In this document: positions 1 to 64,000 of the stretch, piece by piece
How positions within the stretch are numbered: position 1 is the first letter of the stretch
Layout: each line of letters opens with the position of its first letter
NCBI GenBank assembly: GCA_038496445.1
Contig: JALMLS010000397.1
Span: forward strand, 62,001-126,000
Reading direction: 5' to 3'
Length of the DNA stretch: 64,000 bases
Origin: Trichosphaerium sp. ATCC 40318
Taxonomy: Eukaryota; Protista; Tubulinea
Translations under genes and position numbers: made by a program
Notes under the pieces: generated by a model
The model's database searches: none
What the model saw: the letters and a program-made list of their open reading frames with translations, nothing else
What the model was told of the DNA's origin: nothing

Positions 1-1087
1 GAATAACAATAGTTCAAGGCAACATTGCTAATACGGCTCAAATGGCTAAAAACGCTTGTAAAATACTAGATGTGGCGAAGAAACGCGACATACCTGTAAA
101 TTACAGCTACTACGACAATGTTTTTGATTTTTTTCTTACACCAAAGAGGTCTACGTTGGTGACTCTGTGCCTCTGGTACGTCCTAGTGGTTCAAGCGACC
201 ACTGTGTACATGGCAAAGACGGCATGGGTGACGCAGGCACGCCAGGTTAAAAACCAAGTAACTGATGGTTTCTAGGGATACCAGAGTCATCTATAAAGCC
301 TCAAGCCACATCAGCTGTTGATTTTATTGTTGACACTTGTGTCAATAAATACCCAAACAAAATTAGGCTGATTACAATTGGGTGCGATTTACGTTTTTTC
401 TGTTGGATCTTACTTTACTTGTAGACCTTTTACAAACATTGCCAAGGCCTGCCAGACTTTTCCTGATCTTCCAAAATATGTAAAGGGTGTCTACAGCATG
501 GCTGGAGCAGTTGGTTACCCTGGGAATCGCTCGCCTGCTGCTGAATGCAATGGTATTTTTTTTTTGACACATTCTTGTTTTTAACCACTACTGACTTATT
601 AGTCCTTCTCGATCCAGAGGCTGCCAAGATAGTATTCAATAGTGGTACGACATAAAACAAGCTTTTGAAATAATCACGTGACAAACACGTGTTAGAATGG
701 ACGATACATCTATCAGCACTAAATATTACGAATACAATTTTTTTACAAGATGAATTTTTTGAAGAACTGACAAGAGTCAACAAAGACGTTGGAGATTTTA
801 TGAAGAAAATAAGTAACCCTTATATACAGTTTTATGTAAAGGCGTATAACAAACATGAATGGGGTTGTCATGATCCAACAGCAGTGATGACACTTTTAGA
901 GCCAGATTTATTCACATCAAAAAAAATAACAGTTGATGTCGAAATAGAGGGTAAAGTAGCCCTTGGTGCAACTATTGGAGACTTTACAAACAGATGGGGA
1001 AGAAAAAAGAACGTTGAATTATATACTAGTGTTAACATTGAAGCATACAAGAAAGCAATGCTTCGGCGTTTTGCCAGAAAACAATAA
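1..1087 (+). CDS. Inosine/uridine-preferring nucleoside hydrolase (5'-partial, multi-exon)
   Basis: Spliced translation gives HGKDGMGD, ITIGPFTNIA, SMAGAVGYPGNRSPAAECN, DPEAAKIVF and GCHDPTAV, all IU-NH family motifs; TAA at 1085-1087. Confidence 0.92.
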
Positions 1088-1266
1088 AAATTTTCGAGTG
1101 GTATGAGTTGTAACCTTTTCTTTGGTTCTGTTTGCAAGTACTTAAACAAACGTAAACCTACTATCAGCCTAGCGAAAGAGTTACAATTGAAACAACATAT
1201 TTTAGTCACGTGCTAAGTCAGCAACGAAGAAATTTCTTTAAGTTTCCACTTTTGCTGAAAGCACAA

Positions 1267-2406
1267 ATGTCAGCGAATACGCAAGCAAAACTCACGCAAA
1301 GCGACGTGGATGATCTTACTTCGTCTCTAAACGCTGAATTTGGCAAATACGGCTATGAAACAAGGCCATTTCTCGTACGTAGTACAAATGACGTTTTTAG
1401 GCCCTAATACGCTATAGCTGTCGTGGTACAATGAGTTGGTGATTACTAAGCCACAAGGAGACAAATATGTTCTTAATCCTTCCAATGCGCTTGCATTTTG
1501 CGTTGCTAGTAACCACGCTATGTTTGACAACTTTAAAAAGTGGTACAGACAAAAAGTTAAAGTTGAAGGAGCAGACGTTCGCAAAACGTCCGCAATCGAT
1601 CTATGTACCAAGGACCACATGAACATGGTCGCATCTAGCGTATTGGCGAAACATAACAAGGACATTAAAATACTCTACGACTCTGATATTGGTCCCAATA
1701 GGCGCCCATTGGTGTGTTAAGTATTCAACATGCGTGTTAATGTCTATCTAAGGTTTTGGTCCAAACAGCCGGTCACGTATCAGGATTGGCGCGATATTAC
1801 CAACAGGATGATGTAAAGAATCCGCCAGAGATGTGGAAGACCAAGAAAGTCTATGGTTCATCAGTACACGCTAAATATGGAGGTAACAAAATAGAAAGTT
1901 ATTTCCATGCACCAGTTTTTTTACTTAGTTTATGTCAACAAAGGTTGGTTTGCATTTCGTGCTGTGATCATATTGCCTTCAGTAACAGCATCTATAAATA
2001 AAGTACCTCCACCAGATTGCCTTAAGACTGATGCTGAGAAGATCCAATTACTTCAAGGTACGTTAGATTGTGAACACTTTTTTCTTTATTATGAGCTGAC
2101 ATTAATTTAAAGAGTTTTCTTGGGATTGGAAAGGTGCTAAATGGCGTAGTATCGTACAGGGTATTGATATAAACATTATATAGTCACCTTTTAATAGTAC
2201 ATTTTAGTACCTAAAGAATTACAATACTCAGATGATCAACACAACTACTTTAGAACACCTCCAGGTAAGAAAAGTTGTTGGATTTTCTTTTGGTTGATTT
2301 AATGATAAAAACCCGGCAGGCTTTCATTCTCACATCGCTTGTAGGTGATAACCACAAAAAGCGAAATGAAATGTTGGAAAAGATTTTAGCGTCCGAGGAA
2401 AAGTGA
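1267..2406 (+). CDS. MMACHC: Cyanocobalamin reductase / CblC-like protein
   Basis: Spliced: RPFLLSWYNE, NRRPLVLVQTAGHVSGLARYYQ, HAKYGGWFAFRAVI, YSDDQHNYFRTPP, matching MMACHC motifs; GT-AG introns. Confidence 0.9.
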
Positions 2407-2801
2407 GCCAGCTACAAGAAAAAAATTCAAGAGTAAACAGAAATTTGTAGGCTATTAATAAGAAAAATTGATCTTTTGCGTCATACTGTGGCTTTAGCCA
2501 CTACTGGCTTTTTAAACTATGAAATCGTATTTCGTAGAATATTTGCCAAGCAGATTGCCTTTGGTTGGATACTCATTTGTTGTACATTACGTTTTGCTCC
2601 ACGTGGATAGTTCCTAGAATCTTTAAGCGATCGTCAAGAGAATAAGCCTTACTAATAGTTAGTCACAGCAACATGTCTCACAATGCACCGCCTCACATCT
2701 ACAATTTCTGTTAAGCTACTAGCAGTTCAGACAACAGTGCGCGTGCTGCATCACTTGATAAACAAGAAAAGGAAAAAGAACAACTATCAGTTCAAAACCA
2801 G

Positions 2802-3779
2802 ATGCCAGTCTTTGGTGAAGGTATGGGACTTCCCAAACAAAGTCTTTTATTTCGAAGATAAACACTTTACCACGAATTTGTTAATCAGTAAATACTCAAC
2901 TTCTGCCATTTACTGCTTTACTAAAAGGACTCTGTCCGATGAGTTTCGAAACGAAAGAAAACCCCTTGTCGCCTCTTTTTTTTGATTTTTTCTTTTCTTG
3001 TTTTCTTCTTTCTAACTGTCATTTTAGCGCTATTAAATTGTAATTATAACCCATTTGAACCTGTGTCCACATCCACTTCTGGTAGTGCTTTCGAAGCGTT
3101 TAAAGCAGTAGACTTCATTTGTGATGACTTTTATTCTAAAATTGACGATTTGTTGAACAACAAGTCAAGTCTAAAAGACTTGCCTCCAGAGCTTCATCGA
3201 ATGTTTATGGATTTAGACAAAAACGTGTATATTAAATGGCCACTACTCTGCAAATCATTTGCAATCGAGACAAGATTTGATTACATGTTAAACAAACATG
3301 GTGTCTTTTCAAGCTTTGATGATGAGTATGTCTACAATTACAAGCATGGTAAAAAGCACGGTGAATGTAGACAATACCATTACAATGGAACTTTGAAGAG
3401 TATAGTCAATTTCCATGAAGGGCAGCGCCATGGAGAGTTCAAGAAGTACTACTATCAAACAAGAGCAGATAACAAGAGAAAATTTCGAGATCTCTTGCTT
3501 TCATGCCGTACCTTCACCTATGGTGTTGAAAATTTATACCAGGAGTGGCATAAACATGGCGGTTTGAAGGTGAGTATTTCCTATCAGAAAGGAGTTCGCC
3601 ATGGAGAAGCAACAGAATGGAACAAAGAAGGTAAAATTATTTTGGAAGAAGAGTACGAGAATGGCAAGCTCATCTGCAGTTCACTGCAGAGAGTAACAAA
3701 CAGTAATATAAGCCAACCAGTAAGATCCAAACGCAAACCTACTAATCAGCACGTGATAGACGTTATGCATAACAATTAG
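2802..3779 (+). CDS. F-box-like + MORN-variant (YwqK-like) repeat protein, paralog A; start uncertain
   Basis: LKDLPPELHRMFMDLDKNVYIKWPLLCKSF followed by GKKHGECRQYHYNG / GVRHGEATEWNKEG repeats; putative first exon 2802-2820 spliced to 3028. Confidence 0.75.
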
Positions 3780-3868
3780 TAATCTTAGTTTTCGAACAAA
3801 CTACACAATTTAGCTAAATATGTTTTATTACCAATGGAAAATGTTATTCTTTTTTGATTTTTTGTTAT

Positions 3869-5660
3869 TCAGATTGTAGCGCCTTGACAACTAGACCCAG
3901 CACCTGCTGTACATCCGAAACAGTGAGATTTTGTAATGATAGGAATATTTATAATATCATTAGTTGAATTCAAGTCAAACACTGTGAGACTCTTCTTCGA
4001 ACCTAAAAAAAAAACTTAGCAAAATCTCTGTTGTGGAAAAAACTCCGCTCAAAAATCATTGACGTACCGTCTGACCTCTTTGTTATTGGTAGTTCAATCT
4101 GTTGATTAAAATCACAGTCGAAGATACCTCCATCATATTTTACGGATATATGACTACGACACATGAGACCAGTACATGCTTTTGGATTAAAATTATCTAT
4201 CAAAAGTTGAACATAGTATTCGAGTTTTCCTTCGGTTACTAGATGATCTGTATATCTGTTGATAGGCATATTTGCAATACAAAATAGACTGTTAAAAACT
4301 ATATTATAGTCTTTCTTTAGAATACGTTTGTAGTCAGATTGTAGCTTTTGTTGGCTTGGAGGAAGATGAATACCAGTAGGGTTATATCTAAAAAAAAATT
4401 AGTAATCGCTTTTCATAGTTCTTGAGCAACCATTCTCTTTGAAAGACGAACAACAGTACAAAACTCATCAATAGTTTTATAATTATATCGGAATATTAGG
4501 GTTTTAGGTAAAATCCTTCATGTGAGAATCACTGATTGTGACAAAGAGGCGAACAAGGTTAAATCATAAAAAAAAGTACTATGAGGGTTTTTTAAAAGAA
4601 AAAAGTGTCTTGTTGTTCACGTGAAATTACAGAAAAAACAAAGAATGCAATTGATATTAACGTACACTAAGTCCAGTGATAATTCAGGATCAGTTCCATA
4701 TCCCAATGTATTCAACATGCGAAGCGCTGTTATACTTCTTGTAAAAACTGCATCTCCTCTTTGAGAGTCGACATTTGACTCTTGGTAGCAAGGTAGACTA
4801 GCAACAATACGTACTTTATGATACGCTAAAAAGTCAGCGAGATCATGTTGATGAGGCTCAAGGAGTACAGTGAGGTTACAGCGATCAATGACCTAAAAAA
4901 TAAACAAAGTTAAGATGGTTATTTTCTTCATCATCACCACCGTCTCGTACCTCTTTTCCTAGCTTCTTACTTTCCTCTACTATGTATCTAAACTGTTGAT
5001 TTAACTCTGGAGCTCCTCCTGTGAGATCTACAGTCTTAATAGAAGGAGAGTTCTTAATGATTTTTAAGCATTGATCAGCAACATCTCTATGCATCATTTC
5101 CTTTCTTCTTGGTGATGAATCCACGTGACAATGAGAACATGCTTGGTTACAATAAAGGCCAATATTCATTTGAAATACAGTTGTAGGTACACGATCTAAT
5201 TTTATATTATTCTTGGAGAGCACACCGGCGAATTTTTCTAATCCCAAGTTTTCAACCATTTCTCTTTTTTCAATTTTTTCTTCAGGTGTCAAGTTATGTA
5301 GTCCACGTTTTTTCATTCCTTTTAGCGTTGTTGGTATCAACGACCTTCCCATTACGTCTTCAATGTCTGGTAATTCTGATTTGAGCTGTTTTATAAACTT
5401 TTCACTTTCTGGTTGAATACGACTGCTTTTCTTTGTCTTTTGGGAGGTTTTAGGAGTTGCAGACGCGCCCTTGGTTGTTAATTGCTTTGTTGAGTTAGAT
5501 CTTCTACAGAATACAAGCAGCGTTATTACAGCTACCACCGCTGAAATTGCTACGCTATAGACTACTAGCAGGTCTTCATCTCCAAAAAATGTTGCTACAT
5601 AATATTATTTGACATTTGTACGTACATACCACGCACGCTATCGTGGTAACGTTGTGACAT
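3869..5660 (-). CDS. ArsS-type radical SAM / Cys-rich domain protein with N-terminal hydrophobic anchor
   Basis: CNQACSHCH (CxxxCxxC), TVDLTGGAPELN, GLMCRSHISV, FDCDFNQQ and C-terminal HCFGCTAGAGSSCQGA; ATG at 5660, stop at 3869. Confidence 0.9.
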
Positions 5661-5848
5661 GTTTTAGCTGAGAAAGGATATTTACCTAGAGAGTTCATCG
5701 CTTGTAATGTGAACCTAATCAAGCTACCAAACGCTCTCAATTATGCAAGGTGTCAACACTACAAGACAGCTTATTTCGACCGACTTAATTGCAAAACTGT
5801 CCTCAATTTGCTTCAAACACCACGGTCTATCGACTGACGCGTAGATAA

Positions 5849-7652
5849 ATGGAACGTCACTTGATTTACGTTTCTAATATACCAAAAGAAGTGATACGAT
5901 CGGATATCGTTACTTTGTTTGGGTTCTGCGGTCGTTTGAAGGGCTGCGTTGTGGGCCCGTACGCAATTACGACACTTTATTAAAATTAACGTCTTGCAGG
6001 TCTGAATTTGATGATAACTTACAGGAGGCGCTCGTTGAGTTTGTAGATGCTTCTTCTGTACCTACAGCATTAACATTGAGTGGAACTAGGTTGCAAGACT
6101 CTGAAATAGAAGGTTGAGCATCAAAATGAGTCACTGAAGCTTGCCTAACGCTATGCTTAGTCACTACATACAAACCAGGACAAGAAAAGCCGACTATCCG
6201 CACTAGCAGCTCTGATATTAAAGTGGAACCTACCCCAGAGGACCAAGAATCCACAGGATCATCTCCACAAGGTAAAAGCGCAAATTACCTTTTTGTAAAC
6301 AAAGTACTTACACTGCTCTTTTAAAAGCCACATCGCCACCAGAATATGTACTACTCACTGATCCTAGGAAAGAAAACAAAAATGAACAAGTACGTTATTC
6401 ACATTTTTGTTCTTTTTATTATCCGTTAACGGTTACCTTTAATAATAACACCATCTTGTTTGTAGGGAAATAAGATAGCTGTATATGTAAGTAACATAGC
6501 ACCAAGTGCTACTGAAGCTGATTTACGACAATTCTTCCAATTTTGTGGTAGAGTCGTTAATATAACACTCAATCCGTGCGTCTCATTTTGTTGGTTTGGT
6601 TTGTGTTGTTTTGTTTTTTTTTCTTGTTTTTTCGAAAAGTTTGTTGATTACTATCGATTAGGTCACCTTCAGGGACAAAGTTTGCTATCATAGAATTCGC
6701 TGAAAGAAAAGTAATAGATACTGCAGTTTTATTAAACGGTGCAATTATCAGAGGTATCATTTTAAAAAGAAAGAAAATATCAAGAAAATAAAAATTATGA
6801 CATTTCTGGCTGAAGTGTCACATGAGTTTTTGATTATTCCTTTTTTTTGTTTTGTTGTCAATATTTAGTTGTTAATAGCACACTATAATATTTTTATTAT
6901 AGGCACAGCAGTACAAGTAGTACCATACCATGATGTAGATGAGACCGACACAGAAAAGAGACCAAAAAAATTAGTAAGTATTTTATGCTTTGCAATAAGT
7001 TGTTTTAACTTTTATTTTTTATTATAGTTGCCACGTTACTATTCCTCATCAAAAACAATACATATTGCTGATGTCGATCCTACAATATCAAATGAAGAGT
7101 TTATTTCATATTTTGAGTTTTGTGGACCTATTTCACGCTACGCCATTGACAGGTAACTTTTTTTTTTTGAAAAGAATGTTGTAGATGTCCGTTTTATTTT
7201 TCTTCATGAGGTTTTACTTGGTTAATTTTTTTTATTAAGAAATGCTGGTTTTGCAATGCTTGAGTATGAGGAAGAGCAAGCTACACATATTACACATCAT
7301 CTAGATAAAGGCTTTCTTGGGAATAAAGCAATAAATATAACACAAATGAGTTCATTTAATGGTGATGCAGATGTCATTAGAAACTTGGAACATACTTTTG
7401 CAAAACCAGTTCGAGTTCCAGAACCTGATGTACAACAAACTACATACGTTGAATCATCATCGTACGAAACACCAAGCCCTCTAGAGAACATGCCACAAAG
7501 ATCAGTACGCAAAAGATTCTTGTTTTTGCTATCAATAGCATCATTTAATACCAAAATTTTGAAAAACTTATCGCTCTTAGGCACCACAAGTACCTCCTCA
7601 AGGTGGCGGAGGAGCACCACCGCCTTTGCCTAGGCGGGACTACAACACGTAA
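5849..7652 (+). CDS. RNA-binding protein with three RRM domains and a Pro-rich tail
   Basis: IYVSNIP..LFGFCG, VYVSNIAP..FFQFCG and IYIADVDP..YFEFCG, with RNP1-like ALVEF/AIIEF/AMLEY across GT-AG-linked exons. Confidence 0.82.
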
Positions 7653-8101
7653 CTACAGTAAAATGCGAAACACGGGCAAGCAAGAATTGTAAAATGAAAA
7701 GATGAAAAAAATAGGAAAAAAAATTGGTAAATAAAAAAAAAAAGGATAAAGAGTCATCATCTATCTGTACACGTGACATGGACAATTTTAACTGAAAACA
7801 TCTTTCTTGGTTTTAAAACCACTCAAACTTTTTTTTTATCAGCTGTTTGCAATAGACGCCACTATAATTCCTCTCGTTTTACCATTTCCATCTTTTACAT
7901 TATTGGTAAGATCACTTCACTGCTGTAAAACCGTTTTAAGTTTTATAGCGAAAAACTGGTCTTAGGAAAATCCGATAATCGATTATGGCTGAGGAACTTT
8001 GACTTGTCAAATACCTTCACAAGAAAAAAAGCAAAAGAAAAAAAAAAGATGATTTTCTCTACAGTTCTTGCAAGTATTAAATCGGCACTGAAACAAACAG
8101 C

Positions 8102-8874
8102 ATGTTTGCGAGGCGTAAAGTACACGTGAGTTGGTATGTGCGCATTAACAATAGTTTAACGCGAAATAGAGGACACACGACCAAAAACGAGAGAAAACCA
8201 GTCTTTTCCAGCTCCCAGTGGAGCTACAACTTGATATTATGGACTTGGATTGTAGCAGCTACATTAAATGGCCATTACTATCCAAACAAGGCGCATTATG
8301 CTCAAGGTTTGATAGCGACTTACAAAAACACGGCAAATGGATGAGATACGACCGTCGTGGTAGGAAAATGGATGAAAGGTTTTATTCTGGAGGACTCAAA
8401 CAAGGAGTTCTTAGCTCTTGGCATAAAGGAGGTTCTCAGAAAAAGAAATGTCATTATGTCAATGATGTACTTGATGGTGAGTACAAGGAATGGACAAGTG
8501 CAGGGCTCTTAAAGGAGCATCGATTTTACAAAGATGGTAAGAAACATGGAGATTGCATAAGGTTCTTAAATGGTAAGCGTTTAGACCTCCGTTCTTATGT
8601 TAATGGTAAGATACATGGGGTTGAGGAGTATCATTACAATGGTAAATTGAAGTACAAGTACGGAAATGGTATGCATAGTGGAGAGTGGAAGTATTGGTAT
8701 AGAAATGGACAAGTATCACGTGAGTGCTGCTATGTTGATGGGTTAAAGACAAAGAAAGAATACTATTACAATGGCAAACCTAAATACGAGTTGGCACAAA
8801 CAGGGGAAGATGGTAAGCATGAGGAAAGATCTTGGCTTGAGAGTGGTCAAATAAAGAGCCAGCGTTTTTTGTAA
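8102..8874 (+). CDS. F-box-like + MORN-variant repeat protein, paralog B (possible 3' frameshift)
   Basis: SLFQLPVELQLDIMDLDCSSYIKWPLLSK, then repeated G-K-x-H-G..Y..NG units; short first exon MFARRK with intron 8120-8169. Confidence 0.78.
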
Positions 8875-9114
8875 CAAAGAAGGAGATGAAAAACTACTTC
8901 AAAGAATATGTAATCTTGATAGTACTAATTAACTCAACGCTCAATAAACTAGTGTCTGCTTTCAATTCAATTCAAGCTGTCTTTAAGTTGTCAAACATCA
9001 AAGCTAGCACAAACTGTCTTAGAACCCATAACAAAGTTACATTACCATACTAGTATCAGAGTACTGCAAATGATTTGTGTTCCACTACAGCAAAGCAATT
9101 TATACCGAATCAAT

Positions 9115-12100
9115 CTAGCTTTTAAGATTTTTCATGGTCTTGTCTATCGACTGCTATTATTGTGAATGTATCCAGAGACTTTTGTAAACATTGCTATCTA
9201 AACATACCGACTGGATTCAATAGACACCATTTCTATGAACTTATTTTTGACCACACATTCTAACAATCACTTGAAAGTATTATCACTAGCCCAAGTACTT
9301 TTATTTGTACAAATCAAGGTACAGGACTTCAAGTCATAGAAATTATTCTTCAATTATGGTTTTTCGTTTTCTTGCTGTTCTTTACTTTGTCTCTCAAATA
9401 TAGCCAATTTGCCAGCACTAGTACGAATAGAAAAGGTTAGGTATGAAATTTGTTTGAAGAAAAAAAACCAAAGAGGAAGACTTTGAGTCTTGTTATGTAC
9501 CTATCTGTTACCCCTATTATTCCATTCTTCGTTTTTAAAAACTCTCCAGATGTTTTATACGTTTCAGAGCGTTCCGTGGCCTGCATATTCATGCTGCTAT
9601 GACCCCTGTTCGAAAAGTTTAATAAAAAGTAGGGTAGAAAGGGTTTTTTTTGTTGTTACCAGCATTGTACTGTAAGGTTCTCTCTGTTTGTACTCCAAAG
9701 TGAAAACTCTGGTATACCAAATACTGCGAAATTATTTGTATTTGGGTCCATCTTTATCTCACCTATTTGTCCCATGTGTGGATCTTTAAATGTCGCCATG
9801 CTACAAGAAATATAAGCAATTAAAACATTTCATCAAAAACAACTATCACGTGCATTTTATGAGGCATACGGGAATCGAATATACTTATAGTACCATCTCC
9901 GTAACCAAGAAGAATTTTCTTGCCGTCAATGTAATCATGTGTATACAGTTGCTTTAAGAACAACATCAACAACAAAAAACATATTTTCTGTTTTTTTAAA
10001 AAACAACTTCATCGTTGACGTACTTGTTTGTTTGTATCGAAAACAACTGGTGCAGGCCTGTAAATTACTTCAGTAAAACCATCTGTAAGGTATACTTGTA
10101 CCTTCGCATATCTGTTCTTATGTCAAAGATGTGAAGAACTCCGACATCTGTTGTACAACTTGAATAACTTGTTTCTAAAAATAACATTATGTCATTGTGT
10201 ACTGAACACAAAAACTGATAAAATCTATTGAAAGCGTACCACTAGGATGCCATCTTACGCTTCCAACAACATCCCTGCAAGGATATAGACTATTTTCGGA
10301 TTTTTTTTCATTTTTTTGTATGTCCGAGACAAGTCTATCAATATCTGTTACAAAAACCTTGCCGTCAAAACCTATCATTGTCATTACTAAGAAATAGTTT
10401 TTTGACATACCTCCGCTTATTATTAGATTGTTTTTATTAGGACAAACAGCTATTTCTCGGATTGTATCACTATGGAATTCAGGAAAGTTTACTAGACGCC
10501 AAGTGTTAGCTTCTTTTTTTTTGAAGGATATAACATACCTAATTCGTCGATGTTGTGATGCTGATCTACACATAGACGAACCAAACCAAGTCGGTTAGCT
10601 TGTGCAAATATTATACGTTGTGCATTAATCCAATGAAGATCTCTCACATGCTAGTAACAATGAGAAAATGTCAAAGCGATTTTTTGGTAGTTTTTGATTG
10701 TTTCGATTAAAAAATTCATAATAAATAAATCGTACGTTCTCTATCTTGTATGACCATAATGCGGGACCTTCACTTGTAGAACGAACTTGGAAATTAGATT
10801 CAAGTTGTACAAAGATAAGCTTGTTTTGATCTTTTTTTTTTGGATCTTGCTCTTCTGTCCCGCAAACAAGAAGCTGATACGGTTTACCTTTAGAATCAGG
10901 ACAAAAACTAGGTTTAGATAGAGCTGGAATCATTCCTAAAGACATTTAGTCACGTGAGTAGTAAGAAAGCAAAAAAAATATCGTTCAGAGGTACTTACCT
11001 TTAGAACCTCCTGTAGCTCTTTGAGACAAATCGTAAAACTAAAAGATGTCAGCGATATTTACGAGTTAAAATCCTAGTTTCTTTGTGAAAGCAAAAGAAA
11101 GCAAGGAGAAAAATAAAATGGAATTCATTGAGTGGTGTCGTACCATGAGTTGTTTTAGTGTATCACGTTCTTCTTTAGCAACATTCCACGATTCACGGGC
11201 ATCACTAGTAGGTTGCTTAAAGAATCCTGGGTCTGGATGTACACGTGTCGGCATTTGTCTTTTAGGAGGTGGTTGTTGAGGTTGACTCATGGCGTTAACT
11301 ATTAACAAGAGGTTACTTTTTGTTTGTTTAAGGAAAAGAAAAAGCTACTGAAGAAAGTTAAAAACATTGGTGCCTGCGATACGCTTGTATGTACCAAGTT
11401 CATATATGTTTAAATCAGATAGTATTATAACGTACCAGGTGGTTTTTGTTCAGCATAATTCTTACTACGGTCATACATTTGTTGCGTATTGAGCCATTGT
11501 TCAGGCATATGAGCAGGGTGCATTCCTTGCGCTTGATGAGTGTCCATATGCATAGGTGCGTAATTTTGGTGCTCTTTTGGCATCATTACGTGTTGTGGAG
11601 GCATAGGGTATCTATAAACGTAAGTAGTGAACAATTGTCATGGATATAATTCAGTAATTCAAACTTTTAAACAAAAAACTGTTGAAAAAACAAAAAAAAA
11701 AACAAAAAAGAACAAAAAAAAACCGCTTTAAAACACGTGATAAATAACAACCCACATGTTTTTTAAACTATGAGTACGTGAAGTATCCAAAAAAAAATAA
11801 AACAGAAAAAGAATAAAAACAGTTAAACGTACCGCTGTTGTGGGTTACCATGAAGCGAATGCATCATGTGTTGTTGCTGATACTCATATTCTTCTGGAGT
11901 TATACCAAAACGTTGTTGTTCGTTATGGTAATCATGCTCTGTCTTATATGTATTATTGTTTTGATGCTGCGGTTTTTCTCCAACTTGGTGAGGGTTTGAT
12001 CCTGTATCATGAGGGTTTACTACCCTACGGTACTGCGCGCCTTCGTTGTGTTGATCGTTCATTGTATGAGCATAAAAGTGGTTAAGTTGATGGCTGTTTT

Positions 12101-12158
12101 GAAAATCGCCGGCGAAGGTATTTGGAAGCGTAAGGCTGTCTCTTGAGTTTGGAAGCAT
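9115..12158 (-). CDS. WD40-repeat protein with Q/H/P-rich N-terminus
   Basis: FPEFHSDTIREIAV, ISGGFDGKVFVTD, VVGSVRWHPS and GVLHIFDIR WD-like repeats; many GT-AG introns and one GC-AG intron. Confidence 0.8.
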
Positions 12159-12784
12159 CTGTTGAGGGCCGTATGAAGTGTGCTTGCGCTTTCTAGAGTT
12201 GGTATGGCACTTTTAGTATAAACACTTTCAAAACAGCTCTATGAATACTCTATGGCTACTCAGTACAAGACGTCAATAGAAAGTGTCAAAACTGGCGAAA
12301 CGCGATAAAATGAGACCAAACAAAAAAGCTGTACGCGATAATAACACGTAAAAGAAATAGCTTTATACCAAGAATCAATACCTAAACCGATACTAACAAC
12401 GACCAAGACATCTCAAGGGCGCTAACTGATAGCAATTATCAGCACTAATTTGTGTAAAGATGCTCTGCAATGCCAGAAAACGGAAAGGCTTTAAATACGA
12501 AATGAAGCCTTACAAAGAACAAAATTAACTAAATCAAGATTGTCACCCAGTGGGCGTCTGACAGCAATCGGGCAATTCACAAACCAAAAGAAAAGCAATT
12601 CGATTAAAATGTCTTTGTTCAAACTCAAGAGCAGTGTACCGTTTGCTAACAGTTATAACGTATACGCCATTACTATCACTGTATGGATTGCTTTGTCTCG
12701 GGCTTTTTGCTGAACCGTAAAAAAGGTAAAAAAATCGTTGCGTTGACTTGTGATTCTGTTAAACATTCTGTGGGAATAATAACA

Positions 12785-13024
12785 ATGAGCACACACCGTG
12801 GTAGAATCGCTAGGTGTACTCCGGGACGCTTTAACTTGTATTACGCAGCTTCTCAACGCAGTTTTGCTAGTTATGCGGCAGTAGCACCAAGAACACTTGC
12901 AACTAAGTCAAAAGATAGCTCTAAGAACTTCAAAGGAACAATTCCGTTACTGGGGAGTGTTACTTTCTTTCTACTTGGCAAGAACTACTACTATTACCAT
13001 ACACTGATTAAAAAACGGGCATAA
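12785..13024 (+). CDS. Possible small basic protein with a C-terminal hydrophobic segment
   Basis: R/S/A-rich ORF resembling a targeting presequence plus IPLLGSVTFFLLG; no homology recognised. Confidence 0.3.
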   Translation: MSTHRGRIARCTPGRFNLYYAASQRSFASYAAVAPRTLATKSKDSSKNFKGTIPLLGSVTFFLLGKNYYYYHTLIKKRA

Positions 13025-13255
13025 GACGCTTAACGGTCCATAAACTCACTGAAATGTACAACTGTATTTCTATCGCTTTGTAACAATGTAAAATACATAC
13101 TAAACAATACACATTAACTCCAACGTATTTTACAAATGTAATAGCTTATTCACGTGTAAACCATCAGCAACGAAGAAAATTGACTCTTTTCTTTCGTTGT
13201 TTTCACTTTTTTATGCTTGTGAGTCACCTTTAAGATTTAAAGAGTACAGGCTACC

Positions 13256-14584
13256 ATGAAAAAACGTCGAGGGAATAAAAAGAAGGCAAAAGTAGTGCGT
13301 AAAAACCAGGAGAACAAGAGCGGTGCTGGATTTCCGGTAATAGCTATTGTATTACTTGTAATCGCTATTGCTGCGGCAGGATGTACGAAACGATACATTC
13401 TTAGTTGATACTGACTATTTTAAAAGTTTTTCGTTTAAACAGCGTCATAAGCAAGGAATTTAATTCTTTTACGCCCGTAAAATGCGCCACGCGCGAAAAG
13501 CCTACGTTTCCAGGTAGATTACCCCTTGTAGGTCTTGATTCCATCTAAAACTTGACGCAAATAGGCTGTAGCGCAGTAAGAAACTGTGGTAGGATAGCGA
13601 AAGAAAATTTTATAACACCAAGCGAATCAGTAGCTTTGGTAAACATTGCGTCTGAAGTGTTGTCACATGGTGGTTAGTGCTTGTTAAGATTTTGTTCGTT
13701 GACATTTCGTTGCTGCCATATCCACTCATTTTCTCCCTTAGGTGGTAAAGGAGGCCCTTCTATATTCGCATTGAATACTGGAGCTCTAAGTTTTGGAGAG
13801 AAGGTAAAACTTTGAGTCTTCAGAGAAAGACATGATATTGCAATGTGTCAAAATGACAGCTGACATTTTTTTTGGTCGAAAACAGTTTGTTAATTTCTTC
13901 AAATACTCAAAGTCAAAGCGTAAGAATATAATGTTAGAAGTGCATTTATACTTACGTACATCTTCTAAAGGCATAAAGTCTCCTTTTAACAAAGAAAGCA
14001 TTGACCTACTTGAGAATATTATCGAAAGGATTAAAAAAGAAGTAAAAGAAAGTTTCTCACTTACTGGTTCACTTTATCTAACAGATCCATTATTCTTCGC
14101 GAGAATAGATGGTGGTAAGAAAAGTATAACCAAAAACGATGAATACTGGCATCAACATGTACAACACCTTACTCAAACATTAAAAAACAAATCATTAAAA
14201 TCCTTATCTAATAAAAAAATTTAGATAGATACCTTACAGTATGGAACGTTCGAATACACTACTCTGGTGTACCTGAGGTAAGAATTTTTCTATTTTACAA
14301 ATAGACACGCTTGTTGTCGCTAAAAAGTAGTAAACTAATCGTTGAACAATAGCTCACATGGTACAAATTTTACAGGTGGGGAATTTGAATTTTTCGAAAA
14401 CGGAAAGCGAACACATGTTGTTCGTCCTCGTCTTGGATTGCTTAATATGTTCACATCTGGTGAAGAAAATGTACATCGTGTAACTCAAGTAGAAAGCGGT
14501 ACTCGACTAGCACTTACAGTCGCATTCACATGTGATAAATCAAATGCTGTCGAATTTATGAAACAAGCAAAAAGCCAACTCTAA
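13256..14584 (+). CDS. OGFOD3: 2OG-Fe(II) oxygenase domain-containing protein 3-like (type II membrane)
   Basis: N-terminal TM segment; LYLTDPLFFARI, DEYWHQHIDTLQYGTFEYTTLVYL, FTGGEFEF, FTSGEENVHRV..GTRLALTVAFTC. Confidence 0.88.
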
Positions 14585-15103
14585 AAACTAACAATAAAAA
14601 TCTGTACAATCAAAAAGCACTTTTACAACAACACGTGCAACACAAATACTCGCCTCAGAGTTATTGTATTTGAACGTCTTAGTGTTGTTCAATGTATGTT
14701 CGGTACACTCCTTCTACAAAAGCCTGTTTTAATCAGTCGCTCTAAAAATGACTCTTTTGACGATCAATGACGATAACTCAGGTCCGGGCAAACAGTTTTT
14801 GAATACACGATTTTTCGGACAAATTGATAAGCCTCGTCCGTTGCGTTGACATAATAAAACATGGGTAACACTAGCGCAGTAAGTGGTAACGTTTAGTTTA
14901 AAAGTGCCCGTCGTTTTCAACGGATAGTGATAACCAAAAGTAAAAAGAATACACTTACAGACGTTCATAATGATGTTCTTTTTCAACTCCTGCCTTAAAT
15001 AAATAAACAAATTCTGTTTTTGTCATACATTGAGCAACTACTCCCAAAAGTAGTTTAATATTAAAAAACGAGCACAGCAATAGCGTACAATCCATGAGGG
15101 AAA

Positions 15104-15730
15104 ATGCAATTCTGTCTTTTAGCCTCTATCCTATGGATAACGTTCTTAACGTTCTCAAGCGCCTGCACATGGTACTATAACTCCTATACATCACAAATAA
15201 CACCTATCAGCCAATCACGGACCAAATTGCTAACAGAGACTACATTTTGCGCAGACACGCTAAATTATCCTGCTTGCGTCACCAATATAACACAAGCGGA
15301 CTCAATTGCACAATCAAGATATGCTGCGATTGCACAATTGCTACGCTCAGATGATTGCAGGTTCGTGTGTTACACACTCAAGTAATAACTATGGTATCGT
15401 AACAGAGCATCTAGGAACGCTGCAAAGAACTTTTTTTGTGCAGACGCCTTTCCGCGTTGTAAAGTAAATATAACAGAAGAACCCTACGGAATGTGTTGGT
15501 CAGTATGTGAGAACTTCTATGGCGTATGTGGTGGCACTTCAGATCTGTGTGTTGACATTTCCACGTCTTACCCTCTAGTACCCGGTACAGAGGGTCCTAG
15601 CGAGTTATGTACAGGTAGTGCGAGCGTTCATGGCCCTAGTTTTGCGCTAGCACTACTTGTTGGCGTGTTTCAATTTTCTTATTTAACTCGGCGTACAAAG
15701 CGCAACTATTACTCTTGTACATATCTTTAG
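15104..15730 (+). CDS. Secreted or GPI-type protein with a Frizzled-CRD-like cysteine-rich domain
   Basis: Signal peptide; CRNAAKNFFCADAFPRC...CWSVCENFYGVC pattern; hydrophobic C-terminus; intron 15361-15414. Confidence 0.7.
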
Positions 15731-16717
15731 CCATACGTATGTATTGTAGGCTTGTAAATTAAAACAGTTTTTAAAGACAGATTAGTGCACACGTGATTTT
15801 TTTTACATTCCCAAAACCATTTACGCCAACCTCACAATCGAGTACATGTGAGGATGTATCTGTTCCCAACAAATTATTTTTGTACTGGTAACGACGTTGA
15901 TTGATTTGTGTTCATTGTTCTACTCTATTGAGTACAAATTCTAGCCTAACGCCGACAATGGGTATTGTATAAGCCTCGTAGAACAATAAGACCGTAATAC
16001 TTTGGCAACCAACCCAAAGAAAGAACAAACCTGTCAAATAGTTAAGAAATAGAGCCCATGTGCTACTGGCAGTGATTGTGTTTTGATTCAGCAGCGCTAC
16101 ACAGGGTAGACAATGGAGTTCAACTATTATTCAAGGCCACAATCTGTAGAATAATTTGTAGCCAACCTTGCGCCACTATCAAACGATCCATGATACTCAT
16201 GAAATAGCACGGGTTATTCACTATCTTGGAATGCAAAGTTAAATGTTATCTGAGTTCTATTCATTACTATTTGTTTCCACCAAAAGCTGCCTTTTATTAG
16301 CGCATGTTATGTGTGCCCGTATCTGGAGCTCGTAAACAATCACTGACGTTTACACCTGTATACTTTCAACCACTGATTTTTTTAACTGTTGCCAAAGAAA
16401 TATGCTCTATCCAACGTTTTAATGTCCTTACAACATTCGTTAGGTTTATTGTATCAACATTCTATACAATACGATATGCAAACTCTGGAGGTAATTGAAT
16501 AGTCAGTGCAATACATTGTTTTTGAAATTAAAGTATGCAGTTTGGGCTTGTAGTTAGCAAATATGCAGCTCCCAAAAGTTTCTTGCAGTTTGCGATAAAC
16601 TGGTCGCTCAAACCATTTAGCTTTCCTTTTTATTTGTTAGTGTAAATACGTGTTTTACTTAGTTGCTTTAATCAACCCTTTCACGTGACTTTTATTGTTC
16701 AATAGTCTCTGAGAGAA

Positions 16718-17830
16718 ATGCCTGTTGAAAATTCAACATCTTTCTACCTCAACGACATTGTCATGGCAACTGATCCAAGCGAGTGATAACTCTATTTCAG
16801 AAAATAGCTAACATTTAGTAGAGTTCATTAGCTTCTCAGAAGTAAGTGTATGCGCTACGTTGAAGAGTTTATTGGAAGGTGCGTATTGGTTGTTAAGAGT
16901 GTTGCTTTAACTCATTTTGTAGAGTACAGCTTTGAACGTTTACCATTCGAAAAACTACAAAATGCTGACGACGCAAAATCCCGAACTGTGCGGTTTATGG
17001 TCGACAATCGAAGCTTCTCAGGTAAGCGCATCATCCCAGGCACAGAGAAATTCATGGGACCAGCGCTTGTAGTGTACGGACGGGAACTCAATCAGCGTTT
17101 GTATGACATACGTAGGTACAATGATGCTGTGTTCTCGTGGAACGACTTTATTAATGTACAGGTGATTGGTTGTTCGATAAAGGTGAGTTATTTATTGTTC
17201 CTCCAACGCAATTTTTTGAACAGTCTCTTAGAAATACGACAATGAGTCGACTGGCAAGCTTGGACTGGGTATTAATGTGATGTATAACTTGACAGAAATG
17301 CCGTCAATACTAACAGGCTCATTGTTCGCCATCTCTGATCCTTGCGGATATGCATTTTCCCAGAGCTTTGGCCAAGCCTTCGTTATAGAAGGTACGTCGT
17401 ACATGAATATTTACGGAATGTAGTAATGTACAATAGGTGGTAAAGGTATAGAAGGTATCCCGGAGGATAAGAAACTACATTCCAGAGTATTCGATATTTA
17501 TCCAGACCAGTTTACACCGTTTAACGTGTTTGGTTGTAATCCTGGGACTTGTTTTCCTGGAACAATATTTAAGTTACCCTTGCGAACAAAGGAGATCTGC
17601 AATAACTCCAAAATCTGTAACAAGTTGTACACACCAAACGGCGTTTACCACGGCCTCCTCAAGAGCTTTAAAAATGATTTTGGGAGCCTGTCGTCCTTGA
17701 GACACGTTGAGGACATTGAACTATGGGTACCTCCTCGTGCAAAACGACCAACCCCTAACGCAAGCTCTAGATTTGGGAGAAATATGCTACAGCGCCAAAG
17801 CTTATGTCATCAGTCGCTGTTGAACGCTAA
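16718..17830 (+). pseudogene. Sacsin-like N-terminal GHKL (Hsp90-like) domain gene, truncated or possibly pseudogenised
   Basis: EKLQNADDA, GPALVVYNDAVF, TGKLGLGINVMYNLTE, YPDQFTPF, GTIFKLPLRT; TAA at 17828 after one domain, with degenerate sequence downstream. Confidence 0.7.
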
Positions 17831-18237
17831 TCACGTGGAGAGAGATTCAAGAGGATAATTCTCAACAAAAAGCACAAGTTGTTAGAATAGAGTCTAATTA
17901 GCTAATGACGTATGTTGTATTACCAGTTGCTGTCAGTCTTCAATGTCGTAGCTACATAATCTAGAGAATGGTGTTCAATTTATTATAAGTTCGATCATGT
18001 ATCGTTACGACACTGTATTGAGGCTCACAAAAAGGTGCTGTTCGGTTACACTCGTAGCATTTTTTTTGAAAATAGTGATTCAGTTTGTACTTACGATTGC
18101 TGTACAAGTGAACTCCATCCAATGATATCAGTTGTACCGGTAATGTCATAGCAAGGCAGGTCAATGCTAAATTGTGGCGAGCTGCCGTTTTTGTTAAGTT
18201 TGGGATTGATAAGTGATTCAATCACAAAAACAATCAA

Positions 18238-19588
18238 ATGGCAGAAGAAAACAATAGCTCAGAGACAGAGACAAAGTTTGTTTGTGGTGACTATCGTTTC
18301 TCACTCTCTGAGAGAGTAATGAAACAGTTTCCAAAGGCGATATTCGTTGTAAAGATAAATTTCGATGGTAAAAGCGATAAAGAAGTGGTTCTAGAAGAAA
18401 ACAAGTACAATATATTAATCAGAGCATAAAAACCTTATAAACTGCGCAGGTTCTCGCCGTTTCTGCCACACATAGTTAGTTTTATGAACACAGGGGAAAA
18501 AGCACAGATTAAAGACCCATGTGGCTTGTTAGTCGCCTCAAATTACTATAACGTCAAGATGACATTCGAAGACATGAAGTTGAGCTACAGTACGTACTTA
18601 GGAAGCTTAATTTCTGAAATGCTGACTGCGAAACAGAAGATCAGTTGAAATATGAAAGCGCTCAATACGCACTTGAGAAAATACGTGACGTTTGGAGTCA
18701 CGTTGTACTGAAAATTAACAAAGCCGTATGAACATCATAGAAACATAAGTTATGCAATCTGATGTTATTTAAGGCTGAGGCAGGAGAGTCAAGAGTAGAA
18801 ATTAAATTTGCAGATAATCCGGACAAAGAAAGTAAATTTGTAGAAATTGACAGGTACAATATTGCACTGCAATCAATATCTGGTTGATGTTAGTTGTGTA
18901 GAAAAGAGTACAAATTTCTTACCACAGAGCTTGGATTGTTCGCTTTAAATGAATTCTGTGCCAACTGTGACTTGGTATGAGTAGCTACATGTGACAAATT
19001 ATGCTGAACAGTAAATAGAAGACAAAGCCATCGGACTCTAGTAGTAGTTTGTATGTGTCATGGTATCACTTTGACTCTGATGAAGATACACTCAAAAGGG
19101 CTATACAAGGAGATATAGCAAACTCTCTATTGGGTACTACCTTGCTACCAATTCTCCTGTAAGAAATTGTGCTAGGATACACTGCTTGGATACGAACTGT
19201 ACAAGCGTTGTGGAATACAATTTTTCCTATGGTAAAAGATGAAGTATCTGCAATTCTCAAGCAAAAAGCTAGAGAATTCAAGAAATATGCTATTGTATCC
19301 GTTTCATATTACAACAGTGACCACAAATTTAAGCATCCATCCTTCAAGGATATATTTGATGGCAAATACACATATGTTACTTTGTTGTTTTCAATGTGGA
19401 TTCAATCTGAGTTTGGTCTTGTAAGTAACGTACATGCATGTGTTGTGGAAGCTAACAAAATTGTTTAGCAAGTTGAAGCTAAACTACACGATATCAACTA
19501 TTACATGAAAGAGCCATATTTTATTATTGAAATGGACCTATGTACAACGGATGAAGTAAGCATGTTGGCACCTTTGTATAGGGCGTAA
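18238..19588 (+). CDS. BTB/POZ (KCTD-type) domain protein, tandem copy 1
   Basis: KFVCGDYRFSLSERVMKQFPKAIF...FLPHIVSFMNTG...LLVASNYYNV BTB-like pattern; exons splice in frame to TAA 19586. Confidence 0.72.
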
Positions 19589-19982
19589 AACCTGTAGTGA
19601 AACTCTGGTGTACTCTTTTTTATTCAAGTGACCATGCCATGGTATTCGTTTTATAATCTTGGTACTAAACAGTTAGGTAACTACTCCTTCGCTGTTAGAA
19701 AGTAATGTTGAGCTTACATGAAGCTTAAAAATGTACTTAATGATCACAATACATTTAGATGTTTTATATCAATGACCCTTCAACAGTCAACCTTGTTTTA
19801 TTACGAGTTCATTTAAGACAATTCATGCCAACAACCAGTAAAGCTTACAACACAGTTACATAGTTCAATAATAAACAGCAAACACGAGGGACGACAGTAC
19901 AATAACCAACTATGCTGGCTTTTGTACGCAGTTTTGGTTAAGTTTGGGATTGATAAGTGATTCAATCGCAAAAAACAATCAA

Positions 19983-21394
19983 ATGGCAGAAGAAAACAAT
20001 AGCTCAGAGACAGAGACAAAGTTTGTTTGTGGTGACTATCGTTTCTCACTCTCTGAGAGAGTAATGAAACAGTTTCCAAAGGCGATATTCGTTGTAAAGA
20101 TAAATTTTGATGGTAAAAGCGATAAAGAAGTGATTCTAGAGGAGAATCAGTACAATACATGAAAAATTTCAATCAATTAATGCGTTACAACTAGATTCTC
20201 TTCGTTTCTGCCTGAAATTGTAGGGTTTATGAATACAGGTAAAACATCGAAAACTACTGACGCCTGTGGCTTGTTTGTTGCCTCAAACTACTATAACGTC
20301 GATATTAACTTTGAAAATATGCACTTGAGCTATGGTACGTGCTGTTAGTTTTAATATGAATAATTGTTGTAACGCTTGAATCTAGATGAACGGATAAAAT
20401 ACTTGAGTGCTCAAAATGCATTAGAAAAGATTCGTGATATATGGAGCGAGCTTGTACTTAAAATTAACAAAGCTGTACTTATAATACTGCGAAGAACCGT
20501 TACAATTAACGAAAATAAAAGGCTGGTTCAGGGAGATCATTAGTGACGATAAACTTGGTGTCAAGACCCAAGGAAGGAATAGAAAATCTTGAAGTATGCG
20601 AGTACGATATTACTCTGTGTTGATCTTAATATCTAACCTGCATGTGCAACCAGAAAAGAGTACAAGTTTCTTGTAACTGCATTTGGACAATTGGTGTTTG
20701 GCGCATATTGTGCAGAACACGACCTGGTATTGTGACACTTCACGTGATCTTCTTTTTTTGTTAAAACACTTGCACAAATAGAAAATTTCAAGAAGTACCT
20801 CTTGGGTTAAGGTATCTTGGTATCACTTTGAGTCAGATTCAGATACACTCAAAAAGGTTATTCAAGGTCACGTGACAAACACCAAGTTTGGTACCAGAAC
20901 ACTTCTCTTAGTACCTACTTGGTTGAGTAATTTCTAGGTTACAATACTTGGGTTAAGACAGTGCAAGCTCTATGGACAACAGTGTTTCCATCGCAAAGGG
21001 ACGAAGTAGCAACTCTCCTTGAGCAAAAAGCGAAGGATGGTCAAGAATCTGTAACTATAGCAACTTTCAACCACAATATAAGCCGATACGACCGCATTAT
21101 GAAGTACAAATAACGCGATGGTTCCACAAAGTGCTTACATTATTGTATAGAAGTTGTGGAGTATTCCACAACGACTACAAATACGTGACTTCATTATTCT
21201 CGATGTGGCTACATTCAGAGTTCGGGATGGTATGTACCACAGTCTGCTATGCGCAATGTCAACCCACTTTAGGAAGTTGTGCACGGAGCGGTTAGCAACT
21301 TTACAGTTTTTACTATCAAGATGAAGCTTTGCACTGAGACGAAATAAGCGTACTTCTCCCGTTGTACCAAGCTCAAATACTAAGTAGCAAATAA
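19983..21394 (+). CDS. BTB/POZ domain protein, tandem copy 2 (1-nt frameshift in last exon)
   Basis: Paralog of 18238-19588 with mostly shared intron positions; frameshift near 21337 gives an early TAA at 21345. Confidence 0.7.
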
Positions 21395-21502
21395 GTACCC
21401 AATGGTAATGGAACGCGTAATGCATTCAACAATTACGTAAATAAAATTTATGACTTTGGTTGACATTTTAATGATTCAATTGGCAAAAATAAAACACTGG
21501 TG

Positions 21503-23560
21503 ATGTCTAAACCCACACGAAGAAAATTTGTGGGTAGAAAAGGAGCTGGTAAATCAAGTACGCTTTCCTCACCCCAGCCTCTACTCAACGCTACTTAGAA
21601 AGCACCAAACGCATTGTTGGTCGCGTCGGTGGTATACCAGACTCTATAAGAAAGGATCCTAAAATACTGGAAGCCGTAGCTCGGTTACCACGTAACTACA
21701 ATTTAGAGATTCCAAAGACGATATGGAACATCCAACAAGGTTCTAATTGTTTTCCTGCTTTATTTTTTCTTCAAACTTGCTTTTTTGCACTACCTGATGA
21801 CTCATTAAACTGACACGTCGTTGTAATTCCCCGTGATTAAGAAACGAGCGCTTTAACTCTGATTTTACTTTCAAAAAACCCAAAAGTCTTTTTATGTTAC
21901 TCGCATAGCGATATCTAACCTATGCTTCAGGCAACCATAAAACGGCATGGCAACCGATGCATCATGCACCAGTCGCTTAGTGTTAACTAGGTAGCGCTAC
22001 AGATGCCTGAGGGATTATTAATGTTCGCTACCACTATTACAGATATTCTACAAGAGTACGTTCGCTTTGTGGCACTCTACAACCTTTTCTGACTCCTTCG
22101 TAGATTTTGCAAATGCGAGACGATTATCATGGGTGATGTCACTTATGGCGCTTGTTGTGTCGATGACTACACCGCGAGAGCTTTAGGAGCTACTATGCTC
22201 GTTCACTACGGCCATAGTTGTCTTGGTACGCTATGACACCATTTTGATTTTTTTCTCCATTTTTTTTCCTTTCTTTGCCATCAAAATAAGCACCCATTTC
22301 GCTTGTTGGGACATGTAAAGTCTCAGAAAGTAACCCAGCGGCGCAAAAGCAATTACTCGTTAGTCTCTGGCCGGTTCGTCCGTGCCGTTTGGGGCATGTA
22401 CTCGAATGCCCTATTAACAACAGACAGCTTGTAACATCCTTCAAACACGAACAAATAGTGGTCTCTAACATTACTATAGTTCCTATTAGTACGACAACGA
22501 TAAAAACGCTCTACATCTTCGTCGACATCAAAATCGACTTGGATCATTTTATAGAGACTGTAAAGGTCAACTTTGATGCAGGCAGTGACTTGGTGCTCGT
22601 TGGCACGATCCAATTCGCTTCTTCAATTCAGGTACTTGAAACAAAATATTTTGTTTCTCTTTACTTACTTTCTTTCAGGCAGCGATGCGTGCACTCAAAG
22701 AGGAGTATCCGACTATTCGCGCCGCTCAAGAAAGACCGCTTTCTCGTGGTGAAATTTTGGGTTGTACATCACCAAAGATTGACTCTGGTGTTACAGCGTT
22801 AATGTACGTATTTGATCCTCAAAAACATGTACAAAAAAAACCCAACCAAATTCTCGGCTGTGATTAGAAATTTTTTCAGATGATCAGTGTTGACCACTCT
22901 ATCCTTGATGAGTCTACAAAAGAAACTTTATGAGCTTTTCTCTTCTTGTATTGTTCTCTATCGCTCACAAACGAAATAGTTACCTCGGTGATGGTCGATT
23001 TCACTTGGAGTCCATTATGATCTCCAACCCTGATTTAAAGGCTTATCGATATGATCCGTACAGTAAAGTGTTTAGCATAGAGGGCTATGACCATGCTAAG
23101 ATGAAAGCAATGCGATCCAAGGCCATAGAAGAAGCACGTAAAGCTAAAAAAGTTGGGCTAATTCTTGGCACCCTTGGACGTCAGGGTAACTTGGATTTAC
23201 TCAAGGTATGTGAACCTACTTCGACACGAACCAATAATGAACCATTTCTCACCGTTTTCTTAGAGACTCGAAAACACTTTGGCGAAAAATAACATCAAGC
23301 ACATTGTGCTTCTTCTCTCTGAGATATTTCCTTCAAAACTCGCTCTATTTGATGATGTCGATGCATGGATTCAAGTCGCTTGTCCTCGCCTCTCTATAGA
23401 CTGGGGCTACGCTTTCGCAAAGCCTTTGTTGAACAGTTACGAAGCGCAGGTTGCTTGGTCCGCTGAGACATGGAAGGAGGTTTACCCTATGGACTATTAC
23501 TCTAAAAAGGGAGGCTCTTGGACTAATTACTATAAAGAACCTTCGCCTGCGAAACAGTAG
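21503..23560 (+). CDS. DPH1: Diphthamide biosynthesis protein 1
   Basis: [86 protein letters not shown]. Confidence 0.97.
21794..21862 (+). ncRNA. Intronic C/D box snoRNA, snR47/U36-like (18S Am619-equivalent guide)
   Basis: CTGATGA (C), CTGA (D'), GTGATTA (C'), CTGA (D); guide ACGAGCGCTTTAACT is complementary to the 18S GUUAAA(..)GCUCGU segment and the D+5 base pairs with the first A. Confidence 0.75.
22857..22935 (+). ncRNA. Candidate intronic C/D box snoRNA (degenerate boxes)
   Basis: GTGATTA...ATGA...TTGATGA...ATGA inside an over-long DPH1 intron, with short terminal pairing. Confidence 0.45.
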
Positions 23561-24145
23561 CTGCGAGTCACTCGCGGAAAAAGAACCCTATGAGTTAACG
23601 GGTTAAGTGTAGTATTTTGACTTATAAATAAAATGTATTTTGAAAATCGCGTTTTGTTACAGCCATTGCAACTGGTGAGAAACCTACGCCTTATTGTAGA
23701 AGACATTCTGTACCCTCAAGTACTACTAGTTTAGTCGTTACCTTATGATGGCCCTTGTGTACGGCGTACTTAGTTTTTGACAGCTATTGTTCTATTTTGG
23801 AATGTACGCATACAAATTCTCCGGAGACCTTGTAAAGCGCCGGAGTCTGCTTTTTAATACTTAGTGAACGTGGCAAAACAATTTTTAAACGAAGGATGTC
23901 TTAGGAATCCTTTTTTGGCATTTGCCTTGCTACCTTTTTGATCATTTAGCTCTATCGTTATTCCGCACCGAGCTTCGTAGCTCTGTGAACTGTTTCCGTC
24001 AATTGCACCCAAATATACATCGTTTTATTTTCTTGACTAAAATACACCATAACTCCATACGTCGTATGGATTGCCTCTAAATTTATCAAACAAACAATAT
24101 AGAGCATCTAAACTACACGACACGTAGAATTAATAATCAAAAACA

Positions 24146-26230
24146 ATGGATATGCCTGCTGAGAAACGGGCGCAGCTCGCTGAGGCTAAGCTTCGCGTAA
24201 TGGAAGAGAAATCTTTCAAACTAGCTTCGTTAATTCGTGAGGAGAAACAGAGGTGGGAAATGGTACACCCATGGCTTATTAGATTAGTTTTTAACCATTC
24301 TACACAGGAAAATGTCGAGTTACAGAAAGAAAACGAAAGGTTGCGAAAAGAGCTTTCTAAGCAACCAAAAAATACCCGTAACCCATTCCAACAGTAAGTA
24401 GATGATTTACACGTTTTTTGCCGTGTTTGCTGATTCCGTTTACAGAACGTCAAGTAATGACATGGGAAGCGAATGGCAATTAAAATACAACGCATTACTA
24501 CGAGAACACGAGCAGGTGAAACGTTTGAACAAATTGAGTTTTCCAGATGTACGTCTAATTCATCTTTATTAATGCTCCATCGCGCAATACAATGACAAGG
24601 ATACAATAAAAACAATTTGTAGAGCCAAAAAAAAAAACTCTTTTAAAATCCTTTTGGTCCCAAACGTTGGTTGTCCTTCTGATGTGTTAATATAGCAAGA
24701 AATACAAGCATGCAAAGAGGCAGAGGCTAGAGCGACTCAAAAAGCGCGATATCTTGAGACAAAACTGGCGACGATCAAAGATCAAATACAAGCAGCTCGT
24801 AAACAATACGAGGAGCGTTTTTCAAAGTACCGCGATCGAATAGAACAATTAGAAACAAAAATATCTCAGGCACGTGTCTACAAATCATACAACAAAAAGA
24901 AATCATGTCTTCGCTGTTTCTTTCTTTTTTTTTTTTGTTTACTATGATCGGTACCTCCTTCTGCGTTATGGAGAAATTTGGTATAATTTTTTATACGCAT
25001 CTGCGAGTACAACAGAGTGTTTTTTATGATGTTAATGAACTAGTAGAAAAATGAAAAGCTGAGGAAAGCAAAAAGTACAATAGACCTGCTTATGGAGCGT
25101 ATAAAATTAGCCAAATCGCTTACAAGCAAACCAAGTAGTGTTACAGCAGATAGTTCTCCACCTGAATGTACGATTTATTTCAGTTTTATCCTTCTATGTT
25201 TCGAAGTGTTTTTTTTTTTTTTTGATTTCAATTTTGTGCTCCATTGTTGTTGGTTTCAAGGTAATCCACGTGGTTAATTTTTATTCTGAATTTTTATTGT
25301 TAAAAGTATTTCTTGAAAGTGCCAGGAATTTGTTGGAAACACAATTTGAGGTGACAGACCTGTTGAAATAAAAAGAATGAAATCAACAATTTATTAAATT
25401 TCTAATATTAACGCTCTGTTCAGTAGTTCCTGCTTCTAACAGAAGGGATAAACCGCGTAGTAAAACGCCTACGAGAGAACGCAGTGCTTCTCAGCCATAC
25501 TCAAATAACATCAATGAACATAGAGGGAGTCGTTCAGCGGAACCTATGCCATTATCTGCTCCTGTACAAAGAATGAAGAAAGTAAGATCAAATGAGAACG
25601 TACCTTCAAACAAGTCCAAAAAACGCTCTACAAGTTCACGTATCAACAAGAAGTCAAGACCTAAATCAGCTCATTTATCTCATGCTATATCACCGGGAAA
25701 TAGACGTACGTATAAAGGCAATTGAGCGCTATGAAGTCAACAAACATATCTTTGTGTCTTAGCCATTTTCTCATGATAACGAAGAGATGTTTCAACGTCT
25801 ATTTGATTATCTTTGTTTGCATTTACTATTTGCCAAAAAATTTTAATGGACTTGAATTGATTTTTGTTCTTTTTGAAATGGTTTTAAAGTTAATTCACGT
25901 GATGTTAACCTTATTCGTGTAGAATCATTCAAAGTGCATGATAAACATACCAGACTATCTCCAGGAGCTATAAAACTTAGAAGACCGAAATCAGGCTATA
26001 TCCCTCCTGTTAGTGGAAGTGTTAGGTTTGAACCAGTTACAAAAAAACATGGCAAGTATTCTGAAAACGTAATGGATGAACTTATTGATGATTATGATGA
26101 CGATCAAGAACATCCTGCTAGATTATTATCTCTGAGTAAACAAGAAATGTTTAGTGATTGGGATGGTTTAAATGATCTTATAGATGATGTCCTTACAAAG
26201 CCTAAAAAACCTCATCAAAGAAAAAAATGA
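24146..26230 (+). CDS. Coiled-coil protein of unknown function
   Basis: Exons rich in E/K/L heptads, then an S/R/P-rich region; splices in frame including a GC-AG intron at 24870; TGA 26228. Confidence 0.65.
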
Positions 26231-26487
26231 AAATCCACGTGAGCACTTCCACCAAAAAAAAATGCCAACAAACTTAAGTGTACTGTAACATACTTTTAAA
26301 AACTTTTGTATATTCCTATCTCTACAGATATATCTTCTATACAAATGTTTTTCTTTGCAAAAACGCACAAAAATCCCTCACGTGATTTTTCACGTGAAAT
26401 GTAAAAACAACAATAAAAAAGTTTTCAATCCAAAAATCTGACAGTTTTGTCCCGATTTTTATTATGATTCATTGTTTTACAACACAG

Positions 26488-27855
26488 CTAATATGTCCTT
26501 GAGTCTTCTTCGTCTCCATCTTTGATTGATTGATTTACTACTGTTGAAATTGCTAACTGTGATTTATCAATCTCCTTACCATAATCCTGTACTGAGAATG
26601 CGAACATACAAAGAATAGATATACCAACAAGTTCGAAAGAAAGTAATAAATTATTCATTAATTCAGCACGTAACTCTGCTACAAATAGAACTGTATCTGT
26701 TATAACTTTTTGTCCAACAAGGATATTTAATATCATCTCTTGGAATGCGCCGAATAATATAATCAGTTTTATAGCCAAGAACTTTAGTGTCATTCGGTGA
26801 TTCTTAAGAACTTTATGTGTTGCTCTGAATAGAATAAATAATCCATACATTGCAAAGTTAAGTGATACAATATTGATTATAGTCAGGTATGTTATTGGTG
26901 TATTGAATCCTGTGTCTGATACGGAAGCATCTGTATTTTGGTCAACGATTAGCGTTGCTAACGAGATCGTTGGTCTTATTATGACAAATTGTATGACAAG
27001 CCAGTAACCTTTTGAGTAACTTCAGAACAAACTTATCAATTCTCTTTGTTCACATTACACGTACACATCTTTAAAGATTTCGCAGTGAAAGGTCTCTTTC
27101 CAACACAAAAGTAAACATAACAGCATGGTGGGGAGGCATAATATCTACAGATGCAGTAAGGAACAGTCACGCGATGTTACTATGAAAGTTCCAAAAAAAA
27201 AAGGAAAAAAAAAGGAGTAACTACCTGCGCAATTTAACCCTTTGTAAGATGTTTAAACACCCTTGTGGCCCGCCGAAGGTATACACTACAAAAAGGCTAA
27301 ATAAAGAGCATGTATGTTGTAATGTTCTGAGGTACCTATAAGCTGAAAGAACCAAACAATCACAATCGCTTCGTAAGCTATTCGCACAAGACTCAGCGTC
27401 AGTACCGAGTTGTACACAAAGACTGATAAGAAAGCCAACAAACTGTACACCTAATAATATGACGTAAACAAATATGGACAAGCTGGTTTAAACTCAGGCT
27501 ACGTATGGTCAGAAAGACGTCGCACTTTTTATTTTGTCACGTGATTAAAAAAAAGTTTTGGTATGTTTCGAAAAGTTTTAGCGTACTGGTATGAAAGATA
27601 CGATTTTTAGGTTCAGAGTACGAACAGTAGACGATTTACCAACTCTGAAATGTCGTATTGTTATGTAAGCCCATACAGAGAGGCTAATAGCAGTGCATAG
27701 TGATGAAAATACCGCAACAAACAGGATCTAAGAGAAAAGTTGATAAGAAATACCTAAAAAGGTCACAAAGCTTTTTAAACACTTACTTTACCCTTATCGC
27801 GTCCTAGTAAATCTGAAAATGACGGGTATTTATAGTGAGTGCTGTTTGGCTCCAT
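26488..27855 (-). CDS. TMEM184 / organic solute transporter alpha family protein
   Basis: Multiple TM segments; YWLVIQFVIIRP, AMYGLFILFRAT, KFLAIKLIILFGAFQ, LLLSFELV..FAFS. Confidence 0.88.
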
Positions 27856-28844
27856 GCCTATCATAGTAACAACTTTTGGAAGAGTGTCAAAACGCGAAGC
27901 ACTGTGGTAGCAGTAAATTTATGATGAAAATGACGCGTCAAAAAACTTGTGGGTTTGGGGAAATAATTGTAACGAAAACTTGACTTTTTAAAAATCTTAT
28001 GTAAAATCGTTATGTTTACGCAAAACGCAAGAAATATTTCACCGACGAATTCGTAAGTTTATCGGAATACTTTTAACATGTTAATTCCAAGAGTGTTGTG
28101 TGATGCTGTACAAGGTGGCGTAGAGTCAAATAAAATTAGGAATAGTGAAAATATAGGTAAATAATCACTAAGCGAATTGTGCATCATTGACAGCTTTGGT
28201 TGGGAATTAAATGAGAAAGATCGAGCTCACATCTACTAACCAAGTATTTATATTGGGTTTTTTCGGATGCGTCTCACGCAGTCTTTTTGTACGGTTAGTT
28301 TGAATTATTGCCAAATTGTGCAGCACAATAAAAAAGATTGTACTTTTTCTCATCACGGCATAAATGAATTTATTGTTCGTTCGGGTATAGTACTCTATAT
28401 TATACTATACAATACATGAAAATACAAAGTGCGTCAGCAATTCCATTGGTGATAAATAGTGCTATTTCTAAACAAAGATACATTGCTCTTCGAATTTTTG
28501 GTTTATTTTATTTATGGGATTTCGAGAATCTTTGAGACGGTTTTACTCACCTCAGAACCTTCTTAAACTTCAATTGCTATTTTGAACATGTACCTATCAT
28601 TCTATATGTATAGGTGGTTAACCCATTTTTCTATTTGTTTATGGTGTACCGAGGGAAAGTAATATCACGTGCCATTGTACGAATTTCGTTGTTTATTCTA
28701 GCAACACGTGATAGCATTTTAAAAGCGTAAATGTGAGGTACCAATTATGAACTGTTTGGAAGATACAATATGAAGTGTTTGTCCTCGGTAATTAACATTC
28801 ATAGGTAACTTCTCATTCGCGCCAAATGGATTTACAGTAATTGG

Positions 28845-29050
28845 TCAACAGTCCTCCCTCCGCTGTACAGACTGCTTTGAGTTTTTCCAGTGCTTGACAT
28901 TTCTTTTTGCTGAACACACTGTGCTGACTCCAGCAAGTGCTTTAATACCTTCATCTGTCACATTCTTACATTCACGGAGGTGTATCTCATGTTGTTGAAG
29001 TTCTTGAGGAAAATAGTATGAACTCCCTTCAGCGCTTTAGTGGATGTAGT
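28845..29050 (-). pseudogene. Frameshifted leucine-rich repeat remnant
   Basis: KALKGVHTIFL in one frame and IHLRECKNVTDEGIKALAGV in another; no intact ORF. Confidence 0.55.
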
Positions 29051-29391
29051 CGTATGATTGACTCTGCTTTGACTGCTAAGGTTAAGCTATGAAGAACAGC
29101 TTAGACCATGCCGACTCTGCTCCATCATTTGACGAAAAGGGTTGATGCAACGTTAAGTGTAAGATTTGAACATTATTTATCATACAAATCCTTCATGCAT
29201 GCTCGAAAACAACGTACTTGCGTTGGCTATTGAGCGCAGTACAGAAGCCATTCTTGTTGCTTTGAGTACTATGTACGAATAGTTTCACACAGCAGTATTC
29301 ACACTCAGCCACATGCGTTTACATCCGTCAGTTGTTTTACGCATGTTTTTACCGTTAAACAGTGAAAGATAAAACGTATGGTCGTATTTTT

Positions 29392-30181
29392 TTACACATG
29401 TACAGTTTTATTTTTAGAAAACAGGTTACTTATCCTTCTCACGTGACAACGACTTCGTCGGCGTTTTCGCTTTATAATTTTTATAACTTGTCTATAACGT
29501 AATGCGGCCAATACATTAAAACATTCTTCTACATTCTTCCCAGATGTAGCACTTGTTTCAAAAAATGAAATTTCATGTTTTTTTGCAAAGTCATGACCTT
29601 CGTGCTCTGTAACTTGTCGGGTTTGATTTGGCAAATCTATCTTATTTGCAAGCAACATTATAGGTACTTTTTTCATATCCTTAATATCCCGTATCTTAAA
29701 ATACAATTGCTTCGCAATAATAAAAGAAGAATATTTTGTGATATCCTATAAATGAATTTTATAAGAAACTCGAACTAGTAACTCATATAGGAATTCATGA
29801 CGTACATAAACAATAATAAACGCTTTTCCTTGTTCTATCGTTGCGCTTCGTAGGACAGAATATTCCTCACTTCCCGCTGTATCCCAGAATGAATACTTTC
29901 GTGTGATACCATGTATTGTGGGGTATATTGTATATATTCTACTCTCAACTGTAGGTTCTAAATACTAGTATTTAGTAAACTAGAACATGTCTATACTTCG
30001 TGTACAATACATACCATGGATGGCAGGAATCTTCAACCAAACGAACCGAGAAGCCAAGGCAGTCTTACCTTTAATTAATGTAAGTAACAACAATTTAATT
30101 TCGGGGTTAAGTACCAACACCGGTATCGCCTACTATCACCATATTGTCTACCTCAATTACTGTGTTTTTTTTATCAGCCAT
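29392..30181 (-). CDS. Divergent Ras-family small GTPase
   Basis: GDTGVGKT, EPTVE, WDTAGSEEY, NKID, ETSA; polybasic tail and no CAAX. Confidence 0.9.
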
Positions 30182-30685
30182 CTTTTGCTGTTTATGAGTT
30201 GTATGTCTTTGAAAAATAAGAGATGACGTTTGCTAAAACTACAATAACGAAATATTTTATTTAAAACCGGTTCACTGAAAGGTAAGTACTATTTGTGTAA
30301 AGAACGATAGGCATGTTACTGCACGCGCAAGAGGTTCGCCGGAGTCATATTATCACAGACCAAATCCTTTCTCCAAAAATCACGGGTTATTAATACACTG
30401 CCACAACGTCTTTTTTCGGGAAACAACGTTTCAAAAGGTTAACAACACAAGAAGGTTGTCACGTTTTACAAAAAACTACACCAATTAGCAACGCGTTGAG
30501 GGTTTTTCCGGGTGTCACGTGATTACCTACGTCAAAATAGCGCAGTGTGATTGTAGCGCTATTTTTATTGAGTCATTGGTGTAACTCGTTAAGTGTTAAC
30601 AGATCGTTTTACCCCGTTTTTACTTTTTCCCTGCAATTTTTTTTTGCTTACACGTACGAAATAGCTTTTTAATTCTCCAATAAAG

Positions 30686-32049
30686 ATGGAACTTGTATCA
30701 AAGGCGAAAGACGCACTTACAGACCAGGTTGAATACGGTGTATACTGTAATTCGCTAATACACTTTAGAAGGACGAAGAAGAGATTATAAAGCAAATAAA
30801 GGCGCTACACGAGGTAAAGGCAACGGTTGAAATATTAAAGGCAACTGCCATCGGTGCAGTGATTGGGGGGCTTTGTCAACACGATAGCGAGACTGTGGTG
30901 GCTGCCTGTAAAGAATTGCAACAAAAATGGAAGAAAGACCTTGGAAGCAGCACACCAAGTAAGAAACGAAAGGCAGGGGATATCACCAATCCAAAACCTG
31001 AGAAGAAAATAAAGAAAAATGGTATGTCAAGTCTATCCTTACATTAAACGTATAACCAGCGCATTTCTCATTATATGTAGTAAAACCATTAACTTTGGAC
31101 GATGTAAAAACAGGTGTCACTAAAAGAAACAAAGTAATCCGTACGATATACATCTATACACTTTTTAGAACGTTAAAACATCTATTGTACTCTTCCGACA
31201 AGAATTCTAATGTTTATACGACAGAAATGCTATCAAAAGCACTACCAATGGACACAGAAAACGCCAGTAAGACTATCTATTAACAACTGCTACTTATTAA
31301 CGAACTCATAATTGTATTCACAACGCTAATGCAATCGTAGTACTACACCCTTTAGCTGTTGCGAGAGATATTGAAAAAGGTGAGCAATCGATGATTTTTG
31401 CGCGCTTTTCTTTTTTTTGGCGGTTCGCTTGTGTATCCGCATCCTAAATATCCCCATTTGCTGTCATGGCGTAGGCTTACATTACTTAGAACTTATAAAA
31501 CTTTATAATGAGCCTTCAAACAAGCAATATACTCAAAAATTCAGATCATTGTACTCTAATATTAAAAAAAATCAAGAACTTCAATCAAGTTTACTTGACG
31601 GCACACTTTCTCCCGAACAAATATGCTCTTATGGCGCTTCAGTACGCTTCTCTTACCCTTACCGCAAGGTTAAAATGATATAATCGCTAACTGGAATTCG
31701 CCATTACAGGAGCTAGCAACATCATCCCAAAAGGAACATAGAGCAAAAAAGAGTGCATACGACCTTGAAGCTAGACAAGTGGGTAATAAGGTGGACGTCG
31801 TTGACGGATTTTTCACTTGTGGTAAGTGTAAGAGTACCAAGACATCTTACTATCAATTACAAACGCGATCTGCGGATGAACCTATGTACGTTAAAAATAC
31901 ACAAAAGCTTTTTTCTGAAATTTATTTATAATCAAACAATTTCACTCTTTTTCTTTGCTCTACAATTAGGTGTCACGTGTGCAATCTTACAACCAATTAG
32001 GACAACATTCATCACATGTGCAAACTGCAAAAATAGGTGGAGACAGTAA
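30686..32049 (+). CDS. TCEA1: Transcription elongation factor TFIIS
   Basis: N-terminal domain (ILKATAIG..QKWKK), [51 protein letters not shown]. Confidence 0.96.
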
Positions 32050-32355
32050 CTGAAAACACAAAAAAATAAAGCTCTTTTTTTTCGCTTACTCGCTCCTTTT
32101 GTTTTCAACGTTTTCAAAACACAATTTTGGTAACGCTCGAATTTCACATTCAAACAGTGACTTAACCCAAACTGTCGGTTATTGAAAAGTACACAGAACG
32201 CGTTACTGCACGGCATTTAACAAAGGTGGAACGCTTTGGTGAAATTTCTATTTTGACATCCAAGTCTTTTCCTTAACTTCACTCATTTTTCTCACTTATT
32301 TTTTTTTGTTTTTTACGCAACAGAACCGCACTACAACGCGACTCTCACATCAACC

Positions 32356-33431
32356 ATGCCTTCCGACGATAAATTAGTTAAAAAGATCAAATACGTAAAG
32401 AAACTCGCTGCTTGCTTCGAGGAGTACAACAAACTCCTTCTCGTAACTGCTGATAACGTTGGATCCAACCTTTTGCAAAAGATTCGTCAATCATGCCGTC
32501 CTTTGGCTCAAATCGTCATGGGCAAAAACGTACGAACTCTATAGCGCTTTCACTATATTTCTACATCTTTTCTGCACTGATTGGTTAACAAACCATTAAA
32601 ACAAGCCGTTTGTATTTCCCCTTACGTATTATCACTAACCGATGGCTTTAGACAATGATGAGACGTGCTATCCGCATCGCCGCTGAAAAGAACGACAAAT
32701 GGAACAACCTATTGCCTTTGATCGTTGATAACGTTGGTTTCGTATTCACCAAGAAAGATTTGGGTGATGTACGCGCAAAATTGCAAGAACTTAAAGTCGG
32801 TGCCCCAGCCCGTGTTGGTGCCGTTTCCCCAGTTACCGTTGTTATTCCAAAAGGACCAACTGGTTTGGAACCTACCAAAACATCTTTCCTACAAGCGCTC
32901 AACATTGCTTCAAAGATTAACAGAGGACAAATTGAAATCTTGACAGAAAAGGTTCTTATCGTAGAAGGAGAAAAAGTAGGTCCTTCTGAAGCTACCCTAT
33001 TGAAGATGTTAAACATTAACCCGTTCAAATACGGTTTGACTGTTACAAAAGTATACGATGATGGCGCTATGTACGACGCTGCTGTTTTGGATCTAACCGA
33101 CTCTATCCTCATCAGCAAGTTCGCTGCTGGTGTTTCCAACGTTGCTTCTATCTCATTGCAAATTGGTTTCCCAACACTCTGCGCTGTCCCACACGCAGTA
33201 TTGAACGCTTACAAGCGTTGTTTGGCTATTGCTCTCGCCACAGAAGTCACATTCCCTCAAGCCGAGCTCATGAAGGAAATGGCCGCAAACCCTGATGCTT
33301 TCAAGGCTGCTGCTGCCCCTGCTGGTGACACTGCTGCTGAGCCAGAGCCAGAAGAGGAAGAAGAAGAATCTGAAGCCGATCTCGGTGGCGGTGGTCTCTT
33401 CGGTGGATCTGATGATGATGACGACTGGTAG
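32356..33431 (+). CDS. RPLP0: 60S acidic ribosomal protein P0 (uL10)
   Basis: DNVGS..QKIR, MGKNTMMRRAI, GFVFTK, APARVGA, acidic C-terminus; single intron 32530-32651. Confidence 0.98.
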
Positions 33432-33663
33432 ATGCTTTGTCTTAATAAAAATTTATCCAAACGATAACTATTGCTGTTTGTTTTTCTTTCTTTTTGTCGC
33501 CGTTTCACTTTTTTTGTTTGTGCTTGCGTTTTGTTTATTGTACTGCTGTCTTTGTCATGATTCTGTCTGTCTGTCCTTGCGTATTTATTGTTGTTGCATT
33601 GTACGTTAACGCTCAATGCGTCAAGTATGTTCAAACGTTGAAACCATTTCAAAACGTGCCAAA

Positions 33664-35113
33664 ATGGACGGGCCTCAACAACTCAATACTGTAACGAAGC
33701 CTGATGGCGCTGATAAGGAGCAACATTTATACAAGGCACGGTAACGCTAGAGACACCTCATAACAGTTGTAGGTGCTCGTAATAGGTGACTACGCTGTGG
33801 GTAAAACGTTCGTTTACGCTTAACAACCTTACATTCTCAGATCTGCGTAGGTCTATCATAAAACGTTATTGCGAAGGATTTTATAGCCCAAACTACAAAT
33901 TGGTACGTATCAGTACATTCGCGAAACTTTTCTTGATCTCTCTTTTGGTCACCGCAAGTAACGTGGCCCTATAACAACCATTACGCGTTTCGGATGCATA
34001 CACAACCTATAGATCATTTTTTTGCGAAAGTAACAAAGAGTATTTAATTTTCTACTCGCAAAACCTCCTTTCCGTCAGTTGTTATCAAAATGTGGCGTTG
34101 TTTATTTTTCTAATTTAATTTTTTGTTTCAAGACAATTGGTGTCGATTTTGCTGTCAAAACGCTTGAGTGGGATGATAACAGGCGCGTTAGTTTACAAGT
34201 ACGTTTTTTAAATGAATTTCTGTCTTTTAAGCTCAACAAATTCGAAACGTCATTTCTAACTTCTTGTTCTAGTTATGGGATGTAGCAGGACATGAGAGGT
34301 CAAAGACATTGACATCTTGTTAACCCAGAACTAACATCTAACCTAGGTTCGGAACAATGACTCGTGTATATTACAGTACGTGGCTTTGCACCTTATGGCT
34401 CTTTTAATTAGAGAAAGAAAAAAACAAAATTGACATGTCAATCTTTTTCTGTTTTGTTTCAAACGAAAACCTATAATTATCACTACTGGAGATGTATAGT
34501 GTACTATAAAGCTTACTTTAGTTTTTTGTAGAGTACGCTATTGCTGCCATAATAGTTTTTGATCTATCGCGTCCAGCGACTTTTGATGCTGTGACTAAGG
34601 CACGTACACTGCACGCTGTATTGGGGACCCTCTAATCATGCACGTAGTGGAAGGAAGATATTCACAGTAAAGTAGTACTAGCAAATGGAGAACACATCCC
34701 ATTACTTCTACTTGCGAATAAAGTGCGTTCCTTTAATTATTTGAAAACACAACTTCGCGCGTAGAGATATATTTCTTCCTTCATTTCATTTTCTAATGCT
34801 TCTACAGTGTGATATGCCTGGTGTTAACATTGATAAAGAAGCATTAGACAAATTTTGTAAAGAACAAGGATTTACTGGGTGGTTTCAAACTTCCGCTCAA
34901 GATAACGTTAATATTGGTACGTGGCGTGAACGTGTACCACAATATCACCTTGTAGAGAGTGCTAATCTTTGTTTTGTAGACGAGTCGATGGACTACCTTA
35001 TTGAACAGATTTTAAAGGTAGCCAAGACTAATGTACCAGTATCGGTACAACAGACTGTAAAAGTAAAACGATCAGGAAATGATGATGAAGAGAGAGCAGG
35101 ATGTTGCTCATAA
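33664..35113 (+). CDS. RAB32: Rab32/38-family GTPase
   Basis: HLYKVLVIGDYAVGKTSII, TIGVDFAVK, WDVAGHERFGTMTRVYY, LLANKCD, WFQTSA, C-terminal GCCS. Confidence 0.93.
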
Positions 35114-35608
35114 TTTTTTTCTTTATCATAATTAAGAGGTAAACATAGAAGGGGGGCGTAGTGTACAGTGATAGGCAAATTAAAATATTGTTTCTTGTCC
35201 ATTTTTTTAGAACTTTTAAAGTTTTTTTGTTGTACCACTCTGCTCGCTATTACCAAACTTAAGGTCTCGTTTTTTTGTGTTTTCAACTTGATATGCGTTC
35301 TATGCACAATGAGCAATACGTCAGAGCAAAAAACCCCGCCCTCTAGGGTTGATGTATTGTTATAATCATTGAACATTATATATGTGAAAACAACCAAAAA
35401 ACTTGCTCTGATTCCTCATCTGACACGAGAGATATTATTTGTCTGACACCCAAATTAACCTAAATTTTCGTTTATTATTTTAACGGTTGCAACACTACAA
35501 ACAATCCAGCGTAAACAGTCTGCGTTGCTGTAATAGACAAGCATGGGGAAAGGAATTGATAAATTTTTATAAGCTGTAGAAGACATCGAGTTTGCCTTAA
35601 TTAATACA

Positions 35609-38405
35609 TCATTTTATTGAATAGGGGAACTGTACAATTGTATGAACAGAATGTAAGAATGTTAGGTTTTTGCACTTAGTATCAAGGAACGTGAAATCAG
35701 ATCTACTTAATACCATGTTACATCCTTCTATTGATAAACGTTGTAGAGATGGACAATGCCAAGAAATATAATGTATAGACTCAATTGTAAGCCCTTTACA
35801 ACGTGCAATATTAAGGTGTTGTAATCCTTTTGCGTGTGTGGCGAGGTAAAGAATAGCATCATCCGTGATGCTATAACAGCTTGGAATAGTGAGACGTGTC
35901 AGAAACCTAAATGAAGAAAAGATGTTAGAATTCAGTTTCTTAATTTATTCTCACTGACCTAAACGTTGATATGTATTCGATTGATTTGTTTGTTATTGCT
36001 GTTATCTTTTCGCCACTTAGACTTTTTATAGAAGTTGGTAAAGACATTATACCGGCTTCTGTGATAGAAGGAAGGAAAGAAATATCAAGATCAGTTAAAG
36101 TCTAAACGTGTTGGTTTCAGCAAACAAAAAATGACATGTCAAGGCTTCACAACTCTGTGAAATCAATACGTGCTACTTACCTCTAAATCTGATAGGGATT
36201 TTAAAGCATCATCTGTAATATCAGTACCCATATTTGACATACCAAGCGTTGATAGTCTACTAGAAAACGAGGTTAAAATCATAGAAAGAAAAATATTCAA
36301 AGTTACCTTAGACTTGCAACAAGCTCTATTGATCGGTTTGTTAGATTCCTACATCTTGCAAATGATATAGTTTGTATATTTGGGCATCCTGATACAAGTG
36401 CAGCAATCCCAGTATCTGTGATGTTCTTCAATGATTGCAGTTTAATACTTGCCAAATTCTTTAAGTATTTTCCCATTAGTGTCAATGAATCATCTGTTAT
36501 TGCATAGTTCAATCGTATATTCAGGCTAGTGATATCAATCATATTTTCTACAATATGTTCAATGTGTTTATCAGTCTTATCACTCCATGAAACATCTAGA
36601 AAAAAAACATTAAAAAACTCAAGTTCTGTGAAACTACAAAACCAGCGCTTTTTGCTGTTCAATTGCACTAATTGTTCCAAGATTAAAAATAATTGTATGC
36701 TTGATGTAATAGCAAAGTTGGCGTTTGCCAAAACATATACATTGAGGTCACATGGGGTTTTTTGAACACGTTTTGCTTGGTTTTTGATGTTGTCTGTACC
36801 TAAGAATTGAATGTGTTTTGCTCGTTTACAAAGTTCTTTCCATTTCTCTTCTTTTAACGGCATGTGGGATATATTAAGCCTAATAATATCATTCAATCCA
36901 TCTATGAATTTATCCACACCGTCATCTGAAAATGATACAATAGGATTCATATAAAGTTGCCTTAAGTTTAGCTCTTTACATAAAATAGCAATATCATCAA
37001 CACGTAGATTTTTGTTTTGAGCGATAGAAATAGAATCCAAATGTTTACAACACCTTGACAATACCTCACATGTTTCAGTGTTTATGGAATCTTTAAGGCC
37101 ATCTATTGCAAGAACTTGTAAATTACTGCACATTGATAGCCATTTACAAAGTGCTTTTGGTTCAACACGTGGAGCATATGATAAATCCTTTTCAAAAAAA
37201 AATGTCAGATATGAAGAAAAAAACGAGAAAGTACAAGAGTTTTCAACTGATCCCATGATCCTTGAAGCATGCACTTTGGGAATGTATCATTTTTTGTCCA
37301 TCTGCCACAACTTAGCACTAATGATGAAAGGTTTGTAAAATGCTTTGCAATTGCCTCATAACCGTCATGGTCAAACTTTGTTGAACTGCCAAAAATAGTA
37401 TTAGTCGAAGAAGTCTTCCCACTAACTCTGTTACCTCAGGTTCAGCACTTGAAGTGTTGATGCTAACTCTGTATTTTCTGTAAGTTTTTGAATACCCTAT
37501 AATATGTATAAGATAACATTCAGTGCTTGTGGGTGTTTGTAATCAACCTGACTTGTCAATAATGATGCTGCAACAAGTGATAAATGTTGTAGTGTTTTGC
37601 AATGTAAAGCTATTGCTTCAAGAACCTCATCTGTTACAACATGTGCACAATAATTAATAGAAATGCGATTCAAACATGATCCTAAACAATCCGTGGTTTA
37701 GTCACTCATAGTGCATAACATTAACAGTACCAGCAGTACGGACAACAGAACCTTTAAAAAAAATCAGCAAAATGACAGGAGCGACGTTTCTACTTACACA
37801 CATGTTCTGGAAGGACAAATCCACAACAAGACATATCAAGTACACGAAGATTAGGTGGCACGTGTAATCCTCAACGATAGTTTAGGTGAAGTACGCTTAA
37901 AGCAAGAAAATACCAGAAAAGTGATTATCACGCAAATACAGCGATTGGAGCGATGTCAGTCTCGCAATACCTTCAAAACAGCGTTCAGATAGCTGTTCAA
38001 GTGATAAAATTAGTGTTTAAAGAGAATTGATGAGTTGTCAGTACAAACAAGCCGTACTTGATTACAACATAGTAGTTCAAGGCTTTGCAGCGAGGGAAAT
38101 TGTTGAGGGAAGGTATTGAAGGATGAATCTGTTAAATTAAAGCAATGTGACAGCCGAATGCTCCTAAACTATATCTGATTGGCTAAAAAGCGCGTACAGG
38201 GGACAATTGGCCATTGTACCAACGTGTCTTAACTTCGTACCTCCGGACCTTGTATCAGTGATAGCTGCTCAGGCGTCACGTCGCCATGCTGTACAAAATA
38301 ACTAAATACAAGTTTCCTGATGCCAAATGGACATCCTGTCAACGAAAACTGGTCACAGTTACTCCCTATTTTTCTCAAGCATATTTCAAGCAAAGTAGAC
38401 GCCAT
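35609..38405 (-). CDS. Cys-containing leucine-rich repeat protein (FBXL/AMN1-like) with N-terminal BC-box-like motif
   Basis: Repeated ITDxxLxxL..C..L units; N-terminus MASTLLEICLRKI. Confidence 0.85.
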
Positions 38406-38684
38406 TGCTATGGCGTAGAATCCACAAAAAGCTTAACTTCAGCTAGCTGTTAAGTTACAAATCAGTGAAAGATACTCAACTGATTTTGTGCTCTGTAGGT
38501 CTACTAATTCACTCCAGCTGAGCTTTCTATCTCAAATACGTAAATATAGCACTGTAAGATACTTTATGAGGATAAATACGCATTGAGAAGTGAGCACGAG
38601 AAATGATTGACAGAAGAGAAAAGTCAATACAACTTCTGTTGTGTATCTATCTGCATACTCCGTAAAACTAAGAAGTAACAACCT

Positions 38685-40195
38685 ATGAAGTGGCTTACTC
38701 TCTTTATATTGTCTTTTGTGCTATCACACGCGATTAAAAAGGGTTCAGCACCGGAGATCACGTGGATCCTCTCTTCAAGCGATAGAGCATACATGTATGA
38801 CGCTCAATTTAATAATAGTAAGTAATTCTACGCCGGACACTTTTAAACACAATACTAACGGTTTGTTTGTTTAGTAGGTAACGTACGTATCCCACCGGCA
38901 TCATCAAACGAGAAATATAAGGCGATGGGCGTCGGTACGTCACTTGATATGAAATTTTAATCACGTGATACCAAATAGTGCATGCTATCAACGAAGGAAA
39001 AACCTTTTTCTTACCTGACCCTGCGTATAATGATTTCTTGGAGCCATCAGCATCTCTTGTATCGTCTACTGGAGAAGTAGGTTGTTTATCAGTTGATAGA
39101 GGACGGTACGACTTTAATTAAACGCGCAACGCTCAAAAACACTCTAGAGACGTCGCTGTTGATGGTGATTACATTTGGACAACAACAGGTGACGCGATAG
39201 ATAAGCTGTTTGTTTCGGAGTGTAGAGGTGAATGCTCGATAGTCAACGAAGGCGAATGTAGAATAAGACCGCCAGGAACATTTGTAGGAAGTAAGTATTG
39301 AAGAAAAGCTATCAAAAGATTCTAGAGAATGTGAATGAGCCACTAGTGTGCCTTGGTAACAAGCGCAGAAAATCACCACTTGATGATGTGCCATCACGGG
39401 GTTTTTTGATTATACACAAGTGCGTATCTTTGACTAACTTGTTAATAGTGCATATTGAATCTAATGTTGTTTACTTCATTGTAAAACAGTCAGATAAATA
39501 CGTTGTTGTATCGCATGAATATCAGATAAACTGGTGTGTATTCTTTATAGAAACACCATTCGAAGAGCTTAATGTAATCGCTGAATTTAATGAGAGCGAA
39601 TGTTCTGTATTTGGCTTGGATGGAAACGGTGAAGATACTTTATACATTGGATGCTCTTCAGACACAGAACAAAGAATTGTTTCCATAGCTAAAAATGGTA
39701 CAACAACAAATAACGAATTGAAGACGGCTGTAGACCTCTCAGAGGAAGGTTCTGAGTTCTATGCGTTCTCTAAAGGTAACAACAATTTTAATGAAAAAAA
39801 ATCCCTTTGTATTTTTTACTGACACGTGATTAGTGATTGATGAATTCCCTACTGATTGTGTAGAACCAACAGCACCACCAACATTTTCAGTACCAACATC
39901 AGAATCAAGCTCTGATCAAACAAGAACTATCATTATTGCCATTGCAATTCCTGGTATAGTTTTACTTGCATGCTTAGTACTAGTTTGTATGTACTACTTG
40001 TGCGTCTTACTCGAAAAATCGTACGTCAAATACTCCTATGCGAACCCAACACCAGTTCAACCATCTTTCCTAACCTCTTGAAGGAGACAACAAAAATACG
40101 CTGATGTATCAGCAGTCAGAATGCAAGATGAAGTATGGAATGACACAGCAGCTACAGATGTAGATGACGAAGGCATTGAACTATCAGAGAGCTAA
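38685..40195 (+). CDS. Type I membrane protein of unknown function
   Basis: Signal peptide MKWLTLFILSFVLS, beta-rich ectodomain, PT/S stalk, TM IIIAIAIPGIVLLACLVLV, acidic tail. Confidence 0.7.
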
Positions 40196-40299
40196 TCGCA
40201 AGCCTACAACAACCAAAAAAAAAAAATACAAAGTAATAAAACACATATCAAGTTTTGTCTTTTTCACAAGATTTTATTCAGTTTACAATGCTATATCTA

Positions 40300-42513
40300 C
40301 TATTGACCTATAATAAAATTATCACGGCCACGTTTAGACTTTGGCTTTCGAGAAGAGTTATCCTAGAATAATACAATTAATAAAACAAATAATAAATAGT
40401 CAAAAGCACTTACATTCTCATCCAAAGAGGCATACATTTCTTTCAAAGATCCCAAATTCGCTTTCTTGGTTGGCTTTGCAGAAAATACAGCCATAGCCGT
40501 TGGGCTTATTTCACGATCACCACGGCGACGTGGAGGCGTCCTAGAACGAGGTCGGCCTCTACGACGCCTCGGAGAACTATCTCGTCTGTTGCGATCATCT
40601 CTACCTCTACGACGCCTTGGAGGGCTGTCACGATCTCTCCTACGATCACCTCTATCACGAGGGCTATGCTCACGGCGTTTTTTACGTCTAAAACAAATGT
40701 AAGAGGGCAACCATCTAACAGCTACAAAAGAAAAGTCAAAAATCGTACCTTGGAGAGCGGTCTCTGTCACGCCTAGGAGAGCGATCACGATCTCTACGAG
40801 AACGATCTGAGTCCTTCCTGGATTTATCTAGTTCTGAGCTTTTACGCTTCCGGCGATCTGAGCCCTAAAGAGAAAGAAATTAGTTCTCACGGCACGCCTT
40901 TTTTTTCACATTTTATCAAAAACGTCAACAAAAAATGGCCACAGTTACGACAAAACGTACCCCAGATATTTTTTTTGTATCTGCTGGGCCAACAGTAATA
41001 CCTTCTTCAGCCAACTTTTTTCTAATAGACGCAACAACTGGTTGAGGAATACGTGGGAACAATACATCGAAAAAACGCATTTCGGTCAAAATCATGATAA
41101 TAAACTTGCCCATAGTCCTACAAGCAATTAATAAGCATGAGAAATAATACTACAAAACACATGTGTCGTAAAAAAAAAAATCAAAAAAATCGAAATGTAG
41201 AACGATGCATACGTTGGTCTCTTGCCCTTATCTGCGAGTGTAAATTCCTGGTCATCTTTTACAAAATCGCCAACCCTGCATGTAGATTAGTAACAGTTCA
41301 CTAGGATGAACGAAAGGTAGAGGAAAATGCGAAATTCTTTTTTTTTTTTTCATAATTTCTATGACAGGTTGCTTTAGCTCCCTCGGTTTGTACCGAGAAA
41401 ATTTTACAGGATGTCTCTGCACATCCTGAGTGTCCAAGTAGTCTCTGTGGAGTGTTCGTGTGTTGTCAATTCTTTATAAAATTAATCCTGTTGGCAAACC
41501 CTTTAGGCTGCACAATACCGAGAGAGCCGGCATTTGTAAAGCCTTTTTTGACAGTTTTAGAAAGCTTTCACTACGTACCAACTCCACAAATTAGAAGGCG
41601 GAAAACATAAACGAAGATACAAGAAGCCAACGGCGCGAATATATCTAAGTATAGCAGTTAGACGTTGTGGACGGCATAAAGTTGTGAGTTTTTTAATCGT
41701 AAAGCAATGACATTATAGAGTACGTACGGTGAGTCTTTGTGATGTAGTAGTCCTCTCATTTGGTTTTCAGTCATACTCATCAAGAATAATTTGTACAAGA
41801 GGCACCAAGCAGCAGAAGGTATCTTAGTGCCAGGTACCCACGGTTCTAAAAGAATAGAGTTAATACATTGAAAAAAAAATTTCATTTGATGTAAAGGGTT
41901 TTGTAAGGATTGTGGGTTAAATGTGGCGCTTTAGTGTAGATTTTTAACGTGCCAGGTGAAATACCTTTACAAATTGATTGTTTTACCCACCTACGTGTGA
42001 TACCGTGCTATATATTTCGTCTACGCACTCATGGTACGTTCGGTAATTGCTAAACGACATTAATACCCGTTACAAAATAAAAATGTAAAAGATCCTTTCA
42101 TTTGCGCCAAAAAAACCAAATAATACGTACAAAAGAGTCCTGAAGTAGTCCGAGTTTCTAATATTTACCAACAAGATATTTGGAAGATTCATCGTCTCTC
42201 TGTTTCCATGGACAGCCAAACGCTTTGCTTTTTTCGTTTCTGCTTCCTCCCCTCCTTCTCCTGTTTGTTGTGCTGTAGCTGCAGGTACTACAGCGCCAGG
42301 AGCCACTTGCCCATAATAAGCAGCAGCATTTGGGTCTACATAACCTCCATAGCCCTGAGCATATGCGTGTTGATTTTGGTAGGCCGCTTGATTAGCATAC
42401 GCGGCGTTAGCGTCATAGCCAGGGTAATATTGCTGGTTATAATATTGCGGGTTCTGTGGGTTCTGGTAGGCACCCCATGTTGCTTGGTGTTCCTTAGAAC
42501 CAGCCCAACTCAT
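40300..42513 (-). CDS. PRPF38B: Pre-mRNA splicing factor 38B
   Basis: GNRETMNLPNILLVNIRNSDYF, VDEIY..VEPW, SAAWCLLYKLF, DSPYIRAVGFLYLR, FPRIP, RS-rich tail. Confidence 0.95.
41360..41554 (-). ncRNA. Structured intronic RNA candidate in PRP38B intron (class unknown)
   Basis: Helices TGTCAA/TTGACA, AGGCT..AATGCCG/CGGTATT..AGCCT, CAGGATGT/ACATCCTG and TTTCTCGGT/ACCGAGGGA; G-U pairs favour the host strand. Confidence 0.55.
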
Positions 42514-42911
42514 TGCGTGCTCTGTTCAGAAAATTTTGTTTTGACGTTTGTTGAATGGTTGGTAGAGCGAGATGGACGTTGAAAATACCGCCAATGTTTC
42601 CTTGTCAACTGACAACTTTAGTATGGGATAGCCAACGTAATCGAAGTCTGGTAAGCCTTTGAACAGAGCTCATTATGACGTGGTTTAAATACACGAACTG
42701 GACTAGAATAAGTTGCAGGTAATTTATTTGTTCTACAAACGTATAATACAATGGAGCGCTTCGGCAATGAATTTACGCATATACAGTATAGCGAGACACT
42801 AAAGATCGTATTCACATCTCGAATGCTTCTTCCTTTGTTATATTTAGATGTCCTACGTGATAGATGAGCGAGTGGTAACGTCTTAGAAAACATTATGTAA
42901 TTTGTATGGGA

Positions 42912-42984
42912 GCCTCAGAAAATATTCTTGATATGAGTTATCGATCACAACTGTTCAGGAGCAGGACTTGATCATCATATTGGC
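42912..42984 (-). ncRNA. C/D box snoRNA, tandem copy 1
   Basis: Minus strand GCC..ATGATGA..CTGA..GTGATCG..CTGA GGC with terminal stem; lies in GT-AG intron 42853-43021. Confidence 0.82.
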
Positions 42985-43135
42985 AGAAGGAAAAAAGTAA
43001 ACGTATTAAACGAGCGCGTACCTGTCGCAGGTACATTCTTTTGTCGCGTTGATCTACACCTCAATCGCACTTGGGACCTATTCGTATGAGTACTTGCTGG
43101 AGAAGAGAAGAAGTGAAAAGTTTTTGTTTGGTTGA

Positions 43136-43207
43136 GCCTCAGACAATATTCTTGATATGAGTTATCGATCACAACTGTTCAGGAGCAGGACTTGATCATC
43201 ATATGGC
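43136..43207 (-). ncRNA. C/D box snoRNA, tandem copy 2
   Basis: Near-identical ~70 nt direct repeat of 42912-42984 with the same boxes; lies in GT-AG intron 43097-43256. Confidence 0.82.
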
Positions 43208-43508
43208 AAGAGCGAAAAAAGGAAGAAACAGATTTAAAAATGGTATAGATACGTACTCTATTCGTGATCAAGCGTAAAGAGGGGTGCAAGCAGCGTAGCT
43301 GCGTAGTTCAAAGAGAAATTTGTCTTGACATGCTTTGCACGCGTAGTACTACACTCTCGTAACAGAATTATTGACACAGGTGATGTGGCTTGACATTTGG
43401 CTTGTTGCTTTGTTTAGATTTTTTGACACACTTTTCATAAGGTAGTCAAGTCAAGTCTCCAACGCTAATTCTACGTGGCAAGTGTTGTAAACGACCTACA
43501 ATACAATA

Positions 43509-46118
43509 ATGTCGTCTCAAGCAGCGACGGAAGATAAAGGGGAAATTATTGAAGAAGAAAAAAAAGAACTAGCCCCAGTTTCTCTTGCAAGTACGCCAAT
43601 ATCGATAATATCAATCAAACTTCAGACGTGACTTATTTGCGACAGTTCTCCATAAAATAAAAACGCAACAACTACAAAATGGACTACGACATGGTGATTA
43701 TGAATGTTACAGGTTAGTACCACCACGGTGAAATGTATTTACCTATTCACCGTCATTATTAGAAAGTTTTGTACTTTGAGAGCGCGTCGTATACGCAAGA
43801 AGCTTCAATTCAAGCATAGGGCTCCAAAGGGCACAAAAGTAAAGCGTGGAGAATACTTCAAACGAGACATAGCAGAAGAGGAAATTGATGATGCCAGGTA
43901 CGGACGGAGACAGGTTTTGCAGTGAAAGTTTACTGAATATCCAAAAAGATACGTCGAACTATTTCTTGTGTACGCTGAGAGAGCATGGGCTCTGGCTATG
44001 GAAAAGAAGAGTGATGACATGCCACGATCCAAGTTTTATTCATTGAGACGCCTTCGTAAAGCGGCCAAATGGGCTAAGCAACTCAAGGAGCTTTGCGAGA
44101 GGTCAGCCGAAGAGAAGACTAAATTAGAGGCACAAGTACGCTTTACAAAAGTGTCAATGAACTTGTCTCATTTTTTGTAAAGTCGTATGCTGCGTGGCTT
44201 CAAGGTTTAGTATTTGTTGAGGAAGAGAACTGGAAAGAAGCCTTGCAACAATTTCACGGAGCGAAGTACGTATATTCGAGTTGGGCGATAATTTCGACGA
44301 AGTGTCACAATTTTTAACCGTTTTTGAACAAAATTTCATCACTAAAGAAAGGTTTCAATCGCTTGGTGCACGCGTTTTTGATGCGTAAAGTGAAATGTAA
44401 AGCGCATTGTGCCTTTTTTTTTTTTTTGTAAACTGACTCTACAAGAAGACCAAGTCACTTATAAAATGTTATAGGACCGTTTACGAGCAATTATCGAAAG
44501 TCGGATCAAAGGAACACAAGACATTGTGCCTAGAACGTGCTGACGAAATTGAACCAAACATAAGGTTTTGCGTCTACAACCTAAAAGATGAACACCAAGA
44601 TGAGTCTCAAATTATTGATATGCTCGAGCAATCAGAAGGGAATACGTTGTTGATGGAAAAGTTGAGTGTGCGTAGGAATCAGTTAAAAGACACTTTTTTT
44701 GTGCGTAGACGTAACACTTTGTTCGTAGGGAGTCGTTTCTGAAACTCGGTTGAAAAAAGCCGATGCAACTCATGCTATCGAGCAAATATCTTGGCGTGGC
44801 AGCGTTATACCCATTAAAAATGAAAAATTACGCTTAGCATTGATTACGGCTGAGGTGACTTTGTGAAAAGTACTTCATACGCGTTTAACTGTTATGTAGG
44901 AGCTAGGGAAACAAACGGAAAGTGGTGATGGCGATATCGCAGAACAAATTGCGCTTTACGATAAATTATCTTTTCAGTACTCGAATGCTGAAGATTGCGT
45001 CTCTAAAGACCCAACTATTTCAGTACGTAAAATTGTAGATAAGGAATTTTATTTTATTGCACAAAAGCCTGAACGAGTCTGTTTTCGCATAAACTGAAAA
45101 TATTGATGCAGTACTTTTACGGCCTGATACTCACGTTATTTAAGGACCTAGATAAGACGTGCTTGCGCAACTACATTGCCTATCTACGCACCAAAAAACG
45201 AATTGAGCGAACATTGATGCTTGCAACTAAAAAACAAGCTTCTGTCGATAAACAAGACTTGGGTACTCAAAAAATTACCTTCGTAGTGTTTTTCTCACCG
45301 GGAACAGGTCCCTACCCTCGCAAGTTTCACGGAGACAAGGCTGATGACCTCGTACGCCTATACGAAATTCTCGTTCAATATGTTGCACAAACAGGTACCG
45401 TAGCGCGTAATAATTTTTTTTTGGGAAGTTAACAAGAAGAAATCGGATATTTACACGTCACTTTAGGTGCTGATGAAGACGATGACAAAAACCAACGCGT
45501 AGCGGCACATCAAACGTTTAAAGCGCACAGGTACTAGAAAATCAAAATCGAAGTCTAAATATCCTACAGAGCTTTTTATATGGCTGTGGTATTTGCAAAG
45601 TCCCGAAAATACGCGGAGTCGGTGGTTTTGTTCCAATACGCAAACACACTATTGAGCAAAGCTTTACAAACCCACAATTCAGAAGCTAAACCAGATACAG
45701 TAAGTGCCCGACAAATTCGCAAAACCAATTACTAAAACTTTCCGTAGCGGTTGGTTTCAAAAATTAATCACTTACAACAATTGGGCGAACAGCATCTATG
45801 TGAAGCGAGAGCAAGGAGACTTTTGGGAAATAGTAACGAACAGAGCGATAGCAATTATTCGAGCGCAGTACGCACTTACGCGTTTAAACCATTGTCTTAC
45901 TGAATTTTCAGGCGTTACTAGAGAACTTAAATGTTTATGACGCGAGCTTTTTGGAAAAGAAGACGCTGATGCATTTCCCTCCTAAGCAAAACGTAATGGG
46001 TTGCAAACCAATACAATTCGATATCGCTTCAAATGACTGTAAATTCCCAGACTTAGAAGATCGCACGAAAACGAAAGCTAAACAAGGTGGTTGGCTCAGT
46101 TACTTTATGGGGAGTTAG
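43509..46118 (+). CDS. SRP68: Signal recognition particle subunit SRP68
   Basis: QNGLRHGDYECYRKFC, LVYAERAWALAME, RRLRKAAKWAKQL, EIEPNIRFCVYN, FPPK..CKPIQFDIA, GGWLSYF C-terminus. Confidence 0.95.
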
Positions 46119-46308
46119 GGAACCAAATGGTTCACAACATTTTCCAAATAAACAAATGTCAAAAAACCATTTGTTTTGCGCTTGCACGTATCTACAATGC
46201 AGTAAATTTCCGAGTAATTTCGCGCGGGGAAGTTGGGAGAAAGTAGGATGTTGACTTGTTATGAACAAACTAAACATTCATTATTGTTAATTCCTCAATA
46301 TAAACGCA

Positions 46309-46893
46309 ATGCAAACTACTTACCTTTTGATCGCCGTATGTGCTCTTGTTGCTGTCATGGCACAAACTGCAGCACCAACAACCGTAGCACCAACGACCGT
46401 AGCACCAACGACCGTAGCACCAACAACCGTAGCACCAACAACCGTAGCACCAACGACCGCAGCACCAACAACCGTCGCACCAACGACCGCAACACCAACA
46501 ACCGTAGCACCAACGACCCCACCACCAATGACTGGCGCTCCAACTACTGTCGCTCCAACTACTGAAGTTCCTACAACTGCCGCTCCTGCCGTCCCAACAA
46601 CCGCTGCTCCAGTTGTACCAACCACTGCTGTTCCTGCCGTACCTACTACTGCCGCTCCTGTTGTCCCAACAACCGCTGCTCCTGCCGTCCCAACAACCGC
46701 TGCTCCTGCCGTCCCAACAACCGCTGCTCCAGTTGTACCAACAACTGCTGCTCCTACAACAGTTGCCCCTCCTACAACTGCCGCTCCAACTACTGTTGCT
46801 CCTACAACAGTTGCCCCTCCTAGCTCCAGCATGGCCTTGCAATTCACATCTTTGCTTGTTGCTGTTGTTGTTTGCGTCATTCAAATGATGTAA
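46309..46893 (+). CDS. Mucin-like PT/A-repeat cell-surface glycoprotein, probable GPI anchor
   Basis: Intronless; signal peptide, PTTVA and PTTAAPA/V repeats, SSS followed by a hydrophobic C-terminus. Confidence 0.85.
   Translation: MQTTYLLIAVCALVAVMAQTAAPTTVAPTTVAPTTVAPTTVAPTTVAPTTAAPTTVAPTTATPTTVAPTTPPPMTGAPTTVAPTTEVPTTAAPAVPTTAAPVVPTTAVPAVPTTAAPVVPTTAAPAVPTTAAPAVPTTAAPVVPTTAAPTTVAPPTTAAPTTVAPTTVAPPSSSMALQFTSLLVAVVVCVIQMM
46371..46820 (+). repeat. Coding tandem repeats (15-nt and 21-nt units)
   Basis: GCACCAAC(A/G)ACCGTA about 9 times, then CCTGCCGTCCCAACAACCGCTGCT-type units. Confidence 0.9.
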
Positions 46894-46985
46894 ATTTTTG
46901 TTAATAGAAATAAACGAAACATTGCGTTTACTTTGTACAGTGTATTTATTTGATATTAAAGTAAGAATTTTGCGTCGTCTACTTG

Positions 46986-48056
46986 CTACGCACTTCTAAT
47001 ACTTCTTCGCATTGAGGAACACTTACGTTGTATTGTCCTTCTACCTTTGTTTATCTCCTTCGCTCTTGAAGTGGTGACGCTACTACAAATATCTTTCCAA
47101 ACTTCCTTTTTCTTCGGTTTCCTCGCACGTTTTGTGAATTTGTAGTCGGGGTGGTCCTCGTCAAATTTTGCCTTTACAATTTCAGTTACAAGCGCTCGAG
47201 AGTGGTTTACCTTTATTCTGGCTGCTTTTTCTTTGAAAGGAGCTTTTTCATCTTCACTGAGTTCTTTCCAGCTTTCTAGCAAACAATGTGTTAAGAAGTA
47301 GTTTAGACTTCCTAAAGCGAGAATACGTACGACCAAGCCGTTTAGAAACTTCTGCATTTGACAGGGCAGGGAATTGCTGGTGGATCAAAGGGCGGTGCTT
47401 GTTGGAGTAAAGGAGGAACGAATTAGTTGGTCTTTTCACCGTCGAAGTAACTCGTTTACGTTTAGCCCTTGGTTTCGGCGTTGTATTTGGTTTTGGCGTT
47501 CTAAATAGAGTTAATTTTCATGAAGATAGAAGGAGAAGAGTAACACACGAGTACAAAAGCAAATATAACGCCAGAAAAAAGAAAAAACAAAAAAGAAACA
47601 AAAAACCTGAGGTTGATTTATTTTCACGTGTTAACAACGTACTTGACCTGTATAGCATTCTTCAGTGTAAAATTTTGTAACGCGGGATGGAACTACAGAG
47701 ATATTTTAGCCATAGAAACGTTTTTGGAAAAATAAAGTGATTTGTCGGTTTTTTGGTTTTTTTTTTTTTTTTTTTTTTGAACACAATCAAAAATGTCTAG
47801 GTATGAAGGGGAAAAGAAAAACACTGCGACTTGTACGTACTTCAAGGGGTAAAGAAAAGTCCAAAAGATTTCGTTTATCGTTCTTTGGTGGTGGAGGCGG
47901 TTGGGGCTTGTCATCACCGCATGGTTGAGCAGGTGCACGTGCTTGAGCAGGTACGTTATCCAGAAAACGCGCTGCAAGATATAATACAAGTAACTTTTCT
48001 CTACCCTCAAGGTTTCCAGTATCGAAGCGTTGTTGATTTGCATTTGTTTCGGCCAT
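46986..48056 (-). CDS. HMG-box transcription factor (SOX/TCF/MATA-type box)
   Basis: VKRPTNSFLLYSNKHRP..NAEVSKRLGESWKELSEDEKAPF..HPDYKF. Confidence 0.88.
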
Positions 48057-50456
48057 TTTTAATAGTAGGATAGTTATGTACAAGTTAATAAGAGAAACTA
48101 TAGAAAATGTCAGCACAAAAACAAAAAAAAAGTAACGACCGAAAAAAAGGGCACAAAGTGATTTTCTCAACTGAAACAAAACAGTTTCCCTCGTTACTAA
48201 ATGTCACGTGGTTACACGTTGGATGGTAGAAACAAAACATTTTAGACAGAGCATAGAGAAGTTTAACACAAACGTATCGTCCCGTTTGCGATGGAGTAGT
48301 ACCACGCAGGGATGAACGAGAGGGTAAGGAAAAAAGGATGAAGTAATCAAAAAACTCATTCAATAGAACCCTTCAAATTTTATATTACTCTTACTCTTGT
48401 ATCTCGCTAAGATGTATTAGACGTACGTTTTAAAGCCTCTTGTGATGCGTTTCTGTTTGTATAACAAGAAAAATACAACTTTTCTTTTAAGTTGTGAAAA
48501 CCATATTTAGTTATAGTTTAGGTATTTAGTACTATGCTATGCGTGTAACAAATTGTGCCAATGAACAGATGATATTAAGAGCTCCGTTGGTGTATAAAAA
48601 GCATTTATTTGTGTACTGTTGTGAGGCAACCACGAAACGTCATTTCGCACCCAATTTTTGCTTAGCAATCACGTGATACATACAAAAACATGTTAAAAAA
48701 AACCAAAAAAAATGTCGAAAAGTTTCAAACAAAAGGTTTTGTCATTCACAAGAAAACCCACGCTGTATGTAAGCTAATATCCAGGTCCTGTGCATAGTAT
48801 TAGATAAAAAGATATCCCTCCAGAACCGTTGTTGTGAATGTTGTGTATGGACCTACGCAGTTAGTTGTATGTAGCCACAAATTCCCGCACGAGGGCCACT
48901 AAAGAAAAAAAATAAAACCATTTCTTCAGAATAAAATGATTCCAACAACTGACGGTTTTCAAGAATTCTACCACGTCGATATACATCCTATTAGTGTTAA
49001 AAAAGAAGTGAAGATTGAAAAAAGGTGATACCGTTTTATGTTGTGCATTTTTATACAAAAGAAAAAAGAAGCAAAAAAGAATGGCGTACCTTGACAACAG
49101 ATCGTTATTAAATTCCTTGCATGTATTTGACTAGCTTCTACAGTCGCTAGATGTGGACGGAGGATATTTATAGACTGTGATAAGAGTGTTTTGAGTGATC
49201 TTTAGTGGCTTTGTATTTGTAATGTCGTTTCCGAATAAAAACTTTTTTCCGAAACAAAAAAAAAAAGACTGCATGTTCAAATCCTCTTTTGTTATTGAGT
49301 TAGGAGATTCATGCTATTCTTAGTTGGTTTTCTTTTTGTTTTTTTTTGTTGTTACGAACAGGATTTATTTGGATCCGGCCAGAAAAGTAAAAAAGAACTG
49401 TGTAATACTATTACGTACGGCGCTTAGAAACTGCAAAAATATCCACTGGAAAATGTGCACAGGGTGTTTTGCGCTTTTGGAAAGTGGGTACACAATACAG
49501 AGTGGAAGCAACGTGAACCAATGTTGAACGAAATGACACCCCTGCGGAAAGAGAGGAGAACCATTACAATGGAAATGCGGTCAGAGAACTCTGCTATGAA
49601 AGTAGCTGCTTATCTAATTAGCTTTGTTCGTGTGATAAAATGAGCGTACTGTTGTTTAAGGTATACAGAGTGGAGTGAGCAATCCTTTTTTTTTTGTACG
49701 TTCAAACATGGTTTGGGATTTTGGCTTTGTACGTTCTATTTCTGTACTAATCTCTATTCACAGGTGTTGCGCCTTCTGTGGGCTAATTTAGAGTCCCCTA
49801 TGGCGTAATACAATAATGTCATGCCGTTATTGAAACAATGCTTTATAAGCTGTGTTTTGCGCCTATGTTGCTTCCGGCACGTGATATAAAATTTTATTTT
49901 GGTAATTTGCCAACCGAAATTAAACAATTTTATCTCAGTACGTACCGTTGCTAATGTTGATAGAGTGTAACAAACAGAGTTGACTCGGTGTGACGACAAG
50001 TTAGCCACACAAGGAAACTGCTTCTTTAGCTAAGCAAATATGGCCTTGGTCGAATTGTTCACAACCTCAGGTTTGCTTGGTACGGATGAGCGTAGCCTCG
50101 TTAAGCGGTGGGCTCTTTGCCTATAGTAGTGTTTTCCAATCAAACAATAGAAGTGACACATTGCACTTCTGGTTGATTGACGGTACTCAAGTTAAGTTGA
50201 TAGTACACAGCAATTTATTTGGTACTTGGTGACGTATCGGAACAAAAAACAACCGAAATCATGGACAATAGTTTGTCCTTATCACTATTTTTATTAATTT
50301 TATTAAATTGGCGTTGGAAGAAGGCCAGCAACACCTTTCTGCACTAGAGCTCATGTTTATGTCGTTAAGTGTTGGCACAAGACGGAGATTTCAACAAAAA
50401 CAATTTTACGGCATACGTGTGCCTTAATATTCAGTATTCTTACTATACAACCGACG

Positions 50457-51328
50457 ATGCAACGTTACCTTTCTGCTACACGCTATTTAACAACAAATGA
50501 CGCAAAACTAAAGAAGATTGTCGAAAATATAACAAAAGACGATAAAACGGAGGTAGAAAAGGCTGTCACGATATATCATCACGTTAAGGAGACCGTAAAA
50601 TTTGGTTGGTGTACACAGTTCTACGCTATGAATGCAAGAGAGATATACGCCTCCGGATACGGATACTGTAATACAAAAGCAACGCTATTCAATACTATGT
50701 TGAGGTAAAAAGGAGCCTGAATTTTTTCCGTTTTCGGACATTCTTTGACTTTCTTTTTAGGATCGCTGGAATTCCTGCTAGGCAACATTTTTATTTGATA
50801 AATGCAGATATTCTTGCTCCTTTTGCAAGCCCATCAAAATGGGTGGAACATTCTACTACAGAAGTATTCTTAAATGATAAATGGCTAGGCACGTGACTTT
50901 TCTTTGGATTTTTTTTTTGGTGGTTATTGCTGACGAGCCTCCTGTTTAGAAGTTGATAGTTATGTATCGGATACTAAGTTATATAATAAAGCAATGAAGA
51001 GCCTCAAAGACGAAAATAAAGTACTTGGTTGGGGAGCACATATTGATTCGGCAGATGATTGGGACGGAACAACAGATAGTTTTCAACAGGTAAGCTATTA
51101 CTGTTAATTGATCTAGGTGTATTATAACTGACATACTTTAAGCTTGTAAGAGGGGATAAAGTAAAGATATTTTCAAAGGATTTCGGCGTGTTCAATGATA
51201 CTGAGGAGTTTTACAAGACAGCGGATCCAAAATTTTTACCTACAAAGCGAACATGGTTTTTGTACGTTTTGTTGTTTAATAGCATACAGAATTCTGATAG
51301 ATTTTTAGAAGCGCTATTTTCTATGTAG
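50457..51328 (+). CDS. Transglutaminase-like superfamily protein
   Basis: GYGYCNTKATLFNTMLRIAGIPARQH, HSTTEVFLNDKWLEVDSY (Cys-His-Asp triad); three introns. Confidence 0.85.
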
Positions 51329-51812
51329 TACTGCCTATGGCTAATAATAATGTCATACGGTATAGAGATGGTAAGTAAATGGTACTGTAACGTCACACTT
51401 CCCAAATTGTCAAATAAACTCAAGTGTAAAATGTAAAGAGAAGTTTGCTTCGTTTTGACTTGGCTAGTATCCTCTGTCAGGATAACATTGTAGCTCAAGG
51501 CCTTTTGAGTGGATCACAGCTGCCCTTACGTCAAATTTAAAGCAAAGAAAAGCACGCACGTGACATTCATTTTCATCAAGATTTGGACCAAAGCTCTGGT
51601 CTTTGTAGCGTGAGATGTGGCCGTTTACCAGTATTAATGTATTTTCTTTAACCATTACATGTTGTGTTGGTTAAATTAATAAAGGCCCAACCGAATCTGA
51701 GAACTACAAGTGAATCATTCACGAAAAGCTAACAAGTAAATCTGTGAATCTCCGGTTGCTGAAGAACCTTGGGTTGTCTTATATTCACAAAACTACTCTG
51801 TAAGCCAATACA

Positions 51813-54009
51813 ATGTCACATAGACGCGAAAGAGCGTCAAAAAGCAAAAATCCTTCAAAACGCTCTCAAAAGGCATCCAGGAAACGAGAGAAACACTCAA
51901 CCGCGTTTATCGAAGCGATGCGCACAGACTTTACAATGGAAGACTTTGAGTTTACACACAATTCAAATTACGGCGTGTACGTTGATTAATACTAATATAC
52001 CAGCGTTACGGGCAATTTTTCAACCATTTTTTAGTGTTCCAGCAAATGGAGCACTACGTCATAGATCACAAATGCTCCTGGACAATTCTAGGGGATAGTA
52101 AGTCATAAAAATACAAAAAAAAAACCCACTTGGCAGACAAGTTTTTTTTTTTCTCTGAACTCAAAGATTTTTATTGTTGATGTTAAAGTACTCTCGTAGT
52201 GACGCATACCGTAATAAATGGGTGGATTGGCTTCTGAGCCTTGAAGGTAGTGAGCAGTGTCTATCTGGATACTACGGTAGGTTTCTGTACTTACCAACGT
52301 ACAGACAAAGGCACGTGCAAACAAAAATGTCATTACTCTTTTCTGAGCACCCTATGAGGTTGCCTTTATTTATTTTCACTCCTCGTTTTTACACCATATT
52401 TGATACCTGGTACTTTAGCCAGCTTGTTGAACTGACAGAAAAATAAATATCTTCATAAATTTTAATTATATTTATACTAAGTATAATACACACATAATAA
52501 GTGTTTCACGTAGCTTTGAGCGTAAACGAAAAAACTTACTCACTGTTTTGAAACTCGTAATGGAACGTGGAGATGTTAATGATAGATCAGGAGCATTAAA
52601 GTTGATAATGTTTTGGGGTGCAGATCTTGAAGATTATGGAGATGATAAAGAACGATGTTTAGCAGAAACTATTTTTTTTGATGTTTTGAATGAAGAACCA
52701 GATTTTCGACTAAAATGCCAGGTTAGACCTTTTTGCTTTTGTCTAAGAAAGTACTTCTCATGCTTAATATATTTATGTTCAGGCACTGGAATATTTGGCT
52801 TGTTATTGTGGAGTCACTTGTGTCAATAATATTACAAAACCTCGATATGATACTTTTTGGAAGAATCTATTAAAAACAATTCACGGGTACTTGGAAGAAG
52901 CAATACTAGGAAACTATCTTGAAGAGGAAGAAGAGAAATTCGTATCTAGATGTATTACTATAGCAGCATCAATCCTATCTTTTAGAAGTGGTGAAGCTTT
53001 TAGAAAGCATATTGCAAGGTATGGCTTTGTCAGTACTGCCCAAAAAAAGTATAAAAGAAAAAGGATTTTAACATTCGCTTTAGTTTTGCGGAGGATCTCC
53101 ACGACTTTTTTGAAATATCAGACTCTCCAAGTATACTCATTGCAATAGCCGAGGCAATGTGTAGTATACTAAACGTTTCTGAACGCGTGAAGGATATCAA
53201 CAGCACGTTCAAAAAACCGGAGAGTATAACTTCAAAATGGCGAGAAATGATACTTGAAAATATCCCGTCAAATGACTTACACCAGAAGAGGTGGAATGAC
53301 CTCGAAAAGTTACTTGAGGTTAGTTAAAATTTAGTAGATAGTGTGTATTAGATATTAAGTTGTTTAACGGGAACTTTTAGTCGCGTCAATGGATTGTTGA
53401 AGTACCTTACTTTTATACATCTGATAGACTTGTTAATAGTCCTAAATCGAAAGCAAAAAATAAAAAATACTGGAATTCAAGGGACTCACAGTACGTTTCA
53501 TCTATTTTTATATACTTCATCTTGATATTGATAATGTATTTTAACCTTAGTTCTGCGTCTTATGCAAAATCACATTGGGCTGAGGCTCTTTGGTTTCGTG
53601 TTATGAAGGAATCTTTTGGTAAACATTTTAGTGAATGTTTCTGCACTACAGATAGACTTGCTTACCTCACTCGTGGTGGTAGAAAGTTTAGAACACGAAA
53701 ACAACGAGACTGGTACAAAAGACAGTTTTTTTCCCACAGTCACGTGTTTGTCACGTTGTCGATTGACTAGTTTTTATTTCTTTTCTGATTTTATTTTACA
53801 ATAGGGTTAACGATATTTTGGAGCTTGGAAACAGGTCGTTGTACAATGAAAAACGTGTGCTTAAAGATGATCCAGTTGACGATATTGAACGTGAGTTTTT
53901 GATATCAAAACATAATTTAAGGCAAGAGAGTGATACTGCGTACCCTTGGATTGATAAAGAGATAAAAGGACGCCCAGTTAATCCAACAATTAAAGGGAGA
54001 AAGAAATAA
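51813..54009 (+). CDS. Multi-exon hypothetical protein with basic N-terminus and helical body
   Basis: Chain of open exons with canonical splice sites; no family recognised. Confidence 0.6.
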
Positions 54010-54969
54010 AAAATATACTATGTAAATGAAGCGCTGTTTACAGAAATAAACAGAAACAACCAAAAATATACTTTCGATATTTGATTGAATACCTTGACTG
54101 GAATAGGCTTGTAAGTTAACTTTTTTTTGATTGCTGTCAACACGTCACTGTGACGACTGAGCGATTTATTACCCTTTGTGCATAACTGATCTTCAAAGGC
54201 AACTGGTACGCTTGGAATTAAGAGTGTACAAGGACATTACACTATTAATACAATACCACATGTGGAGTTCGTTAGATTAACTTAACTGAAAACTCCGCGT
54301 TTATGGTAACCCACCTCTGTACACTCCCTTTGTAACTACGGGGGTTGAGGATGTATTTATCATAGATTCCCTCAAACTTCCAGAGACCGTTTTTTTTTTA
54401 GGGTTTTCACATTTTTGCTGAAAATAGTTGAGAAAGCCAGAAACAGTTTCGTACGTAAGGAGGAGTTACAAAGCTGTAAAAATACTCAATAGACAACTTC
54501 ATTATTACTACAGTACTTCGTTGCCGCACCATGGTCTTCAATAAAACTGTTTAATGTTTGATACAATCAAGAGAGCTTTATTTATAATCAGTCTTCTCGC
54601 AGCAAAGTTGTTTCGTTATGACGCTTACATTACTTATAGGTATTAAGAACTTCCCATACACAAAAAGTCACATTGGATTCTATACCTACAGCCCAGTCTA
54701 TATTAAAACGGCTTGTGTGGGAGTGTTTGTGAACTTCGAGATTGTTTTCCGATGTACTTTCGAGAACTGCCGTGTTCTATGTCCGCTAATATCGGCCGAC
54801 ATTTGATAAAGTTGTAAAGTGTACCCCTACATTATATAGAGCTTACCGGGACAGTTTAGACTTGCGGACAAGTTTGTGTGTGATTAGTTCACTATCGTTC
54901 CTGAAACACGTGACTTAATCAATAGAAACAATAAGCAACACAACAACCAAACAAAGAAAGACAAACAAG

Positions 54970-57544
54970 ATGAGCAACAACTCAACTGCTCTTCTTACAA
55001 TACTCTTACTCTCAGTATTTACTATTGTATCCAGCTGTACGTCAAGTGATATTTGTTACACATAGTGCTCCTCAAGAGTTCTAAACTTATACTTTTTTTA
55101 GCCGTTTTTCAGGCATCAATTGTTGGAGACCAAACATGTAGACGAAACTCTGATACAATGGGTGTACCGTCGAGCACTCTTACTTGGGGTGATGACGGAA
55201 ATAGATTCTCAGTAATTAAATTCACGATTTTTACCAACGAAGGTGGTGTAGTCCCAAGTGGATCTACAGTTGACTCCGCTGCTTTAACATTCATTGGTGA
55301 AAATGATGGAAGCTATCGGGGAAATGTTTATAGATCAGCTGTTGACTGGGATGAGGATACTGTCAACTACCAAAACTTTGGTGCTTCTGCCGGTGCCGAT
55401 GTTGAAGACTATGCCGGTGCTTCTGTTGCCGAAATACCTGACACAGAGAGGGACCAAGCCATTACCATTGATGTTACTAGTGCTGTTAGAGCTTGGAATA
55501 CTGGTGAAAACAATTTCGGATTTGTCATTGTACCAAGTGCGTTCTTATTTTTACCTTAACCACATGTCATTACTAACTGTTTTCTTTTTTTTTAGATGGT
55601 AGAGGTAGAAGTCGTTCTTCAGTTTACTCCTCAGAATCACAAAACAGGCCGGTACTTGAAATAACAACCCGCGAAGAGTACCAAGGATATAATGGCATTG
55701 GAAACAACGTACAAAATCCTACATATGGTTCTGTAAACGCTCCTTTATTGCGTCAAGTTATGGGTGCTAATGGTAATATCGTAATACCGCCATCATACCA
55801 AGATGGTCTTTCTTCTGTACGTTACAACACCCAGTTTTTTTCAGTATGTTTTGTTTAACTAACTTCCTCACTAGCCACGTGAATTGGATTCTAATGGTGA
55901 CCCATTACCTTCAGTAAGACTAGTAAGTAATCTTGTTGCCAACCACATTGAGCAAAGATCACGTGCAAGAAACCCAAGAAGGTACTTTCAAGACCTGAAA
56001 ACAAAAAAATCGTTTCTTTACCCCTTGCTGTTGCTCACTTTGGTTCCTTAGACATACTGATTTATTGACATACTTCGGGCAATTCTTGGATCACGATATT
56101 GATTTAACTCCAGAAGGTGGAGCAGAGTTCAATATTCAAGTACCTCCAAATGATCCAGTCTTCTCCCGTGAACTTCATTTTACAAGAGCTCGACAAATAG
56201 CTGGAACTCCCGCAACAGATCCTATAGAGCATCCTAACATAATCAGTGCTTTCATTGACGGTACTAATGTATATGGATCTGATCTCGACCGTGCTACTAA
56301 GTTGAGAACATTGTACGACAAACAATCTTTGAGGTATTTTTTTTTTACTAACTATCTGACCTAGGAGTAACGGGCTTATGAAAACTAGTAGTGGTGACTT
56401 TTTGCCTTTTAATCTTGATGAACTCAACCTCGGTATGGCCAACATTGGCTTTGTTCCTGATAATGAAACATTCGTTGCTGGAGATATCCGTGCCAATGAA
56501 AACGCTGTATTGATGTCTCTTCATACTTTATTTATAAGAGAACATAACAGGATTGCTGGAGAGCTTCAAACAGAAAATCCAACATGGTCAGATGAGAGAC
56601 TATACCAAGAAGCTAGAATGCGCGTTATTGCAACCCTTCAATCTATTACTATGTATGAATGGCTTCCAGAGGTTATTGGAAACATACCAAGCTACAGTGT
56701 ACGTACAGCTATCATTTTTCTTTCTTTACAAAGTGCTAACTCTGTTTCCAGGGATACAACGATAACGTTAATCCTGGTATCATGAGCGTTTTCTCAGGAG
56801 CAGCTTTCCGTTTCGGACACAGTTTAATCAGTACTATAATCCACAGAGTCGACCCAGACTTTCACTCTATTCCACAAGGACCTCTTCTTCTCAGAAACGC
56901 TTTTTTCAACCCTGTCTCTATTCAATACGGAATTGGTTCTATTCTCAGAGGTGTCATGATGCAACAACATGAATCTGTTGACGTACTCATCAGCGACGAC
57001 TTGAGAAACTTCTTGTTTCAAACTGTCGGCGGTGGAGGAGCAAGCAGACACGATTTATTTTCTTTGAATCTTCAAAGAGGCAGAGATTTGGGTCTACCAG
57101 ACTACAACACACTTCGTGCTGCATACGGATTTAACAGACTTACCGACTTCTCTGAAATTTCAAGCGACCCTGCTACAGTCAATGCGCTTGCTACTGCGTA
57201 TGTCAGTATTGACGATATTGATCCTTTCGTTGGTGGTCTTGCTGAAGGTACTGCTTACATTATAGTATGATATCACGTGTCTTATTTTATTTATAGATCA
57301 CCTTCAAGACAGTAAAATGGGTGAGTTGTTCACAGCTATTCTCCGAGATCAATTTGTCAGGTTGAGAGATGGTGACAGGTTCTGGTTTGAAAATGGACGC
57401 TTTTCAGATCAAGAAACACAAGCGTTGAGAAATACAAAAATGTTGGATGTTATCATTCGTAACACTGACACAAACCAAAGCACAGCCCAAGATTTCGTAT
57501 CTGCTTTCTCTCTCAGTGACGCAGCAAACGTACCTAATATGTAA
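54970..57544 (+). CDS. Secreted heme peroxidase (peroxidase-cyclooxygenase superfamily) with N-terminal DNRLRE/CBM96-like domain
   Basis: Signal peptide; [34 protein letters not shown]; then [52 protein letters not shown]. Confidence 0.92.
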
Positions 57545-57850
57545 GTGGACTCGAACCACACTGTAAATAAATATGTAGCTACATTTAAAGTCATGTTGTT
57601 GTTGTCAAGTTCTTAACTTTACCAATCTTAGATAAAGGTGACTATCCCTCCCCGACCAGTACATATTGTAGTGCATTAAATATAGGGAGAATGGTGGCGT
57701 GTAAAATACTTGTATCAATTTCCAAGAAGAGATTGTTTGTGCTACACTAGCTCGCTTCACTGATGCATCTTCCGAAAATTGTGGGAAACAATTATTATTT
57801 TAGAATGAGATTTGTGAAATAAATCACTGTGTACATTGACAACACAACAA

Positions 57851-58408
57851 ATGGCGTTATCACAAGAAAGACTGCAATACCTAATCAAAAATTACTACAA
57901 AACGGATATACGCTCAGAATGGGAAGCATACGAAAAAATATGCGCAAAAACGAAGCAAACACCTCTAGATTTATTAAAAGATCATAAACTATACACTCCA
58001 ACAAGTATTTTTACTATTTCAGCAATTACAACAAAAATAAGGTCTGAGCGGGAAAAAATAATACAAGGAGACGATTCATTAGCTGAGGAAGCGAAGAAAG
58101 AGCGTCTAGCAAAACGTCAGAAACGTGAAGAAGATTACGCCCAAAAACTAGGTAAAAAGTGCGAAAAATGCAATGGCACTAAGTTGTTGTATCTCTGCGG
58201 GCGTGGAAAGGATAATAATCACTGGACATTGCCTTCTGGTGCACAAGGAGAAGGATATATACCTTCTTTCCCTGGTTTGACAGATGGTTGTGGTGATGCT
58301 GTAGCTATAGATGTTTGCCTCGGTTGTGGTTGGATAGTAGGAATGAATTTGCAAGCTTTACGGGATTTTGTTGAAGAAGAAGAAACACAAGAGGAAAGCG
58401 GCATGTAA
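57851..58408 (+). CDS. Intronless hypothetical protein with a CxxC...CxxC zinc-ribbon-like domain
   Basis: CEKCNG...GEGYIP..GCGD...CLGCGWIVG; single ORF. Confidence 0.72.
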   Translation: MALSQERLQYLIKNYYKTDIRSEWEAYEKICAKTKQTPLDLLKDHKLYTPTSIFTISAITTKIRSEREKIIQGDDSLAEEAKKERLAKRQKREEDYAQKLGKKCEKCNGTKLLYLCGRGKDNNHWTLPSGAQGEGYIPSFPGLTDGCGDAVAIDVCLGCGWIVGMNLQALRDFVEEEETQEESGM

Positions 58409-58569
58409 TTCAGCAGTGAGTACTAATATTGCTTCCAAATAAATGACCCATTGTCTTGAAGTACAAGGCTCGTTCAAAATTGAGTTAAAAAACACGTGAT
58501 ATTCTATTGCGTGTCTTCTTGCAGCCATAGTTGTTAATTGTTGTATTGTTGTATTGTAGGTAGTTACAA

Positions 58570-58666
58570 ATGCCTTCATGATTCACCAGTGCATTAGGGT
58601 TTGATGTGAGATCCAACCAATAGCGGAAACCTCTGGAGCTCAAGATGAGCATATTCTGACTTTGCA
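58570..58666 (+). ncRNA. Candidate C/D box snoRNA
   Basis: ATGATTC, TTGATGT, terminal CTGA, TGC/GCA stem; AGATGAGCATAT can pair with 18S AUAUGCUUGUCU using two G-U pairs. Confidence 0.4.
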
Positions 58667-58882
58667 AAAAAAAAAAGAGTCCACGTGATATTTAGGAACA
58701 CATAAACAACCCTGACCTGTATTCCGTGCTTAAAACCAAACCAGTAAAAGAATTATTGCTGATTCTCTAGATTATAATGTGCTACTAAATTTGAATTCAA
58801 CTCGAATCTGATTGGATAGAATTACAAACTCGCTTAACTACAAATATTTTGTTTGTACAAGTATTTACAAGTAAATCTTAGC

Positions 58883-59744
58883 ATGTCAACAACAGATACA
58901 AGTTTTGAGATTCCCCCAAAAGGTGGTATCATAGGACGAAGTGTTCTTTCTACAAGTGACCAAGAACAATTGTTTAACTACATGCTTACAATGGCTGCAC
59001 CAGTACGTTGTTTGCTGGAAATATGATTGTATAATTCTTACCACTTTGTATTAACATATCTTTCTCAACAGAGATATATTGCTGATTTGAAATCAATGGC
59101 ATCAAGTGACAAATTCAAGGACAAGAATTTTCCTTTCCCAATGACATACTACAGGAATGCACTTACAGATGAATGTACAATGAAAGAAAGTACGTTTATA
59201 GTTTGTAATCTACTTTAATTAACACCCGTTTTAGAACCTACGAAGACCCTACAATGGATTAACGGCATCCTCGACGATATAAAAAGCTATGTTTCAGAGC
59301 ATGAAGATACCGCAAATCTCGAAGACATGTACAAAATAGGAAATCTAACGATTGACAGTTTCAGGGCTCAGCTGTACCCTAAAAAGGGCTTGTTGTGTAA
59401 ACATAAGGATCCCGGTAAGTACTTTTAAGAGTAGTACAATAGAGCTTACTCCATCCGAATTTAAATGGGCTGGAAGCCTCACACTTGGTGCACCTTGTGA
59501 CTTTATGTTTGATGGACACTTAATCAAACTATACTCAGGAGATATTGTATTCGGTAACTTAGGTAAAATCGAGCATGAGGTCGTAAAAGTATATCCAGAT
59601 GAGGTACCTTCATGGTGGCACTCTGTGGAAAATCTTGGATATGCTCGTTGTAATGTTCAATTTCGTCAGTATGATCAATACACTGGAAAAAAACAAACTG
59701 TAAAAGAGTACGATGATTATATAAATTCCTGGCAGCGCAATTGA
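58883..59744 (+). CDS. AlkB-like 2OG-Fe(II) dioxygenase
   Basis: AQLYP..G.L.KHKDP (HxD), SLTLGAPCDFMF, LYSGDIVFG, HEV, RCNVQFR. Confidence 0.8.
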
Positions 59745-59965
59745 TCCCTGATTGACATCTTCCTTACTTTATTAACCAAGATGTATTTAATCTCACAGTG
59801 ACAACCATGTATAAGCGCATAAAACAACCGATCGAACATAAAAAAGACGCAATGAGAAACATGTTTAACTTACTAGTTTTATTACTTCGCAACTCAAAGA
59901 AAAAAGGCAATTGTTGTAAAAGTGTAGTTTATTGTTATTTTAAAGGATATCAGACAAGTACGTGC

Positions 59966-60523
59966 TTATGAGTCAATTTGGATGACTGCAGTATGGGTGC
60001 CTTTTGTGAAATCGTTGTAGTTAGGCTTGTCTCCTTGATTCAAGGCACCATACTTGGTCCAGTTATCCATTACAAGAGCCATTGAATAAGCGGAGCGAGT
60101 ATCGCAAATCAACTCTTCCCTGTCTTTGTTCTTCTTGAACACCTTATTCATAAACTTGGACATCTTTGATACTTCGGTCGATTTAATACGGTCGCGTCCA
60201 GTTACAGCAGATGTTTCAAGTAACTGCTTAACAAGCTCAAGGAATTTTCTTATCTGAGCGATAATAAGAGTCAAGTCTTTGCAAAAGACCTCTGACTTTT
60301 TGAGGCATTTGTATGCCTCTCCTGTTTGCAACTCGGCGTGACATTCAGTTAGAAACTCGCTGATTAAGTTTGCTTTAGCTACTGACTTTGCAAGAGATTG
60401 TCTGTCATCTTCGTCCAGTGCACCTTTTTTTGATTCGGTGGCAGTGTTATAGATGTCAAGGCCTAGGGCGCCTGCTCCTACGAGTGCTGTGAGTACTGCT
60501 GCTGCTGCTACTGCTGATGCCAT
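59966..60523 (-). CDS. Intronless helical hypothetical protein with hydrophobic N-terminal helix
   Basis: 185-aa ORF with coding-like composition, flanked by AT-rich DNA. Confidence 0.7.
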   Translation of the reverse strand: MASAVAAAAVLTALVGAGALGLDIYNTATESKKGALDEDDRQSLAKSVAKANLISEFLTECHAELQTGEAYKCLKKSEVFCKDLTLIIAQIRKFLELVKQLLETSAVTGRDRIKSTEVSKMSKFMNKVFKKNKDREELICDTRSAYSMALVMDNWTKYGALNQGDKPNYNDFTKGTHTAVIQIDS

Positions 60524-61673
60524 GTTGTTGATGGGGACGAAGTTGTATTATTTTGTTTTCTTGTACCTGTACTTAACACGCAAACTAAACTACAAAACCA
60601 CTTCTCAAAAGTTAGGCCAAAACTTTTTTTTGGAGTATATGCCATACTTTTATTATAGCCTAGTGTTATAGCATAGCTGGCCAACTGTTGCGTATTTTAG
60701 TTGTTGATGTAGTTCTTTATTAACTTCAGTTTTTTTGAAGTTCACAAATAAAAAATCGGAAAAAACCAACCTTTCCTGCCAGTGTATGTATTAGCGATAA
60801 TTTGAAAAACTGCTGTATTACGCATGAAGCATCAACCTGTAGTTTTGCCGAAAGAAGATTTGGCCTAATTTTTCTTTGCAAACTAACAAACATCTGTACT
60901 GAACTATCGCAAGTGAAGATTTGTTCTTGACTTGATCAATTACACATTGCAATACTAGTTTTGTATGTGTATTGTTGCGCTATCTGAAATCATCATACTA
61001 TGCTGTACGTTTCTTAAAATCCAAATACATGCACAAACTTAGGCTACTCTAGACAATTCTATTATGAGTTTTTCTTTTTCATTGTCGATCATCGTTCAAT
61101 CTTGCTGGGAACGAAACATAGAAACACACCTGGATATTTTGCTTTCATGATGTTAGATACTTTCTTCACTAGCCACAGCTTGAACCATTTAACCTTAACT
61201 TTACTGTAAAAGTTATAATAATCACGTGTTTTAATAAAACGTTTGATATCATGTGCAACAAAAGTGATTCCAAATAATTGCACGTATGACAATTAGTCTA
61301 GTTTCATTTTTCATGGCGTGTCACGCCATGTGCGTAAAGAATTATGACACGTCGAGCTATAAATTTTCGTAACAAATTCTACTACTAAGAGTACATTCTG
61401 ACGAATTAGCAGAGAAACAAAAAACCGGTATATCAAGAATCTAGTGAAATCCACAAATTTTTTTTTTGTAACTTTCTAATGGCAATTCAACGCTTATTGT
61501 CCGATACTTATTAAAAACCTATTATACACTCATTTTAATAACGTTGGTTGTGATTTTAAGGCTTTTTAAATTAATTTAGAGTATATTTGTTTGACACGAA
61601 ACGATAATAAGTTGGTAGCGCTCTTTTACCATTTTAAGAGTAATTTGTAGCGCTTTTGAAAGCTATTTGGTGC

Positions 61674-62186
61674 CTACTTGCCACCCATTTGTTCGCGCTG
61701 TTTTTTGTCCTCAGTTTCGGAGATACCATAGCGTGTGCTGTTCGCTGTGTAGTTCTAAAACAGGAGTTTAGTTAAAATGTCGCTTGTTGCGTCAATTTGT
61801 ATTATAAATACTAAATTAGCGGCTACTGTAGTAACATACTGCGACTCTGGCTTGGTTGTCTTGATCAATTGTTTTTTGTCTCAATTGAGAAATACTGAAG
61901 CTCTCTTGTCTACCAGAACCTAAACAGTGGTGTCAAGACGACTTTTCTTGTGATCTTTTTTACTAATTTGTAATTGCTTTACCTTCTACACCTTTAGATC
62001 CCCACCGTTGTTCTTCCTACGCTCATAATTAGCAAAATACGAATAAATATAACGCTACTATACCTCAGTAACATCGTTTATGAAGTCTGCGTCAGTTTCC
62101 CAATCATCGTCGTCATCCATACCAGGATCAGGTAGTTTATTAGGATCATGGGCACCCAAGTCTTCTGGTCTACCGTAAACACTCAT
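61674..62186 (-). CDS. Cortactin/HS1 N-terminal acidic domain-only protein (~105 aa)
   Basis: Four exons give [35 protein letters not shown]..ISQLR, then stop after QMGGK. Confidence 0.88.
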
Positions 62187-62491
62187 TGTAACGGGTTTTA
62201 TGTAGTTTAAAAATAGGCCAGGAAATATAAGGTAAGACAAAGTCAAACAACCCAAAAATTGAAATAAGTGATTGCCTATGAGTGCCAATCAAACTAAGTA
62301 AGGAAGAGCTATGGCTGTTTCGATAGTGTCTTGCATTTTCATGCAAATCTTGGTGTATTTCTCAGTACTATAGAACTGCATGAAGCTAAGTTTTGTAACA
62401 TTATTTAAGCACGTGTTTTAGACTACTTTGAATACGTCGCTATTCTTTTTGGATGTAGGCTTAACTCTTACACTTAAAATACCTTTAATCA

Positions 62492-64000
62492 ATGCGGATT
62501 GTCTCAATACTTGTAGTACTTTGCGTGGTGGTACTAGCGCAAGTATCTACAATACGTACAAGACTACAATTTGAGGATAACTTTTTGAATTCTGTCCCGA
62601 GTTCTCCCGGCGCTTCGTTGGATGTACAGCCAAGTACTAGCGCGGATAATGTTACTTTCATCGATGGTCTCTTTGGAAAAGCGTTGCGGTTCTCTACACA
62701 GCGTTCTGGATCGCTATTAACGCTACGTACGCTACTTCAATGATTTTTTCAGTCACGTGTACAAAGATTCTATTAACACGTTTTCAGCTGGCAGTTTTAC
62801 GCCATTCACTGCAGTACCTGCAACTTTTTCGTTGTGGATAAGGCAGTATAGATACATGCTATTTTCTCGCTCAATTTTTACATTTTCTGGTAGTGGGTTT
62901 GGCATAGAGATAGATATTGGTACTCTAATCTTTTTTTTTTTTCGCTTGGATTTTTTTTTCTGATAGTCGTTTTTGTTATTGTTTAGGTGGCCTTACATGC
63001 GGTTCTCGGTGCATATCAGTTGAAGCTAGTTCTAGTGGAGAATCAGGTACACTTCAAAGAGCTTATTTAAGCGTCGTTTTAAACGATTGTTGTCTTTCAG
63101 ACGATGAAACTGGTCACGACGTATTTAATTCGAATTCTGAATGGGTATTGTTGACAATAGAGATTACAGGTCCTTCTGATGCACATGTTGTAAGCGTAAA
63201 CTGTGTGGCTACGCAGTAGCCAGTAGTAGCGAGCTATTGACTGACGAATCTTTTCTTTAGGTAAAAGTATACAGGAACAATATCCTTCTCGAAGTGCTTG
63301 ACGCTGGCGGACCAGCTCTTTCTTCAGTGTTATCAACAACACAACTATTGATTGGTGGATCTGGTGTAGATATAGATGAGTTTCGATGGTACAGTACCAT
63401 TTTTTCAAATTCAGAAAGGCACGTGCTCAGTAATGCCGCTACTTTCTTATAAGCCTCACTCAGATGTTCACAAGTCATGTGTGGAGTATTTAATGAAAAC
63501 ACTGGAGCTTGTTCATCCCCAGATTGCTCCTCATCTATTGACGGTAATCAATCGGAAAGTGGTAGCAATTTAAGCATTGTAGTCATAGGTAAACATATTA
63601 CAGTTTGTCTATTTGAAACATGATACTAAACAAACAATAGTGCTATCTGTGGTTGTATTATTGTTGCTCATTATTATCATTGCAATAGCTTCAGTATTCA
63701 TTTACAGATGCGTTGGTAGACGTAAACTAAAAACACAACATGCTACTGTTCTTAATACCATAGCAAATAGTGAAAGCGTTGGTGTGACTCCTATAGAAAC
63801 ACGTGATGCTTCACGTACGCTTTTTTTTTTCATAACACGCATTTTTCTTCATTTCCTTTTTCGTTTTATGGTCTCCTTCGTTCTTGCGGTAGCTTTGAAC
63901 GTAAACTTCATAGTAATCTATTCACATGTTATTCAGAGTCTGCTACCCGATCACAAAACCCCAGTAGGCTTACTGTGAAGCGAGGTATTGCTACAAGTAT
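62492..64000 (+). CDS. LamG/concanavalin-like domain type I membrane protein (3'-partial)
   Basis: Signal peptide, DGLFGKALRF, TFSLWIR, LLIGG..DIDEFRWY, Cys-rich juxtamembrane region, TM and RRKLK; runs off the window. Confidence 0.75.

Follow-up and report, generated by a model that had tools for sequence, protein, structure and literature searches.

In cortactin and HS1, proteins of ~480–550 residues found in animals and other Holozoa, an N-terminal head (NtA) is followed by 3.5–6.5 repeats, a central helical and proline-rich region, and an SH3 domain. The head contains an inverted acidic domain, formed by D20–V29, that binds the Arp3 pocket used by the acidic tails of NPFs; the fragment Cort1-76 has a KD of 2–5 μM (PMC10613254). 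Cort1-76 shows no binding to F-actin but acts in synergy with NPFs, and the synergy is greatest with dimeric ones (PMC10613254). At the branch junction, cortactin residues 21–79 touch ArpC2 and each of the four subdomains of Arp3: a basic pocket receives the DWE motif, residues 24–54 meander across the surface, and the helix I55–T76 lies in the cleft of Arp3 subdomains 1 and 3, where it stabilises the activated W-loop (PMC11102864). Residue 80, which lies on the first daughter subunit, opens repeat 1, and by itself the NtA makes branches partly resistant to debranching (PMC11102864). According to two comparative surveys, cortactin arose in Holozoa (PMC3748353, PMC4824007).

Here, we describe a gene from the amoeba Trichosphaerium sp. 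ATCC 40318 whose product corresponds to this head and to no other cortactin part, as judged by alignment. The gene lies near one end of a 64,000-nucleotide stretch of contig JALMLS010000397.1, which we call the window. A preliminary description of the window had noticed a product of ~105 residues resembling the cortactin/HS1 N-terminus and had proposed that it acts by itself.

The locus is a complete, expressed gene

Transcript evidence came from contigs of four public runs in three studies, aligned over positions 56700–62500. The type of these runs was guessed by software, without an RNA record; we take the contigs as RNA because the assembly has just the locus with its introns and an allelic copy, and none of their intron-less joins. 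Each run yielded one contig of ~390–430 nt lacking exactly three introns, and all three joints read CT..AC on the plus strand. The resulting four-exon gene lies on the minus strand and encodes 105 residues (Table 1). Its start and stop codons fall precisely at the ends of the span first proposed for it (61674–62186), and the spliced length bears out the earlier estimate.

Table 1. Positions in the window of the NtA-only gene, its parts, and other features discussed in the text.
Feature	Position	Strand	Evidence or remark
5′ UTR	62187..62193	-	contig starts 62190, 62192, 62193
Coding span, four exons	61674..62186	-	ATG A at 62186; TAG at 61676–61674
Exon 1 CDS, M1–E41 (MSVYGR N-terminus and acidic DDW region)	62064..62186	-	HMM E=3.3e-10
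D27–I36 within exon 1, counterpart by alignment of the cortactin D20–V29 inverted acidic domain	62079..62108	-	PDB match and alignment; residue roles from PMC10613254, PMC11102864
W29 codon (exon 1)	62102–62100	-	
Intron 1, 47 nt, GT..AG	62017..62063	-	joint 62015>62063 (cut +1), 4 runs
Exon 2, 34 nt (11 residues and first base of G53)	61983..62016	-	HMM E=0.019
Intron 2, 63 nt, GT..AG	61920..61982	-	joint 61917>61981 (cut +2), 4 runs
Exon 3, G53–A79 (GSGR and initial stretch of predicted amphipathic helix)	61840..61919	-	HMM E=0.079
Predicted helix onset, I62	61893–61891	-	placed by alignment to the homologue's AlphaFold2 helix
Intron 3, 85 nt, GT..AG	61755..61839	-	joint 61754>61840, 4 runs
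Exon 4 CDS, N80–K105 and TAG (helix end and Y88–G89)	61674..61754	-	pairwise E=0.002 vs Pyxidicula homologue
Y88–G89, near-invariant	61730–61725	-	counterpart by alignment of first residues of cortactin repeat 1
3′ UTR	61584..61673	-	contig ends 61626, 61611, 61596, 61584
Single-exon 185-aa ORF	59966..60523	-	1.15 kb downstream
Neighbouring multi-exon gene	62492..64000	+	signal-peptide-like N-terminus
Transmembrane-like exon of that neighbour	~63640–63700	+	
Large exon, ribosomal protein P0 (uL10)	32655..33428	+	RL10P_insert and 60S acidic tail

The contigs run colinearly across the TAG and end 50–90 nt past it; the one ending at 61596 runs into Illumina adapter. No joint leaving exon 4 was seen in the contigs of the four runs, despite a GT that overlaps the TAG, and these RNA-derived contigs rule out that GT as an alternative donor. 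Downstream, positions 61673–60524 hold no further exon of the gene. Onward splicing to repeat or SH3 exons, the outcome that would have undone the idea of a stand-alone product, is thus not seen in these contigs, and the DNA after the gene is non-coding with respect to it, as had been supposed. We conclude that the locus is a complete, expressed gene in its own right.

A genome search found a single locus and an allelic copy on contig C458. C458 is 100% identical to the window over 60100–62700, and from 62702 it differs by ~3% (37 events in 1.1 kb). It is most likely the other allele, and has the look of a haplotig in which allelic divergence switches abruptly. The absence of allelic differences in the NtA gene is uninformative on selection, because C37 and C458 are identical across the whole of 60100–62700.

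In the two runs of 2024 (X2 and X3), the exact transcript is accompanied by contigs of 336–340 nt whose match to the window is limited to ~34 nt at 61850–61883 and around 62115, with 5 mismatches, beyond which they diverge. In frame, the loose end at 62115 translates as …DPTNPDFNADDDDW…. These diverged contigs point to a second NtA-type transcript, which could stem from an unassembled paralogue or from a different organism in the sample; our genome search did not find a second NtA locus for it.

The product is a homologue of the cortactin NtA

Searched alone against the PDB with phmmer, exon 1 has cortactin as its best match (8tah_H, E=0.004), through DDWETDxDFxNDVxE. A first profile, made from exons 1 and 2 together with a single short database sequence, was searched against 1.84 billion representatives and returned 270 proteins at E≤1e-3. 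All are of cortactin/HS1 type over the matched segment, and they comprise cortactin/HS1 together with a distinct family of short proteins that begin with MSVY. An HMM (A3) was then made from 19 family members without any window sequence and run against all six-frame fragments of the window, 3734 in number. Its top three matches are exons 1, 2 and 3, ranked in that order, at consecutive model coordinates and on one strand. Exon 4 was not significant against this HMM; it is colinear with the C-terminus of the homologue from Pyxidicula described below. Exon 3 also matches vertebrate cortactin residues 46–64. With these results, the likeness to the cortactin/HS1 N-terminus that had been noticed by eye holds up. 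Pfam, which has no NtA model, gave no matches to any of the four exons, and a word search for short relatives of exon 1 gave the first exon of an animal cortactin as its sole candidate.

Conservation is uneven along the protein. Within D27–K49, the window protein equals the A3 consensus at 19 of 23 positions and the animal cortactin exon at all 23, which we read from the alignments as extreme conservation of the presumed Arp3 interface. The helix region and the C-terminal tail are weakly conserved, as the E-value of exon 3 (0.079) and the lack of significance of exon 4 indicate.

The animal exon comes from an ENA metagenome contig (k141_94870, L010) with an animal-type cortactin gene, the first exon of which carries the 23-residue stretch identical to that of the amoeba protein. 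At 5 of the 23 positions, human cortactin departs from both.

In common with cortactin and HS1, the window protein has the pattern DDW(E/D)TD.DF.ND..E..QRWG.K, the GSG(R/H) segment, a 22-residue helix predicted to begin 33 residues after the tryptophan, and the YG that opens repeat 1. It differs in its first six residues (MSVYGR rather than the MWKA type), in its length of 105 residues, and in lacking the 37-residue repeats, the central helical/proline-rich region and the SH3 domain; it also comes from outside Holozoa. Relative to Cort1-76 and the NtA seen in PDB 8TAH and 8P94, it covers the same segment and adds a short tail, YG and ~16 residues; the cortactin fragment is a laboratory truncation, whereas the amoeba protein is a natural and conserved product. 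The earlier view that the protein stops before any repeat, helical or SH3 region therefore needs qualifying: it has neither a 37-residue repeat nor an SH3 domain, but it keeps the NtA helix and the YG with which repeat 1 begins.

No C-terminal SH3 domain was found in the 105-residue product, the transcript of which ends soon after the TAG without an onward joint. Genome-wide, an HS1 repeat was not found with PF02218, with a back-translated GGKFGV pattern or with an authentic animal repeat exon as query, although these searches have limited sensitivity for repeats split between exons and "not found" here falls short of proof of absence. The GGKFGV DNA pattern occurs in the genome at the frequency of controls, and its matches are unrelated. 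Taken together, the alignments indicate that the 105-residue protein is a full-length homologue of the cortactin/HS1 NtA.

A family of NtA-only proteins in Amoebozoa

The profile search, which follows a suggestion of the preliminary description, recovered ~14 MSVY-type proteins of 70–108 residues. Most have 89–108 residues, two shorter entries look truncated, and the one from Thecamonas is longer. The short proteins have a common layout, with an MSVY(G/E)R start, the acidic DDW, a helix segment, an end a few residues past (L/R)YG, and no HS1 repeats. The window protein shares it, having 105 residues, a single NtA and an end soon after YG, and its four exons tile the family alignment (A2) end to end without overlap.

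Four members carry amoebozoan names, all from EukProt transcriptomes: Pyxidicula operculata (P0057, 105 residues), Planopodium desertum (101 residues), Ceratiomyxa fruticulosa (99 residues) and Cochliopodium minus (100 residues). They span Tubulinea, Discosea and Evosea, and Pfam finds nothing in any of the four. With Thecamonas, they give colinear homologues in five named species outside the opisthokonts. The Pyxidicula homologue is ~36% identical to the window protein and of the same length; it is the nearest colinear relative, and its source is a tubulinean, in keeping with the assignment of the window to Trichosphaerium though no independent proof of it. All ten positions that are invariant or nearly invariant in A3 are retained in the window protein (W29, N37, E41, R45, G47, D27, T31, D34, Y88, G89), and they have the same residue numbers in the Pyxidicula protein, as does Y81. 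A JGI metagenome contig from another organism (L031) carries an intronless ORF for a 100-residue homologue, with a convergent gene for 483 residues 200 nt further on.

By these comparisons, the window gene is a member of a conserved family of NtA-only proteins of roughly 90–105 residues in Amoebozoa. We found no description of MSVY-type NtA-only mini-proteins in the literature searched.

Arp3 and a proposed mechanism

As a stand-in for the window protein, we used the colinear Pyxidicula homologue for AlphaFold2, which predicts one confident helix at 62–83 (pLDDT ~93). Its 22 residues equal the length of the cortactin helix. In the window protein, W29 to I62 is a spacing of 33 residues, the same as W22 to I55 in cortactin, and the end of the protein comes ~17 residues past the YG that matches cortactin Y84–G85.

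The genome holds an intact Arp3 gene of ~8–9 short exons (contig C58, 176500–180500), which we located through a VWFGGS DNA pattern. One of its exons is identical to mammalian Arp3 residues 111–178 at 62 of 68 positions (E=5e-35), a segment that takes in the hinge helix and the "cortactin loop" contacting the cortactin helix. Thirteen loci fetched by their Pfam Actin matches were rejected as Arp3 and are other divergent actin-like genes. The actin superfamily is very large in this genome, with 136 exon-level Pfam Actin matches at dozens of loci, and many of the genes are divergent and actin-like, being neither conventional actin nor Arp2/3 (C263/C243, C473, C128, C56, C130).

For prediction of the complex, we paired the Pyxidicula homologue and an Arp3 of metagenome origin, which shares 93% identity with that of the genome over the 68-residue query exon. 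This stand-in pair scored 0.48, and none of three controls rose above 0.00; contact agreement between runs was at least 57% and partner pLDDT at least 47. In calibration, 51 of 78 solved complexes passed the mark, as did 2 of 108 mismatched pairs; passes at 0.60 or under, the range of our pair, came from only 5 of the 78 solved complexes and from every one of the 4 passing mismatches (of 180). Because a complex of this kind has already been solved, the pass may do no more than repeat that likeness. Homology to the solved cortactin NtA–Arp3 interface suggests that the window protein may bind Arp3, with weak support from the prediction.

We propose that the acidic DDW stretch, D27–I36, would insert into the basic Arp3 pocket that also takes WASP-family acidic tails. 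The next 25 residues would run across the Arp3 surface, the helix would occupy the cleft that separates Arp3 subdomains 1 and 3, and the terminal YG stub could touch the daughter filament's first subunit. The expected net effect is that activated Arp3 is favoured, the CA segment of the activator is displaced or NPF release is helped, and branches are modestly protected. Bridging from branch to F-actin would be impossible for this protein because it has no 37-residue repeats. We thus regard the window protein as probably an NtA-like Arp3 binder that aids NPF release and stabilises the activated complex without bridging to F-actin, and put the probability of this reading at about 0.7. The net effect on nucleation could differ from that of cortactin, because the N-terminal 17 residues of cortactin matter for co-activation and are replaced here (MSVY rather than MWKA).

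The acidic tails of Arpin and WASP-family NPFs resemble the window protein in having an acidic stretch with one tryptophan for the same Arp3 pocket. Their motif, however, is C-terminal and of opposite polarity, is not homologous to NtA, and prefers inactive Arp3 (PMC10613254, PMC11102864). The layout typical of them, a C-terminal acidic-Trp motif, preceded in NPFs by a C helix, was not found in the window protein.

If our reading is correct, natural NtA-only proteins would allow the structural models of 2023–2024, in which the NtA by itself both stabilises activated Arp3 and hastens the release of NPFs, to be tested. The window protein would also be a probable, so far unstudied candidate regulator of Arp2/3 in amoeboid cells, the classic models of Arp2/3-driven motility and phagocytosis.

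Evolutionary origin of the NtA

The closest proteins outside Amoebozoa have other architectures. An apusomonad protein, Thecamonas trahens XP_013756644.1 (P0135, 184 residues, automatically named "cortactin isoform F"), starts with an MSVY-type head and a degenerate YGG stub; a linker rich in proline then leads to an SH3 domain (Pfam SH3_9, E=1.6e-21). With the window protein it shares the MSVY-type N-terminus, the acidic DDW and the helix, and its stub reads RGYGG; its SH3 domain is missing from the window gene. Zoosporic fungi have proteins of 103–130 residues whose head has an opisthokont-type N-terminus: Blastocladiella KAI9176140.1 (recorded as "Hematopoietic lineage cell-specific protein"), Paraphysoderma KAI9143513.1, Blyttiomyces KAJ3313806.1 and Olpidium KAG5458637.1. 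Like the window protein, these are short, have the acidic DDW and helix, and lack SH3. They differ in the …WKA… N-terminus and, in Blastocladiella and Paraphysoderma, in a half HS1 repeat that scores above the Pfam threshold (36 and 33 bits, respectively).

On this evidence, the NtA head is found across Amorphea, and repeats and SH3 have a narrower range; the distribution shows an origin of the NtA module well before animals and their closest single-celled relatives. The Holozoa date of the surveys probably comes from reliance on HS1 repeats and SH3, and from Pfam being without an NtA model. A 2006 EST table gives a cortactin match from Blastocladiella without comment; in our searches, we found no literature linking cortactin with apusomonads, Amorphea, Obazoa or Blastocladiomycota. 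Because MSVY is common to Amoebozoa and the apusomonad, it is probably the older N-terminus, and MWKA an opisthokont change.

Two histories could account for these architectures. In one, the ancestor had the head only, the obazoan stem gained SH3, which zoosporic fungi then lost, and the repeats grew from the YGG stub. In the other, the ancestor may have had head and SH3, and SH3 was lost in Amoebozoa and fungi; since Thecamonas combines NtA and SH3, a loss in Amoebozoa is possible instead of primary absence. Simple parsimony slightly favours the head-only ancestor, in a comparison where most profile matches carry no taxon label.

It is tempting to speculate that the NtA is an ancient, Amorphea-wide and self-sufficient Arp3 regulator, a "proto-cortactin" of ~100 residues, to which SH3 was added first (already in apusomonads), after which the F-actin-binding repeat was multiplied from the terminal YGG stub, while Amoebozoa kept the original stand-alone form. 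We hold this fuller history tentatively, at slightly short of even odds. If it is true, the proto-cortactin form is a natural system for NtA action without F-actin bridging, and the history is a stepwise, testable route for the assembly of a multi-domain actin regulator.

Alternative explanations

An Arp3 binder without repeats could also damp branching. As an Arpin-like competitive inhibitor, the window protein would fill the acidic-tail pocket of Arp3 and keep WASP/SCAR from delivering actin; one Arp3 site serves the NtA, Arpin and the acidic domains of NPFs, the protein has no F-actin-binding repeats, and high Cort1-76 lowers polymerisation with monomeric WCA (PMC10613254). We think this unlikely, given the synergy of Cort1-76 with NPFs, which is strongest for dimeric ones (PMC10613254), and given that the NtA by itself protects branches and, in contrast to CA or Arpin, has a preference for activated Arp3 (PMC11102864). 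The helix that confers this preference is retained in the window protein at the same spacing. A good deal less probable is that the protein is a reduced remnant of a longer one, with NtA and SH3 or NtA and repeats, that no longer acts on Arp2/3 and either serves another role or is drifting. Domain loss is conceivable from Thecamonas (NtA and SH3) and from the fungi (NtA and half a repeat), and the C-terminal tail is poorly conserved. Such a remnant would hardly be expected to keep D27–K49 at 19/23 of the A3 consensus and 23/23 of the animal cortactin exon, as well as 10/10 of the invariant or nearly invariant positions, in a gene that is expressed in three studies and belongs to a family maintained in three major amoebozoan clades.

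The two remaining explanations concern the gene rather than its action, and we give both very little weight. The window gene might be the 5′ part of a full-length cortactin gene, with repeat and SH3 exons further downstream: the GT at 61677–61676 (AA|GTAGGC) could be a donor, and the terminal GGK resembles the GYGGK that starts repeat 1. But four of four contigs cross the TAG unspliced and end within 50–90 nt, one of them with adapter; searches of the genome by Pfam model, DNA pattern or authentic repeat exon turned up no HS1 repeat; and the homologues of other species end in the same place. Horizontal transfer from an animal is unlikely, and a recent transfer, or contamination with animal DNA, is hardly credible. 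What speaks for it is a protein (P0001) from a metagenome contig with an MWKA-type cortactin and HS1 repeats, identical to the window protein over the 23 residues of DDWETD…RWGSK. Against this, the N-terminus is of the amoebozoan and apusomonad MSVY type and not MWKA. Identity to animal proteins is 30–38%, compared with 34–36% to named Amoebozoa and up to 39% to unnamed MSVY-type proteins. The gene also has three introns at positions unlike those of the animal contig, and it lies in a contig of >126 kb, with an allelic copy.

Other features of the window

The source organism has no close relative in the collection searched, since the best database relatives of the ribosomal protein P0 exon are only 50–64% identical; the few labelled ones are from Flamella and a diatom-labelled MMETSP entry. 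On the minus strand downstream of the NtA gene, the 185-residue ORF has an Ala-rich hydrophobic N-terminus. It gave no Pfam family above threshold and no exact-sequence database record, and no transcript contig crosses it in the runs examined, only 31-mers on its CAG/GCA repeat. On the other side of the NtA gene, the plus-strand neighbour is transcribed divergently and begins with the signal-peptide-like MRIVSILVVLCVVVLA…, followed later by the transmembrane-like exon. The point at which C458 begins to diverge from the window falls inside this neighbour.
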